Source: an uncultured cyanobacterium (GTDB taxonomy: Bacteria; Cyanobacteriota; Cyanobacteriia; Cyanobacteriales; Nostocaceae). From it: 64,000 nt of DNA. Numbering within the stretch: the stretch's first letter is position 1; each line of letters starts with the position of its first letter. Both the position numbers and the translations under genes were made by a program. Shown here piece by piece: positions 1 through 64,000 of this stretch. The DNA lies in contig OY970166.1 of NCBI GenBank assembly GCA_963706595.1, forward strand, positions 3,424,001 through 3,488,000, read 5' to 3'. Under the pieces are notes generated by a model. That model was not told the DNA's origin. It did no database searches and saw only the letters and a program-made list of their open reading frames with translations.

Positions 1-4
1 GCAA

Positions 5-637
5 ATGCTCAGTTCTGAAGATTTAGGCGATCGCTTGCGTGCAGTTAATCAAGCTCGTGACCTGGAACCAGCAACCGCTTTTGAACTGATTCAAATTGCT
101 ATTGGTGATAGTAATTCGCGAGTGCGATACTCAGCAGTCAGTCAAATGGACACGCTAGGAAACCAAGATTTACAACTATCTTTAGATGTATTACGTAGTT
201 TACTCAGTGACCCTGAACCTGATGTCCAAGCCGCAGCCGCAGATTGTTTGGGCGCGTTGAAATTACACGATGCTTTTGAAGATTTACAGCAACTCTACAA
301 CACCACCCCAGAATGGCTAGTACAATTCAGCATCATTGCGACATTAGGCGAGTTAGGCAATCCACGAGCTTTTGAACTACTCAAACAAGCACTCTCATCA
401 GAGAATGAATTAGTCCAAACAGCAGCTATCAGTTCCTTCGGTGAATTGGGAGATATCCAAGCAATTCCCTTCTTAGCGCCCTTTGCTAGCAACTCCGATT
501 GGCAAATCCGTTACAGAGTTGTGCAAGCATTAACTCATTTAGGTGGTGCAGATGCGGAATCTATTCTAGAAGCTCTCTCTGATGATGAAGTGGAAGCAGT
601 GGCAAATGAAGCAAAAAAATATTTGCAATCAATTTGA
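5..637 (+). CDS. nblB: HEAT-repeat phycobilisome degradation protein NblB (probably 5'-truncated by the window edge)
   Basis: PBS-lyase HEAT repeats (RVRYSAVSQM, DVQAAAADCLGAL, QIRYRVVQAL); frame is open to the window start. Confidence 0.8.
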   Translation: MLSSEDLGDRLRAVNQARDLEPATAFELIQIAIGDSNSRVRYSAVSQMDTLGNQDLQLSLDVLRSLLSDPEPDVQAAAADCLGALKLHDAFEDLQQLYNTTPEWLVQFSIIATLGELGNPRAFELLKQALSSENELVQTAAISSFGELGDIQAIPFLAPFASNSDWQIRYRVVQALTHLGGADAESILEALSDDEVEAVANEAKKYLQSI

Positions 638-757
638 GTTTATTCAGAGGTAATTAACTTGACTTTTTGTGAATTTTTTAGAAAAATTTCCTGAAAAATA
701 TTGCTGCATATTTGTTGGACATTTGAAATATTTCTAGTACACTGAGCAAGTAATTAG

Positions 758-804
758 AAAAAAATCGACCTAGCTGGGAAAGTTGTGCGTTCCAGTTAGG
801 TCGA
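758..804 (-). terminator. Intrinsic terminator between convergent nblB and the PEP-CTERM gene
   Basis: Stem TCGACCTAGCTGGGA/TTCCAGTTAGGTCGA next to an A7 run (U-tract on the minus strand). Confidence 0.6.
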
Positions 805-874
805 AGTTTAAATTAGTGATCATAGCAATCATCATTACTTTCAGTTTCTGAAAGTAATTTTTTTATGGACAGGT

Positions 875-1615
875 TTATTGAGGAATTGTCTTGCGACGGC
901 GAGATACAGCCATACCTGCGGCTACTACACCTAAGCCCAATAGTGTAGCTGGTTCAGGAACAGCAGTGGTAAAGACAGCACCGGAGAAAGTCAGATCACC
1001 CAATGAATTCCCCGCATTAAGAATTGTATTCGCTTGAGCAATAGTTGTATTATTTCTTTGGAAAGTTAAGTTTCCTACTCCCTTAGTTACTTCCCCAAGA
1101 GCGCTGGTAAAAAAGCCATTAAGATTAACGTCTACACTCAGGTTAGCACCGCTTTGGACTAATGCATAACTACTAGATAACAAGGTAAAGGTATTGACGT
1201 TATCATTCAAAGAGCTAACATCATCGCCAGGAAGAATTACACCAGGAATAGGAAGGTTCCCCAAGTCTAGAAATGGGTTCTCGAAACTACTAGCGCCAAA
1301 TGAAAGAACATCACGTATACTGGCTGAATTGAAACTTAGGAAAGTGCCATCTTGAGAAGCAAGACTGATTGGGCTACTTAAGAACGCTGTCGAACCAGCA
1401 GCAATACTATCAGGGGTGAAAGACAGTGAATCTTTTTTTAAGTGAACGAGACTGGTGCCACCTGGAGCTGTGAAACCACCGTTAAAACTGAACTCACCAA
1501 CTAAGGCAGCAGCTTGAGCAGAACCAGTAGGGGTGAAAGTTGCAGCAGCAGCTATGGGCATAGCGGCTAATGTGGCAACAGCACCTTTAAAAAAATTGGA
1601 TTTAGATGTAATCAT
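875..1615 (-). CDS. PEP-CTERM sorting-domain surface protein
   Basis: Signal peptide ending AQA; C-terminal VPEP, TM helix and RRRK. Confidence 0.9.
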   Translation of the reverse strand: MITSKSNFFKGAVATLAAMPIAAAATFTPTGSAQAAALVGEFSFNGGFTAPGGTSLVHLKKDSLSFTPDSIAAGSTAFLSSPISLASQDGTFLSFNSASIRDVLSFGASSFENPFLDLGNLPIPGVILPGDDVSSLNDNVNTFTLLSSSYALVQSGANLSVDVNLNGFFTSALGEVTKGVGNLTFQRNNTTIAQANTILNAGNSLGDLTFSGAVFTTAVPEPATLLGLGVVAAGMAVSRRRKTIPQ

Positions 1616-2283
1616 TTGATACTCCTGATATGAAAACTAGGAAAGTGTATATTTTTGGGTTGTGTTATGTGCTGACATACATTGACTGCCACTACTTAGT
1701 TTTTATACGGAAAATGCATTAGTGGTTAGTCGAAATATGCGTTAATCACTTCTAGTAGATTTACATAAATCCAGCAACATGGCAACACTTACGTGTTTAA
1801 CTTTACAGACTCTTCATTTATTGCTGTATAAATGAAGATGTTTACCCATATTTAATAGATATATTTAACTAAAAGCCGAATAACATACAGGTAAATAGGT
1901 GGACACAAATCAACTTAACTATATAACGAAAAGTAAAAACCCTGAAAACCTTGTGATGCCTTGACTCTACTTCTTTAAGTTCGCCATGAAAAAGCGGGAG
2001 ATTTTTTCAGAAACCTACTGAGTAAAAAAAACTGAATATATTATTACACTTAAATACTTAAATTTAGCCACTGAATACACGTATAGACTTATTTATCTTC
2101 TACCTGTAGATATAGATAACTTAGACACATGGCTTAGTTTATACATCTTAAATTATTTTGGATTGCGCTACAGAGATTTACATTCCCTTAACATTATTAG
2201 TTGGGTAAACACATACCCCCAGCTACTAAAAAACGTAGCAATGCTACATCTATACAAAGAATTTGGTAAAATGTAACGAATTA

Positions 2284-2802
2284 TTAAGCCCCATAAACTT
2301 GAGGCCAAGTTGTGATTATAAAAACTACAACTGCGGCGATCGCCAACACGCCTTGAATCAAATTTCCAATCAGCGAACCGACTATAATACCTATACCAGC
2401 CTTAACGGCTAACCATAATTGACGACGGTAAATAAATTCACCAATAATCGCTCCCAGCAGCGGCCCTAATAAAATTCCTAACAAAGGACCGCCGAAGGGT
2501 AGAGTTGGGAGTAAACCCAAAAATCCCACTATTAACCCCACAATTGCGCCAATCTGTCCCCACTTACTAGCACCTGCTTTTTTTGCACCTAAGTAACTAG
2601 CTAAAATATCAACACCAATGCTGAGGACTAAAACTAAAACTGTCACAATTAGTGGAGTTTTAATGGCTGCAAAGGAACCGCCCAGAACACCCCAAATAAT
2701 AATAGAGGTTAAAATTAAGCCGCTACCAGGGAGACCGGGAACCACAGCACCAATTACACCCACCACCATGACGGTAATTAGTAGCCAATAAATAACTTGC
2801 AT
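2284..2802 (-). CDS. DUF456 family membrane protein
   Basis: VPGLPG, GAKKAGASKWG and GPLLGAIIGE motifs; hydrophobic. Confidence 0.85.
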   Translation of the reverse strand: MQVIYWLLITVMVVGVIGAVVPGLPGSGLILTSIIIWGVLGGSFAAIKTPLIVTVLVLVLSIGVDILASYLGAKKAGASKWGQIGAIVGLIVGFLGLLPTLPFGGPLLGILLGPLLGAIIGEFIYRRQLWLAVKAGIGIIVGSLIGNLIQGVLAIAAVVVFIITTWPQVYGA

Positions 2803-2834
2803 AATTCGTAATTCGTAATTCGTAGTTCGTAATT
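2803..2834. repeat. Heptamer tandem repeat (AATTCGT)n
   Basis: aattcgt aattcgt aattcgt agttcgt aatt. Confidence 0.85.
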
Positions 2835-2916
2835 GAGCCTGCGGTACGCTAACGCGGTAAACGCAGCTATACCCGTCAGGGCTTTAAATAAGTCGTAATT
2901 TTTTCTGTCCTACATC

Positions 2917-3555
2917 TTACTCTTGAAGAGTGACAGCTAATTTGTCAGCAATTCCAGCAATCCATTGTTCATCTTGTTTGGTATAACTGCGGGGTGCATT
3001 TGCTCCTAAAATCAACACACCCTGATTACCAATTGGTTGACAAACTACACCTTGTGTATTTTCAGGTAAATAATCAAATTCTATTCTGCCTGGATACACA
3101 TACAAAGCAACTAGATAAATTGGCTTTTGTGTTTCCAAGACTCGTTTTAAGATTGGACCTGGTACTACTTCGGCTTTAGCAGCCAGAATACCGCGACGCA
3201 ACAAGATTTTGCCTTGATAGTAAACTATGAGCGATCGCGTCACCGTATTAGTCAATAATAAATGGGATGCCCAAGCTAACTCTGTTTTGACAGTTTCTGG
3301 TAAATCCGTCGCCAGTACAAAACCTTGTTCCCCAATTAGTTCTACAGTATCAGGCGATCGCGGTTGTACTTGCTGCCAAATTAAACCTGTTAAAATCAAA
3401 ACGGCACTCAAAATTACACCCACCACATCCCCACGCGCTTGAGACTCCGTTAATTCTGGAGTCAGCAAACGGTTAATCAATAAAAGTACAGCGCCTAACC
3501 CACCCACAGCTAGGGGTAAACGCCGTAAAATTCGATTGGGATCTGATTTACTCAT
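2917..3555 (-). CDS. Cofactor assembly of complex C subunit B (CCB2/CCB4 family)
   Basis: Two TM helices, ELAWAS motif, GAF-like C-terminus (YPGRIEFDYLP). Confidence 0.8.
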   Translation of the reverse strand: MSKSDPNRILRRLPLAVGGLGAVLLLINRLLTPELTESQARGDVVGVILSAVLILTGLIWQQVQPRSPDTVELIGEQGFVLATDLPETVKTELAWASHLLLTNTVTRSLIVYYQGKILLRRGILAAKAEVVPGPILKRVLETQKPIYLVALYVYPGRIEFDYLPENTQGVVCQPIGNQGVLILGANAPRSYTKQDEQWIAGIADKLAVTLQE

Positions 3556-3557
3556 TT

Positions 3558-3587
3558 GTCATTAGTCATTGGTCATTGGTCATTAGG
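3558..3587. repeat. STRR heptamer repeat (GTCATTA/G)n
   Basis: gtcatta gtcattg gtcattg gtcatta. Confidence 0.85.
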
Positions 3588-3639
3588 AAGTTACCGCCTT
3601 CTCACCCCTGCTCCCGTTCGGCTACGCTCACGGCAAGCC

Positions 3640-3700
3640 TGCTCCCTGCTCCCCTGCCTCTTCCCCCCTACTCCCTACTCCCTACTCCCCACTCCCTACT
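3640..3700. repeat. STRR heptamer repeat (CTCCCTA/CTCCCCA) containing the rpaB stop codon
   Basis: ctccctactccctactccccactccctact. Confidence 0.8.
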
Positions 3701-4424
3701 CTTCCCCAGGTTCTATAATTCTCTGAAACAAATAACCAGTACCTCTGGCTGTGAGAATTAACTCTGGATTACTAGGATCATCTTCTAACTTTGCCCGCAA
3801 ACGGGAAATATGCACATCTACGACACGAGTATCTACGTGACGTTCTGGTGTGTAACCCCATACTTCCTGCAAAATTTCCGAACGAGAAAACGCTTCTCCA
3901 GAACGGCTGACTAGCAACTCTAGGAGGCTAAATTCCATTCCTGTCAAGCGAATGCGCTCATCGCCTTTGTAGACTTGGCGTTTATTGGTATCTATTTTGA
4001 TATTACCAACATGAATTACCCCAGAGCTAGGTATACCAGAAGCTCCGGTTTTGTCTACTCGTCGCAGCACTGAACGAATCCGGGCTTCTAATTCCTTGGG
4101 GGAAAATGGTTTGACTACATAATCATCAGCACCCAATTCCAGACCAGTGATGCGATCGGCAACGTCCCCCAAGGCTGTTAGCATAATAATTGGGACATCC
4201 GATTCCTTACGCAATTCTTGACATACACCGTAGCCGTCAAGCTTTGGCATCATCACATCTAACACTACTAGGTCAGGTTCTGATTTGCGAAAGATTTCTA
4301 GCGCTTCTTCTCCATCGCCAGCCGTTACTACATCGTAGCCAATCATGGAAAGGCGCGTTTCCAAAATCCGGCGAATGCTGGCTTCGTCGTCTACCACCAG
4401 GATTTTTTCTTTATGGCTTTCCAA
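3696..4424 (-). CDS. rpaB: OmpR-family response regulator RpaB
   Basis: KILVVDDEASIRRILETRLSMIGY and ELILTARGTGYLFQR are characteristic of RpaB/Ycf27. Confidence 0.95.
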   Translation of the reverse strand: MESHKEKILVVDDEASIRRILETRLSMIGYDVVTAGDGEEALEIFRKSEPDLVVLDVMMPKLDGYGVCQELRKESDVPIIMLTALGDVADRITGLELGADDYVVKPFSPKELEARIRSVLRRVDKTGASGIPSSGVIHVGNIKIDTNKRQVYKGDERIRLTGMEFSLLELLVSRSGEAFSRSEILQEVWGYTPERHVDTRVVDVHISRLRAKLEDDPSNPELILTARGTGYLFQRIIEPGEE

Positions 4425-4595
4425 GTTTCTCTGCGCTCCCTAACTAAAATTTATCATGATTAATTTTTAATACCATAATATTAAGATATCATTCCATCAA
4501 TTGATTGAGAAAAAGCTGTATCTTTTACTATTCTTGGATTCTAATTCTAGCTAAAAGATTAAGTAAATATTAAGATTATTTAATAAATTTTACGA

Positions 4596-6167
4596 ATGGC
4601 AAAGCCTAAAACCTCTTTCGTTTGTAACGCCTGTGGAGCAGAGTCTTCTCAGTGGTTTGGTAAATGTCCAGCCTGCGGTACTTACAACTCCTTAGAAGAG
4701 CAGATTTCCATCCAATCATCAGTAGATGTACCATCTAGGGGAGGAATCAGCAACTGGCAAGCAAATCAAAATAATGGCAAACCTGCTCATAAACCTGCCA
4801 AAGCACGAGCTTCGCTGACATTTGACCAAATTACAGATCGCCAAATTGCTCGCTGGGAATCAGGTTATGGTGAATTAGATCGGGTACTTGGTGGGGGGAT
4901 TGTTCCCGGTTCGATGGTTCTGATTGGTGGTGATCCTGGCATTGGTAAATCTACTTTACTATTACAGGTATCAAATGCACTGGCGCAGAGATACCGTATC
5001 CTCTACGTAACTGGGGAAGAATCAGGACAACAGGTAAAATTACGAGCTTCGCGCTTGGGAGTGTCGAAAAAGCCTGATCTGCTTAGTGATGGGGATGAAG
5101 AACATGATGAGAACGGCAAGGTAGAAGTAGAAGTAGAAGTAAAAACTCTGAGTTCAGAAGAAATTGAAGAAGGTAAAAATGCGGCTTTATATGTATTACC
5201 GGAAACAGATTTAGAAGAAATTTTACGAGAGATAGATTCTCTCAGACCGAATTTAGCAGTAATTGATAGTATTCAAACAGTGTTTTTTCCAGCATTGACT
5301 TCTGCGCCGGGTTCTGTAGCCCAAGTCCGTGAATGTACCTCAGCACTGATGAAGGTGGCAAAGCATGAAGATATTACCATGTTAATTGTTGGACACGTGA
5401 CCAAAGAAGGTGCGATCGCCGGTCCGAAGGTTTTAGAACACTTAGTAGATACAGTATTGTACTTTGAAGGCGATCGCTTTGCCTCCCATCGACTATTAAG
5501 AACAGTGAAAAACCGTTTTGGTGCAACTCACGAAATCGGCATCTTTGAAATGGTGGAACACGGACTGCAAGAGGTTTCCAACCCTTCAGAGCTATTTTTA
5601 GGCAACCGTGATGATCCTGCACCGGGAACAGCCATTGTGGTAGCTTGTGAAGGAACTCGCCCCATTGTTGTGGAGTTGCAAGCTTTAGTTAGTCCTACCA
5701 GTTATCCTTCCCCCCGGCGTGCGGGTACAGGTATAGACTATAACCGCCTTGTGCAGATTCTCGCCGTGTTAGAAAAACGGGTGGGGATTCCCATGTCGAA
5801 ACTAGATTCTTACGTCGCCTCGGCTGGTGGGTTGAGTGTAGCAGAACCAGCCGTAGATTTAGGAATTGCGATCGCCATTGTCGCCAGTTTCCGCGATCGC
5901 ATAGTTGATCCTGGTACAGTATTAATCGGTGAAGTCGGCTTAGGCGGACAAGTGCGCTCAGTGTCCCAAATGGAACTACGATTAAAAGAAGCTGCCAAAC
6001 TTGGATTTAAACGTGCGATCGTTCCCAAAGGTCAAAAATACCCAGATTATGACATCGAGATATTACCAGTCGCCAAAGTAATAGATGCAATTATTGCTGC
6101 TATTCCCCACCAAACCCTAGAAGCCAGCGACTTAGAACTAGGCGACGAGGAAGAGGAAGAGGAATAA
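4596..6167 (+). CDS. radA: DNA repair protein RadA/Sms
   Basis: CxxC-CxxC zinc finger, GDPGIGKST, KNRFG motif, Lon-like C-terminus. Confidence 0.97.
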   Translation: MAKPKTSFVCNACGAESSQWFGKCPACGTYNSLEEQISIQSSVDVPSRGGISNWQANQNNGKPAHKPAKARASLTFDQITDRQIARWESGYGELDRVLGGGIVPGSMVLIGGDPGIGKSTLLLQVSNALAQRYRILYVTGEESGQQVKLRASRLGVSKKPDLLSDGDEEHDENGKVEVEVEVKTLSSEEIEEGKNAALYVLPETDLEEILREIDSLRPNLAVIDSIQTVFFPALTSAPGSVAQVRECTSALMKVAKHEDITMLIVGHVTKEGAIAGPKVLEHLVDTVLYFEGDRFASHRLLRTVKNRFGATHEIGIFEMVEHGLQEVSNPSELFLGNRDDPAPGTAIVVACEGTRPIVVELQALVSPTSYPSPRRAGTGIDYNRLVQILAVLEKRVGIPMSKLDSYVASAGGLSVAEPAVDLGIAIAIVASFRDRIVDPGTVLIGEVGLGGQVRSVSQMELRLKEAAKLGFKRAIVPKGQKYPDYDIEILPVAKVIDAIIAAIPHQTLEASDLELGDEEEEEE

Positions 6168-6305
6168 TATCATGTCAGTTTAATTAGTTACGATGACCAC
6201 AATCATGTCACCCCACCCCCAGCCCCTCCCCGCAAGCGAGGAGGGGAGATAGAACAAAGATTTGGCAGGTTTCGCGTTTAGTAAGTATTTAACCGGACTT
6301 GATAT
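6167..6305. mobile_element. MITE-like element with imperfect 25-bp terminal inverted repeats
   Basis: ATATCATGTCAGTTTAATTAGTTAC ... GTAAGTATTTAACCGGACTTGATAT (5 mismatches); its internal C/G-rich hairpin recurs near 46451. Confidence 0.6.
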
Positions 6306-6330
6306 AACCCTCAAAAACCCGAATTAGCTC

Positions 6331-6362
6331 GTAGTTGCGCTTTAGCGCTAAAGCGCAACTAC
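6331..6362. repeat. Perfect 32-bp palindrome (dispersed repeat or terminator)
   Basis: GTAGTTGCGCTTTAGC|GCTAAAGCGCAACTAC. Confidence 0.9.
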
Positions 6363-6390
6363 AAACCATGATGATTTATTCATTGAACTC

Positions 6391-6627
6391 TTATTTTGCT
6401 GCTGCTAACAGGTCTGATAAGGCTTGCACTGACCTATTATCTGCTTGAGGCGACCAGACAGTGGCACTGGTGGAAGCAAGTTGATTTAAGAGTGTATTCT
6501 CTGCGTCACTGGTTTCTAAACTACATCCTTCTTCTTTGGCAACTGCTAACAAGAGAAAGTGGATTAGTCGGAGTTTATCTTGATGTGATAGTTGGTTGAC
6601 TGTGGGTAAAATTTGGCTGAGAGTCAT
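6391..6627 (-). CDS. Small hypothetical protein, antitoxin-like
   Basis: MTLSQILPTVNQLSHQDKLRLIHFL...VWSP pattern resembles small cyanobacterial addiction-module-type proteins. Confidence 0.55.
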   Translation of the reverse strand: MTLSQILPTVNQLSHQDKLRLIHFLLLAVAKEEGCSLETSDAENTLLNQLASTSATVWSPQADNRSVQALSDLLAAAK

Positions 6628-6880
6628 ATTGCCAGAATTAATATTTATTAAGATTTTAACAAAATAGGTTCGTGTTCTGGTTTTCGTTCTTAGGAATAGC
6701 TCAAGAATGTTTCATCTCAGCTTGGTCAGCAGCACCTCGTAGCATAACAGTGTCAAAATCTTATAAAAACTGGCAAAGCAGTAATCTGAATCATCTGAGT
6801 TAAATCTCTAGATAGACACGCGATCGCCTAAAAATTGTCACAATTAATGATATTAACCGTTATATTGAGACATTAATCCT

Positions 6881-7765
6881 ATGGACTTTGGCATTGGTGA
6901 TTTATTCTGGATTTTCCTCGTCTTTACTTCCCTACAACCTATCTGGCAAAAGCGCCAAATAGAATCTCAGCGTGTACGCACCCTACACGGATTCCAGCAG
7001 GAACGCAAAAGTCGAGTAATATTACTGATACACCGCCAAGAATCCATCAGTTTATTAGGAATTCCCATCTCCCGCTACATTACCATTGAAGACTCAGAAC
7101 AGATATTACGGGCAATTCGCCTCACCCCGCCCGATGTCCCCATTGACTTGATTTTGCACACCCCTGGCGGTTTAGTTTTAGCCACTGAACAAATCGCTAG
7201 AGCATTAATTCGTCACCCTGCCAAAGTCACCGTTTTTGTACCTCACTATGCCATGAGTGGCGGTACAATGCTTGCCCTCGCCTCAGATGAAATTATCATG
7301 GATGCCAACGCTGTCTTAGGGCCTGTTGATCCCCAATTAGGTAGTTTTCCCGCAGCCAGTATTTTAAAAGTGGTTGCAGATAAACCCGTCGGTGATATTG
7401 ATGATCAAACCCTAATTATGGCAGACCTAGCAGGCAAAGCAATTCAGCAGGTACAGCGCTTTGTCAGGACTCTACTTAAAGACAGTATACCCAAACAAAA
7501 AGTTTTACCAGAAGATATCGAACCGATTATCGAAGCCTTAACAACAGGACGCGTCACCCACGACTATCCAGTCACCGTCGAGGAAGCAACAGAAATGGGG
7601 CTGCCCATAACCGTCGGGCTACCCCTTTCTATTTACAAACTCATGGATTTGTATCCACAACCACAAGGAGGACGACCGAGCGTCCAGTACATTCCCATGC
7701 CCTACGATGACCGTCGTCCCATATTACCCTCGCCCAAAGGCAGACCGATGGAAGAACCAAATTAG
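6881..7765 (+). CDS. SDH family Clp-fold serine protease (DUF114)
   Basis: LILHTPGG, AMSGGT, LGPVDPQ and THDYP motifs. Confidence 0.9.
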   Translation: MDFGIGDLFWIFLVFTSLQPIWQKRQIESQRVRTLHGFQQERKSRVILLIHRQESISLLGIPISRYITIEDSEQILRAIRLTPPDVPIDLILHTPGGLVLATEQIARALIRHPAKVTVFVPHYAMSGGTMLALASDEIIMDANAVLGPVDPQLGSFPAASILKVVADKPVGDIDDQTLIMADLAGKAIQQVQRFVRTLLKDSIPKQKVLPEDIEPIIEALTTGRVTHDYPVTVEEATEMGLPITVGLPLSIYKLMDLYPQPQGGRPSVQYIPMPYDDRRPILPSPKGRPMEEPN

Positions 7766-8006
7766 AGGTCTTGAGGTTGTAGGGTCAATCCAACCTACAC
7801 CAGTATAAAAAAACATAAAACCATACGATTTTTCTGAGACGGTTGTATAATAGTTAGCGATGACTGCCAAACATCACAATCATGCTTTTCCTGTGTGAGA
7901 GCTTCTGTAGGCGAAATCAGCAGCACCTCAAATTTTTCTTGCCAAAAAACCAAGCTTTTGAGGATTACAAATAAAATATCAGTGAAAACTACCTTCTTTA
8001 CCTATT

Positions 8007-10694
8007 GTGTGGAATCCAGGGCAGCAATTATTTGGTGGGCGCTACATCATCGAGAAATATTTAGGTGAAGGTGGAATTGGTATTACTTACCTAGCGAGAA
8101 ATCAACAAGGTAAACTACGGGTAATTAAAACCCTACGTGCAGAAATACTCAATAATCCTGCTTGGATAACAGATCAAAATAGACTCAAGCAAGAATTTAA
8201 AGAAGAAGCATTACGCCTAGCCTTATGCCGCCATCCCCACATTGTAGAAATAGAAAATGTCTTTAATCACGACGATTTACCCTGCATGGCGATGGAGTAC
8301 ATCCAAGGGGAAGATTTAAGCAAGCGTATCAGCCAAAAAGGCGCATTACCAGAAGCTGAAGCCCTGCAATACATGAAGCAAATTGGCTATGCTTTAAAAC
8401 TGGTTCATCAAAAAGGTTTGCTGCATCGGGATTTAAAACCCAGTAACATTATGATGCGTGCAGGTAAGCCAGAAGCAGTATTGATTGACTTTGGCATTGC
8501 TAAACAATTTATTCCCGGTGCAGTTTTACAACATACAGAAAGTCTTACCCCTGGCTATGCGCCACCAGAACAGTATGCACCTATAGAGGAACGGGGAGAA
8601 TATATTGATGTTTACGCCTTAGCCGCTACATTATATTCTTTGCTGACTGGAGAATTACCAATGTCAGCACCAGTCAGACTGCAAAATTTTACCATGCGAT
8701 CGCCTAAAGAGTTGAACCCCAAAATCAGCGACAGGGTAAATCAGGCAATTATGAAGGGAATGGCGCTAAATTACAAGTTTCGCCCCCAATCGGTGCAGGA
8801 GTGGTTGGATTTGTTGGATAGCAGAATCTTATTGACACAACCAGTAATATCTGACCGCCGTACACCCCTAGACTGGGAATGTGAACGCATCATCCCTGGG
8901 ATTATGGGAATCATCGCCTTTAGTCCCAAACAAGAAATACTTGCCAGTGTAGCTGGTAGTGCTATTCACTTGTTGTCCGTCGCTACAGGTAAACTAATCC
9001 GCACCCTAATTAGTCATGAAGACAAAATTAATTCCGTAGTTTTCAGTCATGATGGGCGAATGCTGGCTAGTCGTAGTAATGACAACATCATCAAACTGTG
9101 GGATGTAGCCACAGGAAAAGAAATCCGCACTCTGACTGCTGATTCCAAATCAGTTAATTCCCTAGCCTTCAGTGTAGATGGGCAAATTCTGGCTAGTGGT
9201 AATTGGGAAACAATCAAACTGTGGTCAGTAAAAACAGGCACAGAAATTCATACTCTGATTGGTCATGCCAAATTGGTTAACTCCGTTGCCTTTAGTAGTG
9301 ATGGGCGATCGCTCGCTAGTGGTAGTTATGATCACACTATTAAACTGTGGAATGTAGCCACAGGCATAGAAATTTACACCCTGGCTAGTCATTCTGAATC
9401 GGTGAATTCTCTAGCTTTCAGCAGTGATGGGCGAATACTGGCTAGTGGTAGCTGGGACAACACCATCAAACTTTGGGACGTAGCAACAGGCAATATAATT
9501 TACACCTTGACTGGTCATTCCTACTCAGTTAATTCTGTAGCCTTCAGTAGTGATGGGCGAATCTTGGCTAGTAGTAGTTGGGATAACACTATTAAACTGT
9601 GGAATGTAGCAACAGGAAAAGAAATTCGTACCCTGACTGGTCATTCCGAATCAGTTAATTCTGTAGCCTTTAGTAGTGATGGGCGAATGCTGGCTAGTGG
9701 TAGCGTGGATAACACTATCAAACTTTGGTCAGTAAAAACAGGTAAAGAAATTCACAATCTTACGGCCTCCGATGCTAAATCCATAGCCTTCAGTAGTGAT
9801 GGACTAATGCTAGCAAGTGGTATTTATGACCACACTATCAAACTGTGGTCAGTAAAAACAGGTAAAAAACTTCGCACTTTTTCTGGTCATTCCAGTTGGG
9901 TTCATTCCGTAGCCTTCAGTCAGAATGGGCAAATTTTGGCTAGTGGTAGTTATGACCACACTATCAAACTGTGGTCAGTGGCTACAGGTAGAGAACTTCA
10001 CACTCTGTCTGGTCATTCTAAATCAGTTAAATCCGTAGTATTCAGTAATAATGGCAAAATTCTGGCTAGTGCTAGTCCTGACAACACTATCAAACTATGG
10101 GAGGTGTCCACAGGGAAAGAAATTCGCTCCCTGACTATACATTTTGGCTGGGTGAAATCCGTAGCTTTCAGTAGTGAGGGGCAGTTTCTGGCTAGTGGTA
10201 TTAGGGATAACAGTATCAAACTGTGGGAAATGTCCACAGGGAAAGAAATTCGCACACTTACTGGTCATTCTAACTGGGTTTATTCCGTAGCCTTTAGTAG
10301 TGATGGACAAATTCTAGCTAGTGGTAGTTTGGATAAAACGATCAAATTATGGGAATTAGCAACAGGTAGAGAAATTTGCTCCCTGAATGCTCATTCCAAA
10401 TCTGTGAACTGTGTAGCTTTTAGTAGTGATGGACAAATTCTAGCTAGTGGTAGTCATGACAACACTATCAAACTGTGGTCAGTGGCAACAAGGAAAGAAA
10501 TTTGCTCCCTCAATCATTTTGATTCAGTTAATTCCGTCGTCTTTAGTCCCAATGGAAAATGGCTTGCTGCTGGAGATGATAGCGGAAATATCAAAATTTG
10601 GCGATGGGCAAAGCCCCGCCGAAGGCGATCGCCTTCGGTGGAACTGAGTCCTGCGGACACGCTACGCGAACGCCCATCGCCTTCCCAGGATTAA
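8007..10694 (+). CDS. Ser/Thr protein kinase with about 14 WD40 repeats
   Basis: GEGGIG, HRDLKPSN, DFG, GYAPPEQ; repeated GH...VNSVAFS.DG..LASGS.D.TIKLW. Confidence 0.95.
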   Translation: MWNPGQQLFGGRYIIEKYLGEGGIGITYLARNQQGKLRVIKTLRAEILNNPAWITDQNRLKQEFKEEALRLALCRHPHIVEIENVFNHDDLPCMAMEYIQGEDLSKRISQKGALPEAEALQYMKQIGYALKLVHQKGLLHRDLKPSNIMMRAGKPEAVLIDFGIAKQFIPGAVLQHTESLTPGYAPPEQYAPIEERGEYIDVYALAATLYSLLTGELPMSAPVRLQNFTMRSPKELNPKISDRVNQAIMKGMALNYKFRPQSVQEWLDLLDSRILLTQPVISDRRTPLDWECERIIPGIMGIIAFSPKQEILASVAGSAIHLLSVATGKLIRTLISHEDKINSVVFSHDGRMLASRSNDNIIKLWDVATGKEIRTLTADSKSVNSLAFSVDGQILASGNWETIKLWSVKTGTEIHTLIGHAKLVNSVAFSSDGRSLASGSYDHTIKLWNVATGIEIYTLASHSESVNSLAFSSDGRILASGSWDNTIKLWDVATGNIIYTLTGHSYSVNSVAFSSDGRILASSSWDNTIKLWNVATGKEIRTLTGHSESVNSVAFSSDGRMLASGSVDNTIKLWSVKTGKEIHNLTASDAKSIAFSSDGLMLASGIYDHTIKLWSVKTGKKLRTFSGHSSWVHSVAFSQNGQILASGSYDHTIKLWSVATGRELHTLSGHSKSVKSVVFSNNGKILASASPDNTIKLWEVSTGKEIRSLTIHFGWVKSVAFSSEGQFLASGIRDNSIKLWEMSTGKEIRTLTGHSNWVYSVAFSSDGQILASGSLDKTIKLWELATGREICSLNAHSKSVNCVAFSSDGQILASGSHDNTIKLWSVATRKEICSLNHFDSVNSVVFSPNGKWLAAGDDSGNIKIWRWAKPRRRRSPSVELSPADTLRERPSPSQD
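10601..10680. repeat. Small dispersed repeats inserted symmetrically around a HIP1 site inside the kinase 3' end
   Basis: GCGATGGGC...CCGAAGGCGATCGCCTTCGG...GCCCATCGC; 72 bp longer than a single HIP1 site. Confidence 0.7.
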
Positions 10695-10795
10695 CTGTTA
10701 AGAAAGTTAGGGAGCAGGCGGATTAAAGAAGCCTGCACCCTTTCCTCTTCTTTAATTGACCGTCGCCTAGTGCAAGATAAGAGTTAACTGTTTTG

Positions 10796-11695
10796 TTAAC
10801 GCTTACGGCCTTGGTGTCGGCGTTGTTGTTGTTGTTGTTGTTGGTGTTGTTGTTGGTGTTGGTGTTGGTGGGTGTTGGTGTTGGTGTTGGTGTTGGTGTT
10901 GGTGTTGGTGTTGGTGTTGGTGTTGGTGTTGGTGTCGGTTCGGTGTTGGTGTTGGTGTTGGTGTTGGTGTTGGTGTTGGTGTTGGTGTTGGTGTTGGTGT
11001 TGGTGTTGGTGTTGGTGTTGGTGTTGGTGTTGGTGTTGGTGTTGGTGTTGGTGTTGGTGTTGGTGTTGGTGTTGTTGTTGGTCGTTGTTGTTGTTGTTCG
11101 TTGTTGGTGTTGTTGTCGGCGTTGGTGTCGGTCTCGGTGTCGGTGTCGGTGTCGGTGTTGGTCGCGGCGTTGGTGTTGGTGTCGGTGTCGGTCGCGGCGT
11201 TGGTGTCGGCTCAGTGCTAGGCTGAGTTATAATTTTCCTTGCCTCTTCATTCAACATCTGGCGGAATCGCAAATTAGCAATGCCGGTTTCTTCCATCTGA
11301 AATTTTTTCTGAGCCTCCTTCACCGCCCTTTCTGTCTGAGTTCCATAGAACTGATCACGGGGTAAAGGAGTGGCTGGTTGAAGTACCGCATTCAAATTTC
11401 CTTGCAAAATTTGCACAATAGTAGCTGCAAAATCTTGGGTTTGAGGACCTGCTATACCATCAATAGTCAGCTTATAACCCCGTTGAAATTCTCTGATTGC
11501 CTTTCTCGTTTCCTCATCTGTGAGAGAGGTATTTGTTACCTTCACGTCATAGCCTAATCCCCGCAATACAGCGCGGAATTCGGCTGGCGTATAATTACGC
11601 TGACGAGCCGCAAAAGTTGTATCCGAGACTACCAGACTAGCAGTTACGAAGGTAACTGCAATTGTCATACCGGATTTTCCCAATCCACACCACAT
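10796..11695 (-). CDS. Exported peptidoglycan-binding protein with Pro-Thr tail; reading frame disturbed inside the repeat
   Basis: Signal peptide; two PG-binding-1 motifs ([34 protein letters not shown]); PT-frame end TTPTPRP* at 10803. Confidence 0.8.
10811..11209. repeat. Hexamer array (TTGGTG)n, about 400 bp, encoding the PT linker
   Basis: Directly visible, with several interruptions. Confidence 0.95.
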
Positions 11696-11942
11696 AATTT
11701 AAACTCCTTTTGGTTAAACCAACAATATTCAGAAGTATATAGAAATTTACAAACAAATTTCACATTAATTTAAACTTTATGTTCAAAATCATCAAGGATT
11801 GTTGATTAATGTAAATTTATGTATTTTGGCAAGGTAGACAAGAACTACACTAGCCAAATATGTCCAAATTCTCAGGCACATACAGGTAATAACTATGCAA
11901 CGAAAATAAGTGCATTTTTATGTATAAAAAAACAGAAAAATA

Positions 11943-13391
11943 ATGACTAAACGAAAATCAGCAAAACGGCAAAACCTAATCTTTGAAAGATTGATGGCAT
12001 TAATTGCCACAGTGAATTTAGGCTTAGTGTTGTTTGATTTGAGTTACGTACCTTGGCGGGATTTCTATTTGCGGAATTTTGCACAAATCACCCAAATTTA
12101 TGATCCCGTTAAGGGAATTGAAGACCATAGAGAAACGAAAAATTATTTAAACAGAATAGACGCACTCCAAGAACAGGTGAGTCAAACGAGGTTAACTTCA
12201 CCAGAGGCCAAGGCTAAATTAGAGGAACTTGAACGTCTGAGCCGCGAAATGGTTGATAGTAATCCATTTGCAGCAGTGAATAAAAGTGGTAACTTTGAAA
12301 AAGCTAAAAATCGGATGCGCGATCGCATCGGTGAAGAATCAGCAAAAGAGTCTTTTTCCCGATTTTGGAGTCCAGAATATTTATCGCCACAGCGCTGGAA
12401 CCAAGAAATTGATTTTTTTAACAGAGAAATCCGCCCTTTAATCGCCACCAACTATTTCCGCCGGATGGGTGAAAACGGCGAGCTTGTAGATAATTTTTGG
12501 CTGATTGACTTACCCTTTGTCTTGTTATTTGGTGCAGAGTTGTTGGCGCGTTCCTTTTATCTGCGCCGTCGTCACCCCAGTTTTACTTGGGTAAATGCCA
12601 TATTGTGGCGGTGGTACGACCTATTTTTTCTGTTTCCTTTTGTGCGGTGGTTACGCATCATACCCGTAATTATTCGTCTTGACCAAGCCCGGTTATTGAA
12701 TCTGCAACCGTTACAGCAGCAAATAAATCAATCCATAGTAGCTAACTTTGCCGAGGATCTCACAGAAATAGTCGTAGTTAGAGTAATTAACCAGATTCAA
12801 GGATCAATTCGTCGCGGTGATCTCACTGGCTGGCTGACGCAAAAAGAGAATTTGCGACCCTACATAGATATTAATAATACAAATGAAGTCGAAGCGATCG
12901 CCGGAATTTTGGTGCAAACATTAGTTTATCAAGTCCTACCCAAAATTCGACCAGAAATCATTGCCATTTTACGTCACAACATTGCCAATACAATCAATCA
13001 AGTCCCCGTCTACCGCAACCTCCACAATATTCCGGGGATAGGAAATATGCAAAACCAACTCAGCGAACAACTAGCAACTCAAATCACCGCCAACCTTTAC
13101 AGCGCAGTGACTGCGGCCATAGAAGATCCCGTGGGAGCAAAACTTTCCAGTCAACTGGGCGAAAGCTTCACCAAAGCCTTGGGAGAAGAGGTGCAGCAAA
13201 AACACGTACTTGACGAAATTCAAAACTTAATGTCCGACTTCCTCGAAGAAGTCAAGCTCAACTATGTCCAGCGCTTATCCCAAGAAGACATAGACCAGAT
13301 TATGGAGCAAACTAGACAGCTAAGAACAAAACCATCAGTTCAGCCCTTAGTAGATAAAAGTCCTATTCTTCCAGTCAAGAAGCAAACTTAG
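11943..13391 (+). CDS. Conserved cyanobacterial membrane protein of unknown function
   Basis: 482-aa ORF with TM segments (FDLSYVPWRDFYL, LWRWYD, RWLRIIPV). Confidence 0.8.
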   Translation: MTKRKSAKRQNLIFERLMALIATVNLGLVLFDLSYVPWRDFYLRNFAQITQIYDPVKGIEDHRETKNYLNRIDALQEQVSQTRLTSPEAKAKLEELERLSREMVDSNPFAAVNKSGNFEKAKNRMRDRIGEESAKESFSRFWSPEYLSPQRWNQEIDFFNREIRPLIATNYFRRMGENGELVDNFWLIDLPFVLLFGAELLARSFYLRRRHPSFTWVNAILWRWYDLFFLFPFVRWLRIIPVIIRLDQARLLNLQPLQQQINQSIVANFAEDLTEIVVVRVINQIQGSIRRGDLTGWLTQKENLRPYIDINNTNEVEAIAGILVQTLVYQVLPKIRPEIIAILRHNIANTINQVPVYRNLHNIPGIGNMQNQLSEQLATQITANLYSAVTAAIEDPVGAKLSSQLGESFTKALGEEVQQKHVLDEIQNLMSDFLEEVKLNYVQRLSQEDIDQIMEQTRQLRTKPSVQPLVDKSPILPVKKQT

Positions 13392-13441
13392 CGAAAGATG
13401 AAGAAGATCAGCGAAATGAGAGGGACAAGGGCAGAAAAAAT

Positions 13442-13498
13442 TGACCAATGACTAATGACTAATGACTAATGACCAATGACTATTGACTATTGACTATT
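13442..13498. repeat. STRR heptamer array (TGACTAA/TGACCAA/TGACTAT) x8
   Basis: Directly visible. Confidence 0.9.
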
Positions 13499-13580
13499 AA
13501 AGAAATGCGCTAAACTCGGAATAGAGACGAACCATTATTGATTCGTCACAAGACTTCTTGGAAGATATCCCTATCGCAGG

Positions 13581-13605
13581 AAGTGGGTCTATGCCCACTT
13601 TTTTT
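13581..13605 (+). promoter_or_regulatory. rimP leader hairpin (possible attenuator)
   Basis: AAGTGGG-tctatg-CCCACTT plus T-run just upstream of the rimP ATG. Confidence 0.6.
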
Positions 13606-13618
13606 ATTGAAATTTCGC

Positions 13619-14080
13619 ATGACTCATCCTTTAGTTCCACAAATTATCGATTTAGCGACACCAGTAGCAGCAGAACTGGGCTTGGAAGTCGTTGGCATAG
13701 TTTTCCACACTAACCAGCGCCCACCAGTATTACGGGTAGACATCCGCAATCCCCAGGATGATACTGGTTTGAATGATTGTGAGCGCATGAGTCGTGCTTT
13801 AGAAGCTTCCTTAGATGCGGCAGAGATCATTCCAGATGCTTATGTCTTGGAAGTATCCAGTCCGGGAATTTCACGACAATTAATAACAGACAGAGAGTTT
13901 ATTTCCTTCAAAGGATTTCCGATAATCGTCTCCACTTCCCAACCCTACGACGGACAACAAGAGTGGATTGGTCAGTTGATTCGCCGGGATGAAACCACTG
14001 TTTACTTAAACCAAAAAGGGCGCGCGATCGAGATTCCCCGCACCCTCATTACTAGGGTGCTGCTAGATGAGCGCCAATAG
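13619..14080 (+). CDS. rimP: Ribosome maturation factor RimP
   Basis: [10 protein letters not shown] motif; upstream of nusA; ATG at 13619. Confidence 0.95.
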
Positions 14081-14276
14081 ACGAGGAACTCAGCGCTAGG
14101 GGCTAGAGACTAAGAACTAGAAGCTAAAAAAGAGGGAATAGAGTCAAACTTTTCTCTAATCTCCAGTCTTTGATGCGTGGTTTCTCACTTCTCATCCTCT
14201 TGTACAGACGTGATTAATCGCGTCTGGGCTGTTTCTGATCTCTATTTTTTAAACTCGATTTTAAAGGAGATTGCTT

Positions 14277-15554
14277 ATGTCAATGGTTAGTTTACCAGGA
14301 TTAAAAGAATTAATTGAAAGTATCAGCCGCGAGCGCAATTTACCTCGTCTAGCAGTTCAATCAGCGATTAGAGAAGCATTACTTAAAGGCTACGAACGTT
14401 ATCGTCGCGCCCAAAACTTAGAAAGAAGACTGTTTGATGAAGAATATTTTGACAATTTTGAAGTAGAACTTGATATCGAAGGAGAAGGGTTTCGTGTTCT
14501 TTCCACTAAAAGTATTGTGGAAGCAGTCGATAACACTGACCATCAGATTTCCCTAGAGGAAGTACAACAAGTTGCTCCTGAAGCCCAATTGGGAGATTCT
14601 GTAGTGCTAGATGTCACGCCAGATCAAGGTGAATTTGGTCGCATGGCAGCAATGCAAACCAAGCAAGTACTGGCGCAGAAACTCCGGGATCAACAACGCC
14701 AAATGGTGCAAGAAGAATTCCAAGACTTGGAAGGAACTGTCTTGCAAGCCAGAGTTTTGCGGTTTGAGCGACAATCGGTGATTTTGGCAGTAGCTAGTAG
14801 CTTTGGTCAGCCAGAAGTGGAAGCAGAATTACCAAAGCGAGAACAGCTACCCAATGATAATTATCGCGCAAACGCCACGTTTAAGGTATATCTCAAAAAA
14901 GTTTCCCAAGGGCAACAACGGGGACCGCAGTTATTAGTTTCTCGCGCTGATGCTGGTTTGGTAGTTTATCTATTTGCCAACGAAGTCCCAGAAATTGAGG
15001 ATGAAGTGGTCAGAATTGTTGCCGTAGCACGAGAAGCTAACCCCCCTTCCCGTTATGTCGGCCCTCGGACTAAAATTGCTGTAGATACCCTTGATCGCGA
15101 TGTAGATCCAGTTGGCGCTTGTATTGGAGCCAGGGGATCACGCATTCAGGTAGTAGTCAACGAATTACGCGGCGAAAAAATAGATGTGATTCGCTGGTCT
15201 CCAGACCCATCCACATATATTGCTAACGCCTTGAGTCCGGCACGGGTAGATGAAGTCCGCCTCATGGACCCCGAAACCCGCCAAACTCACGTACTTGTGG
15301 CTGAAGACCAACTGAGTTTAGCTATTGGTAAAGAAGGTCAAAATGTCCGGTTGGCAGCCCGGTTAACCGGTTGGAAAATCGACATTAAAGACAAAGCTAA
15401 GTACGATTATTCAGGAGAGGATACTAAATTCGCGGCGGCACGAGCCAAATATCAACCAGAGGAAGATGATCTTGAACTAGAGGAGCTAGATTATGAAAAT
15501 CAGGAACAACTAGAAGAGGAAGAGGAATCTTTTGAGACGAGTGATCAAGATTAA
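14277..15554 (+). CDS. nusA: Transcription factor NusA
   Basis: VDPVGACIGARGSR and LAIGKEGQNVRLA; AAGGAG RBS. Confidence 0.97.
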   Translation: MSMVSLPGLKELIESISRERNLPRLAVQSAIREALLKGYERYRRAQNLERRLFDEEYFDNFEVELDIEGEGFRVLSTKSIVEAVDNTDHQISLEEVQQVAPEAQLGDSVVLDVTPDQGEFGRMAAMQTKQVLAQKLRDQQRQMVQEEFQDLEGTVLQARVLRFERQSVILAVASSFGQPEVEAELPKREQLPNDNYRANATFKVYLKKVSQGQQRGPQLLVSRADAGLVVYLFANEVPEIEDEVVRIVAVAREANPPSRYVGPRTKIAVDTLDRDVDPVGACIGARGSRIQVVVNELRGEKIDVIRWSPDPSTYIANALSPARVDEVRLMDPETRQTHVLVAEDQLSLAIGKEGQNVRLAARLTGWKIDIKDKAKYDYSGEDTKFAAARAKYQPEEDDLELEELDYENQEQLEEEEESFETSDQD

Positions 15555-15702
15555 TTTATTAGTCTGATGGAGTTCTGCTACTATTGACAACATTCCTAGT
15601 CTTAATGATTACACCGAATCAATCATTCCCATGTCAGTGAAGATTGGTAAAGCCAACTTTATTTTCATCACCAGATTGCTCACCTGTAGTCAAATCAGAC
15701 CA

Positions 15703-15972
15703 ATGAAACCAAATTATCGGCGTTGTATAAGTTGCCGCAAAGTAGGCTTGAAAGAAGACTTTTGGCGGATTGTCCGCGTCTTTCCATCTGGAAAGGTACA
15801 ATTAGATCAGGGCATGGGGCGTTCTGCCTATATCTGCCCCCAAATGAGTTGCCTACAAGCAGCTCAGAAAAAAAATCGACTAGGGCGATCGCTACGTGCG
15901 TCAGTGCCAGAAACACTGTACCAAACATTGTGGCAACGTCTAGCCCAAAGCCATCCCCAAAATCAAAATTAA
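15703..15972 (+). CDS. ylxR: YlxR/DUF448 RNA-binding protein
   Basis: RRCISCR and GRSAYIC; between nusA and infB. Confidence 0.9.
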   Translation: MKPNYRRCISCRKVGLKEDFWRIVRVFPSGKVQLDQGMGRSAYICPQMSCLQAAQKKNRLGRSLRASVPETLYQTLWQRLAQSHPQNQN

Positions 15973-16390
15973 AATTAGGTAAAAAAACCTACTGGCGGTA
16001 ATCCCCAGAGGTACTTGTGCATCAAGCCGACTCTGCAATTCATGGGGTGAATGCCAAAATAGTAAATGGGTGTAGTCAGACTGCGGCTTTTTTACAAGAA
16101 GAGTAGCAGAACAATACTCCCAACAAGTTTTACTCGATTGTGTTGTGGAAGACTCAGAATCAGCAAAACAAAAAACTAAAAAATGGCAACCTGGTAGCGC
16201 TCAGGCGCACCTTGGCATCAACCATCATTCCAGGTGGGAATGCCAGAGTTAAACCGAAACATCTCTCTTTCCTGACTGGAGGCACCGGCAAAATCACCAA
16301 GGGCAACCTAAAAACAGTAATCAAAGGATGGAGATGTCGAAAACCAGGCAACCATCCGCTAAAAAACTGTAAATTAAAGGGGAAGAGTGG

Positions 16391-19300
16391 ATGAACAACG
16401 GCAAAGTTAGAATCTACGAATTATCAAAGGAATTGAATTTGGATAACAAAGAGCTATTAGCAATCTGCGACCAGCTCAACATTGCGGTCAAAAGTCATAG
16501 CAGCACTATTTCAGAATCCGAGGCAGAACGCATCCGCACAACTGCCGAAAGACTGATAGCAAGCAATGCGATGCATAAAAAAGAACAAGGTATATCCAGC
16601 CATAAGTCAAATGCATCACAGACAGGCGATCGCAATCGACCTACCCCACCTCACAAACAGCAAATTTTGGAAATCCGCAAACCCAAAATATTGAGAAATA
16701 CTACCTCCAACGCCCCAGAAGCTTCAGTTGCTCATGATAGCCAACAAGCTTCCTCGGAAGTTAATTCTACTTCAGCACCACAGCCATCCGATACACTAGT
16801 CTCACCCATGAAGCCGACGGCACCAATTCGACCTGTACCCCGGAATCAATCTGAGACCTCGCCAGAAGCTGCAAGCACACCAGCAGATCAAGTTTCTAAG
16901 ACAGAGGCACCGGAAACAATAGCTACGGGAAAACCTGAACAAGCTGGCACTGAGCGCAGCCGAAGTGCGGTTTCACCGAGACCAAAAGCGGAAAAACCCC
17001 AAAAACCGCATCTGGTCTCCCCACCAGCCCGTCCGGCGGCGGAGAATTCTCATGTAGCCGCTGAACAGCTAACTCCAGCAGAGAAACCATTACTCAAACG
17101 AGATCAAAGCAAGCCAAAGGTTGCAAAGTCAACCACAACGGATAGCCCACAGGCTCCAGTTCCAAAACAAGCTCGTCCTACCCCATCTCCAACGAGATCC
17201 GAGCCAAGAGGAAATAGACCTCCCGGACAATCACCACTGGCAGATGGGCCAAGACCCAGCCGTCCAGTACGTCCATCTGAAGTTGTAGCGGCAATGCCGA
17301 TTGCTACACCACCTAGACCCATGTCAGGCGGACAAGGAAAAGAGGATCTCAGCAATGATCGAGTTACAGCCGAACTACTTGATTTAAAACGCCCCACCCC
17401 ACCGCGTCTAGCCAAAGGGGGTAAAAAGTGGCAAGAAGAAGAAATTATTGACGAAATCAAGGAAAAGGCTGGCAAGCTAGGGGTTAAAGGCAAGCGAGTC
17501 AAACCAGTTGTTGAGGACGACTTTGAAGAAGACGATTTACTCGATGATGAGGATCAAGACTCACCAGCTACCGTCCAAGTTAGTCTTTCCATCGCCCGTC
17601 CTCCCAAACCAAAAGCAGCTCGATCTGCACAGTCACCCACTGCCGCAGTTATTAGCGCCCCCACGACTAGAAAGAAAAGATCCTTTTCTTCTCGTCGCGA
17701 CCACAACCGTCGCCAAGAAGTCGATACCAAACTAGATCGTCCAGAAAAAGTAGAGATTACAGGGCCAATGACAGTCCAAGAACTGTCTGATCTTTTGGCT
17801 GTTGCTGATACAGAGATTGTAAAAATCCTGTTCCTCAAAGGCATGGCGGTGAGCATCACCCAAAATTTAGATATTCCCACCATTAATTTGGTCGGTAAAG
17901 AGCTAGAAATTGAAATCGAAACCACCGAACGAGAAGCAGAAGCCCGCAAAGTCACAGAAATGTTGGATGTGGCAGATATGCAACTGCTCCAACGTCGTCC
18001 GCCAGTCGTGACAATTATGGGTCACGTAGACCACGGTAAGACAACTCTGCTCGATTCCATTCGCAAAACCAAAGTAGCTTCTGGTGAAGCTGGTGGTATT
18101 ACCCAGCATATTGGTGCATACCATGTGGATGTGGAACACGACGGCAAAGCACAGCAAATCGTCTTCTTAGACACTCCCGGACACGAAGCGTTTACAGCAA
18201 TGCGCGCACGGGGTGCGAGAGTCACTGACATTGCCATCTTGGTAGTAGCTGCTGATGACGGTGTTCGTCCCCAAACCATAGAAGCTATTAGCCATGCTCA
18301 AGCCGCCGAAGTCCCAATTGTTGTAGCTATCAACAAAATTGATAAAGAAGGCGCACAGCCAGACCGCGTTAAACAAGAACTGACTCAGTATGGTCTCACA
18401 CCTGAAGAATGGGGTGGTGAAACTATCATGGTTCCTGTGAGTGCTATCAAGGGTGAAAACCTCGATACTCTCTTAGAAATGATTCTGCTAGTCGCAGAAG
18501 TGGGAGAACTATCTGCTAACCCAGATCGTTCTGCTAAGGGAACAGTCATTGAGGCGCATCTGGATAAGGCTAAAGGCGCAGTTGCTACCTTGCTGATTCA
18601 GAATGGGACCCTGCACGTGGGCGATATGTTAGTAGCTGGCTCGGCATTTGGTAAAGTGCGGGCAATGGTCGATGACAGAGGCAAGAGAGTAGACATTGCT
18701 AGTCCTTCCTTTGCTGTGGAGGTACTAGGTTTAAGCGATGTGCCAGGCGCAGGCGATGACTTTGAAGTATTCGCTAATGAAAAAGAAGCCCGGACTTTAG
18801 CCGCAACTCGCGCCGACAAACAGCGTCTATCCCGCCTGTTACAAGGACGTATTACTCTGACAACTCTTTCAGCACAAGCACAAGAAGGCGAGTTAAAAGA
18901 ACTCAACTTGATCTTGAAGGGAGATGTCCAAGGTTCTGTGGAAGCCATTGTGGGATCACTCAGACAAATCCCCCAAAACGAAGTTCAAATTCGGATGCTA
19001 TTGGCTACTGCTGGAGAAATAACTGAAACAGATATTGACCTAGCCGCAGCCAGTGGAGCCGTAATTATTGGCTTCAATACCACCTTTGCCAGTGGTGCGA
19101 GACAAGCCGCCGATGAATCTGGGGTGGATGTGAGGGAATACAATATCATCTACAAACTCTTGGAAGACATCCAAGGAGCCTTAGAAGGTCTTCTGGAACC
19201 AGAGTTGGTGGAAGAACCCCTTGGTCAAACCGAAGTTCGTGCCGTCTTCCCTGTCGGTCGTGGAGCCGTTGCTGGTTGCTATGTGCAGTCGGGTAAATTG

Positions 19301-19516
19301 GTTCGCAACTGCAAAGTGCGAGTGCGTCGTTCCGGTAAGGTGGTCTACGAAGGTGTGCTTGATTCCCTCAAACGAATCAAAGAAGATGCGCGAGAAGTTA
19401 ACTCCGGTTACGAATGCGGCATCAACATTGATAAATTCCATGACTGGGTTGAAGGGGACCTGATTGAAGCCTTCCAGATGGTAACTAAGCGACGTACACT
19501 CACACTAACGAAGTAG
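16391..19516 (+). CDS. infB: Translation initiation factor IF-2
   Basis: [18 protein letters not shown]; long Pro-rich N-terminus. Confidence 0.98.
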
Positions 19517-19771
19517 TGTCGGTTACTAACTGCTGGGTCATGAGTAAAAATGATGAGTTTTGAGTTGAAAGGAGTTAACAACTCAAACTTCAAAACTCAT
19601 CCTCCTGCACTGGCGATGCCCGCTATGCTTACAGCATTCAGCAATGCCAGTTGCTACCCTACTAAGGGAAGCCGCCCTGGAGATAAAATCTTTTGCCGTC
19701 GCTCATGAAATCCTGATGGGAGAAAACCAGACTAACGCCGCACCAGCGTTTACAGCACTCATAAGTTTTAT

Positions 19772-20407
19772 ATGGCCTCATTTCGCACTGAACCTATATT
19801 GTGGATTCATGTCGCTGGATTGGCGATGTTGCCACTTTTTTTAGTCCTGTGTTTATTGTTTTTGTCTGTGGGTAAACCGTTTTTGCCAGTGTGGATGGAG
19901 TTATTTTTCGTCGCTGGTATTGGTGTTTTACCACTGTTATGGATGCAATTGCACCGCCCTTTTTATATATTTGCAATTTTGGGTGTAGCTCTGAAGCCGG
20001 AAAATCTCACGGAGCAACAGCGTAAAATCCTCTGTTTAATTAATACAAAGTTAAATCGTTTTTTGTCCTTGGTGGCAGCAATATTATTAATTGGAGTATT
20101 GTGGCAACTCTATCAGGTGGTTCCACAGCTAGAAAGTTTAGCTAAATTTCTACCCCAGTGGCGCGGCTTAGGTTTACTATTAGCTGGGTTAGCTTTTTTT
20201 GCCAGTAATATATTTTTACAAATACCCGTGAGTGTGGCGCGAGTTTTGGTGACCAATGAGACAGAATTTGCGGCGATAGAACCATTATCTTTAGAAAAGA
20301 TTCAGCAGGATTTTACTATTTTGGGTGTAAGGGTTAATCAAATTGTGCCTGGGATATTTCAATCCCTGAGAGAGATTAACATAAACCCACAAAAACCCTT
20401 AAAGTAG
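19772..20407 (+). CDS. Cyanobacterial 'low-complexity tail' membrane protein
   Basis: EPILWIH start, RPFYIF and FLQIPVSV motifs, four TM segments. Confidence 0.75.
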   Translation: MASFRTEPILWIHVAGLAMLPLFLVLCLLFLSVGKPFLPVWMELFFVAGIGVLPLLWMQLHRPFYIFAILGVALKPENLTEQQRKILCLINTKLNRFLSLVAAILLIGVLWQLYQVVPQLESLAKFLPQWRGLGLLLAGLAFFASNIFLQIPVSVARVLVTNETEFAAIEPLSLEKIQQDFTILGVRVNQIVPGIFQSLREININPQKPLK

Positions 20408-20518
20408 ACGCTGATGAGTGTGAAACAAGTTATGCACTTTTTTATCTAGGCAACGTCTTATGTGCTGAAAGTGAAAACTGCCATAACGGTTGAAGTTAAA
20501 ACGAAGGAATCAGGAACT

Positions 20519-20716
20519 ATGGCTCAAATTCCATCTGCTAGCGATCGCCAATTTTCTGCTGACCCGGAAATTTGGTATAGTCTAAAATGCGCGATCGCCA
20601 CTAGTTCAGGTTTTCAACGCTGGCAACTAGAACACAATACCCAATTGCAGGGACTTCACCTGGAAAAACAGGTACAAAGATATTTACGAGAAACCTTAGA
20701 AACTTTAGCTTATTAG
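20519..20716 (+). CDS. Small conserved cyanobacterial hypothetical protein
   Basis: AIATSSGFQRWQ and YLRETLETLAY; ATG at 20519. Confidence 0.75.
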   Translation: MAQIPSASDRQFSADPEIWYSLKCAIATSSGFQRWQLEHNTQLQGLHLEKQVQRYLRETLETLAY

Positions 20717-20720
20717 CTTA

Positions 20721-21293
20721 CTAAAATTTGAGCAAATCTTGTAGACCTACTTGCAAACGGCGGAGTTGATGGTAAGCATTTTCTAAACGTTCTCCATCAA
20801 CTTCTACATTTGTCGTCGGATAATTTTCAATTATTTCTAGCAACGTCACCTGCCCATCTTCACTAGCCGAGAGTACCAAAGCTGCGCGTAAAGCTTGTCG
20901 GTCGGCTGTCCGGGATGGCGTATGAATAACTTGACTCAGTTGATCAAGGATCACGTTACCAATTAGGCTATTCAAAATTCTATCTAAAATCACCACATCA
21001 ACTTTAACAGGTGTGGTCAAATATGGACGAATTGTTTTGGGGTCTTGTTGCGCTAAAGCAAAATTAACTCGCAGTGAGCGTGAGAGTTCGCCAGTTTTGG
21101 CAAAAGTGGATAGTTCTTCTACTGAAATTGATTCCCGGAAAATACCGTATTTCAGCCCTACTTGTTCAGCCGCCAAGGCAGAAGTTTGGCAAAATAACAC
21201 ACACATACTAACTACAAATAAGGCTCGGCGCAGCACTATAAACTGATACAGCATATTTCTAGGTTGACTTTTCCTAGAATCATAACCATCCAA
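20721..21293 (-). CDS. DUF1400 domain protein
   Basis: Signal ending ALA|AE; SISVEELSTFAKTG; ALRAALVLSA. Confidence 0.8.
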   Translation of the reverse strand: MDGYDSRKSQPRNMLYQFIVLRRALFVVSMCVLFCQTSALAAEQVGLKYGIFRESISVEELSTFAKTGELSRSLRVNFALAQQDPKTIRPYLTTPVKVDVVILDRILNSLIGNVILDQLSQVIHTPSRTADRQALRAALVLSASEDGQVTLLEIIENYPTTNVEVDGERLENAYHQLRRLQVGLQDLLKF

Positions 21294-21554
21294 GTTAATT
21301 GCGGCATCTGGCTCTAGGTATCTATTGGCGGCAAACCCTGTGTTCCAGGCACATATTTATACTTTTAATGTAATTATTAAACGCTTCTTGTTGCCCTAAA
21401 TTAGCTATAAACATACCTACGTTGAAAATTTGATCAGAAACTTAGCTAATTAATTGCTAGTCATCAAATATAGTTTGGCATGGATTAAATAGCTCTTAGC
21501 TGCTATATTTGACCCTGTTTAACCAACTGTAATTCCACTAACCACAAACATAAA

Positions 21555-23255
21555 ATGAAATATCGGGGTTTTCATATTTCTCTGGCTGCGCCACGCCAGC
21601 TATCAGCCAAAAATTTTGGCCTTTTGCTTAAAAATCACCTCAAATCAAGTTTACCCTTGCGGGCCGGACTAACAGCTTTGTTATTTGCATCAGGCGGTTC
21701 AGTATTACTGACCAGTCAGGCCAATGCTGGTGCTACCAACCAACAAACTTTAATGGCGCAAGTGCCTACATCTGCAACAGTCATTTACGTTAACCCAGAA
21801 ATCGGTGCAGATACAACTGGTGTTGGAACCACAGCAGCAGCGCCCTATAAGACTATTACTTTTGCTCTCAGACAAGCCCAAGCAGGTACAGTGATTCAAC
21901 TAGCACCGGGAACTTATAACAGCGACTCTGGGGAACAATTTCCTTTATTGCTCAAACCAGGGATGACCCTACGGGGTGATGAATCTAGTAAAGGTCAGGC
22001 AATTTTAATTCGTGGTGGTGGTTTCTACACCAGTGTTACCTTTGCTAGACAAGATATTACCATCTTGGCTACCGAGAATACTACTGTTGCAGGTTTAACC
22101 GTCACTAACCCCAATCAGCGTGGTACTGCCGTTTGGGTAGAATCAAGTAATCCAACTATCAAAAATAATACTTTCACCAACAGTTCTAGAGAAGGTGTTT
22201 TCGTTACAGGTACAGGTAGACCCAAAATTGAAAATAACCTGTTTGTACAGAACCAAGGTAACGGGATTTCCATAACTAAAACTGCCCAAGGTGAAATTCG
22301 CAATAACTTGTTTCAAGATACAGGCTTTGGTCTGGCGATAGGTGGTACTTCCACACCACTTATTGAAGGAAACCAAATAGTTCAAAACCAAGATGGTCTG
22401 TTTATCTCAGAATCCGCTAGACCTATCCTGCGTCAGAATGTCATTCAAAACAATAAGCGGGATGGTATTGTTGCCACTGTCAATGCTCAACCTGACCTTG
22501 GTACTAATGAAAATCCTGGGGGCAATCTCATTCGTGGTAATACTCGTCACGATGTAAATAATGCCACCTCTCGTAATACGATCCTCGCGATTGGTAATGA
22601 TATTGATCAAAGTCGCATTTCTGGTCGAGTCGATTTCGTAGCTGCTACGGTTGACCTACCCACTGGTCAGAGTGCCTTTAGAGATGTACCTGAAGGTTAC
22701 TGGGCAAAAGCTTACATTGAAGCCTTAGCCGCTCAAAATATTATTGCTGGTTTTCCTGATGGCACTTTCAAACCCAATGACCCTGTAACCCGCGCTCAAT
22801 TTGCCACTATTGTCACCAAAGCTTTGACACCACCCATGAAACGTGGGGCGATTAATTTTAGAGATGTAGCCAGCAATTTCTGGGCTTACGGTGCGATTCA
22901 ATCTGCTTACCGGAGTGAATTTCTCGCTGGTTATCCTGATGGGAGATTTCAACCACAGCAGCAAATTCCTAGAGTACAGGCACTGGTTTCTTTAGCCAAC
23001 GGTCTGGGTTTCACTGCCAATAATCAAAATGCTCTGACTTTTTACAGTGATGCTGCCCAGATTCCTAATTACGCAATTGGCCCGGTAGCTGCGGCAACTA
23101 CACGACAATTAGTGATTAACTATCCCACAGCTAGACAACTCAATCCCAATCGTCCTGCAACTAGAGCAGAAATTGCCGCCTTTGTTTATCAGGCGCTAGT
23201 TAATGCTGGGCGTGTTGAACCAATTCCTTCACCCTATTTGGTAACAGTGCAGTAA
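21555..23255 (+). CDS. DUF1565/right-handed beta-helix protein with three SLH domains
   Basis: IYVNP...PYKTIT.AL, beta-helix repeats, FRDVPEGYWA, TRAQFA, TRAEIA. Confidence 0.9.
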   Translation: MKYRGFHISLAAPRQLSAKNFGLLLKNHLKSSLPLRAGLTALLFASGGSVLLTSQANAGATNQQTLMAQVPTSATVIYVNPEIGADTTGVGTTAAAPYKTITFALRQAQAGTVIQLAPGTYNSDSGEQFPLLLKPGMTLRGDESSKGQAILIRGGGFYTSVTFARQDITILATENTTVAGLTVTNPNQRGTAVWVESSNPTIKNNTFTNSSREGVFVTGTGRPKIENNLFVQNQGNGISITKTAQGEIRNNLFQDTGFGLAIGGTSTPLIEGNQIVQNQDGLFISESARPILRQNVIQNNKRDGIVATVNAQPDLGTNENPGGNLIRGNTRHDVNNATSRNTILAIGNDIDQSRISGRVDFVAATVDLPTGQSAFRDVPEGYWAKAYIEALAAQNIIAGFPDGTFKPNDPVTRAQFATIVTKALTPPMKRGAINFRDVASNFWAYGAIQSAYRSEFLAGYPDGRFQPQQQIPRVQALVSLANGLGFTANNQNALTFYSDAAQIPNYAIGPVAAATTRQLVINYPTARQLNPNRPATRAEIAAFVYQALVNAGRVEPIPSPYLVTVQ

Positions 23256-23264
23256 AACTTCTCG

Positions 23265-23300
23265 CTTTGACATCCTTGTGATTTTTCGAGGGTGTCAAAG
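23265..23300. terminator. Hairpin between convergent genes
   Basis: CTTTGACATCCTTG...CGAGGGTGTCAAAG. Confidence 0.55.
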
Positions 23301-23305
23301 TATGT

Positions 23306-23575
23306 TTACGAACGTTTTTGCCGATTTTGTTCCCAGCGCCAGAGAAAAATCATCAGGGCTAAAACTCCGATTTGTAGGGCTAAGTTAGGCGCAGCGTTAT
23401 CAATATCTCTTCCAGCTAGGACTTGAAAAAAGAAAATAAATGCCCCAATTAAAGCAGATGCACCAAAACCGATATAAATAAATTGCCGAAAACCACGATA
23501 GGGTGTTGCCATTTCGGCTTTGAGGCGGGCATATTGTTCAGGATTAAGGTTATTTTTAGAATTTGGTTTTACCAT
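23306..23575 (-). CDS. DUF3493 (LPA1-related) membrane protein
   Basis: RLKAEMATPYRGFRQFIY motif and two TM helices. Confidence 0.75.
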   Translation of the reverse strand: MVKPNSKNNLNPEQYARLKAEMATPYRGFRQFIYIGFGASALIGAFIFFFQVLAGRDIDNAAPNLALQIGVLALMIFLWRWEQNRQKRS

Positions 23576-23585
23576 GAATAAATAA

Positions 23586-23594
23586 TGCTATAAT
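23586..23594 (+). promoter_or_regulatory. Extended -10 promoter of tRNA-Thr
   Basis: TGCTATAAT 14 nt upstream of the tRNA. Confidence 0.6.
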
Positions 23595-23608
23595 GTTTTG
23601 CTGTACGC

Positions 23609-23680
23609 GCCGATGTGGCTCAGTGGTAGAGCAGCTGATTCGTAATCAGCAGGCCACGGGTTCAAATCCCGTCATCGGCT
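23609..23680 (+). tRNA. trnT: tRNA-Thr(CGT)
   Basis: Acceptor stem GCCGATG/CATCGGC, anticodon arm GCTGA-TTCGTAA-TCAGC, T-loop TTCAAAT; CCA not encoded. Confidence 0.97.
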
Positions 23681-23834
23681 TAAGTCGAATTACTGAAAAA
23701 TACTTCACTCCAGCTATTGTCCCATGTAAAAGTGGTAACTTTTTGTATGATGCGATCGCAGGCTCTGGGTTTTTACCACTAATTTCCGCAATAATATCAA
23801 TATTTTTCCTAAAAAAACAAATTTCAGCAGCAAT

Positions 23835-24799
23835 ATGGAAGTTATCTCTCAAGAAAAGCCGAATATACCCCAACCGCCAACATTTACTTCTATTGAGGAA
23901 GAACGCCAGCATCGTAAACAGCGCCTCACCGCAGCATTACGCCTGTTTGCCCGCTATGGTTTTGATGAGGGTATTGCGGGACATATCACGGCACGCGACC
24001 CAGAACACCCAGAACATTTTTGGGTGAACCCCTTAGCGATGCACTTTAGTTTAATAAAAGTCAGCGACCTGATTTTAGTTAATCACCAAGGTGAAGTGAT
24101 TCAAGGCAATTACCCAGTAAATCAAGCAGCTTTTGCAATTCATTCTCAAATTCATGCAGCGCGTCCCGATGTGGTAGCAGCAGCTCATGCACATTCCATA
24201 TATGGTAAAAGCTGGTCTAGCCTCGGTCGTCTCCTCGACCCTCTTACCCAAGATGCTTGCTCATTCTACCAAGACCACAGCCTATTTAATGACTATACAG
24301 GTGTGGTTTTAGAAGTAGAAGAAGGTCAACGTATTGCCCAAACATTAGGGAGTAATAAAGCTCTTATCCTCAAAAACCACGGCTTACTGACCGAGAATAA
24401 TGGGATACAAGCCCCGTACTTTTAGGATAGGACGGCTTTCTGGTAAAATTGGAATATAGTCGCCACAGGGCATTGGGAGACTTTAAACGAACGTCGAGGG
24501 ATGGTAAGACTATTTCGATAGCACAACCCAATGAAGCGTTAAGGAATCCTCTCTCCTTCAGGAAGAGGAGGTATGTCAAAGTTGGTCACTCAGTTGATGA
24601 AGCTGCTTGGTGGTTGATCACAATGGAGCGCTCTTGTCAAGCACAATTACTAGCTGAGGCCGCTGGTAAACCTAGCACAATTAAACCTGAGTATGCGAGT
24701 TTGGCACATACTCAGGTTGGTTCAGATTATTTGGGTTGGCTTAGTTTTCAACCATTGTATGAGATGATTGTGCGACAAGAACCGGACTTGCTGGAGTGA
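23835..24799 (+). pseudogene. Class II aldolase/adducin family gene split by a 188-bp insertion
   Basis: GHITARDP, IHSQIH, HAHS and NHGLLT in ORF1; VGHSVDEAAWW in ORF2; removing 24392-24579 restores one frame. Confidence 0.9.
24392..24579 (+). mobile_element. Non-autonomous IS200/IS605 derivative: left-end hairpin, promoter, omegaRNA-like segment and right end
   Basis: Inserted after CTGAC with no target duplication; subterminal hairpins AAGCCCCGT...ACGGCTT and CCTCTCTCCTTCAGGAAGAGG; ends TGTCAA. Confidence 0.85.
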
Positions 24800-25841
24800 A
24801 AGCAAACTTTTTTTGTTGGCGTTTAATAACTCCTGCTGCACCTAAAGCACCAAAGGCCAATATCCCCAATACAGCCCCAGGTTCGGGAACAGATTCAGGG
24901 TGAAGTGCTACAAGTGCTGCGTCTGCAACTAAACGATGAACATTTGTTGTGGGATGTACATTATCAAAAAATAAAAATTCGTTTTGTTGCTCAACATCAC
25001 ATTCATTGATAATGGTAGTCAAGCTACCTACTACACAAGGGGTAGTTACATTTGTAAAGCCAAATTCTTCGGGATTATTTCCAATTCGATTAAGTAGCGA
25101 AAATACATCAACATTAAACAGATTAATGTCAGGTTTGTTGCTTTTAAATATGTTCAAACTTTCGGCTAATTTATTGTTATGGTCAATTGTTAAAGCAGTC
25201 AAAGTTGGTGATTGCTCTGTAGCAAATGCAAAAGGAGTTGCACCTAAATCTGGTAAATTGAATACCATGATATTTTTAGCCCCAGCTGTAGCCAAAGAAT
25301 CTATTGCCGTTGATAAATTTATCACTGTTTGATCAGTAGTAAGATTTCCACCAAACAGGTAATCATTACCACCTCCCCATACAGCATATAGAGCATTGGG
25401 GTCAATCTGCTGATTCGTGCTGAGGAATGGTTGGGTAAACAAATTAACTTGACCTAATACTCCCGGTAATGGCACACTCGGAATAACAGCGTTACCAGAA
25501 CCAGAAGTAGAACCACCGATAGCGAAGTTAATACTCTGGTTAAAAATAGTCGTGTCGAAGGGAGGAGTACCTAAAGTTGTGAATGGAGTGGGCGTTAAAT
25601 TTAGATTTTCTCCCAGGTAATCCACCCAAATTTTATCATTAGAAAAACGTCCATTAAAGTAGGGTGGGCTTGGAGGTAAATCTGGTATATTGCTGAAAAG
25701 TTGAGTAAAATTTAAAATGTTACCCGTATCAGAAAGACTATCACCAAATATATAAAAATTGCTAAAATCAGCACCTAAAGCTTTTAATGGTAACAGGAAA
25801 GAAAAAAAGACAAATCCTGCTGCAACAAATGTGTTTTTCAT
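24741..25841 (-). CDS. SGNH/GDSL hydrolase with PEP-CTERM sorting domain
   Basis: FGDSLSDTGN, GRFSN, GGND, FFDNVHPT; VPEP, TM helix and basic tail. Confidence 0.92.
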   Translation of the reverse strand: MKNTFVAAGFVFFSFLLPLKALGADFSNFYIFGDSLSDTGNILNFTQLFSNIPDLPPSPPYFNGRFSNDKIWVDYLGENLNLTPTPFTTLGTPPFDTTIFNQSINFAIGGSTSGSGNAVIPSVPLPGVLGQVNLFTQPFLSTNQQIDPNALYAVWGGGNDYLFGGNLTTDQTVINLSTAIDSLATAGAKNIMVFNLPDLGATPFAFATEQSPTLTALTIDHNNKLAESLNIFKSNKPDINLFNVDVFSLLNRIGNNPEEFGFTNVTTPCVVGSLTTIINECDVEQQNEFLFFDNVHPTTNVHRLVADAALVALHPESVPEPGAVLGILAFGALGAAGVIKRQQKKFAFTPASPVLVAQSSHTMVEN

Positions 25842-26113
25842 GCTTATTGTGTGGTTATCTCTGACGAGTATTCGGCTTCAGAAGTATTTATCGTAATCCG
25901 GTTTGATTTCTGCTGGATTTACGTGATTTTATCGAATACGGCTGACGTTACCAAGTCAATGTGTAGTATGAATTACTTTCATGCCAAAAAATTTATTTAA
26001 TCTTTATGATTTATGGGTTAAATTTCAATTAATTGTGAAGTTTCATCAAGAAAATTCGGTAGAGTTGAAAAATAACCCAGCCTACTGCTAGATGTATGAT
26101 CAAGAGATCAGGT

Positions 26114-27494
26114 TTAGCTTGGCGATCGCTTGATATTCAAAGCCTCACTAGCCGATACACCCTCACCTAAAGTGCCAAAATATCCTAAAGCGGCCGCAGC
26201 TTCAGCGCGAGACACTGGTTTTTTAGGTTGGAACAAGGTTGTGTAGCCAAACACCCGGCGAATATTCGATTGTTCGCCATTTTGGAAATCAGCCAGCACC
26301 GCACGTAATGCTTTGGGGTCAATTTTTCCGGTATCTTGAAAACCCCAAGTCTGTTTAACTGCTTCTAAATTGGCAGCAGGTAAGGCTTGGCGAGTATCTA
26401 GGGGAATTTTCCACAAAATTAACTGTTCTCGTGTCAGTGGTGCATCTGGTTGAAATAAAACTGCTGTAGAGTCACCAGACAAAGGACTAGGGATTAAACC
26501 AGTTTCAGCTAACCCTTGAATTACTGGAAAATCAACATCTGATTTTGACACATCACTAAAAGTCGCTTGAGTGACTTTCTGATGCCAAGCGAATCTGTTT
26601 AGCTGGATTATTAATATACATGGCATTGTTAGCAGCAACTAGCCAACGAGCATATTCCCGGCGAGTCACGTTTTTACTGGGTTCAAATGAGTTACGGTTG
26701 GCATCATTAGAGCTACTATTAGCTTCTTGAGACTTTAAAGACAAAATGCCCAAAGCTGCTAAGTCTTCAATGGCTGGACGTAGTTCTGGCGGTGCTTGGT
26801 TGAGATCATTGAATGTTTGAGATTTTGCTGCATCTGTTGTAGTTGTTTGGCTACCGGATGTACTGTCTGGCTGCGTTACCAAATTATCCGGTAGTGGTGG
26901 ACCAAAAACATTTGGATTGTTGGATTGAGAACTTGCGGTTTCAGTAGGTTTTGCTGTTGCGGTGCTATTAGATATATATTCAATCACTAATGCAGTGGCT
27001 GTTTGTGGTTGATCAGGTTTGGGGTTAGTAACTGATTGTGGTTGAATAGAAACCTTAACTTGTAAATCTCCGCGATTTGCTTCAAAGGTATCTGCTAAAT
27101 CATCTGTAGGCTGTTGTAAAATCTGCCAGTCATTTTTCTGAAACTGGTCACTATAAAAGCTAGTAATAAAGTTGCTGGGATCAGAACTCAGCCAGCGAGT
27201 GACTACGCTATTTTCGGCAACCCTAGCAGGTGTGACTGACTCTAATTTAGCATTGGGATACAAAGGGATATTTGGGGGAAAATCAGATGGTAACTCAACT
27301 GCGGGTTTGTTCTGCCCTAGTAACGGTTCTTTTTTCGGAGATTCACCCAAGATTCCGGGGTTATCTTGCAGCCTGGGATCTGCCGCTAAAGACTGTTCGA
27401 GGGTTTTGGCGGTGGGATTATTACCACAAGCTGTTAAAGAAGTAAATAAAATAGCCAAACTCAGTAAGACAGCTGGACGTTTACAGAAAATCAC
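26114..27494 (-). pseudogene. SLH-domain lipoprotein with a +1 frameshift near 26573 (real or assembly error)
   Basis: Lipobox LTAC; SLH motifs in both ORF halves; removing one base gives RLASESTQATFSDV. Confidence 0.8.
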
Positions 27495-27555
27495 AGCAAA
27501 TTACAAATTACGTGTCAATTCCTACCCTAGCGCAGACTACTACAACTGAGTTAAA

Positions 27556-28419
27556 TTAAAGTCGCAATGAAAATTGCCGAAGCACAGCAAAACTGATGAG
27601 CTTGATGGGTCTTTTAGACTGTTTAATAAGTTTCGGACGTAGAAAGCGTCCAGTGGCCAAACGGGACAGTCCTTTGATCCGAGCTTGTAACCTGACCGTG
27701 AGAAACTTTAGTTTTTCGGGCTTTTGATCTACAGCATATAAAGGCATGAACGCCAGCTTACCGTAGAGTGTATCAGCACGATGAGAGTTACTTAAATTGT
27801 TTTGCGAATGTTCTGGATTCGGTAAACCCCCATGTTCCCCATAGTTCCGCCAAGGAATATAGTTCTTCAATTTTCTTTTACGGAGAAAAGAATCAATATT
27901 AGAATCCCAAGTTGAATAGTTAGTTTCTCCCACTTTTTCGCGAATTTCTTCTGCAAGTTCTAGCAGGTAGCCAGCACTCTGAGGAGTCACAATGTAAGCA
28001 ACTGTTGAAGCGGAAAATCCTTCAACGTAGCCATGAGAAGAAATGTTATATATCTGAGGCGCACAAGTGTATAGCCAGCTAAGACCTACATCAGTTTGAT
28101 CGGGATTAAATGGTAGGGGAAGTTGACCAAAACCCACTACTGGGACAAAATCTGCTTCCACAATGATAACTGGTTTGTCTTCTTGAATGGCTTGTTTCCA
28201 GGCGCGGCAATGATTCAACAAACATAAATAACTCCGAGAAAAGTTTTGGTATTCAGGTTTAGTTTCTTGTCTGAGAACTTCACACTGGAAACCTTCTTGA
28301 GTTAATACTTCCTGAAGTTGTTGTGTTGATTCTTTGTAAGCAATGATGAAAATTTTATCAATATGGGTAACAAGTTTGCTACTCAGGTTTTTTCGGGTAT
28401 TTATTAATATATTTGACAT
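27556..28419 (-). CDS. GT25-like glycosyltransferase (LPS biosynthesis)
   Basis: CLLNH..AW, IIVEADF and AYIVTP motifs. Confidence 0.75.
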   Translation of the reverse strand: MSNILINTRKNLSSKLVTHIDKIFIIAYKESTQQLQEVLTQEGFQCEVLRQETKPEYQNFSRSYLCLLNHCRAWKQAIQEDKPVIIVEADFVPVVGFGQLPLPFNPDQTDVGLSWLYTCAPQIYNISSHGYVEGFSASTVAYIVTPQSAGYLLELAEEIREKVGETNYSTWDSNIDSFLRKRKLKNYIPWRNYGEHGGLPNPEHSQNNLSNSHRADTLYGKLAFMPLYAVDQKPEKLKFLTVRLQARIKGLSRLATGRFLRPKLIKQSKRPIKLISFAVLRQFSLRL

Positions 28420-28833
28420 ATTTAAATGAGCAACAAATTCAATTTTTTCGTTTCCATGTTTACAGGCGATCGCAACTTGTAAATAATGATTTATAAAAAT
28501 TTTATACTTGAACCAATTCTAACATTTCTTAAATTGCATTTTTTACTTGAGATGTATCTTTAAAGAATTGGCAAAAGGGGATGTCCTTAGTCCATGTTTA
28601 GTAAAAAGCTTCACTTTTTTAGTAAGTATTTGGTAATAAAATGTGAGACTTTTTTAAAAGAAGGCAAAGAATGTGTCTATGCAAGCGGTTGATGATTACT
28701 AACTTAGGCTGCTGTAATTGATTAATGACACTTTAATTGAGAGTATTTTTCAATATTAAGAAGTTTTCACAACATTATACCATAAACTTATTTTTTGCCA
28801 ATGATAAATTGCATCGCGGATATTCAAAATTTT

Positions 28834-30321
28834 CTATTTTTCAATTTGCGGTGCGGGTAATTGATTTAAAACTCTCCACAACACTGTATAACTACCATCG
28901 GTACGGCGACGCACTGGACGGAAAGCCAGGATAATGTCACTACTGGGAATCTGTTGTAGTTGCTCTGAGGATATAGGCTGACCATTTAAGATGATGTCTG
29001 GCAGTTGAAATTGTAGCGATCGCACTACATAAGTATGGTTTAATTTCGCTTGAGCATGGGCTAAAATTAATTGCTGATTTTTACCAGTCAAAAACCGCCT
29101 TTTTTCTACTTGTAAAGCATCCAACTGTTTGGGCGGTTGGTAATTCAGCAAAAATTCTCGCGTTGGTGAGGCGACAATTTCCAGTCTCCCATCCAACTTA
29201 TCCAGGGGGACATCACCCACGTCAACCATGAAACTATAATCCCAACCTTGATCCACTAGTTGAAAGCGCTCACCGATCATTTGAAGTGCTAAACTAGGAT
29301 TAAATCCATCCTTAGCATCACCCAAAGAGGGGAAAGGATAACGCTCACTGACATGGGGTTGCAATCGATTCCAAAGAGTATTTAGCGGACGTTGGTAAGC
29401 TGAAGACTGTAATACACGGAAAATACCAGTACGAGGCAATTCCAAAAACTTAGCGTAAATTTGCGGTTCCTGCGGACTGAATCCGTAGGTAAGGCGGTCG
29501 AGTATCGCCGCATTTTCCCAAGGATCTGTAAAGCGGATTTCTGGGGGAAATAATGCTTGTGTTGCCGTTAAGGTTTGCTTGGCAATTGCGAGAGTAGTAA
29601 GTGCTGACTCAGGTGCTGCGATCGCAGGTTGTACAGGCGGTGCATAATTAGCTATGGCTGTTTTGGCATTTCTCCCCATAACTTGTACTTGTGGGGATAA
29701 TAGTTCGGTCGATGCGCCTTGTGTTCCTAAAGTGCTAGTCGATAAATTTGGTTCCATCGCGAAAGGGACTGCGGGCTTTCCCAGATGGGGATATTGTACA
29801 GGCGAAATAGAAAACACAGGATCTGATTGGCGTTCACCAGTGACTAGGGGTAACTGTCTCACTAAGGTTAATTCACCTCGTCGAGATAACAATATGTCTA
29901 GCACTGGAAATAGTTTTAATAACTCCTGGCTATTCGTATACAAAGAGCAGTAAATTTGATCTGGGGCTGGTAAGGGAGGAAAATTTATTGATAAATTCAT
30001 TTGTGAGCTACACAAAGTTTTGGGATTCTTTGGCTGACGATTTACAAAACTTTCTATGCTTTTAATTTGAATTGTTAATTGCCCTCTCACAATTCGCAGA
30101 CGATTGGCATCTGGACTAGTGAGTGCTTCCTCAATCCGAGCAATCAAATCTATCTGGCGCTGTACCAGACTCCCGGCATCAGTATAAAACTTTTCGTCTG
30201 TTGGCTTTGATGTCAGATTTTGAGTGAGGGAAAATTGGGGCTGATATTCAGCACCCAAGCTGGTTACTGGGACAGCAGCTAGACCAAAAGGCAGTAAGAA
30301 ACCGAAAAATAAGTGTCTCAT
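28834..30321 (-). CDS. Hypothetical exported protein
   Basis: Long ORF; likely start MRHLFFGFLL with signal peptide; the ORF track extends to 30387. Confidence 0.7.
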   Translation of the reverse strand: MRHLFFGFLLPFGLAAVPVTSLGAEYQPQFSLTQNLTSKPTDEKFYTDAGSLVQRQIDLIARIEEALTSPDANRLRIVRGQLTIQIKSIESFVNRQPKNPKTLCSSQMNLSINFPPLPAPDQIYCSLYTNSQELLKLFPVLDILLSRRGELTLVRQLPLVTGERQSDPVFSISPVQYPHLGKPAVPFAMEPNLSTSTLGTQGASTELLSPQVQVMGRNAKTAIANYAPPVQPAIAAPESALTTLAIAKQTLTATQALFPPEIRFTDPWENAAILDRLTYGFSPQEPQIYAKFLELPRTGIFRVLQSSAYQRPLNTLWNRLQPHVSERYPFPSLGDAKDGFNPSLALQMIGERFQLVDQGWDYSFMVDVGDVPLDKLDGRLEIVASPTREFLLNYQPPKQLDALQVEKRRFLTGKNQQLILAHAQAKLNHTYVVRSLQFQLPDIILNGQPISSEQLQQIPSSDIILAFRPVRRRTDGSYTVLWRVLNQLPAPQIEK

Positions 30322-30443
30322 GTCCAAAACGCCGAGCATATAGGAGGATGAAAAATCTAAAATAGATATTAAATTGAAGAAAATCAACGACCATCGACAA
30401 CCGTCAGTCCATTCTACTTTCTGTTAAGCGAAGCGTCGCCAGG

Positions 30444-31658
30444 TTGTTACCAGTGCTGAAACACGATTACATGCAAGTTTCCCAGGATCAGCCTATTTAT
30501 TCTGAGGCTCCTCTCCAGCTGTTGCTATTTGTCGATGGAAGACCAAAGTCTCGACAACAAGTGCAGCGTATCCGTGCTTACTTAAAAGAATTGCAGGCTG
30601 AGTATAAGTTTGAACTTCAAACTATTGATGTCGGGCAACAACCTTATTTAGCAGAACATTTTAAATTAGTCGCCACGCCAGCTTTAATTAAAATCCACCC
30701 AGAACCCAGACAGATTATAGCTGGAAGTAATATCATCGCCCAATTGAAAAACTGGTGGCCTCGTTGGCAAGCGGCTGTGGATGCTTATGTAAAATTGCAA
30801 GAAGATTTACAAGAACAAATTGATGACAATAGTCGAATTTCATCACCTAAATCAACAATTCGTTCTGTGGCTGTTTCTGCGGAACTGATCAAACTTTCAG
30901 ACGAAGTTTTTCGCTTAAAGCAGGAAAAAGACAAACTTCAGGAGCAGTTACAATTTAAAGACCGGGTAATTGCGATGCTGGCGCACGATCTCCGCAATCC
31001 TCTCACAGCCGCCGCGATCGCCATCGAAACTCTACAATCTAATTACAGTATAGAAATGGGTGCATTTGTGCGGCTGAAACCAGCGATGGCCGCACATTTA
31101 TTAAAACAAGCCCGCAGTCAAACCAAGACCATTGATAGAATGATTGCTGACCTGTTGCAGGTCGGTCAGGGCAGTGATACAGAACTGCCTATAATACCAC
31201 AAAAAATGGAAATTGGCAACCTTTGCTTGGAAGTCTTGTCAGAATTGCGCGATCGCTACATTGCCAAATCCCAACAAATAGACACAGATATTCCTCAAGA
31301 TTTACCCAAGGTCTATGCCGATCCAGAGCGTGTGCGTCAAGTGCTAATCAATTTATTGGATAATGCCATTAAATATACACCAGAAGGTGGTAAAATTACT
31401 ATTGCCGGATTACACCGCACCACCCAAAAAATTCAATTTAGCATTGGTGACACTGGACCAGGAATTCCCATAGAAAACCGCGATCGCATCTTTGAAAACC
31501 ACTATCGGCTACAACGCGATCAAGCCATAGAAGGTTACGGCATTGGTCTTTGTTTATGTCAACGCATCATCCAATCACATTACGGGCAAATTTGGGTAGA
31601 TTCTGCCCCTAATGGTGGTGCATGGTTCCACTTTACATTGCCAGTATATCCATCTTAG
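30444..31658 (+). CDS. sasA: Circadian output histidine kinase SasA
   Basis: KaiB-like N-domain ([14 protein letters not shown]), AHDLRNPL, HATPase boxes. Confidence 0.93.
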
Positions 31659-31720
31659 GAAGAGACGCGACTCATCGCGTTTCTACCAGAAAGTAGCAAA
31701 AAATATCATCCCTTCAGCAA

Positions 31721-32743
31721 TCAATTCTGCACAATTCGATTGCGTCCCTGTTTTTTTGCTTGATAAAGTGCCTGATCCGCAGCCATAATTAAATTAGAAG
31801 GAGAGGATTCCCAGGTAGGAGTCATCGTCGCCACTCCCATACTCATAGTCACATACTGACTAATCGTAGAAGCACTATGAGCAATTTGTAAATTATTGAC
31901 ACCAGTTTGGATTTCCTTAGCCACGTAAAATGCACCAGAGACATCGGCGTAAGGCATAATCACAGCAAATTCCTCACCACCATAACGTGCTACTAAATCT
32001 TGATGCTTTCGGGCTTTATCGTTTAAGAGATTACCCACCTTACAGATGCAAATATCTCCGGCGGGATGACCGTATTGATCATTATAAAATTTAAAAAAAT
32101 CAATATCACACAAAATCAGCGATAAAGGAGATTGTTCCTGTGCGGAATTAATCCACTGAGTATTAAGATAATAGTCAAAGCGACGACGATTAGCCAGCCC
32201 AGTTAGCCCGTCTACGTTGGCAAGATGCTGCAAAGCCAGATTTGCCGCTTCTAACTGTTTATATACTTGTGCTTGTTGCAACAGTTTTCGTAATCGTTGA
32301 CGCAGGACTGCCAAATGAATTGGCTTAGTCAAGAAATCTGTTGCTCCAGCATCAAAAGCACGGTTGACAGATTCCTGGTCATCCAAACTTGTAATCATCA
32401 ATATAGGAGTGCGTTCCCATAAATTTGAGATCACAGTATTACCCAAAGGAGATTCAGTATCAAGATTGTCCAGTGCTGTCATCAAATTGTTTCTGGCAAT
32501 TTGCAGCAATTTTTTACAGCAAGTAAAGCCATCCATCACCGGCATGATTGCATCTAGTAACACTATATCCGGTTTGACAGTTTGATAAGTATCTAAACAC
32601 TGCTGACCATCAGCAGCCTCAACGACTCGATAACCTTCTTTTTCCATAGCTTCACGCAAAAGTAATCGGATGGTCTTGTCATCATCAGCCACCAGAATCA
32701 CCGGAGGTTGCTTAGATAGAAAAAATGGGCTTATGCCTGACAT
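31721..32743 (-). CDS. PleD-like response regulator diguanylate cyclase
   Basis: REC domain, DGLTGLANRR, RHQD and GGEEF. Confidence 0.92.
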   Translation of the reverse strand: MSGISPFFLSKQPPVILVADDDKTIRLLLREAMEKEGYRVVEAADGQQCLDTYQTVKPDIVLLDAIMPVMDGFTCCKKLLQIARNNLMTALDNLDTESPLGNTVISNLWERTPILMITSLDDQESVNRAFDAGATDFLTKPIHLAVLRQRLRKLLQQAQVYKQLEAANLALQHLANVDGLTGLANRRRFDYYLNTQWINSAQEQSPLSLILCDIDFFKFYNDQYGHPAGDICICKVGNLLNDKARKHQDLVARYGGEEFAVIMPYADVSGAFYVAKEIQTGVNNLQIAHSASTISQYVTMSMGVATMTPTWESSPSNLIMAADQALYQAKKQGRNRIVQN

Positions 32744-33150
32744 GAGTTGCGTTCCACTGAAAATGAGAATATTGGGTTGGGGAAAATTTGAAAACCCTCA
32801 CCCTCATCAGTAAATCGCCTGCGGGGGAGAGTACTTTTAAAGTAGTTAAAAATGTAGCAACAAAATTGATGATTCAGTTGCTTTGTGTGCTTGAGACCAG
32901 TAAAAATTGTGATTTCAAATAGATAGATTTATTTTTATTACAAAAGATAGGTGACTTTAGATGAAAAATATCAGTATACTACCTAAGACTGTACCGAAGT
33001 ATTAAATATAGATGAGTTAGCTGGGCAGAGAACGCTGATATTAGTCCGTAACAACACAGACTGTACCGATTATTTTTCCACAAAATCGGCTAAAAAAAGT
33101 CATTTCGCCATTCTATCTAAAAATTCCCACTTATTGCTAAGTTTTCTTAA

Positions 33151-33411
33151 ATGCCAGACTCACTAATGTATCAGCAGGACAATTTTGTTGTTCTAGAAAC
33201 AGACCAACCAGAACAATTTCTCACAACCAATGAATTATTGGACAAACTCAAGCTCGTGCTACAAAAAATGAGTCATCAGGAATTGCCCATAGATTTACAA
33301 AAATTTGATTCTCTAGATGCTCAAGCCCAATATTTAATTGACACCAGTTGTGAATTAGATGTTGGGACAGGAAGATATTTACAGTGGTACGCAGTCCGAT
33401 TGGAAAAATAG
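33151..33411 (+). CDS. crr7: Chlororespiratory reduction protein 7 (NDH-1 assembly)
   Basis: FVVLE...EQFLT, CELD and YLQWYAVRLEK. Confidence 0.85.
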   Translation: MPDSLMYQQDNFVVLETDQPEQFLTTNELLDKLKLVLQKMSHQELPIDLQKFDSLDAQAQYLIDTSCELDVGTGRYLQWYAVRLEK

Positions 33412-33479
33412 TCTTAAACTCAGGGCTTAAGCATATTTTGAATCAGCTTCTGCCCATAACTGGGTGACTGTCTAGGGTA

Positions 33480-33509
33480 TTGAAGTGAGGACTTAAGTCC
33501 TCACTTCAA
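33480..33509. terminator. Perfect 30-bp palindrome between convergent genes
   Basis: TTGAAGTGAGGACTT|AAGTCCTCACTTCAA. Confidence 0.75.
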
Positions 33510-33513
33510 GCCT

Positions 33514-34071
33514 TTAATTATTTACTGCTGGTTGAGTAATAATTGTTAACTCAATCATATCTTCTCCAACTTCAGCAATTTTAATATCTACTCCAGGTCC
33601 AAAATACCTCGTCATTTTCTCGTGTTTTTCCTGCCAATCATCAAATGAAATGAACGGCGAATCAAATTCTAAAATTAAGGCATAAGCCCCATTAATTTCC
33701 GTTTCTCGCAAACCTGTAACCTCTGGGCGATCTTCATCTGTGGGACTCAGGCCAAGATAAGATAGAGCTTCATCTAAATGAGCTTCCTGACCATAGCAGT
33801 ATCGAGTTATATCCTTGCGAATTTTATTTTGAGTGACAGTTGCTTGCTGTTCCCGCAAGAGTAATACTGATGGCGTTGTATCTTCGCTGAAGGGTATGGG
33901 TAGAATCTCATTGGCTTTGAGCGCCAGTCCTCCTAGAAAAAGAGGAAACCCATAAAAAAACCCGACAAGATTAAGCGTGGCATTATCAGCAGCATAGGCG
34001 ACGAAGCCAACAATGATTAATATACCGCCGATGGTTAAACCGATAGTCCCCAAAGAAATTTTACGTAACAT
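33514..34071 (-). CDS. DUF2854 (APE1-like) thylakoid protein
   Basis: FFYGFPLFLGGLALK, QIRKD-like KIRKDITRY.YG, FGPG motifs. Confidence 0.8.
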   Translation of the reverse strand: MLRKISLGTIGLTIGGILIIVGFVAYAADNATLNLVGFFYGFPLFLGGLALKANEILPIPFSEDTTPSVLLLREQQATVTQNKIRKDITRYCYGQEAHLDEALSYLGLSPTDEDRPEVTGLRETEINGAYALILEFDSPFISFDDWQEKHEKMTRYFGPGVDIKIAEVGEDMIELTIITQPAVNN

Positions 34072-34243
34072 GAGCTGAGGATTTTATAAATTCTTAACAT
34101 CTTAGTTTTATTATCATCGCTTATTGGTTACAAGTTAAGGAAGAGTGACTTCCTATTCCCCTGATGCAAATGCGATTAATCGCGTCTCTACGCCATTTTG
34201 GGTTAACTTTAAAATTGAGGCTATTTCTAGACGGGAAAAAATA

Positions 34244-34426
34244 ATGGATTTACAGACTATTAAAGAACGAATTGCGGTAGTTCAAAGCAAACGCGAGTAC
34301 CTACTCAGCCTTTTAGAGCAGCCCAACTTAGGAACTTTGAGAATTGATGTCAACCAGGCTTTGGAAGAGATGGATGATTTAATTGAGGAATTTCAACGGA
34401 CTATTCCAGAAACAGATAATAACTAG
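34244..34426 (+). CDS. Small coiled-coil hypothetical protein
   Basis: MDLQTIKERI...PNLGTLRIDVNQALEE. Confidence 0.7.
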   Translation: MDLQTIKERIAVVQSKREYLLSLLEQPNLGTLRIDVNQALEEMDDLIEEFQRTIPETDNN

Positions 34427-34515
34427 GCTTAATTAGGTATACTAAAACACATAACAGCGCCAATATAACCGTAGATTAGCGGTGACATGAGCGCTGTTTT
34501 TCTATAGATATAGCT

Positions 34516-34594
34516 GGGGAGTAGGGAGTGGGGAGTAGGGAGTAGGGAGTAGGGAGTAGGGAGTGGGGAGTGGGGAGTGGGGAGTAGGGAGTGG
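34516..34594. repeat. STRR heptamer array (GGGAGTA/GGGAGTG), about 11 units
   Basis: Directly visible. Confidence 0.92.
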
Positions 34595-34626
34595 GTTAAA
34601 ACCCGAATGGTGTCTAAGTTTGATTA

Positions 34627-34773
34627 GGGACTGCCAAATAAAAAAACACTGAACCACCTAACGTAAAAAATCTCTCAAACCCTGATTCCTCTGTGTCCTC
34701 TGCGCCTCTGTGGTACGCGCTACGCGCAAGCTACGCTAACGTTAATCCGGATAATTTATTTATTGGAAGTCCC
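34627..34773. mobile_element. MITE with terminal inverted repeats and TTA target duplication
   Basis: TTA|GGGACTGCCAAATAAA ... TTTATTGGAAGTCCC|TTA. Confidence 0.65.
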
Positions 34774-34886
34774 TTATCCGTTTATGTCTTAACCTCCTTG
34801 GCGGTTGCTATATTTTCCAGGTTTCCGACTTGAAAGCAGCCAGGGCTAAAAGTTCACAACAATTTGGCAGCTTCACCTGTTTTTAG

Positions 34887-35291
34887 TTAAGCATTTCCGG
34901 CACTTTCCCCTAATTGCCTGACCAAAGCAATCAGTTCATTTGTGGGAACATCTTTTTGGCAAAAATTATCAAAATTAGGCATGGACTGAGCATTCAAAAA
35001 ATTCACATTTTCCACCGAGGAATAAGCCAGTATTTGAGTCTGGGGAGATATTGCTTTGATATGACTAGACGCAATCCACCCATCCATAACTGGCATTTGT
35101 AAATCTAAAACAATGACATCAGGTTGGCAGCTCTTAACCATTTCTATAGCTTCTTGACCATTGCTAGCTAACCCAACTACTTGGAGGTTTTCTTGAGCAG
35201 AAAAAGCTAGTTGTAAAGTTAAACGTGTAAGTTCATGATCATCGACCACTAGAACACGTAATGTCGTAGATTTACAAGAAAGCATTAACAT
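34887..35291 (-). CDS. Single-domain response regulator (NarL-type receiver)
   Basis: VLVVDDH, VLDLQMPVMDG. Confidence 0.9.
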   Translation of the reverse strand: MLMLSCKSTTLRVLVVDDHELTRLTLQLAFSAQENLQVVGLASNGQEAIEMVKSCQPDVIVLDLQMPVMDGWIASSHIKAISPQTQILAYSSVENVNFLNAQSMPNFDNFCQKDVPTNELIALVRQLGESAGNA

Positions 35292-35447
35292 TTAAGGAAA
35301 TAAAAAATAGAGGCAATAACCCCTACAGTTTACGGGAAGACGCATTAACAATCACTCTATCTTACGGTTGAAAAATTGTCTTGAAGCTGATTAATTCATG
35401 AGAACAGGGGCAAAAAAATCAGATTTTGTGGATAGAACTTAATCTAT

Positions 35448-37679
35448 CTACTTGTCTGTGTAATAGTAACTTTTTTTGGCATCAATCAGGTTTGAGGCTA
35501 TACCAGTCGAACGTAATGCCATATTGATCAGAGTTTTTTGTGAATTAGTTTCTGGACAATCTACGGCTTCCCCAGTAACGCTATCACCTGGACGGCGCTG
35601 GATATAACTACCATCAGTTTGTAATTCCCAGGCTTGACGATTATCTGCTAACAGAATTCCCAAAATTTCTTGCAAATCTTTAGCAATATCTGGGTCTTTG
35701 ATGGGGGTAATTACTTCAACTCGGCGATCTAAGTTGCGACGCATCCAATCAGCACTGCCAATATAAATTTCTTCTTGTTCATTATTATGGAAATAATAGA
35801 TGCGAGAATGTTCTAAGAAGCGGCCGATAATGCTGATGACGCGAATATTTTCACTGATGTTTTTGAGTCCTGGACGTAAACAGCAAATACCGCGAATGAT
35901 CAGATCAATTTGCACTCCAGCGCGAGAAGCTTCGTATAAAGCGGCGATAATTTGGGGGTCTACCAGGGAATTCATTTTGGCAACGATGCGCCCAGAAAAG
36001 CCATTTTCGACATTTTCTATTTCACGACGAATTAATTCCAAAAAGCGATCGCGCATATTTACAGGTGCAACTAGCACTTCTCGATATGATTTTTGCCGAG
36101 AATAGCCTGTTAAAAAGTTAAATAAATCTGTAATATCTGCACCCAATTCTTCGCGACAGCTAAACAATCCCAAATCTGTATACAAACGCGCTGTTTTAGG
36201 ATTATAATTTCCAGTCCCTATATGCACATAGCGGCGCATCCGGTCTTTTTCTCTTCGCACCACCATGACGGTTTTGCAGTGAGTTTTTAGCCCTACTAAA
36301 CCATAAACAACGTGAACGCCGACTCTTTCTAAACTCCGCGCCCAGTAAATATTATTTTCTTCATCAAACCGCGCCTTTAATTCCACTAACACAGATACTT
36401 GCTTGCCATTTTCTGCCGCAGCAATCAGGGCTTTGACTATGGGCGAGTCTCCAGAAGTGCGGTAAAGGGTCATTTTGATCGCCAGCACATTCGGGTCATG
36501 GGCTGCATGGGTAATAAAGCGCACCACTGTTGAGGAGAAGGATTGATAGGGATGATGTACCAACAAATCCTTTTCTCGAATGACTGCAAAAAAGTCTTGA
36601 CCTTCTTCTAATTCCGAAGCATCTGGGCTTAAACTCGGTTCTCTCAACCTTTGCAAACGGGAAGGAACTACAGACTGGCGTGGTGGTTCTTTGAGTTCGG
36701 GTAATGGCAAAGCCATAAAATACATTAAGTCCCGGAGTCCTAAAAGACCATCAACTTCGTAGACATCATTTTCTGTTAAGTCTAAATCTTGCAATAACCG
36801 CGAACGTATTGGATCTGGGGTGTGGGATTTAATTTCTAGTCTGACGGGAGTCCCACCCATGCGACGTTTGCGGAGTTCTTGTTCAATGGCTAATAGCAGA
36901 TCATCTGCTTCATCTTCTTCTAAAGCTAGATCGGCATCACGGGTAATGCGGAAGGGATGATATTCTTGGATATTCATGCCTGGAAATAGAAACTCCAGGT
37001 TATGTGCGATCGCCTGTTCTAAGGGTACACCAGTCCAGTGAGCCGTTTGTCCAGTTTCAGAAGTTCCTAACTCTGGTGGTAAAGGCAAAAATCGCGGTAG
37101 CACACTGGGGACTTTCACCCTAGCAAAAAATTCTTCTTCGGTGTCGGGATTTTTGACCACAACTGCCAAATTCAGGCTGAGATTAGAAATAAAGGGAAAG
37201 GGATGGCTAGGGTCAACCGCTAAGGGAGTCAGAACTGGAAAGATTTGCTCTTTAAAGTAGTTATCTAAATAAGTCCGTTGTTTTTGATTTAAATTAATAT
37301 AGTCCAGTATGTGGATACGATGACTAGCTAGCAGGGGTTGTAGAACTTCTTCAAATTGCTGGTGCTGTTTGATAAACAGAGGACTGAGGGTTGATCTAAC
37401 GTCGTCTAGCTGTTTTTGTGGTGTGCGACCATCAGGCGTTAACTGGGCAACTTTCGCTTCTACTTGTTGTTTTAAAGCTGCAACCCTCACCATAAAGAAT
37501 TCATCTAAATTGGCACTAAAGATGGCCAAAAATTTTAATCGTTCTAAAAGCAGTGTCCGAGGGTCACAGGCTTCGTGCAGTACGCGACTGTTAAATTCTA
37601 ACCAGCTTAACTCGCGGTTAATGTAATATTGCGGATCGTTCAAATCAATGGGATTGGTGTTCTTCTTTGATTTCGCCAT
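35448..37679 (-). CDS. ppk1: Polyphosphate kinase 1
   Basis: NRELSWLEFN, HHPYQSF, ELKARFDEENN, GRFLEHSR. Confidence 0.97.
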   Translation of the reverse strand: MAKSKKNTNPIDLNDPQYYINRELSWLEFNSRVLHEACDPRTLLLERLKFLAIFSANLDEFFMVRVAALKQQVEAKVAQLTPDGRTPQKQLDDVRSTLSPLFIKQHQQFEEVLQPLLASHRIHILDYINLNQKQRTYLDNYFKEQIFPVLTPLAVDPSHPFPFISNLSLNLAVVVKNPDTEEEFFARVKVPSVLPRFLPLPPELGTSETGQTAHWTGVPLEQAIAHNLEFLFPGMNIQEYHPFRITRDADLALEEDEADDLLLAIEQELRKRRMGGTPVRLEIKSHTPDPIRSRLLQDLDLTENDVYEVDGLLGLRDLMYFMALPLPELKEPPRQSVVPSRLQRLREPSLSPDASELEEGQDFFAVIREKDLLVHHPYQSFSSTVVRFITHAAHDPNVLAIKMTLYRTSGDSPIVKALIAAAENGKQVSVLVELKARFDEENNIYWARSLERVGVHVVYGLVGLKTHCKTVMVVRREKDRMRRYVHIGTGNYNPKTARLYTDLGLFSCREELGADITDLFNFLTGYSRQKSYREVLVAPVNMRDRFLELIRREIENVENGFSGRIVAKMNSLVDPQIIAALYEASRAGVQIDLIIRGICCLRPGLKNISENIRVISIIGRFLEHSRIYYFHNNEQEEIYIGSADWMRRNLDRRVEVITPIKDPDIAKDLQEILGILLADNRQAWELQTDGSYIQRRPGDSVTGEAVDCPETNSQKTLINMALRSTGIASNLIDAKKSYYYTDK

Positions 37680-38145
37680 GACGATCTCAGGGTAGCCAGA
37701 TGAGTTAATACAGCTGGGGGACAATAAATATAGTAGATGAAAGTGGCTATGGACGTAAGAGGGAAATTGTTTCTGGCTGTCTCACACGCGAAGGCTCAAC
37801 CGCCCGTATATTTACATATAGCAATAGCCTGGGCGGTTAGGACATGAAAAAACTTCAAAACCAATTCACAGCCAGCATTTCACCTTTGAATTTTGACTTT
37901 GGCTACACCATCCCATAAAAATCATTACAGTAAATACGAAACTTATAAAGTTTGGACAAAGAATTAAAATATTTTTTTACGTATCATTTCTGGTTACCAT
38001 GTTTTAAAAAGAGAGTTAAATTAGTTACACCAATGAAAGATGAGTCCTGAAAAGCTTCAGTAAAGCAAATTTTACAGATTTATCGAATTTATTGGTGGTA
38101 CAAATTTTGACAAACCCCTTAGAAAAATTAAGTAGTACATTGATT

Positions 38146-38563
38146 ATGAAACTCAAAGCAAAAATTGCGATCGCTCTAGTTGCAGCTACCACCAGTGTTT
38201 TTGGTCTAGGTTCTGGCGCGATCGCTGGTGAAGGTGGTGCTGCTGGTTCTGCTGCATTTACAATCGACGGTGATGGTGATGTCAGAGGTGTTGCTGTAGC
38301 TGCTGCGATCGGTAAAAACGATGCTTCATCCTATGCTTTTCAAGAAGACGGTAGAAACGTAGCAGACTGCTTTAGGTTCTGCTGGTGTTATCGATGTGGA
38401 CAACATACCAGGTGATGATGTTACCATGTATGGTGGTGAAGACCCAGAACTGGGAACCCCCCAAGCCAACAGCCTGACAAGTTCCACAATCCTGACAATC
38501 GGTAGTGTAATCGGATCTCCTCTATTAGTCCCTGATCGTGGAGACTTAGTTTTTGTCAAATAA
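38146..38563 (+). CDS. Small secreted Gly/Ala-rich protein, paralog 1 (+1 frameshift at about 38365)
   Basis: Signal peptide ending AIA|GEGGAAG; removing G38365 restores NVATALGSAG...DLVFVK*, collinear with paralog 2. Confidence 0.75.
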
Positions 38564-39156
38564 TAGTTACCTTATAGCCTGTGGATAGTCCTAATTAACT
38601 ATTAAGGCTATGTCAGCTATTAACACAAACCTTTTTAAATAAAAGCTACCAGACATCAAACTGGTGCTAAATCAATTAAGGCTGCCTTTGCAGCCTTTGT
38701 TTATATATATGGGACTTACTCACTGTACAAGTTAAATGAAACGGTATATTTAATATCTATTTATTAAAAGTTCATATTTTCTGCTAAAAATTTCTATATT
38801 TCTTGATAAACATAGTGTTCATACAATCTTTGACTCCGCTATATTCGATGAAATAGCAAAAAACTGATATGAACATATAGCAATCACATTCCTGTCGTGA
38901 AAAACCTATCAGGATCATTTACAGCAGTTCGGGAAATTTCCCACAAATAAATTAATTAATTATTTAATCTTGTGGGGTGGACATTGTTACCACGGCAATT
39001 CTCAGGATATCTACCATCACAAAAAACATTCACATACTTTGTTATTTGGACATCTCTCAGCATAATTAATGACTAACAATCACTTCATCAGTTGTGTGCT
39101 GATTGCTATAGCCAGTCTAAAGTTTTTGCTAAATAACTAATAATGAAATACAAGTG

Positions 39157-39561
39157 ATGAATCCTACAAACAAACTAGCCATCTCCTTATTTGTTGTTTT
39201 TGCTAGTGTCTTTGGGTTAGCAACTCAAACCCTAGCTGGTGAAGGTGGCGCTGCTGGAGCAGTAGCATTCACAATTGAGTCTGGGATGGTGACAGGTGTT
39301 GCTCAAGCCGCAGCAATTGGTAAAAATGATGCCGCCGCCACTGCTTTTAACATTTTGAGTATCTCTGGTAGTAGAACCAATTCAGCTGCTGCACTAGGTT
39401 CTGCTGGTGCAATCACTATTAGTAATCTGGGTAATTCGGCAGGTGTTCAAATGGTAGGTACAGCAGACCCAGCACTTCACACAGCACAGCTAAATCAGTT
39501 TGGTTCAAGTGTAACTATCAATCTGGGAACTTCCAGTGGAGACCAACTGATCAACTTTTAG
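39157..39561 (+). CDS. Small secreted Gly/Ala-rich protein, paralog 2
   Basis: Signal peptide ending TLA|GEGGAAG; shares AFTI, GVA.AAAIGKNDA and ALGSAG with paralog 1. Confidence 0.85.
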   Translation: MNPTNKLAISLFVVFASVFGLATQTLAGEGGAAGAVAFTIESGMVTGVAQAAAIGKNDAAATAFNILSISGSRTNSAAALGSAGAITISNLGNSAGVQMVGTADPALHTAQLNQFGSSVTINLGTSSGDQLINF

Positions 39562-39577
39562 CTAAACTTCACTCAAG

Positions 39578-39768
39578 TAGTGAACTGACACAGTTAAAAT
39601 AGTGCATTAGGTGTAGGTTGGGTTGACGTAAGGAAACCCAACATCCTCGCCAGCATTATTCAGTGATGCCTACAGCACAAGAGTTGTTAGCCGAGCTTTT
39701 GCATCGGCGTTTATCTGCGCTTTGTCACCTCTAGATAAAAGAACTATTTTAGGCTTGTCAGTCCACCA
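39578..39768. mobile_element. Degenerate MITE-like element containing a GTAG REP-like hairpin
   Basis: TAGTGAACTGACACAGTTAAAATAGT ... ACTATTTTAGGCTTGTCAGTCCACCA (20/26 inverted match); internal GTAGGTTGGGTT...AACCCAAC. Confidence 0.5.
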
Positions 39769-39781
39769 CATTCAGAGCAAA

Positions 39782-42250
39782 TTAAGGTATTGCTGGCTGA
39801 GGATTAATTTGTTCCAATTCATTGAGGTTGCGTTCTCTTTGTAACTGTTCTACTCCTTGGTCAACTCCTCGCCTTAACCGTTCAGCAGTTTGTTGATCAA
39901 ATGGATTTGCTGGCTCTCCCATCTTAAACAAAATTCTAAACACGTTATTAGAAATGCTAAAGCCATTACCATCCGCATCTCTACCAAAGTTGTATTCATT
40001 GTTATTCCAAGATAAACTCAGAGATGGACTATTATAATCATTACCTAATTTAAGTTGCGCCCTAGTTCCATATCGGGAACGACTGCTAGTTTCATTAATA
40101 GGTGTGTAATAAGCCGACAAGCTAAAGTTTTTACTTAATTGCAGTTCTAAATCAGCTAAGAGAGTATTAGCAATTGAATTGGGCAAAATATCGCCAAAAT
40201 AGTTAACTAATCCCAAAGAAACAGAATTCATATTCAGTCTAACTCCCGTTGTCACCGAACTTCCAGGAGAAATACTGATAGTGCTACCAATTGTACTTTC
40301 TCGGTCAAGGGCATAATTGACTCCTGTGGATAAAACAAAATTAGTAGTACGATTTACAGGAATTCTTTTAGAAACACTACCTACCAATTGACTATAGTAC
40401 TCACGGTCTGGATTAATATAACCAATTGCTCCGGCTGAGTATGTCCAACCATTGGTTGTTCGATGAGTAAAGTCTCCGCCAAGATAAGCTTTAATTATGT
40501 CTCCAGTAATGACACCTGTGTAATATTTGAAGACATTTTGTGAACCTGTAATATTGCCAGTAAAGCTAAAATGGGGATGATAGATAGTTGTTTCTGTTAA
40601 TCTGCTACCATCTACAAAATTCACATCTTGCTGAAAATTTGACACATAAATTTGAGTGTAGAAATTTTGTAGATTAGCGGTAGAAAATTCTTGCCCATTC
40701 ACAGAAGATAGTAAACTAACATTGGAGTTTATACCTCCTTCTGCTCCTGCATTTGCCAAGACCCTCTGAGAACCAATAGGTTCATATCGATTGATCGATT
40801 CAATTCTGCGGAAGGTAACAGGTGAAAAACCAATCCAAATACTATTAAAAGTTGCATTAGGAACTTGATTTAAATTAGTTATATTTGTTGGGCTTTTGGC
40901 TTCTCCAACCCCTGCATGATATATAGCGAAACTATTCACAGGTAGCCTAGTATTATTGGCCGCTGCAAATAAATTTCTGTTAATATTCGGGTTAACCGGA
41001 TTTTTGCCTCCTGTAATTTTTGGATTAGCATCTGGTAAGACTGTATTTCCTAACTGAAAAATTGAATTAAGGGCTAAATTAGGATCATTTAAAATGAATC
41101 CATAACCGCGAATTGTCCGACCAATGACTGCTTTCTCATTATTAGCTTTGACAATCTGCCGTACTGTTGAATAAAAGCCAGTTGGTGTATTTTGATTATT
41201 TTCTTCCCTAGTAACAACAGATGTGTCTCCTGTGTTATTTCCAGGTAAAGCCCCAGCATTGGGAAAATATAAATCCATCCCAATTTCCTGACCATTTGCT
41301 CCCCTTTGAAAGCCAGGTAAACTCATAACTGCTAAAGATTCTGGTGTAACTACATCTCCTAGATTGCTGGTTTGATTAATGCGCGTTGGCACAAAAAAGT
41401 CTGGTTCAATACTATTTCTGTCAGTGACTAAGCCAGGTGTATATGTACATTGTTGGTCAGATGGAGTATTTGGTAAAATACAGGAACCGACAAGACTCAT
41501 TTGGATTTGTGTACCTAATAAAGTTTGTGGTTCTTTTCTGAGAGTTGTCACTTCACGAGAGGTTCTAAGAGTTTGTAACTGTACATAACTTCCTGTTTGC
41601 TCGACTGTAAAAATGTTATCTCTAGTCAAACTTTCTTGAATCTGACTATGTATTTTGAGAATACCATTATAATCTAAGCTTCCATTTTGATCTTCACCAA
41701 AACTAGTTAACCCAATAATTTCCCACTCTGTCAAATGACTAATAGGTATACCATTTAGCAGTAGACTGGTTGTAAGTGGGTTAATTCTTTCTTTAGGCGC
41801 AATTCGTGGCGGGATTAAGTAATTTGGATCTCCAGTTTCAATTTGCTGGGGAGTTTCTATTAATGGTCGCTCATCAAGTTCTGCAACCAGAGGTAAGTCA
41901 TTTGTCGGTTTAGCTGTGGGTAATTTCTGCTTATTGGCGAGTTCTGAAACACTAAACTCATATAGCGAGTCTGAATCCCATTCAGGCAAGATTGGGATAA
42001 TTTTAATACTTTGTTTTGAATTAGTATCAGCAGCTTCAATTGGTTGAACTTTTTGATCTAAGTCTGCTACTTTGGTCTGAGCATCAAGTTTGATAATATC
42101 CTGTTGGAATGGGATGTTAAAATTTAAATTAAATTCGGGAGCGCTATGAATATTTTGATTTTTAAATTCAGATGCTAATACAGGAAATTGGATAAAAATT
42201 ATAAATTTTAATAGAAGCAATGATAGTTCAAGCCAACGTATTGAAGTCAT
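39782..42250 (-). CDS. Large exported beta-rich protein, possible outer-membrane protein
   Basis: Signal peptide (VLA|SE); C-terminal third of alternating amphipathic strands (YLGGDF, WTYSAGAIGY, FSLSAYY, LSLSW). Confidence 0.75.
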   Translation of the reverse strand: MTSIRWLELSLLLLKFIIFIQFPVLASEFKNQNIHSAPEFNLNFNIPFQQDIIKLDAQTKVADLDQKVQPIEAADTNSKQSIKIIPILPEWDSDSLYEFSVSELANKQKLPTAKPTNDLPLVAELDERPLIETPQQIETGDPNYLIPPRIAPKERINPLTTSLLLNGIPISHLTEWEIIGLTSFGEDQNGSLDYNGILKIHSQIQESLTRDNIFTVEQTGSYVQLQTLRTSREVTTLRKEPQTLLGTQIQMSLVGSCILPNTPSDQQCTYTPGLVTDRNSIEPDFFVPTRINQTSNLGDVVTPESLAVMSLPGFQRGANGQEIGMDLYFPNAGALPGNNTGDTSVVTREENNQNTPTGFYSTVRQIVKANNEKAVIGRTIRGYGFILNDPNLALNSIFQLGNTVLPDANPKITGGKNPVNPNINRNLFAAANNTRLPVNSFAIYHAGVGEAKSPTNITNLNQVPNATFNSIWIGFSPVTFRRIESINRYEPIGSQRVLANAGAEGGINSNVSLLSSVNGQEFSTANLQNFYTQIYVSNFQQDVNFVDGSRLTETTIYHPHFSFTGNITGSQNVFKYYTGVITGDIIKAYLGGDFTHRTTNGWTYSAGAIGYINPDREYYSQLVGSVSKRIPVNRTTNFVLSTGVNYALDRESTIGSTISISPGSSVTTGVRLNMNSVSLGLVNYFGDILPNSIANTLLADLELQLSKNFSLSAYYTPINETSSRSRYGTRAQLKLGNDYNSPSLSLSWNNNEYNFGRDADGNGFSISNNVFRILFKMGEPANPFDQQTAERLRRGVDQGVEQLQRERNLNELEQINPQPAIP

Positions 42251-42747
42251 AAAAAATGTTTGTTGTTGAAGACACCTATAGATTAGTTATTGGCAAGATT
42301 TTTGCTATTTTTGATTAGGAAAAACTTGAGTAAATGGCCAAGATATTAAAGATTAACTATCTAAAGGCAGAAGCTAATGAGCTTATAGGCTTTTTTTAGG
42401 AAGCATATTATACCGTCAATAGAATTTAAACTCCTTGGAGAATATCCGGCATCAGTAAATTTTCTTATTTTAATGTAAAGATTGATTGAAGGCAGTAAAA
42501 TTGCTATTAATTGACCAACAGGTTCATAAAATCTTAATTTTATGTCTAGCAACTTAATTATTTTGAATAGAGACAATTTTATATTTAATTTTCGAGGACA
42601 AATATCGTCGTAATTTCAAGAAGCGCCTCATCAAGAACGATATGCAGTGTAATCATTTTCGGTTACGATTACTGTCGTAGAAGTATTTGTCTCAACCATA
42701 ATTTAACATTCAAGAAGAATAACAACAGAATTTCTCTGCGCTGCTAA

Positions 42748-44153
42748 ATGTTTAAAGCTACTCGCCGCCGTCTTGCTATCTGGTACACTGCCGTCACTGC
42801 GGTTTTACTTTTACTATTCGCCAGTGGTGTATATTTATATGTCCGCAGTACATTAATTGAGCGTGTTGATGATACCCTCAATCACGTAGTGGAAATTGTC
42901 GAGCGATCGCTAGTAATTTTGCCAGTCGATGGGGATGTGGAAAAATTGCGCGTTAATGTAGAAGCCAGTTTTCGCGACAATACCAGCACTGTAGAAGATG
43001 ACCACATTGACCTAGAATGGTTTAACCCCAATGGCAAATTACTTTGGTCTACCCTATCGGAACCTTTAAATATTCCCATTCATGGTAACTGTCTGGGTGA
43101 AACCGTCCGAATATTCAAACCACAAACAGACCACTCCCCTCTTTTACTGCGACAAGTTACCCAGCGTGTGGAAATGGGACGGCAAGTATTAGGATATCTG
43201 CGTGTTAGTCATCCCTGGTTTGAAGTCACTAAACCTAGTCGCCAGTTAATCATTGATTTGGCGTTAGGTACTTGGTTCATGGTGCTGTCTGTGGCTGGAA
43301 GTGGCTGGTTCCTTTCAGGTAAAGCAATGGAACCAGTGGGGGAATCTTACCAACGGCTAAAACAATTTACTGCTGATGCTTCTCACGAACTCCGCAGTCC
43401 TATTACTTTGATTCAAACTAATGTGCAAGTTGCGCTGGCTGATTTAGAATTGGTAGATTCACAAAATGAGAGTTTTGTCAACTATCGTCAACAATTAAAA
43501 ATCGTGGAACGGCTAACGCAGCGCTTGGGTAAGCTAGTCAATGATTTATTGTTTTTAGCCAGACAGGATAGTGGTATTAGCAAAGATGTGTTTTCATCTT
43601 GTCCCCTGGATGCTTTACTCATGGAAGTAGTTGAAGAACAACAACTATTAGCCAAGGAAAAAAAAATTAGTTTAACTCTGGACTTGGTTGATCCTCCCAC
43701 CTCGGAAACTAGCCCCGAATTATTAGAAAATTGGTTTACACTCCAGGGAAAATGGGATCAATTGGTACGGTTATTGACAAATTTAATTAGCAATGCATTA
43801 CAGTATACCCCAGCCGAGGGAGAGGTGTATGTACAATTGGCGCGTCTAGAGGGTAGCAATCGCGTTTCTAAAATTCTTTACAACACAGCTTTATTGCAAA
43901 TTAAAATTAGCGATACTGGGATTGGTATTCCCGCCGAAGCCTTACCCCGCTTATTTGACCGCTTTTATCGGGTAATCCAGCCCGGACTCATAAGACAGCA
44001 AAGACCAATACAGAAAGTTCTACAGGTTCAGGATTAGGACTAGCGATCGCTGCGGCCATTGTCCAACATCATCAAGGTCATCTGCAAGTTGAAAGCAATA
44101 TTGGCGCAGGTACAACTTTTACTGTCACTTTACCAATCACTCTGGAGTATTAA
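42748..44153 (+). pseudogene. Membrane sensor histidine kinase (possibly ManS/Hik27-like) with one base missing near 43974
   Basis: Two TM helices, ADASHELRSP, N and G1 boxes; the G2 box GSGLGLAI...GTTFTVTLP continues in another frame to TAA 44153. Confidence 0.85.
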
Positions 44154-44466
44154 ATTTATTTTTAATATTTGTTTCTTGTGATAGATGAAAAAGTATAAGT
44201 TTATTTAATATATTAAGTAATAACGCTTGTAAAAAATTTCCTTTCAGACTAAAAGTTTAGGACTACACAAACTAATTCTGTACGGGAATTTCAGGCAACC
44301 TGTGCAGGTAATTTGAGTCTGGATGGCTGCGATTTATGCTCGCTTGAAATTTTTGCTGACAGTTTAATATTGCTACTTTGCAAACTTGATTGCGTAGTTA
44401 TATCAACTGCTAGCTTTAGCTTGGCTAAATACTTACATAATAAAAAATTTTTGGAGGTCTGTCTAT

Positions 44467-45315
44467 ATGCCTATTAGTATCAGAAAAGATATTGCTTATA
44501 TTCTGCTCAAAAAAATTAATGATACGGGAGAAGGAATGCACGAGGTGAGATTTAATGAGGCTGATTTAGCCAGCCGTAAATTAACACCCGCCGAATTTTT
44601 AGGACATTTAGATTATTTGAATCAACAGGATTATATTAACGCTGAGTTTACAGGTAATGCTTATGCAAATAACGATGTTCCTGATTTTATAAATCCCCAA
44701 GAAATCGCCAATCATAATGGTGCGGGTGGAGTTTTACCTCACTTGATTACCTTTAAAAAGGCAGAATTAACAGAAAAAGGGGAGAAAATGCTCAAGAGAC
44801 TGGATGCGAATCCTCCTGAAGGTTTAAAAGCAGGTTCATCGGTTCCCATTGCTACGAAAGATATGCCTTTTTTGGAAAAGGTAATGTTGAAAAGTGGTTT
44901 AAACGATATTTTCGATGCTAGAGACATTACAGAAGTAGTATACCGGGTGATGCGCGACTTGATGACCACAGCCGCCGCCGACCGAGTAGAAGAGGAATTA
45001 CACAAACCAATTGAATCCACCAATGATAAATCGCTACAAATGGAAATTGCTGATTTGTGGCATGATACAAATCCAATTGTGGGATTTTTGAGTCGGGTAC
45101 GTCCACCTTGGCAAGGTCCTGGTATCTTTAAAATTGATAGTGATCGCTTCTTATTTAGAGTAGCAAATGAAGGCGGAATGCCACCCAATGCAGACCGGGA
45201 ACAAGTGGTAAAGGCGATATTTTCTGCTACTAAAGATGAATTATCACCGGAAAGAATTGAGGAAATTGCTAGTTGGTTACCTGAAAAAGTCCGCCAACTC
45301 TGGGAAGAAGCTTAA
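44467..45315 (+). CDS. DUF2267 domain protein with extra N-terminal domain
   Basis: FLEKV...DARDITEVVYRVMRD and VVKAIFSATKDEL...VRQLW; GGAGG RBS. Confidence 0.75.
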   Translation: MPISIRKDIAYILLKKINDTGEGMHEVRFNEADLASRKLTPAEFLGHLDYLNQQDYINAEFTGNAYANNDVPDFINPQEIANHNGAGGVLPHLITFKKAELTEKGEKMLKRLDANPPEGLKAGSSVPIATKDMPFLEKVMLKSGLNDIFDARDITEVVYRVMRDLMTTAAADRVEEELHKPIESTNDKSLQMEIADLWHDTNPIVGFLSRVRPPWQGPGIFKIDSDRFLFRVANEGGMPPNADREQVVKAIFSATKDELSPERIEEIASWLPEKVRQLWEEA

Positions 45316-45346
45316 AGAATATTCAGGACATAAATAAAAAATAAAT

Positions 45347-45375
45347 ATCCCCGACTTCTTAAATAAGTCGGGGAT
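45347..45375. terminator. CCCCGACTT...AAGTCGGGG palindromic repeat, likely terminator (second copy at 51438-51468)
   Basis: ATCCCCGACTTcttaaatAAGTCGGGGAT downstream of a stop codon. Confidence 0.65.
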
Positions 45376-45621
45376 TTTAGTCTCTCAGTGTTTGCTAATT
45401 ATTTCTTATTTAATAACCTCAGCCTTCAGATTGAAATAAAGGCTTAAGTTTAGACTGATTCCGTTACTCTAGTTAGATTAAATAACTCAAGTTAATTGCT
45501 ATATTTTAATTATCTAGTAATTTGAAATTAATTATCTCATATTTTAGGATTGTCTTACCTAATTTAAATAGATTGAGAAATTTTTAAGGCAATGAAAGTT
45601 AAGATGTTTTAGGAGTGAATT

Positions 45622-46449
45622 ATGAATAAACATACCCAAAAGGTTCGCAAGTATGCTGGATTATTCAGCGCTATTTGTGGTGGATTATTAATTAGCGCGC
45701 CAGCAATTTCTCACAGGGCTGTAGCACAACAACCAACTTCTCAAATCAATCCTTGTCCTAGTATTTATTACGAAGAACCACACAATAGCCGGATTTTAGT
45801 GCCACAGGGATGTCCTCCCAATGCCCTAACGCGAAAATTAGCGGCGCAAGGGATGCTTCCACCTCCTACCGCCCCGGCTACCCCCGCACCTAGTCAAATA
45901 CCGTTAGGCGTGGGCGGTGAAGCACCTGATTCAAAACCCCTGGTAGTCAATCCCTGTCCGCGTATTTACTATGAAGAACCACACAATAATCAGGTATTAG
46001 TACCAGAAGGATGTCCTCCCAATACTTTCACGCAACAACAGCAAGCACAAGGGATTTCACCCAGTCAAGCTGTACCAATGCGTCCACCAGTTACCGCAAT
46101 TCAACCACCATTACCAGCAGAACAACAACCACCCAGCGCCAAAATTGCTCTCGCTGATGGAAGGGTAAATATCCGCTTGGTGAATGATAGTGGGGCTGAG
46201 GTGACTTATGAGGTGGTTGGTGATACACCAGCGCGATCGCTTGAGGGAAAATCAGATATAATGCTCCGAGATTTAACTGCACCAGTAACTGTGACATTCT
46301 TTCGTGAAGATGGCGGATTAATTCAGGTGACTCCCCAACCTTCTGCGGAAACAGGAATGATAGAAGTCAGATTGAACGCTACAACTGATGTCCAGCAAGA
46401 TAAAAATGCTGTGCGGATTCAAGAGGATGGTACGGTGTTCTTGAATTAG
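45622..46449 (+). CDS. Secreted hypothetical protein with duplicated Cys motif
   Basis: Signal ending AVA|QQ; NPCPxIYYEEPHN-x4-VPxGCPPN twice. Confidence 0.8.
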   Translation: MNKHTQKVRKYAGLFSAICGGLLISAPAISHRAVAQQPTSQINPCPSIYYEEPHNSRILVPQGCPPNALTRKLAAQGMLPPPTAPATPAPSQIPLGVGGEAPDSKPLVVNPCPRIYYEEPHNNQVLVPEGCPPNTFTQQQQAQGISPSQAVPMRPPVTAIQPPLPAEQQPPSAKIALADGRVNIRLVNDSGAEVTYEVVGDTPARSLEGKSDIMLRDLTAPVTVTFFREDGGLIQVTPQPSAETGMIEVRLNATTDVQQDKNAVRIQEDGTVFLN

Positions 46450-46521
46450 AACCCCACCCCCAACCCCTCCGGTGCAAGCGAGGAGGGGAGAAAGATTCAA
46501 TTACGCATTACGAATTACGAA

Positions 46522-47547
46522 TTACTTCTTCAGCATTTGAGTCAATCTATCAATTAATTGCACTTCCTGTTTGCTATCTGCAAGGGTTTGTGCTAGGACT
46601 ATCGCCCGTTCATAAAAATTACGCGCGGTTGAGTAATTACCTAATTTCTCGTATAAATGAGCATAGGATTCAAAAGACTTTAATTCTTCTCTGAGGTTTT
46701 GTAACCCCTGGGCAATTCTTAAACGTTGTTCTAGTAAGTCAAAGGCGCGCTGATAGCGTCCGACAACACTGTGGGAGAATACTAAACCGTCAATTGCACG
46801 TAATTGATTAATGCGATCGCGGCTAGTTTGAGCAATTCGCAATGCTGCACCATAAGTGCCAATTGTCTCTTGATAATCTCTGGCTTCTAAGTAAGCATCA
46901 CCTAAGTTATTCAGCGTATTGGCTTCACCGACGAGATCACGAGTTTGACGGCGGAAGGTTAGGGCAGTTTCATAGAGTTTAATGGCTTTGTTATACTCTC
47001 CCTCTCTAATTGCTACCAAACCTAAATTACTTAAAGATAGTCCTTCGCCTTCAATGTTTTTGACATGACGCGCAATTGTCAAGGCTTCTTCAAGGGTTTT
47101 ACCTGCGGCTGCGGGTTCACCTTTTTGCAGGAACAAGGTGCTGAGATTATTTAAGCCAAAAATTTGACCTTGAAAGTCTTTTGTATCACGAGCGATCGCT
47201 AAACGTCGGCGCATGACATTTTCCCCTTCTTTGAGGCGATTTAGCTGGATATAAGACATTCCCAGCAAATCATAAGTCATTCCTTGCGCCCTGAAATCGC
47301 CAATTGCCTGATAAATCTCCAACGCTTCTAAACCCGATGTCACTGCTTTATCAGCGAATCCAGAAGCATATTGTTGTTCACCGATCCGCAGCAATGTATC
47401 AGCTTGTTCTCTAGATTGTCGCCGACTCGAACTATTCACAGGGCTGTGGAGTTGTTGGGTAATATCAGCAGCACTCGCCACAGTAGGACTCAGTAAACCA
47501 ATAAAAACTAAAGCGTAACACCCTGGTAATAAATACTGTTGTTTCAT
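46522..47547 (-). CDS. Exported TPR protein
   Basis: Signal peptide; repeated LNNLG/LSNLG TPR units. Confidence 0.9.
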   Translation of the reverse strand: MKQQYLLPGCYALVFIGLLSPTVASAADITQQLHSPVNSSSRRQSREQADTLLRIGEQQYASGFADKAVTSGLEALEIYQAIGDFRAQGMTYDLLGMSYIQLNRLKEGENVMRRRLAIARDTKDFQGQIFGLNNLSTLFLQKGEPAAAGKTLEEALTIARHVKNIEGEGLSLSNLGLVAIREGEYNKAIKLYETALTFRRQTRDLVGEANTLNNLGDAYLEARDYQETIGTYGAALRIAQTSRDRINQLRAIDGLVFSHSVVGRYQRAFDLLEQRLRIAQGLQNLREELKSFESYAHLYEKLGNYSTARNFYERAIVLAQTLADSKQEVQLIDRLTQMLKK

Positions 47548-47562
47548 AAATTTTAAGTATTT

Positions 47563-48201
47563 TTATATAGGCGATGATTGCACCAAGTCTTCGCCCAAGT
47601 AGATAACACGGATATCTGCGGGTAATTTGTCCTCTAGCATAGAATAGCCTTCCTGGAGCAAATTGGCTACTTCGAGCGGGGATATTTTTTCTCCTTCGGC
47701 TTGCAGGTAAGCCGCAATTCTCGTTTCACTCCAGTGGAAAGTTTGAGCCATTAAAACTATTAAGCGCAACATGGGGGGTAGTTGGTCTAAAGCCTGTTCT
47801 ACATAGCACCATAGCGGCGGGGAAGTGGCTGAAAGGGAATAATGAATGGCTTCGGTGGGCGGTAGTTGAATCTCGTTGATACAGAAAGCGGTGATATTAA
47901 TTAGCCAATTTTGCAAAGTTAAATTTTCTAAACTCGATGAGGGTTCAGCTAAATTTAGTCCCCCAAGTTCGTAGTAGATATGTTTCCAAGTCAGGGCGAA
48001 GAGATAATCTGCTTGCACAGGCGATCGCGCGGAATGCTGAATCAAGGTGTAAACTATGGGGCTATAACGGCAAAAAATCACCGTAAAATACTTGCCAGCA
48101 TCGGGATAACTCTGAAATAAATCCAGCAGTTCCTGATCATTGTGATGAAACAGCGACTTCACTAAAGGGTGATTAGCTTCGGGAAAATGGGGAATTTGCA
48201 T
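47563..48201 (-). CDS. ECF-like sigma-70 family protein
   Basis: Region-2-like FCRYSPIVY...QADYLF..TW and region-4-like ALDQLPP..R; likely start MQIP at 48201. Confidence 0.7.
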   Translation of the reverse strand: MQIPHFPEANHPLVKSLFHHNDQELLDLFQSYPDAGKYFTVIFCRYSPIVYTLIQHSARSPVQADYLFALTWKHIYYELGGLNLAEPSSSLENLTLQNWLINITAFCINEIQLPPTEAIHYSLSATSPPLWCYVEQALDQLPPMLRLIVLMAQTFHWSETRIAAYLQAEGEKISPLEVANLLQEGYSMLEDKLPADIRVIYLGEDLVQSSPI

Positions 48202-48396
48202 AGCTGGAGAGTAGATAGTAGTTAAAATAGTATTTTTCATCCCAACGTTGTGCTTATCTGTATAAAATCCATGTCTTGGTCTGTTCGGTACTCAAACTCA
48301 GACTACTTTAGTATTGATAAACTAGGAACAAGGACTTAAATTTAGTTCTATCGACAATAATAAAAGCGCTCCCTTATAGAATTTTTTGGTTTGTTC

Positions 48397-48993
48397 ATGG
48401 TTATAGCAGCTAATGTGATGCCTTTCTTCTTCGCCCCTCTGACTTCAGGCTCTTTTTTGTCTTCCTTGCCCTTGGATAGCTTATTCTCCACCCAAGGCAT
48501 TATGGTGATGTTGCTGGCGGCTTATGCTGGCGCTATGTGGATGTTCCTCACCAGTGCGCCCAAAGTCCACACAGTCATGGTGTCTGACTTGGAAATTGCC
48601 CGACAGTTGTATGAAGGGCTGCTAGATTTGCCAGCCGCCGAAGTACCTTTGCACTACTACTACAACTACGAACAAACTTTAGGCGCAACTGGTATTGATC
48701 CACTGTATATGTCTACCAGTCCCAGTTGGTCTAACAAGGTGATGAATAATGCTAATGATGGGTTGTGGTATCAAATGAAGAAAAATACCCAGTTGCACGT
48801 CATTACAGGGGCTAGTTTGGGTAATAAAAATCAGCAACGTCATGTCTGTTTTGACCGCGACTGCTTGGATCTGATTTTATTACGAGTGGAAATGCGCGGT
48901 TTGAAGTTCAAGATTCGCAACCAAAAGCCGCTCAATTTTTTGGTGAAGGACTATGAAGGGCGCGTGATTGAAATCGCCGAAGTCGCAAATTAA
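48397..48993 (+). CDS. Glyoxalase/VOC-like domain protein
   Basis: VHTVMVSDLEIARQLYEGLL, HVCF, DYEGRVIEI. Confidence 0.75.
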   Translation: MVIAANVMPFFFAPLTSGSFLSSLPLDSLFSTQGIMVMLLAAYAGAMWMFLTSAPKVHTVMVSDLEIARQLYEGLLDLPAAEVPLHYYYNYEQTLGATGIDPLYMSTSPSWSNKVMNNANDGLWYQMKKNTQLHVITGASLGNKNQQRHVCFDRDCLDLILLRVEMRGLKFKIRNQKPLNFLVKDYEGRVIEIAEVAN

Positions 48994-49208
48994 TCATGTT
49001 GGGTGTTGCAGTTTTGAACTGATCAACACCCAATTTGTTTATATAATCGAACCGCCAAGTCGCCAAGTGCGCCAAGTGAAGAAGGATGTACACCTCACAC
49101 CGATATGAAACTGAATTAAACTTAAAATAAAATAGTTAATTCCCAAGTGTTAATTTTCCAAGCTTTAACTCTCATCGTCAGCAATGGTTATTGTTTCAAG
49201 GTGAAGTC

Positions 49209-51425
49209 ATGAGTGCTGAGAAAACACCAGATGTCGGTGGCGGAATGCCTGTGATTAAATACTGGGCAGAAAAAACCATCTCTGCTGATGGTGTCCAGGT
49301 TTGGCAGAAGTTATTTCACAAAAGTGCTTGTCTTTCCTGCGCGTGGGGGACAGGTGGGCAAAAGGGCGGTTTTGTCAATGAAGATGGTGAAGTTTTACAA
49401 CGCTGCGCGAAAAGTGTAGAAGCGATCGCCTCGGAATTACAAGCCGCAACTACGTTTGAAAAGCAGTATAATCTAGAACAATTACAACAGTTAAATTCTC
49501 AGGCAGCGAATAATTTAGGCAGATTAAGTCATCCTTTAATTTTACGGGCTGGGAGTTCCCACTATGAGCGGATTTCCTGGGATGAAGTGTATGAAATTGC
49601 CGAGACAGCATTTCAAAAACCACCACAGAAATTAGCTTCTTACAGTTCCGGGAGATCATCGAATGAAGCGGCATTCTTGTTACAATTGATGATGCGATCG
49701 CTTGATTCCAATAACCTCGCCGACTGTTCAGACTTGTGTCATGCAGCTTCCACTGTCGGATTAAATCAAATGTTCGGTTCTGGGACTTCCACGGTAAGTT
49801 TAGAAAGTCTCAAACAAGCCGATTGTATAGTTTTAATAGGTTCAAACGCCCCCGCCAACCATCCCCGATTAATGAATGAATTAATCAAATTACGGGAAAG
49901 AGGCGGAAAAGTAATCATTGTTAACCCCACAGTAGAAGTTGGTTTAGTAAAATTCTCCTCCCCAGCCTATCCCATCAAATCTTTACTAGCTGGTGGTTCC
50001 GAAATCTCCTCACTGTACTTGCAACCAATACCCGGTAGTGATGTCGCTTTATTTGTCGGGATTCAAAAAGCATTAATAGCCGAAAATTTAATTAAACGAG
50101 ATTTTCTCCAAGCCTATACCGAAGACTGGGAAAACATTATTCAAAATGCCGAAGCTACCCCTTGGGAAAGCATCACTGCAACTTGTGGTATTTCCCAAGC
50201 CGAAATTATCGCCGCCGCCCGGATAATTGGTACATCGACAGGCGTAGTATTTGCTTGGGCGATGGGAGTCACGCAACAAGAAAACGGTGTTGATAACATT
50301 CATAGTATTGCCAATACTGCCCTGTTAACCGGAAATATTGGTAAACCCGGTGCAGGTACAATGCCGATTCGCGGACACTCAAACGTCCAAGGATTTGGCT
50401 CTATGGGTGTCACCATCAACTTAAAAAAGGAAATTCAGCAAGCTCTAGAAAAACTCCTACAACGTCCTCTGAGTCGCATTCCTGGCTATGATACCAGAGC
50501 ATTAATTACAGCTGCGGAGAAGGGAGAAGTTGACACATTGATTTGTTTGGGAGGAAATCTCTATGCAGCCAACCCAGATTTAAACCAAGCAAAACGCGCC
50601 TTGGGAAAAATTGCCACGATTTTTTATGTCGCCACTAAACCCAATCTCGGACATTTTCACGGTTTAGCCAAGCACAATACAATTATTCTGCCAGTATTTA
50701 CGCGCTTTGAGAATCCCCACAAAACCACCACCGAATCGGGTAATAATTTTGTCCGTCTCAATGATGAGGGAAAAACTCATTTAAAAACGGCTGATTTGAT
50801 TTCTGAAATCGAATTAATTACGCAAATTGCCCATAGAGTTTTAGGAGATACGCCGATAGATTGGCGTAGACTCCAAGATCCAAAATACATCCGCGAACTG
50901 ATTGCAAAGACGATTCCCGGTTACGAAAAAATTGCCGAAATTGATCAGACAGGCGAAGAATTTACAATTGCTGGTAGGATTTTAGATACACCCAAGTTTG
51001 CCACATCAACAGGTAAAGCTAAGATGTTTGTGACTGCTTTACCAAAGTTAAATTTACCAAATAAAACAGACTTTGGTTTTACAGAATCAACCCCAGGAAT
51101 TATCTTAATTTTGGGAACAGGTAGAAGTTATTCCCAGCACAATACAGTTGTTTATAAAGAGGGGGATTATTATCGAGGAATGCCTCACCGTAACTGTATT
51201 TTGATGAATCTTCAAGATATAGAAACAGCAGGTTTTAGCGAACATCAACGAGTGACGGTGCAAGGTGACGCAGGTACGTTAGAAAATGTAGAAATTATTT
51301 GCGGAGACATTCGCGCAGGTGCAGCAATGATGTTTTATCCTGAAGTCAACGTAATTTTTAAAGCCAAAATTGACCAGCGTTCTGGTACACCTGCTTATAA
51401 AAGAGTGCCTGTATTTGTTTATTAA
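49209..51425 (+). CDS. FdhF/YdeP family molybdopterin oxidoreductase
   Basis: CLSCAWG, SSGRSSNEAAF, DCSDLCH, PIRGHSNVQG, RSYSQHNT. Confidence 0.92.
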   Translation: MSAEKTPDVGGGMPVIKYWAEKTISADGVQVWQKLFHKSACLSCAWGTGGQKGGFVNEDGEVLQRCAKSVEAIASELQAATTFEKQYNLEQLQQLNSQAANNLGRLSHPLILRAGSSHYERISWDEVYEIAETAFQKPPQKLASYSSGRSSNEAAFLLQLMMRSLDSNNLADCSDLCHAASTVGLNQMFGSGTSTVSLESLKQADCIVLIGSNAPANHPRLMNELIKLRERGGKVIIVNPTVEVGLVKFSSPAYPIKSLLAGGSEISSLYLQPIPGSDVALFVGIQKALIAENLIKRDFLQAYTEDWENIIQNAEATPWESITATCGISQAEIIAAARIIGTSTGVVFAWAMGVTQQENGVDNIHSIANTALLTGNIGKPGAGTMPIRGHSNVQGFGSMGVTINLKKEIQQALEKLLQRPLSRIPGYDTRALITAAEKGEVDTLICLGGNLYAANPDLNQAKRALGKIATIFYVATKPNLGHFHGLAKHNTIILPVFTRFENPHKTTTESGNNFVRLNDEGKTHLKTADLISEIELITQIAHRVLGDTPIDWRRLQDPKYIRELIAKTIPGYEKIAEIDQTGEEFTIAGRILDTPKFATSTGKAKMFVTALPKLNLPNKTDFGFTESTPGIILILGTGRSYSQHNTVVYKEGDYYRGMPHRNCILMNLQDIETAGFSEHQRVTVQGDAGTLENVEIICGDIRAGAAMMFYPEVNVIFKAKIDQRSGTPAYKRVPVFVY

Positions 51426-51633
51426 AGAACAAGAAAGATCCCCGACTTCTTGTAGAAGTCGGGGATCTGAACCTCGCGCTGTTTACAGTGATGTGTTTTT
51501 TTATTAAGAATTAACGAACCGCAAAGGGCGCAAAGAGCGCTAAGAAAGAAGGAATGAAGAGAAAGAAAAAGGTTGAGTTCTAAATAATAGAATATTTGAA
51601 ATTTACTTGTGAAGCGGGGATATTACCTGCTAA

Positions 51634-54561
51634 TTATCTTAAACCCTGACAGATAAAAGCAGACCAGTAATGAGGAGCAGAAAAAGGAAATTGCTGGGTA
51701 GAGTTTTCGATTTCATTAATTCGTCTGTTAAATTTGGCATACATATTATATTCAGACTCCCATTGCTTATATTCCACGGAACCTGAAATATATTTTTTTC
51801 TATTTCTTATCAGTTCTTTTTCTCTTGGTTCTACTTGCTGAAATATTTGTTTGAGGTCTATTTTTGTAAGTTCGCGTAGCTGAATTTGGGCTTGTCTTAG
51901 TGCTTCAGTACGACTTTGACCTTGTTTTCGGTGCTGGTAGTAGAAAATGGCAAATATTGCTGTCGCTACATCATCTACTTTCCAAAGACTACTGATAACA
52001 CTTCTCGCACCAGCACACAAAAAACCTGTGGAGAGGGTAAGAATATCATCAGTTAAAGAAGGTGTACCTAAATTAGTTTCGCAGCAAGATAGAAACACTT
52101 CTACAAGTTGAGGTAATCGCCAACTTGGTGTCATCAATTGTCCCAAGGTGATGCTGCTACCATGCGCTAATGTTAACTGTGATTCTAAAGGATTATCGAG
52201 GCGAGATTGGGCATGGTGACAGGAATGAAGTCCTTGGACTTGTTGTGCTAACTTGCGATAATTCTTAGAAGTCGCTTGATTACTGCCGATTAATCTATTT
52301 TCTCGTGGAATATTATACATTTTGGCAATTTCTTCACCTTCAAATATGGAGCAGGGAAGGTCATCTTCTGCATCTTCCACGGTTCCATATTGTAGAGACA
52401 TTTGATTAGATGTCTCTATGGTTTTATGTGGTTGACAAAATTCTAAAATTTGGCAGCTTGGAGTGTAGCGAATCAGAAATTTATCTCCTAAATATTCCTG
52501 ATATTCTCCTGTAGGTAAAGCCGCGAAGGGAATCTGATGAAGTAACAGGTGAGGGACTAAAATTAATTCTTCTATTCCTTCAAGATGTTGGGATATAAGT
52601 TCAGCTATTTGCAAGCGTTCAGCTAGTTCGTGGAGAATACTGTGAATATCAGTTTCCCATTTTTGGGGTTCATTCATATAAGGCAATAACCAATTCTGGT
52701 TAATCCAGCCTTGCAATGTTTCTAGCCCTTGTCCTGTGCAAGTGTGGAGACTAATTTGGCTTTGCTGAACGACAAAAATATGGGTGTCGCTGTTGGTGGT
52801 ATAAAAACTGAGGATAGCTGTATTAGGTAGGTCAATTAGCTTCTGAATTTCTGACAAGCTGAGGGGGTTAACTTGAATTTCTCCAGCTAATACGGGATCT
52901 TCGCGTCTGAGATTTTCCCAAACTTGTTGTTTGTCTGTTTCTAAAGATGCGATCGCTTCATTATAAGCGTCCCAAGCAGCCCGTGTGTCACTACGTTTAT
53001 TTTCAGATTTATGGCGTTGGCGTTCTTCGTCAATTTGTCGTTGCAATTCTTCATACTGCTGCAATAACTCTTGGACTTTTGGAGGAATTTCGCCACCTTG
53101 GTAGAGGTCATTACTTGCCATTAAGTCTACCAGACGTTTGGAACGCGATCGCTCTGAATATTCAAAAGCTTTTTCTATTTGTCCAGCGTTGATGCAAGCT
53201 TGCACCATATTTTCGTAAATACCGATGGATTTTTCCAGGATTTCCTGACGACGATATTCAGATTTTGTCCAAGAACGACTAGTTTCTACAGCTTGAATAG
53301 CTAGTCCATATCCTGCGATAGCTTCTGACCATAATTCGGCATGAAAAGTCATATTGCCTAGATTATATGCAGAGTTGAGGGACATAAGTGGAAAAGCAGT
53401 ATGTGTGTATACTTTTAGTGCTGACTTAAACTTTTCTATTGCTTTATCAATTTGTCCTTTATCACGGTAGGCAGCACCTAAATTATTTTGTGTGGTTGCC
53501 CATTCTTCGGGAAAATCTTCTATGGTACGAACTTTCAAAGCTTGTTCATAATAGCGGATAGCTGATTCTATATTTTGTGGCTTATCGCCATCAATCCGAG
53601 TACAGTAAGCATTTCCCAAATTATTTTGAATTTTAGCCCAATATTGTGGAAATAAAGGTCTTGTAAATACTTGCAATGCTAATTCATACATTTTGATAGC
53701 TTCTTCAATATTATGCGCTCTATTAATACCAATTGTTTGGCAGTAGGCATTACCCAGATTTATATTTATTTCAGCCGATTTTTGAGTCAATTTGTGCTGA
53801 TTATATGTTTGTAAAGCATTTTGATAGCAAATAATCGCTGTTTCTAAATTTTCAGATTTATCGCCGTAACTAATTGCAAGATAAGCACTTCCTAAATTAC
53901 TTTGTGTATCTGCCCACCTTTCAGGGAATATTTCCCGTTTATAAACTTGCAAAGCATTTTGATAGCAAATAATCGCTGTTTCTAAATTAGAAAATTGTTC
54001 ACCATGAATTCTATCAAGATAGGCATTTCCTAAATTAATCTGTGTATCTGCCCACATTTCAGGCAATTTTTCATAGTTACGAACTAGCAAGGCATTTTTA
54101 TAACAAAGAATCGCTGTTTCCAAATTTTTATCTCGTTCTTCACGTAGCCTTTTACAGAATGCATTCCCTAAACTGTTTTGGGCAGTAGCCCATTCTTCTT
54201 TATATATTTTTTGGCTGAAAACACTTTCAACTATTTGGTAGCCAATAATAGCAATTTCTAAATTAATAGCTGGAACGCCCAAGGAAAAATCCTGAATAAC
54301 ATTGCTGAAGTTGACAATATCAACTGCAATTGCATATGCATTTTTTTCGTCTACTCTAGATAAGGTATCTAATGTCCAACTTCGCCATACTTGAATTAGC
54401 TGATCATCCAGTTTATTCAGGTTAGTTTGCAGTAATGAAGATATTGCCTGGGAGTTACCGTGGCTGTTGTGAGTTATCTGCAATACTTCAAGCAAAAAAT
54501 CAAGATAATACTTGCGGTTTTTTTTACCCTTTTTTAGTTCAGAGCCGAATCCTTTCGCCAT
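51634..54561 (-). CDS. TPR-repeat CHAT-domain (caspase/separase-like) protease
   Basis: 46-aa TPR units (WA.TQ.NLG.AY); CHAT motifs LHQIPFAAL, HSCHHA, LSCCET, SSLWKVDD, PHYWSAF. Confidence 0.92.
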   Translation of the reverse strand: MAKGFGSELKKGKKNRKYYLDFLLEVLQITHNSHGNSQAISSLLQTNLNKLDDQLIQVWRSWTLDTLSRVDEKNAYAIAVDIVNFSNVIQDFSLGVPAINLEIAIIGYQIVESVFSQKIYKEEWATAQNSLGNAFCKRLREERDKNLETAILCYKNALLVRNYEKLPEMWADTQINLGNAYLDRIHGEQFSNLETAIICYQNALQVYKREIFPERWADTQSNLGSAYLAISYGDKSENLETAIICYQNALQTYNQHKLTQKSAEININLGNAYCQTIGINRAHNIEEAIKMYELALQVFTRPLFPQYWAKIQNNLGNAYCTRIDGDKPQNIESAIRYYEQALKVRTIEDFPEEWATTQNNLGAAYRDKGQIDKAIEKFKSALKVYTHTAFPLMSLNSAYNLGNMTFHAELWSEAIAGYGLAIQAVETSRSWTKSEYRRQEILEKSIGIYENMVQACINAGQIEKAFEYSERSRSKRLVDLMASNDLYQGGEIPPKVQELLQQYEELQRQIDEERQRHKSENKRSDTRAAWDAYNEAIASLETDKQQVWENLRREDPVLAGEIQVNPLSLSEIQKLIDLPNTAILSFYTTNSDTHIFVVQQSQISLHTCTGQGLETLQGWINQNWLLPYMNEPQKWETDIHSILHELAERLQIAELISQHLEGIEELILVPHLLLHQIPFAALPTGEYQEYLGDKFLIRYTPSCQILEFCQPHKTIETSNQMSLQYGTVEDAEDDLPCSIFEGEEIAKMYNIPRENRLIGSNQATSKNYRKLAQQVQGLHSCHHAQSRLDNPLESQLTLAHGSSITLGQLMTPSWRLPQLVEVFLSCCETNLGTPSLTDDILTLSTGFLCAGARSVISSLWKVDDVATAIFAIFYYQHRKQGQSRTEALRQAQIQLRELTKIDLKQIFQQVEPREKELIRNRKKYISGSVEYKQWESEYNMYAKFNRRINEIENSTQQFPFSAPHYWSAFICQGLR

Positions 54562-54576
54562 TTATTTAGGTACTTT

Positions 54577-55308
54577 CTATTTATGATTATCAAAAACTTC
54601 TGCCAACTTCTCCACCAGTTCCTCTGCTAAATCCAATAACTCAATTTCATCAATTTCATCAACTTGATCAATAGTTCCGCGATTCCTTTCTCCAACTGCC
54701 ACATTACCAACTAAGATATTTTTTACATAAAAAATCCGGTCTTCTTCCTCCGAAAGACTCAGACATTTTTCCAACTCTACAGCAACTTCCTGGGTTGTCC
54801 TTGCACCTAAACGCGCTCTCACTTTCACCGCTACTAAATCGTCACTTTCCAGGAATTTTACCAAAGCTATTCTCAGTCCATCATCCTGCTTAGAAAACTT
54901 CTCAATTGCTGCACAAACATATTCCCGCACACTCATGTTTGCCGCCAATGCCTTTTGTCCAACTACATCTGGGACATCTACCAGTAATACACCTTCATTA
55001 TCGCTGGCTTGATATAATTCATCCTCTTTTTTCACAGCTACCAGCAAATCAGCACCCAACGCGTGTAAATAGTGCAACACTGATTCCAACTCATGTTCCT
55101 TTAACGCCGACTCCAATTTAGACACCGCCGCTTGCTGCACTCCTAGTTTTTCCGCTAGCTGCGCCTGAGTCAATCCTGCCTTATTACGTATTTCCCGCAT
55201 CGCATCTGTTAGATATAGACGCAGGTACTCTAACTTACCCGCCAAAATCACTTCTGGATCTTCGCTGACCTGTTGCTGTAACCAAGCTTGAAAATTAGGC
55301 TTTTTCAT
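54577..55308 (-). CDS. XRE/HigA-like HTH antitoxin with long C-terminal extension
   Basis: REIRNKAGLTQAQLAEKLGVQQAAVSKLES; start overlaps the toxin stop (TGATG). Confidence 0.85.
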   Translation of the reverse strand: MKKPNFQAWLQQQVSEDPEVILAGKLEYLRLYLTDAMREIRNKAGLTQAQLAEKLGVQQAAVSKLESALKEHELESVLHYLHALGADLLVAVKKEDELYQASDNEGVLLVDVPDVVGQKALAANMSVREYVCAAIEKFSKQDDGLRIALVKFLESDDLVAVKVRARLGARTTQEVAVELEKCLSLSEEEDRIFYVKNILVGNVAVGERNRGTIDQVDEIDEIELLDLAEELVEKLAEVFDNHK

Positions 55309-55712
55309 CACTGTTCCCTCTGCTGCAATTCACGCAATCTTACTCTTGCAGGTTCTTTGTCTCTATCTTTGATAGCGCCGTCGTATTTTTTCATAAAGGC
55401 GTGCAACACAATAAACTTCTGAGGAGTAGCAGCCGTTAAGATAAACCGGGGATTATGTTCACTCTTAGTCATACGTAACTCATACAGGTCATCTTCCAGC
55501 TTCTCAAAGATTCCACTGGTCAGTGATAACAGTCCTTTGTTGCACAGGTAGCCGAGATTAACTTGCAGACGCTTAGTTTCGGAAGCACTCAGTAATGGCT
55601 TTGGTGGATTCTCTGGTTGTTCCTCTGGCGGAATCATGCGAATGAAAAAAGCAAGTAAATCTTTGGGGATTTCCCCATCGATATCTTGATAAAGTTCCCA
55701 ATTCCAACTCAC
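55308..55712 (-). CDS. RelE/HigB-like (Gp49/DUF891) type II toxin
   Basis: KLEDDLYELR, PRFI, IVLHAFMKK; precedes an HTH gene. Confidence 0.85.
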   Translation of the reverse strand: MSWNWELYQDIDGEIPKDLLAFFIRMIPPEEQPENPPKPLLSASETKRLQVNLGYLCNKGLLSLTSGIFEKLEDDLYELRMTKSEHNPRFILTAATPQKFIVLHAFMKKYDGAIKDRDKEPARVRLRELQQREQ

Positions 55713-55724
55713 TTCCTACCTCAC

Positions 55725-55776
55725 AATATATTATTCCTTAGCAGGAATGTCAATATGTTTATTCTTTACAAGGAAT
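55725..55776 (-). promoter_or_regulatory. Sigma70 promoter with two palindromic operators for the toxin-antitoxin-CHAT operon
   Basis: TTGACA(55753-55748)-17 bp-TATATT(55730-55725); ATTCCT-N4-AGGAAT at 55733-55748 and ATTCTT-N4-AGGAAT at 55761-55776. Confidence 0.8.
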
Positions 55777-55825
55777 ATCATATAAAATAAGTGAGTGCAA
55801 CTAAGCTAATCAAAGATTTAGCCAT

Positions 55826-55860
55826 AAAAATGGCGCGTTAGGCAAAACCAAAACGCACCA
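55826..55860 (-). terminator. lysS terminator
   Basis: TGGTGCGTT...AACGCGCCA hairpin followed by TTTTT on the minus strand. Confidence 0.55.
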
Positions 55861-55883
55861 TGTTAGTTGTATATTTAAGTACC

Positions 55884-57569
55884 TTAACTCAATTGTTCAT
55901 GCTTAAATTTCCCTTTAATGGATTTGTTAAAGTATTGACCTTTAGACGGTGCATTGTCTAAGTCTTCCTTGACGCTAGGAGGTACTTTGAAATACTCGTA
56001 AACACTGCCACTATCAAATTCAATAGTCAGTGTTTGAGTTTGGGGATTATAGCTAAATTGCCTAATCACGCTGCCTTCTGGCTTGAGTAACGGAAAGGCG
56101 ATCGCATCCCGAATACTGGCACAATCAGTTAATAGCATCACTAACCGATCAATCCCAATCCCCAAACCACCTGTAGGCGGCATTCCGTATTCCAAAGCTG
56201 TGATAAAGTCCTCATCGACACCTTGGGCTTCTAAATCACCAGCAGCTTTCAGCGCCGCTTGGGCTTCTAAACGTTCTCTTTGATCTACTGGGTCTGTTAA
56301 CTCAGAGAAACTGTTAGCAGTCTCACGCCCCACGATAAATAATTCAAATCGTTCTACCAAACCCGGCTGAGAACGATGAGGTTTAGCTAAAGGTGAAATT
56401 TCTACAGGATAATCTGTGACAAAAGTCGGCTGAATTAAGTTTTCTTCTATCTTTTGTTCAAAAGCTGCATTCAAAAGTTTGCCAATTGTGGGGATATCTT
56501 CTATACCATGAAGCCCCGCATTTTTACTCGCCGCTTTCGCCTCTTCCAATGTCGAGAAAGAATTGAAATCCAAGCCTGTATATTCTTTAACTAAATCGTG
56601 CATCGTCACCCGTCGCCAAGGTGCTGATAAATCTATCGGTCTGCCTTGGTAGGTAATTTGTAGTGTGCCGAGTACCTCTTGGGCAACAGTGGTAATAATT
56701 CCCTCTGTCAGCGCCATCATATCGTTGTAATCAACGTAGGCTTGGTAAACCTCAATTGAGGTAAATTCGGGATTGTGGCGAGTTGATACGCCCTCATTCC
56801 GAAAAATTCGCCCTAATTCAAACACCTTTTCAAAACCACCGACAATCAACCGTTTTAAATGCAGTTCTGTAGCAATTCGTAGATACAACTGCATCTCTAA
56901 GGTGTTGTGGTAAGTCACAAACGGACGCGCATCAGCACCGCCAGCTTCACTTTGCAAAACAGGCGTTTCAATTTCCAGAAAATCCCGTTCTGTCAAATAG
57001 CGGCGAATCCCCGCAGTAATTTGGGCGCGACGGCGGAAGGTTTGCCGCACTTCGGGATTAACAATTAAATCAACATAGCGCTGACGGTAGCGTTTCGCCA
57101 CATCCGTTAAACCATGCCACTTGTCGGGTAGAGGCAACAGGGATTTTGTCAGGATGCTGTATTCTTTGACGTAAACAGATAATTCGCCCTTTTCAGTCCG
57201 TTTAATAGTGCCTTTGACTCCCAGAATATCACCTGCATCTGTAAGTTGTTTGAGGTGAGCGAAGGCATCAGCATCAGCCTCTCCCATGCATTCTTGGATA
57301 CGGCTTTTCTCTAAATAAAGTTGAATAGTGCCAGTTTCATCTTGCAGCGTGAAGAAAGCCAGTTTACCGAAAACACGACGCGCCATAATGCGCCCAGCAA
57401 CGGCAACATCTAGATCAACTTCTTCACCACTGGGTAAATCAGCAAATTTTGCTTGCAATTCGGCTGTGTGATGAGTAGACTCCCAACGATAGGCGTAAGG
57501 ATTAGATCCTAGCTGCTTGAGTTGGTTGACTTTTTCCAGCCTAGCGGCACGGATATCTTCTTCCGACAT
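55884..57569 (-). CDS. lysS: Class II lysine-tRNA ligase with C-terminal KTSC domain
   Basis: [35 protein letters not shown]; tail [21 protein letters not shown]...SKGQYFN. Confidence 0.97.
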
Positions 57570-57634
57570 GGTAAGGGACTAAATAGGGCAACATATATTA
57601 TAGATGCTGCAAAAGTTGACAGTCATAGATATTT

Positions 57635-57975
57635 TTGACACTCTGCGGTCTGTTCGCGCAGCGTCTCCCCTTGGGAGAAGACGCGCAGATTCTCTAAGGC
57701 TTGGCTTAAAAGCGATAGTCAAATATCCCCCTAGACGCTCAAAACAACTACCAGTAGTATCCGGTATTGCAATTGCGCTTACTTGAGATTTTAATTAATG
57801 CTTTGGGAGTTCATCACTTACCAGTTCGGTACGCTCCATGTTTTCCCATTACTTGTTTATCCAGGGCTACAACTTGTGTAGGTACGAGATAAATCAGGGG
57901 TTACTCCTTACAAAACACTTCAAAACGTAGATGATTATTCCTACTCACAATCTTATATTATCATTTTTGACCCTT
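57635..57975 (-). mobile_element. Protein-less IS200/IS605 remnant (omegaRNA/right-end-like)
   Basis: Minus strand ends GAATCTGCGCGTCTT[25-bp insert]CAGACCGCAGAGTGTCAA, resembling the 3' end of the tnpB at 63125; left boundary approximate. Confidence 0.7.
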
Positions 57976-58025
57976 CTCTGCGAGACACTACTTAAATTCT
58001 GTATGGGATATATTCCATGAGACTT

Positions 58026-58454
58026 TCAATTTTGCCCTATTTGTAGCGAATTCCGAGATGAAATAGCCTGCATTTTCAGGTTAGTAAATTCCATGATCGC
58101 ATTTACCAGGTCTTTTTGTTCTGGTGGCAAGTTGAGTTTTTTTAAGCCCTGATTGATATCATCGCCAGAACGCATATTGTGAGACAGTTTGGTTCGCTGA
58201 GATGAATTCAATACTGCTCCGATTTCTCGGTTTCTTCTCTGACGTACAGCTTGGATTTGTTGCTGCTGTTGCGGTGTCAGGTTAGTATCCGAAAATAAGC
58301 TAGACCCAGTATTTGTGTTGTCAATTTGGGCAATCATGATACTAGGAGCAGAATGGATTTGAACTGGTGCAGCCAAGGCAATTCCCGGAATCAAAATCAC
58401 AAAGGTCAGAATACTAGCGAATACGGTTAGCCGTTTTATCAGGTGAATTGCCAT
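58026..58454 (-). CDS. Periplasmic Spy/CpxP-like protein
   Basis: Signal peptide; NLTPQQ, VLNSSQ and LNLPPEQ (LTxxQ-type) motifs. Confidence 0.7.
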   Translation of the reverse strand: MAIHLIKRLTVFASILTFVILIPGIALAAPVQIHSAPSIMIAQIDNTNTGSSLFSDTNLTPQQQQQIQAVRQRRNREIGAVLNSSQRTKLSHNMRSGDDINQGLKKLNLPPEQKDLVNAIMEFTNLKMQAISSRNSLQIGQN

Positions 58455-58891
58455 ATTTTGAAGTGCCTACATCGAATTTTCTGCTGAGATTATATTTCAG
58501 CAATTTTCCACTGTGTTAGTTAAGGGGACAGCAGTCCACCTAGAAAGTATTATCTAACGTCAGGGAATCTTGAAAGATAAATTATGCTACAGCCTCTGTC
58601 TATAGGTAAGGTGTTTACCCTACAAAAATGGTGGGAAAATATTTATTGAGTCATAAAATATACTAACGTTAGCGGGCAAGATGCCCGCTCTACAAGAAAT
58701 TTAAGTTTGGGATATTTTTTTATTTGTCAATCCCAAAAGCCTCTACATTGCCTATACCGCTATCTTATGCAGGTGAAAAGTTTAATCATCTGAAAAACAT
58801 CTAGTTTGCATTGAAATTTAGATGAAACTCTTGTGGGGTGGGCATCTTGCCCGCCCAGATTATGGAAGCTAAATGTGGAAAACCTGATCGC

Positions 58892-59851
58892 CTAATCAGA
58901 CCTTTTCATTTTGTTAATTTCTTGTTGCAATTCTTCAATTTGTTTTCGCAAAGTTTCTACTTCCTGTGGGGAGGTGTCGGCGGCAACATTTACCGCACCC
59001 GATTTCGTTCGCTGGTAGTTTCCTTGGCGAATTTGCTGGTATTCTTCTGATACTGACCATTCCTGTAAATACCGCAAGCGTTCCACAGGGAAAGGATGGC
59101 TCAACATCGTACCTTGAGCGCCATTGTAAATCAAGAATTTATAGACCTGATTCAGTCCATCGTCATCGAGTGCATGATAATTTTCGGACTGCTTCATAAA
59201 CTCCGGCAAACTGCACTCATGAGCATATTTGATACTGCCACCAGAAACTTTCATCATGGATGACATGACAGTATTTAAGTCATCTATGACTAAGAAAGCC
59301 GCCCGATCTGCGGTTAACTCGGCTTTGCGTCGCCATTCAAAAAAGGCATAAATCAACGCTTGAGAGACGAAATTGCCAATTCCAAAGGTTAAATCTCCCA
59401 AGGCGGAAGCAGCACTCATCGCCCACATCGCCATTTGAATTAAAATAGTATGACCACACTTAATATGCCCCAGTTCATGGGCTAACACTGCCCGAATCTC
59501 GGCTTCGTCGAGTAAGTCTAGTATCCCTGTATTTATGACTATGTAAGGATTCTCTTGCCCCAGGGCATAACTATTGGCTTGGGGGTTCTGCACGACAAAC
59601 AAAGCAGGTTCTGGGTAAATGTCCAAATCTCGCACGCATTCGCGGAACATCTGGTAAATAGTGGAATATTGCCTCGGCCCTACTTGGATGGCGTTGCCCA
59701 TTAGATAGACTAACTGAGGGCGTTCGTAGACAAATTCCACAAATTTACGAGCTATTAAATCAAATCCCGGTAAATTTCGTAAAGCTTCTTCGGCTTGGCG
59801 ATCCAGTGGATGCCTGAAGGCTTCGCTGGAGATTCCTTTGTATGTTGGCAT
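58892..59851 (-). CDS. M48 family metallopeptidase
   Basis: VLAHELGH, AELTADR, SHPFPVER. Confidence 0.92.
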   Translation of the reverse strand: MPTYKGISSEAFRHPLDRQAEEALRNLPGFDLIARKFVEFVYERPQLVYLMGNAIQVGPRQYSTIYQMFRECVRDLDIYPEPALFVVQNPQANSYALGQENPYIVINTGILDLLDEAEIRAVLAHELGHIKCGHTILIQMAMWAMSAASALGDLTFGIGNFVSQALIYAFFEWRRKAELTADRAAFLVIDDLNTVMSSMMKVSGGSIKYAHECSLPEFMKQSENYHALDDDGLNQVYKFLIYNGAQGTMLSHPFPVERLRYLQEWSVSEEYQQIRQGNYQRTKSGAVNVAADTSPQEVETLRKQIEELQQEINKMKRSD

Positions 59852-59961
59852 AATTTAGGGTAGTAACAACTAATGTCTAGACGTGATGAATCGCGTCTCT
59901 ACAAGATAATGGAAATGGGGCGATTGGAATTAGAAATCACTTTGTATGGGATGAAAAGCTT

Positions 59962-61512
59962 GTGATTGAGGCTGAAGTTCATTTGTCACTACATAACTTC
60001 CTGCGATCGCAGGCGGGGTTTCCTTCCTGGCCCCATCATTTAACGATGGCACGGTTGGTAGCACGCGCCTTGCGTTTAGGACGTAGTGCCTTAATTCAAG
60101 TGGGGGCGGTTTCTGGCTATCAAGGTCGTTATCGCACGAGTTTTGTGGCATCGGCTTTGATGTGGCATGGACCTGTAATTATTGTCGCCTCAGCAGCAGT
60201 ACAGCAACGTCTCCTGCAAGTGGAAATTCCCCGTCTCCAACCGTGGCTACAAGCGAATAAACCCATTAGGACAGGTGCAGTTTGGCCGGGAAATGATTTT
60301 CAAGGATTACTCCTCACTTCCCCGGAAGCTTGGTTAAAAGGGCAGTTCACATCTGCTGATAGTTTTCCTCCCGGCATTCCCACAATTATTGATGGGGTAG
60401 ATGATCTAGAAGATTGGGTACGTGATCAGCTTACCCAAGATATTCAACCCCATGATTGGGATCAACTCATGTTAGCTTGTCCCGACCAAGCCGAAATAAT
60501 TCGCACTACACGGGCGCAGCTAACACATAAATTGTTTCAGCATCCACCTAATCCATATCAGTGCTATCTGATTTCCCAGGCAGAAGTAGAGATTCTCAGT
60601 GATTTATATTCACAACTGGAGTCGGTGGAAACATTACCACACCCCTGGAAAGATTTCTGGCAGCAATTCTCTACCAGTAACGAAAATCTCCCGCCATCTA
60701 ATCTCTTCTGGGCAACGATCGCCCGTCGTCAAGGGTTATTTTCTTTACATTACACCCCGATTGAATTAGGCGAAAGTCTCAAGGCTATTTGGCAGAGGCA
60801 ACCAGTGGTATTAATTGGTAGTGCTTTAGAACCTGAAACTGAAGCCCCTCTATTTCGTCAGCGTTTGGGTTTAGATGACGTAACTTGTTTGAAGTTTTCC
60901 AATGATCATCAAGGGACAGCAATTCAATTGTATGTCCCCCATAAGTTACCTTTACCCAATACTCCAGAGTTTCAAGCCGCATTTATTCACAAGGTTCGGA
61001 CACTGCTTTGTCTGAGTGCCGCAGCCCCAGGTTTAACGGTGGTATTAGTGGGAGATGTGCCACTGAAGGCTCAAGTAGGTGCTATTTTGGCTTCAGAGTT
61101 CGGTTCACGGGTACAGGTGGAAAAAACTTGTTTGGATGAGAATGGGATTTTGATCAGTGGCTGGGAATTTTGGCGATCGCATCAATCGGTTTTACCAGCC
61201 CCCCATCTATTAATTATTGCCACTTTGCCGTTACCATCTTTAGAAAATCCCCTGGTGGCTGGTAGAGTTGCTCATTACAAGCGATCGCATCAAGATTGGT
61301 TTCGGTTATTTTTGTTACCAACGGCTTTGAATGAATTACAACGAGCGATCGCACCAGTCAGAGAAAGTCAAGGTATTGTGGCTTTACTAGACAGCCGTGT
61401 AGTTAATCGTAGCTATGGCGCACAAGTGCTGGCTGTTCTTAGTCCTCTAGCACGGATTAACTACCTTGATCCCAGCCTCTTTTCCCATCCGAGTGAAGAA
61501 GATCCCGGATAG
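59962..61512 (+). CDS. DinG-like helicase C-terminal domain protein with degenerate ATPase motifs
   Basis: LIIATLPLP, LQRAI, VALLDSRV..RSYG; no GKT/S or DEAH motif. Confidence 0.75.
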   Translation: MIEAEVHLSLHNFLRSQAGFPSWPHHLTMARLVARALRLGRSALIQVGAVSGYQGRYRTSFVASALMWHGPVIIVASAAVQQRLLQVEIPRLQPWLQANKPIRTGAVWPGNDFQGLLLTSPEAWLKGQFTSADSFPPGIPTIIDGVDDLEDWVRDQLTQDIQPHDWDQLMLACPDQAEIIRTTRAQLTHKLFQHPPNPYQCYLISQAEVEILSDLYSQLESVETLPHPWKDFWQQFSTSNENLPPSNLFWATIARRQGLFSLHYTPIELGESLKAIWQRQPVVLIGSALEPETEAPLFRQRLGLDDVTCLKFSNDHQGTAIQLYVPHKLPLPNTPEFQAAFIHKVRTLLCLSAAAPGLTVVLVGDVPLKAQVGAILASEFGSRVQVEKTCLDENGILISGWEFWRSHQSVLPAPHLLIIATLPLPSLENPLVAGRVAHYKRSHQDWFRLFLLPTALNELQRAIAPVRESQGIVALLDSRVVNRSYGAQVLAVLSPLARINYLDPSLFSHPSEEDPG

Positions 61513-61627
61513 TTGAGTATTTACGTTTTGTCAATTCTAGAGCGATCGCCTCCTAGAGCTTGCTATCATCAATTTTGGTGCAAGTTATGTTTAAACCTAA
61601 AACCTCATTAAATTTGAATTCCTAATT

Positions 61628-61840
61628 ATGGGTGAAGCAAAGCGTCGTAAAACTACACTGGGAGATAACTACGGTCAAGATACACGCATCTTACCTTGGG
61701 TTCCCATCACCAAAACCCAATCTCAAAAGTTTATGGAGTTAACTACTCGTAGTACTTGGTTCTGTATTGGTGCGATCGTTGTCGCCTGGATAACTATCCG
61801 TTTTATCGGTCCCGCCTTCGGTTGGTGGGAAGTAGTATAG
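61628..61840 (+). CDS. DUF2839 family small membrane protein
   Basis: MGEAKRRK start, IRFIGPAFGWW end. Confidence 0.85.
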   Translation: MGEAKRRKTTLGDNYGQDTRILPWVPITKTQSQKFMELTTRSTWFCIGAIVVAWITIRFIGPAFGWWEVV

Positions 61841-62549
61841 TGAACATTTCTCAATTTTGAGTTTCTGGGTAGCTGTTGCAGCATCACCTCAAGAAATGAA
61901 CACATACTGGCGAAATGGCAACATACTTATTCAATGTCCAGTTATTCTCAGTGTTAAGCCATAGCTATTGAGCATACTTATTAGCTCATGTTCGTAAAAT
62001 TACCTCAGTAATTCTTAACTATTCCTCCCACACAGCCCAATTAAATTATCCACCCAACTCTATAGTTTTAGGAGGATTACACTCTGTGTACCCAATACTT
62101 TAACCGCCCTAAACTTTTATTAAGAGACGCATAGACTGACAACATCATTAGGGATATAAAAAATACTGAAGTGGTTTTAAAGCCTTTGCCAGAGAAGAGC
62201 TTGGCAGTATATGTCAAAAAAAAATCCGCTCCGTAGCTTTTATGTTGTTTACCAATACCAAATTTGCGTTACGCTTAAGACGGAATACCTTGAGCTTAAG
62301 CATTTAATTAGACAGACATACTCTGAAAAAAGGTTAAATTTATCAAATCTGTCTGATCAATCAAACTGAAAAATTGAATAGTTTGATACGGTAAGCTGAA
62401 TATTTATCTACTACCCTAAGCAAGGTAGTCATCTAACGATTTCGTGAAATTCTGGTAAATGTAATCAATAGTTTACAATACCAGTGGATGAAAAAAGCTA
62501 AAAAAAATATAAAAGAGACTAAAATCACTGTGGTGTCTGGAGGAAAAAC

Positions 62550-62894
62550 GTGTTTCTGAGACTAGCGCATCAACACCGACAATTCGTCCAAGACTTGGTA
62601 ATGAACCTACAAGCCTTGGCAATTGTACTAGAACGACGCGGATATCCTGCGTCCTGTTACACCTGCGGCGACCAGATGAATAGTGCTTCGTTTATGGTTA
62701 GCTTGGGCGACAATCACTTGATTCGATTCTTGGTATCCGATTACGGGATTACTTGGACCGAAATGCGAGACGACCGCGAGTTAATGAAACTAGAGGGTGC
62801 AGAAGCAATTAATCAGTTGCAAGAACTGGCTAATCTTGTCAAACAATTTACACCAGCTAGTTCAGGTAATAAAACCCTGGCCAAAAAGTGCTAG
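62550..62894 (+). CDS. DUF1815 family protein
   Basis: RLAHQHRQFVQDLVMNLQALA, ASCYTC, IRFLVSDYGITWTE. Confidence 0.8.
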   Translation: MFLRLAHQHRQFVQDLVMNLQALAIVLERRGYPASCYTCGDQMNSASFMVSLGDNHLIRFLVSDYGITWTEMRDDRELMKLEGAEAINQLQELANLVKQFTPASSGNKTLAKKC

Positions 62895-63109
62895 GGCTGA
62901 CTGTATCTGATGCAGGTACTTCAAAACAGGTTCCAATAGTCGCTCTCGCATTGGAAACCTATGGCTAGTAATTGGTAATAGGTAATTGTGGCTGAGTTTG
63001 CCATACCACATTACCTATTTAAAATTACTCGGAAATTATTTGCTTATTGCTGGGCTGTCAAGTATTTTAAGTTCGTTAATTAAAACTTTATGAGACAATT
63101 CTTTCAGAT

Positions 63110-64000
63110 TTAAGCTTCTCAGGTCTAAAGACACTGAGATTTCTGAAGAGTCCATAAAAGAACTTTCTTAGGCTGACTCAAACAGCCTCTACCTACTCCA
63201 CTTAAGTTAAACTTAAATATTGTAGCTACTTTGCGGATAATATTTGCAGCACCGTTACAGTCTGCATTTATTTTGATTCCAGTTAAAGTTTTAAACAAAC
63301 CGCGATTTGTTCTGATACCACTACTTTTCCACCTTTCGGGTTTTGCACCAAATGTAGGTAGAACATCATTATCTAAAAACGATGATTTTGAGGTATAGCT
63401 TTCTTCGGTTTCAATAAAATCTATTCCGTATTGTTCACATAACTGTTCAATACGGTTTTTTAGTTTGGCTGTGGGGATTTGAACAAACTTTTGATTGTTC
63501 TTTTTACCCATATCAGCACTGTCTTTCTGATCTGTATTCCAACCAAAAACAATTGAACCAATTTTGTTTTCTAAGCAGTGGTTGATTATAATTCTCGCTG
63601 CTTTATTTACAGCCTCGCGCATCTGTCTATTACGCCTTTCTGTGATTGCCGCAAGTCTGTTAGACCAAAAACCTTGAGGTTTATTCTCTTTGATTTTGGC
63701 GACCGATTTGTTGTACCACTGATTTAAGCTTTTGAGATGTAATCCATCCACAATAAAGGACGTACCTACATTAGAAACACAGGTTAGCCAATTGTTTATT
63801 CCGTGGTCAATCCCTAAAACTTTTGATTTATCAAGTTCGATAGTTTCTGTCTGTTGTTGATCAACAAACTCGGCATAAAAACACCTGTTTCGCGGTAAGA
63901 TTCTCACTTCTCTAATAGATTTAAAATCCAGGTTTGATGGCATTGGGAGATAAAACGCATCAACATCAAACCAGGTTTTCACCAAACTACCTAGCGGAAA
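63110..64000 (-). mobile_element. IS200/IS605-family element, right part (truncated by the window end)
   Basis: tnpB followed by right-end hairpin TCTCAG-TGTCTTTAGAC-CTGAGA and terminal GCTTAA at about 63110. Confidence 0.8.
63125..64000 (-). CDS. tnpB: RNA-guided endonuclease TnpB (N-terminus beyond the window)
   Basis: LGIDHG (RuvC-I), EESYTSK, INADCNGAANI (RuvC-III). Confidence 0.92.
   Translation of the reverse strand, partial: FPLGSLVKTWFDVDAFYLPMPSNLDFKSIREVRILPRNRCFYAEFVDQQQTETIELDKSKVLGIDHGINNWLTCVSNVGTSFIVDGLHLKSLNQWYNKSVAKIKENKPQGFWSNRLAAITERRNRQMREAVNKAARIIINHCLENKIGSIVFGWNTDQKDSADMGKKNNQKFVQIPTAKLKNRIEQLCEQYGIDFIETEESYTSKSSFLDNDVLPTFGAKPERWKSSGIRTNRGLFKTLTGIKINADCNGAANIIRKVATIFKFNLSGVGRGCLSQPKKVLLWTLQKSQCL

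Follow-up and report, generated by a model that had tools for sequence, protein, structure and literature searches.

In a Nostocaceae cyanobacterium, a HigBA-type toxin-antitoxin (TA) pair and a TPR-CHAT protease are encoded by three co-oriented genes behind one promoter. The protease probably cuts the antitoxin's C-terminal domain (ATc) at Arg211, which would destabilise the antitoxin and free the HigB toxin, a reading drawn from sequence comparison and from analogy with Csx29 and Csx30. How TA systems are switched on is a long-standing question; routes already described include the action of general proteases, competition for a chaperone and direct phage binding. The literature searched yielded no case of a caspase-like protease dedicated to an antitoxin.

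Organization of the locus

All coordinates refer to the window, the whole stretch of 64,000 nucleotides that was analysed (Table 1). The features claimed in the initial annotation are all present on the minus strand, and the locus lies between lysS and a molybdopterin oxidoreductase gene. The toxin and antitoxin genes overlap by TGATG (junction sequence CAGTGATG), and re-reading of the sequence gives the reported 15-bp gap between the antitoxin and CHAT genes. The TTGACA-17-TATATT promoter ranks best of 26 promoter-like sites; shuffled sequence contains 19.3 +/- 4.5 such sites, so the scan by itself is weak proof. The same -35/spacer arrangement lies upstream of nearly all toxin orthologues, accompanied by one or two ATTCCT-N4-AGGAAT palindromes that had escaped the initial annotation. 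The 5.57-Mb genome contains two instances of the exact pattern. The copy in the promoter spacer is likely an autorepression operator, and the upstream palindrome is likely a HigA site. Another promoter-like site just 5' of the CHAT gene (54614-54586, 9/12) is weak, at chance level, and was rejected.

The hairpin previously placed between the operon and lysS is present (-17.1 kcal/mol, z -1.95 versus shuffles) and is a plausible but modest terminator, absent from the terminator scan because its loop exceeds 8 nt. The strong hairpin beyond the CHAT gene is likely a terminator.

Table 1. Features of the toxin, antitoxin and TPR-CHAT locus (window coordinates)
Feature	Position	Strand	Basis or remark
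Toxin ORF	55308-55712	-	134 aa, GTG start
Extended antitoxin ORF	54577-55311	-	244 aa with the GTG start, 243 aa with the ATG inside TGATG; helix at the N-terminus, XRE HTH (HigA/HipB-like), middle region, ATc domain
TPR-CHAT ORF	51634-54561	-	975 aa
Sigma-70-type promoter TTGACA-17-TATATT	55753-55725	-	promoter scan and orthologue comparison
Perfect palindrome ATTCCT-N4-AGGAAT in promoter spacer	55733..55748	.	sequence, orthologue comparison
Upstream operator-like palindrome ATTCYT-N4-ARGAAT	55761..55776	.	kept upstream of most toxin orthologues
Terminator-like hairpin after lysS	55822..55862	-	10-bp stem, 12-nt loop, T run
Strong hairpin with T tail, 15 pairs	51436..51468	-	166 bp past the CHAT gene, between convergent genes
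ATc domain, residues 149-244	54580..54867	-	helical bundle, low-confidence loop 204-217 (AF2 model)
Arg211 codon, predicted P1 residue (N-R/G, cut at the slash)	54679..54681	-	conservation
Catalytic dyad stretch	52081..52215	-	His783 codon 52213-52215, Cys827 codon 52081-52083
Hypervariable N-terminal helical domain and TPR array, about residues 17-431	53269..54513	-	alignment, AF2 model

The toxin and the antitoxin core

The locus has the layout of HigBA-type modules: the gene of a Gp49/RelE-family toxin with its catalytic residues lies 5' of, and overlaps, that of an XRE-HTH antitoxin, and an operator-like palindrome lies over the promoter. The toxin matches PF05973 above the cut-off (E 4.7e-9), and its family profile matches HigB 6AF3 (2e-14) and HigB1 7NBU (0.003). 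Residues E78, R80, R89, F106 and K108 are conserved, their roles being taken from PMC9098466, and the toxin is predicted to be a ribosome-dependent mRNase. The antitoxin HTH matches PF01381, and the best Foldseek row for the AF2 model of the antitoxin is HigA2 (E 6.6e-3).

The ATc domain and its conserved arginine

The antitoxin extension is a portable helical domain of ~90 aa with a flexible loop, new here. Recurring beside TPR-CHAT genes, it forms the C-terminus of five kinds of protein: the HTH antitoxin of the studied locus; a second HigA family, partner of a second RelE toxin; an acidic protein paired with a restriction-nuclease-like one (Atlas 0.89-0.90 to REase clusters); the partner of a 127-139-aa protein that has no Pfam match and is 'BECR-like' when read by eye; and DUF1822 proteins encoded behind sigma-like genes, with the partners of sigma-like factors making up the largest CHAT-linked class. 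TRADD-N proteins with ATc also occur. Several such cargo pairs are stacked ahead of a single CHAT gene (L037, L242, L250, L273), and one protease could serve them all because each partner gene bears the same tag. This portability across several cargo pairs went unnoticed in the initial annotation. ATc is covered by no family in Pfam, NCBIfam or PADLOC, matches no PDB sequence at an E value below 0.06 and has no usable Atlas match. The fold searches used the whole-antitoxin model as query and their results were filled by the HTH part, so the fold of ATc was barely probed; one row that covers it, 9mn4_E (Z 6.7, 7% identity), does not rise above the background expected of helical bundles. Viral contigs yielded no relative of the antitoxin, and plasmids no ATc match. 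A 240-aa HTH protein (L308) had been suspected of carrying a diverged ATc tail, which hhalign did not bear out (probability 0.4%).

Purifying selection acts on the ATc helices (dN/dS 0.18 and 0.07), and R211 is kept in 46/46 HTH-ATc rows within a loop whose flanks show dN/dS of 0.64-0.84. Arg occupies this column in 96/101 CHAT-linked copies versus 9/54 nuclease-partner copies lacking a CHAT gene. The phylum sample holds 59 nuclease-partner copies, 48 of them without a CHAT neighbour, and in a 39-row clade with no CHAT neighbour the loop is deleted in 37 rows, which a quick tree suggests is mostly one inherited event. The HTH antitoxins without CHAT retain the whole tag and its Arg in 6/6 cases, so loss of CHAT is not invariably followed by loss of the tag; the CHAT losses may be recent, or a CHAT protein encoded elsewhere may serve these antitoxins. 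A control with the second HigA family was weak: 1/3 tagged copies lies beside a CHAT gene and 1/10 untagged copies near one, the latter via a neighbouring tagged pair.

Co-folding of CHAT residues 345-975 with ATc, a check proposed in the initial annotation, scored 0.52 versus 0.00 for the best control; the mark is reached by 116/157 solved complexes and 2/215 mismatches, and 18/157 solved complexes together with both mismatches stand at 0.60 or below. Contacts agree between runs to at least 95%, with partner pLDDT of at least 76. The result hints at an interaction of the two proteins and is equally compatible with ATc being substrate or inhibitor. ATc might, for instance, restrain the protease as a securin-like inhibitor or docking adaptor, the protease being the main effector on host or phage proteins and the toxin a parallel output. 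This would agree with the way ATc follows CHAT genes whatever the cargo, with its occurrence in frame with TPR-CHAT (L076) or TPR repeats (L269), and with phage resistance conferred by an effector-less caspase-like protease (PMC12642450). However, an invariant Arg in a drifting, disordered loop suits a P1 site more than a pseudo-substrate, and an inhibitor fused to five kinds of cargo partner would have no evident purpose unless the partners were targets. In a reverse test on the 40 best previously unseen CHAT orthologues, moreover, the upstream ATc gene was co-oriented in 25, divergent in 1, absent in 8 and unscorable in 6, and the eight close orthologues without it also speak against restraint, which is unlikely.

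The TPR-CHAT protease

The 975-aa protein matches PF12770 (E 9.6e-42; AF2 pLDDT 84), and its closest solved fold is Csx29/TPR-CHAT (Foldseek 8eey_B, E 2e-14). The HSCHHA and LSCCET motifs are present as annotated and the His/Cys dyad is intact: in alignment with Craspase TPR-CHAT chains, H783 falls on the His of 'CHG' and C827 on the Cys of 'ACET', and they are kept in 59/60 and 58/60 aligned homologues, respectively. The N-terminal and TPR region is the likely sensor. Over 30 loci, residues 17-125 have a median identity of 0.30, compared with 0.86 in the CHAT core and 0.94 in the antitoxin core. Residues 17-125 form 15 groups in a set of 33 sequences, and their divergence does not track that of the antitoxin (rho -0.14); these comparisons indicate that alleles exchange the protease N-terminus. 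Pooled dN/dS did not show positive selection in the TPR region (0.28-0.49, with saturated dS), and misalignment of repeats may inflate the divergence.

The same cleavage mechanism could instead answer an endogenous stress or developmental trigger, as in HetF-PatU3, leading to growth arrest and not to anti-phage abortive infection. HetF, the sole cyanobacterial CHAT protein with a known substrate in the accessible literature searched, acts in division and heterocyst differentiation, and sigma-like factors pair with the largest CHAT-linked ATc class. A PADLOC run (PADLOC-DB 2.0.0), also proposed in the initial annotation, which recognised no named system, likewise returned none, with only weak generic HTH, TPR and NsnC matches. 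Against an endogenous trigger stand the exchange of sensor alleles among close relatives, the nuclease or toxin cargo, and the instability of the system. Among 58 loci with a near-full antitoxin match, a Nostoc-rich sample of non-independent loci, 37 have an intact downstream TPR-CHAT gene, 8 a broken or motif-deviant one and 7 none, while a contig end truncates it in the other 6, so that 15/52 scorable loci have it broken or lost, and in an even sample of the order the system is patchy, being found in 22/401 genomes. Core developmental genes do not typically show allele swapping, frequent loss, patchiness and cargo of nucleases or toxins, whereas conflict systems do, and an endogenous trigger is similarly improbable.

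Conservation of the linkage across genomes

The even sample of 401 genomes contains 21 near-full toxin orthologues in nine families, with a tagged antitoxin in 19/21 and a TPR-CHAT ORF of at least 900 aa in the cassette in 17/21, one of them stop-interrupted. The three-gene order whose conservation the initial annotation asked about therefore extends over nine families, and a linkage unique to this genome is ruled out. The set is also found away from lysS, and the reverse test from CHAT orthologues, described above, likewise supports linkage. Departures from it include four loci with an intact toxin and a full-length tagged antitoxin and no adjacent CHAT gene (L049, L056, L065, L072), and two in which ATc is gone, no CHAT neighbour is seen and the toxin and antitoxin core are retained (L075, L326); at L326 a second partner also lacks its tag.

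Chimeric or partly deleted arrangements (L045, L053, L076, L081), together with the untagged ordinary TA pairs (DUF433, MazF) in some cassettes and TA pairs that persist without CHAT, would be expected if the region behind lysS were a hotspot where cassettes gather by recombination via ATc-coding DNA, the tail being accidental and an ordinary HigBA lying beside an unrelated protease. The spread of the triple over nine families and away from lysS, the constraint on the ATc helices and R211, and the frequency of tagged antitoxins make such an origin quite doubtful. Least probable is a TAC-like chaperone addiction, in which the tail would destabilise the antitoxin unless held by TPR-CHAT and a phage protein would compete for binding: the toxin family and layout are those of HigBAC, but four loci keep toxin and tagged antitoxin without adjacent CHAT, the predicted structure of ATc is a folded helical bundle, and the catalytic dyad is conserved.

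Proposed mechanism and implications

The co-oriented genes, conserved promoter and twin palindromes are seen in the sequence, and, as in the family at large, the N-terminal part of the antitoxin would bind the toxin and repress the promoter. ATc would then dock on the conserved CHAT region and present its Arg loop, as the conservation patterns suggest and the co-fold hints. By analogy with Csx30 and CalpT, the cut would free the last helix, the bundle would unfold and host proteases would clear the remainder. Least surely, the swapped N-terminal and TPR region may sense a trigger, most likely a phage protein, and the outcome may be arrest or death of the cell with protection of the filament. 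That CHAT acts on the antitoxin, as initially proposed, gains comparative support from the gene order in nine families, from the tail domain common to CHAT-adjacent proteins, and from the loop Arg that tracks CHAT linkage. The cut alone need not release the toxin, as antitoxins lacking the whole tail occur beside intact toxin genes; a second step, degradation, is thus probably needed.

A broader proposition, for which the case is evenly balanced, is that ATc serves filamentous cyanobacteria as a plug-in 'cut here' domain, carried by unrelated antitoxins and anti-sigma-like proteins, so that one allele-swapping TPR-CHAT receptor would fire stacked mRNase, DNase and sigma outputs. This would be a modular caspase-style immunity in which sensor, tag and cargo recombine freely. 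The analysis names a candidate substrate and cut site for the abundant, unstudied cyanobacterial TPR-CHAT class and offers a concrete mechanism for its DUF1822/sigma branch. If the tag is portable, it would offer protease-controlled circuits a small switch that can be transferred, and the 15 sensor groups would form a ready panel for finding cyanophage triggers.

Comparison with known systems

No matching system was found in the literature searched, which lay mostly outside subscription papers and supplements; the systems below are compared as the accessible parts of the respective papers describe them. Like HigBAC and the TAC of M. tuberculosis (10.1101/2024.02.24.581848, PMC9098466), the locus combines a Gp49/HigB toxin, an HTH antitoxin extended at its C-terminus, and a third gene, which in HigBAC senses a phage protein. 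Here, however, the third gene encodes a caspase-like protease and has no SecB family match, the extension is predicted to fold as a domain that carries a conserved Arg loop, and the antitoxin may be independent of the third gene, TA pairs persisting without adjacent CHAT. Predicted TA-ParA-TPR ternary systems, for which apoptosis-like immunity has been proposed (10.64898/2026.10.19.760177), likewise join type II TA pairs (Gp49-HTH, REase toxins) to a variable TPR sensor. Their switch is a ParA NTPase, whereas the 975-aa protein has no ParA/NTPase family match, and 'CHAT' appears 0 times in the main text of that paper. Relatives of the TA pair occur in the TA-ParA-TPR layout, without ATc, at two loci (L093, L094).

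In cyanobacteria, EACC2-caspase neighbourhoods bring together ECF sigma, DUF1822 and caspase-fold genes (PMC8195603), and one ATc class consists of exactly sigma-like, DUF1822 and TPR-CHAT genes. The EACC2-caspase is N-terminal with variable C-termini and proposed autoproteolysis (PMC8195603), whereas the protein studied here has an all-helical, variable N-terminus and a constant C-terminal CHAT, a distinction drawn from architecture; the one section of that account considered mentions neither a common cleavage domain nor TA cargo. HetF cuts the inhibitory protein PatU3 after Arg117 in TNYR/SPET (PMC9457339), a site (TNYR/S) resembling ATc loops such as SNR/G and SYR/D, and the PatU3 site motif was not found among the ORFs of the genome. 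Unlike the present protease, HetF has an N-terminal CHAT, a membrane segment, periplasmic TPRs and a developmental role (PMC9457339).

In CalpL-CalpT-CalpS (10.1101/2024.05.08.593092), a sensor protease also cuts an inhibitor, with ClpXP thought to complete release, but the protease is of Lon type and activated by cyclic oligoadenylate, and the cargo is a sigma factor. Craspase (Csx29, Csx30, CASP-sigma; PMC10028731) shares the TPR-CHAT fold with its His/Cys dyad, although the Csx29 model NF041237 scores 65.6 bits on the 975-aa protein against a cut-off of 300, which places the latter outside Csx29 proper. No Cas7-11 or CRISPR genes were seen in the cassettes examined, and the cargo is HigB here and a sigma factor in Craspase. 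The likeness extends to the inhibitor: in Csx30 it is the N-terminal domain that inhibits, Csx29 cleaves within a small flexible loop of the C-terminal one, and release of the cargo is thought to need further degradation (PMC10028731).

Gene order and regulatory signals

The three-gene module is real and conserved. Its toxin, antitoxin and TPR-CHAT genes are co-oriented, as proposed in the initial annotation, and lie on the minus strand; the coordinates are collected in the table. The junction between the toxin and antitoxin genes, described as an overlap, reads CAGTGATG, and the gap from the antitoxin gene to the CHAT gene measures the 15 bp claimed. The proposed promoter was located, and the terminator-like hairpin said to separate lysS from the operon corresponds to a hairpin with a T run 3' of lysS (z -1.95). 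That annotation had not recorded the palindrome ATTCCT-N4-AGGAAT inside the promoter spacer, nor a second, variant palindrome upstream; one or both precede nearly all toxin orthologues among the upstream regions listed. A 15-pair hairpin lies 166 bp downstream of the CHAT gene.

Features of the cassette and its flanks in the window
Feature	Position	Strand	Basis
ATCCCCGAC...TCGGGGAT hairpin after the CHAT gene	51436-51468		
TPR-CHAT ORF, 975 aa	51634-54561	-	ORF call
Antitoxin ORF, 244 aa	54577-55311	-	ORF call
Toxin ORF, 134 aa	55308-55712	-	ORF call
Promoter, TTGACA-17-TATATT	55753-55725		
Palindrome in promoter spacer	55733-55748		
Variant palindrome	55761-55776		
lysS	55884-57569	-	

The lysS gene encodes a LysS-KTSC fusion (PF00152 and PF13619), and the site directly after it is a variable cassette spot in many Nostocales.

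The three proteins

By domain search, the toxin is a Gp49-family protein, the antitoxin has an XRE HTH, and the 975-aa protein combines TPR repeats with a CHAT domain. A single-sequence search with the toxin found no relative, whereas a profile of 23 relatives matches HigB (6AF3, E 2e-14) and HigB1 (7NBU/7AWK, E about 0.003). The catalytic residues proposed for HigB-TAC, E66, R68, R77, F93 and K95 (PMC9098466, in part), correspond to E78, R80, R89, F106 and K108, each invariant or almost invariant among the relatives aligned; ribosome-dependent mRNase activity has been described for Gp49 toxins (10.1101/2025.01.28.635273, in part). The best structural matches of the antitoxin model are HigA2 and HipB-like proteins, none with E < 0.001. 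The host is a filamentous cyanobacterium, and the nearest named match to the antitoxin among those listed is a record from Nodularia (94%). The predicted TPR-CHAT model (pLDDT 84) is closest in fold to Csx29. DdvA (PMC11506125) also turned up as a fold match. The His and Cys considered intact, H783 and C827, line up with the dyad motifs of Craspase; of 60 aligned homologues, 59 retain the first and 58 the second.

Conservation of the linkage

Scanning species-representative genomes with the antitoxin gave 62 loci, of which 58, mostly in Nostoc and mostly adjoining lysS, have a near-full antitoxin match. A full-length toxin ORF is present in 56 of these 58. The downstream TPR-CHAT gene of the 58 is intact at 37 loci, is broken or deviates in its motifs at 8, is missing from 7 and could not be scored at 6. 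The toxin was also looked for in 401 genomes sampled evenly across the order: 22 have a match, near full length in 21, from nine families. A full tagged antitoxin accompanies 19 of the 21 orthologues; in the remaining two, one antitoxin runs off a contig end and the other is truncated. As to the three-gene order, proposed for testing across cyanobacteria, 17 of the 21 have a TPR-CHAT ORF of at least 900 aa within the cassette (stop-interrupted in one); the other four show CHAT fragments, a CHAT gene across a contig break, a contig end, and no CHAT gene within 1.5 kb. Conversely, among the 40 best new CHAT orthologues, a gene with the antitoxin's C-terminal extension (ATc, residues 149-244) lies upstream and co-oriented in 25, divergent in one and absent in 8, with 6 unscorable; of the next 20, more distant orthologues, 4 have such a gene upstream and co-oriented.

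Some loci depart from this layout. In three genomes (L248:3732-4286, L262:4479-5030 and L270:3892-4491), a gene for a 183-199-aa protein with a HEIGH (HExxH-like) motif separates the TA pair from the TPR-CHAT gene; the L248 copy has no Pfam match. DUF433 and MazF/PemK genes are inserted within cassettes at L242:6147-6873 (assigned by Pfam), L270:4563-4955 and L278:2486-2833 (both by sequence likeness). In L093:6735-9365 and L094:6011-8332, a related Gp49 toxin and an HTH antitoxin lacking ATc overlap a ParA/MinD-type NTPase gene, an arrangement that fits the predicted TA-ParA-TPR systems. The L093 antitoxin ends in ...WGIAA, which we take to resemble a ClpXP degron. At C1:2359708-2364591, the window's own genome has a second TPR-CHAT gene (1004 aa), whose product has a related N-terminal domain, and after it genes of 114 and 473 aa without ATc, probably a different three-gene system.

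ATc as a portable domain

ATc is modelled as a helical bundle (pLDDT 80-90) in which residues 204-217 form a loop of low confidence (whole-model pTM 0.40). Its profile matches 64 of 401 phylum genomes at 95 places, all within the order among the matches listed, and 130 representatives of a large protein library. Excluding two places in the window's genome, 93 were examined, and a place counted as CHAT-linked when a CHAT or TPR-CHAT N-terminal match lay at most 3 kb downstream. Linkage was found for 20/20 scorable DUF1822 proteins behind sigma-like genes, 5/5 HTH antitoxins with ATc, the single partner of a 127-139-aa protein, and 8/56 scorable acidic partners of a 231-aa protein; two fragments and three places lacking a usable ORF are also among the 93. 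No Pfam family matches the 231-aa protein, which resembles restriction endonucleases (0.89-0.90, Atlas). Proteins of a second HigA family, encoded behind a RelE toxin, likewise end in ATc, and among 40 of the 130 library representatives scanned the domain is also C-terminal on TRADD-N and TPR proteins. Pairs also stack before one CHAT gene: toxin and nuclease pairs (L037 and others), toxin and small-protein pairs (L085, L250, L251, L273), or nuclease and RelE pairs (L242). A portable ATc tag is not described in the literature searched.

Among unusual forms, ATc is in frame with a whole TPR-CHAT protein (L076:6438-9440) or with TPR repeats (L269:3671-4795), joins that may be deletions or assembly errors. 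Among library proteins, P0074 has its ATc interrupted by a DUF4114-subtilase insert, P0004 carries two copies in tandem, and in P0049 and P0054 the domain is fused to TRADD-N.

The loop arginine and loss of ATc

The loop Arg R211, the predicted P1 residue, is invariant in 46/46 HTH-ATc rows. Among 32 close sequences its flanks drift (dN/dS 0.84 and 0.64) and the ATc helices are constrained (0.18 and 0.07). Across 179 distinct ATc proteins, Arg occupies this column in 96/101 CHAT-linked copies, counted over four main classes, versus 9/54 CHAT-less nuclease partners; CHAT-less HTH antitoxins have it in 6/6. In a quick tree of 75 nuclease-like proteins, 37 rows of a 39-row clade (SH-aLRT 99) lack a CHAT neighbour, the other two being unscorable, and 37 of the clade's partners have the loop deleted. 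Outside it, a few CHAT-less rows and one CHAT-linked row lost Arg separately, so the contrast reflects mostly one inherited event and a handful of others. The window's genome has an orphan pair (C1:4781738-4782966, L096), a restriction-nuclease-like gene and an ATc partner, at 4782520-4782966, with the loop deleted; 368 kb separate the pair from the closest CHAT gene. The pair is widespread in the family (ATc match in 43/45 genomes) and is perhaps domesticated.

At L075 and L326 the toxin is intact and the antitoxin core remains, but ATc is gone and no neighbouring CHAT gene is seen; these loci therefore suggest that ATc is dispensable for neutralisation and retained for the protease. A hairpin similar to that after the window's CHAT gene lies directly behind the truncated L075 antitoxin (~6475-6505), possibly marking the deletion end.

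A variable putative sensor region

Among 30 close loci, whose pairs are not independent, median identity is 0.30 over protease residues 17-125 and reaches 0.81 in ATc, 0.86 in the CHAT core and 0.94 in the antitoxin core. The 33 sequences of the protease region sort into 15 groups, and its divergence does not track that of the antitoxin. The allele in the window shares 85% identity with one Nostoc locus (L033) and at most 45% with the other scorable rows listed. Because pooled dN/dS is below 0.5 with dS saturated, the diversity points to allele exchange rather than demonstrated positive selection.

Proposed mechanism and alternatives

A protease-triggered TA model is the probable reading, though not strongly so. 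The antitoxin would neutralise the toxin and repress its own promoter, and ATc would dock on the CHAT protease. Detection of a trigger by the sensor would lead CHAT to cut the antitoxin, and degradation of the cut antitoxin would free the toxin. Co-folding, the check advised initially, scored CHAT 345-975 with ATc 146-244 at 0.52 versus 0.00 for the best control, with at least 95% contact agreement between runs and partner pLDDT of at least 76; this lends docking weak support. The mark was reached by 116/157 solved complexes and 2/215 mismatches, with scores of at most 0.60 held by just 18/157 solved complexes plus both mismatches.

ATc might instead be an inhibitor or adaptor of the protease, which is unlikely. 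Phage as the trigger is the weakest step of the favoured model, and a different trigger has a quite small chance. The predicted protease-antitoxin link is well supported at the sequence level, and a hotspot gathering these genes without functional coupling is improbable. Chaperone addiction is very improbable.

Comparison with known systems

A TA-CHAT system was not found in the literature searched, which comprised few subscription papers and no supplements; comparative-genomics neighbourhood tables could list such cassettes. In their accessible text, a survey of protease-effector modules (PMC12642450) contains neither "antitoxin" nor "CHAT", PMC7159879 has no occurrence of "CHAT" and 10.1101/2023.06.23.546230 none of "antitoxin". 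Section 9 of PMC8195603 records caspase genes with ECF sigma and DUF1822 genes next to them, but describes neither a common cleavage domain nor any TA cargo. HetF cleaves PatU3 after Arg117 (PMC9457339, in part). Csx29 cuts Csx30, whose inhibitory part is the N-terminal domain, at a small flexible loop of the C-terminal domain, and the authors suggest subsequent degradation of the fragments (PMC10028731, in part); ClpXP is thought to finish CalpT (10.1101/2024.05.08.593092, in part); by analogy, the ATc layout matches this cut-then-degrade logic. The cassette would resemble Craspase in its predicted protease step but does not qualify as one by the defining tests; likewise, it shares its layout with TAC and with the predicted TA-ParA-TPR systems but, by the defining tests in the accessible parts of their descriptions, belongs to neither.
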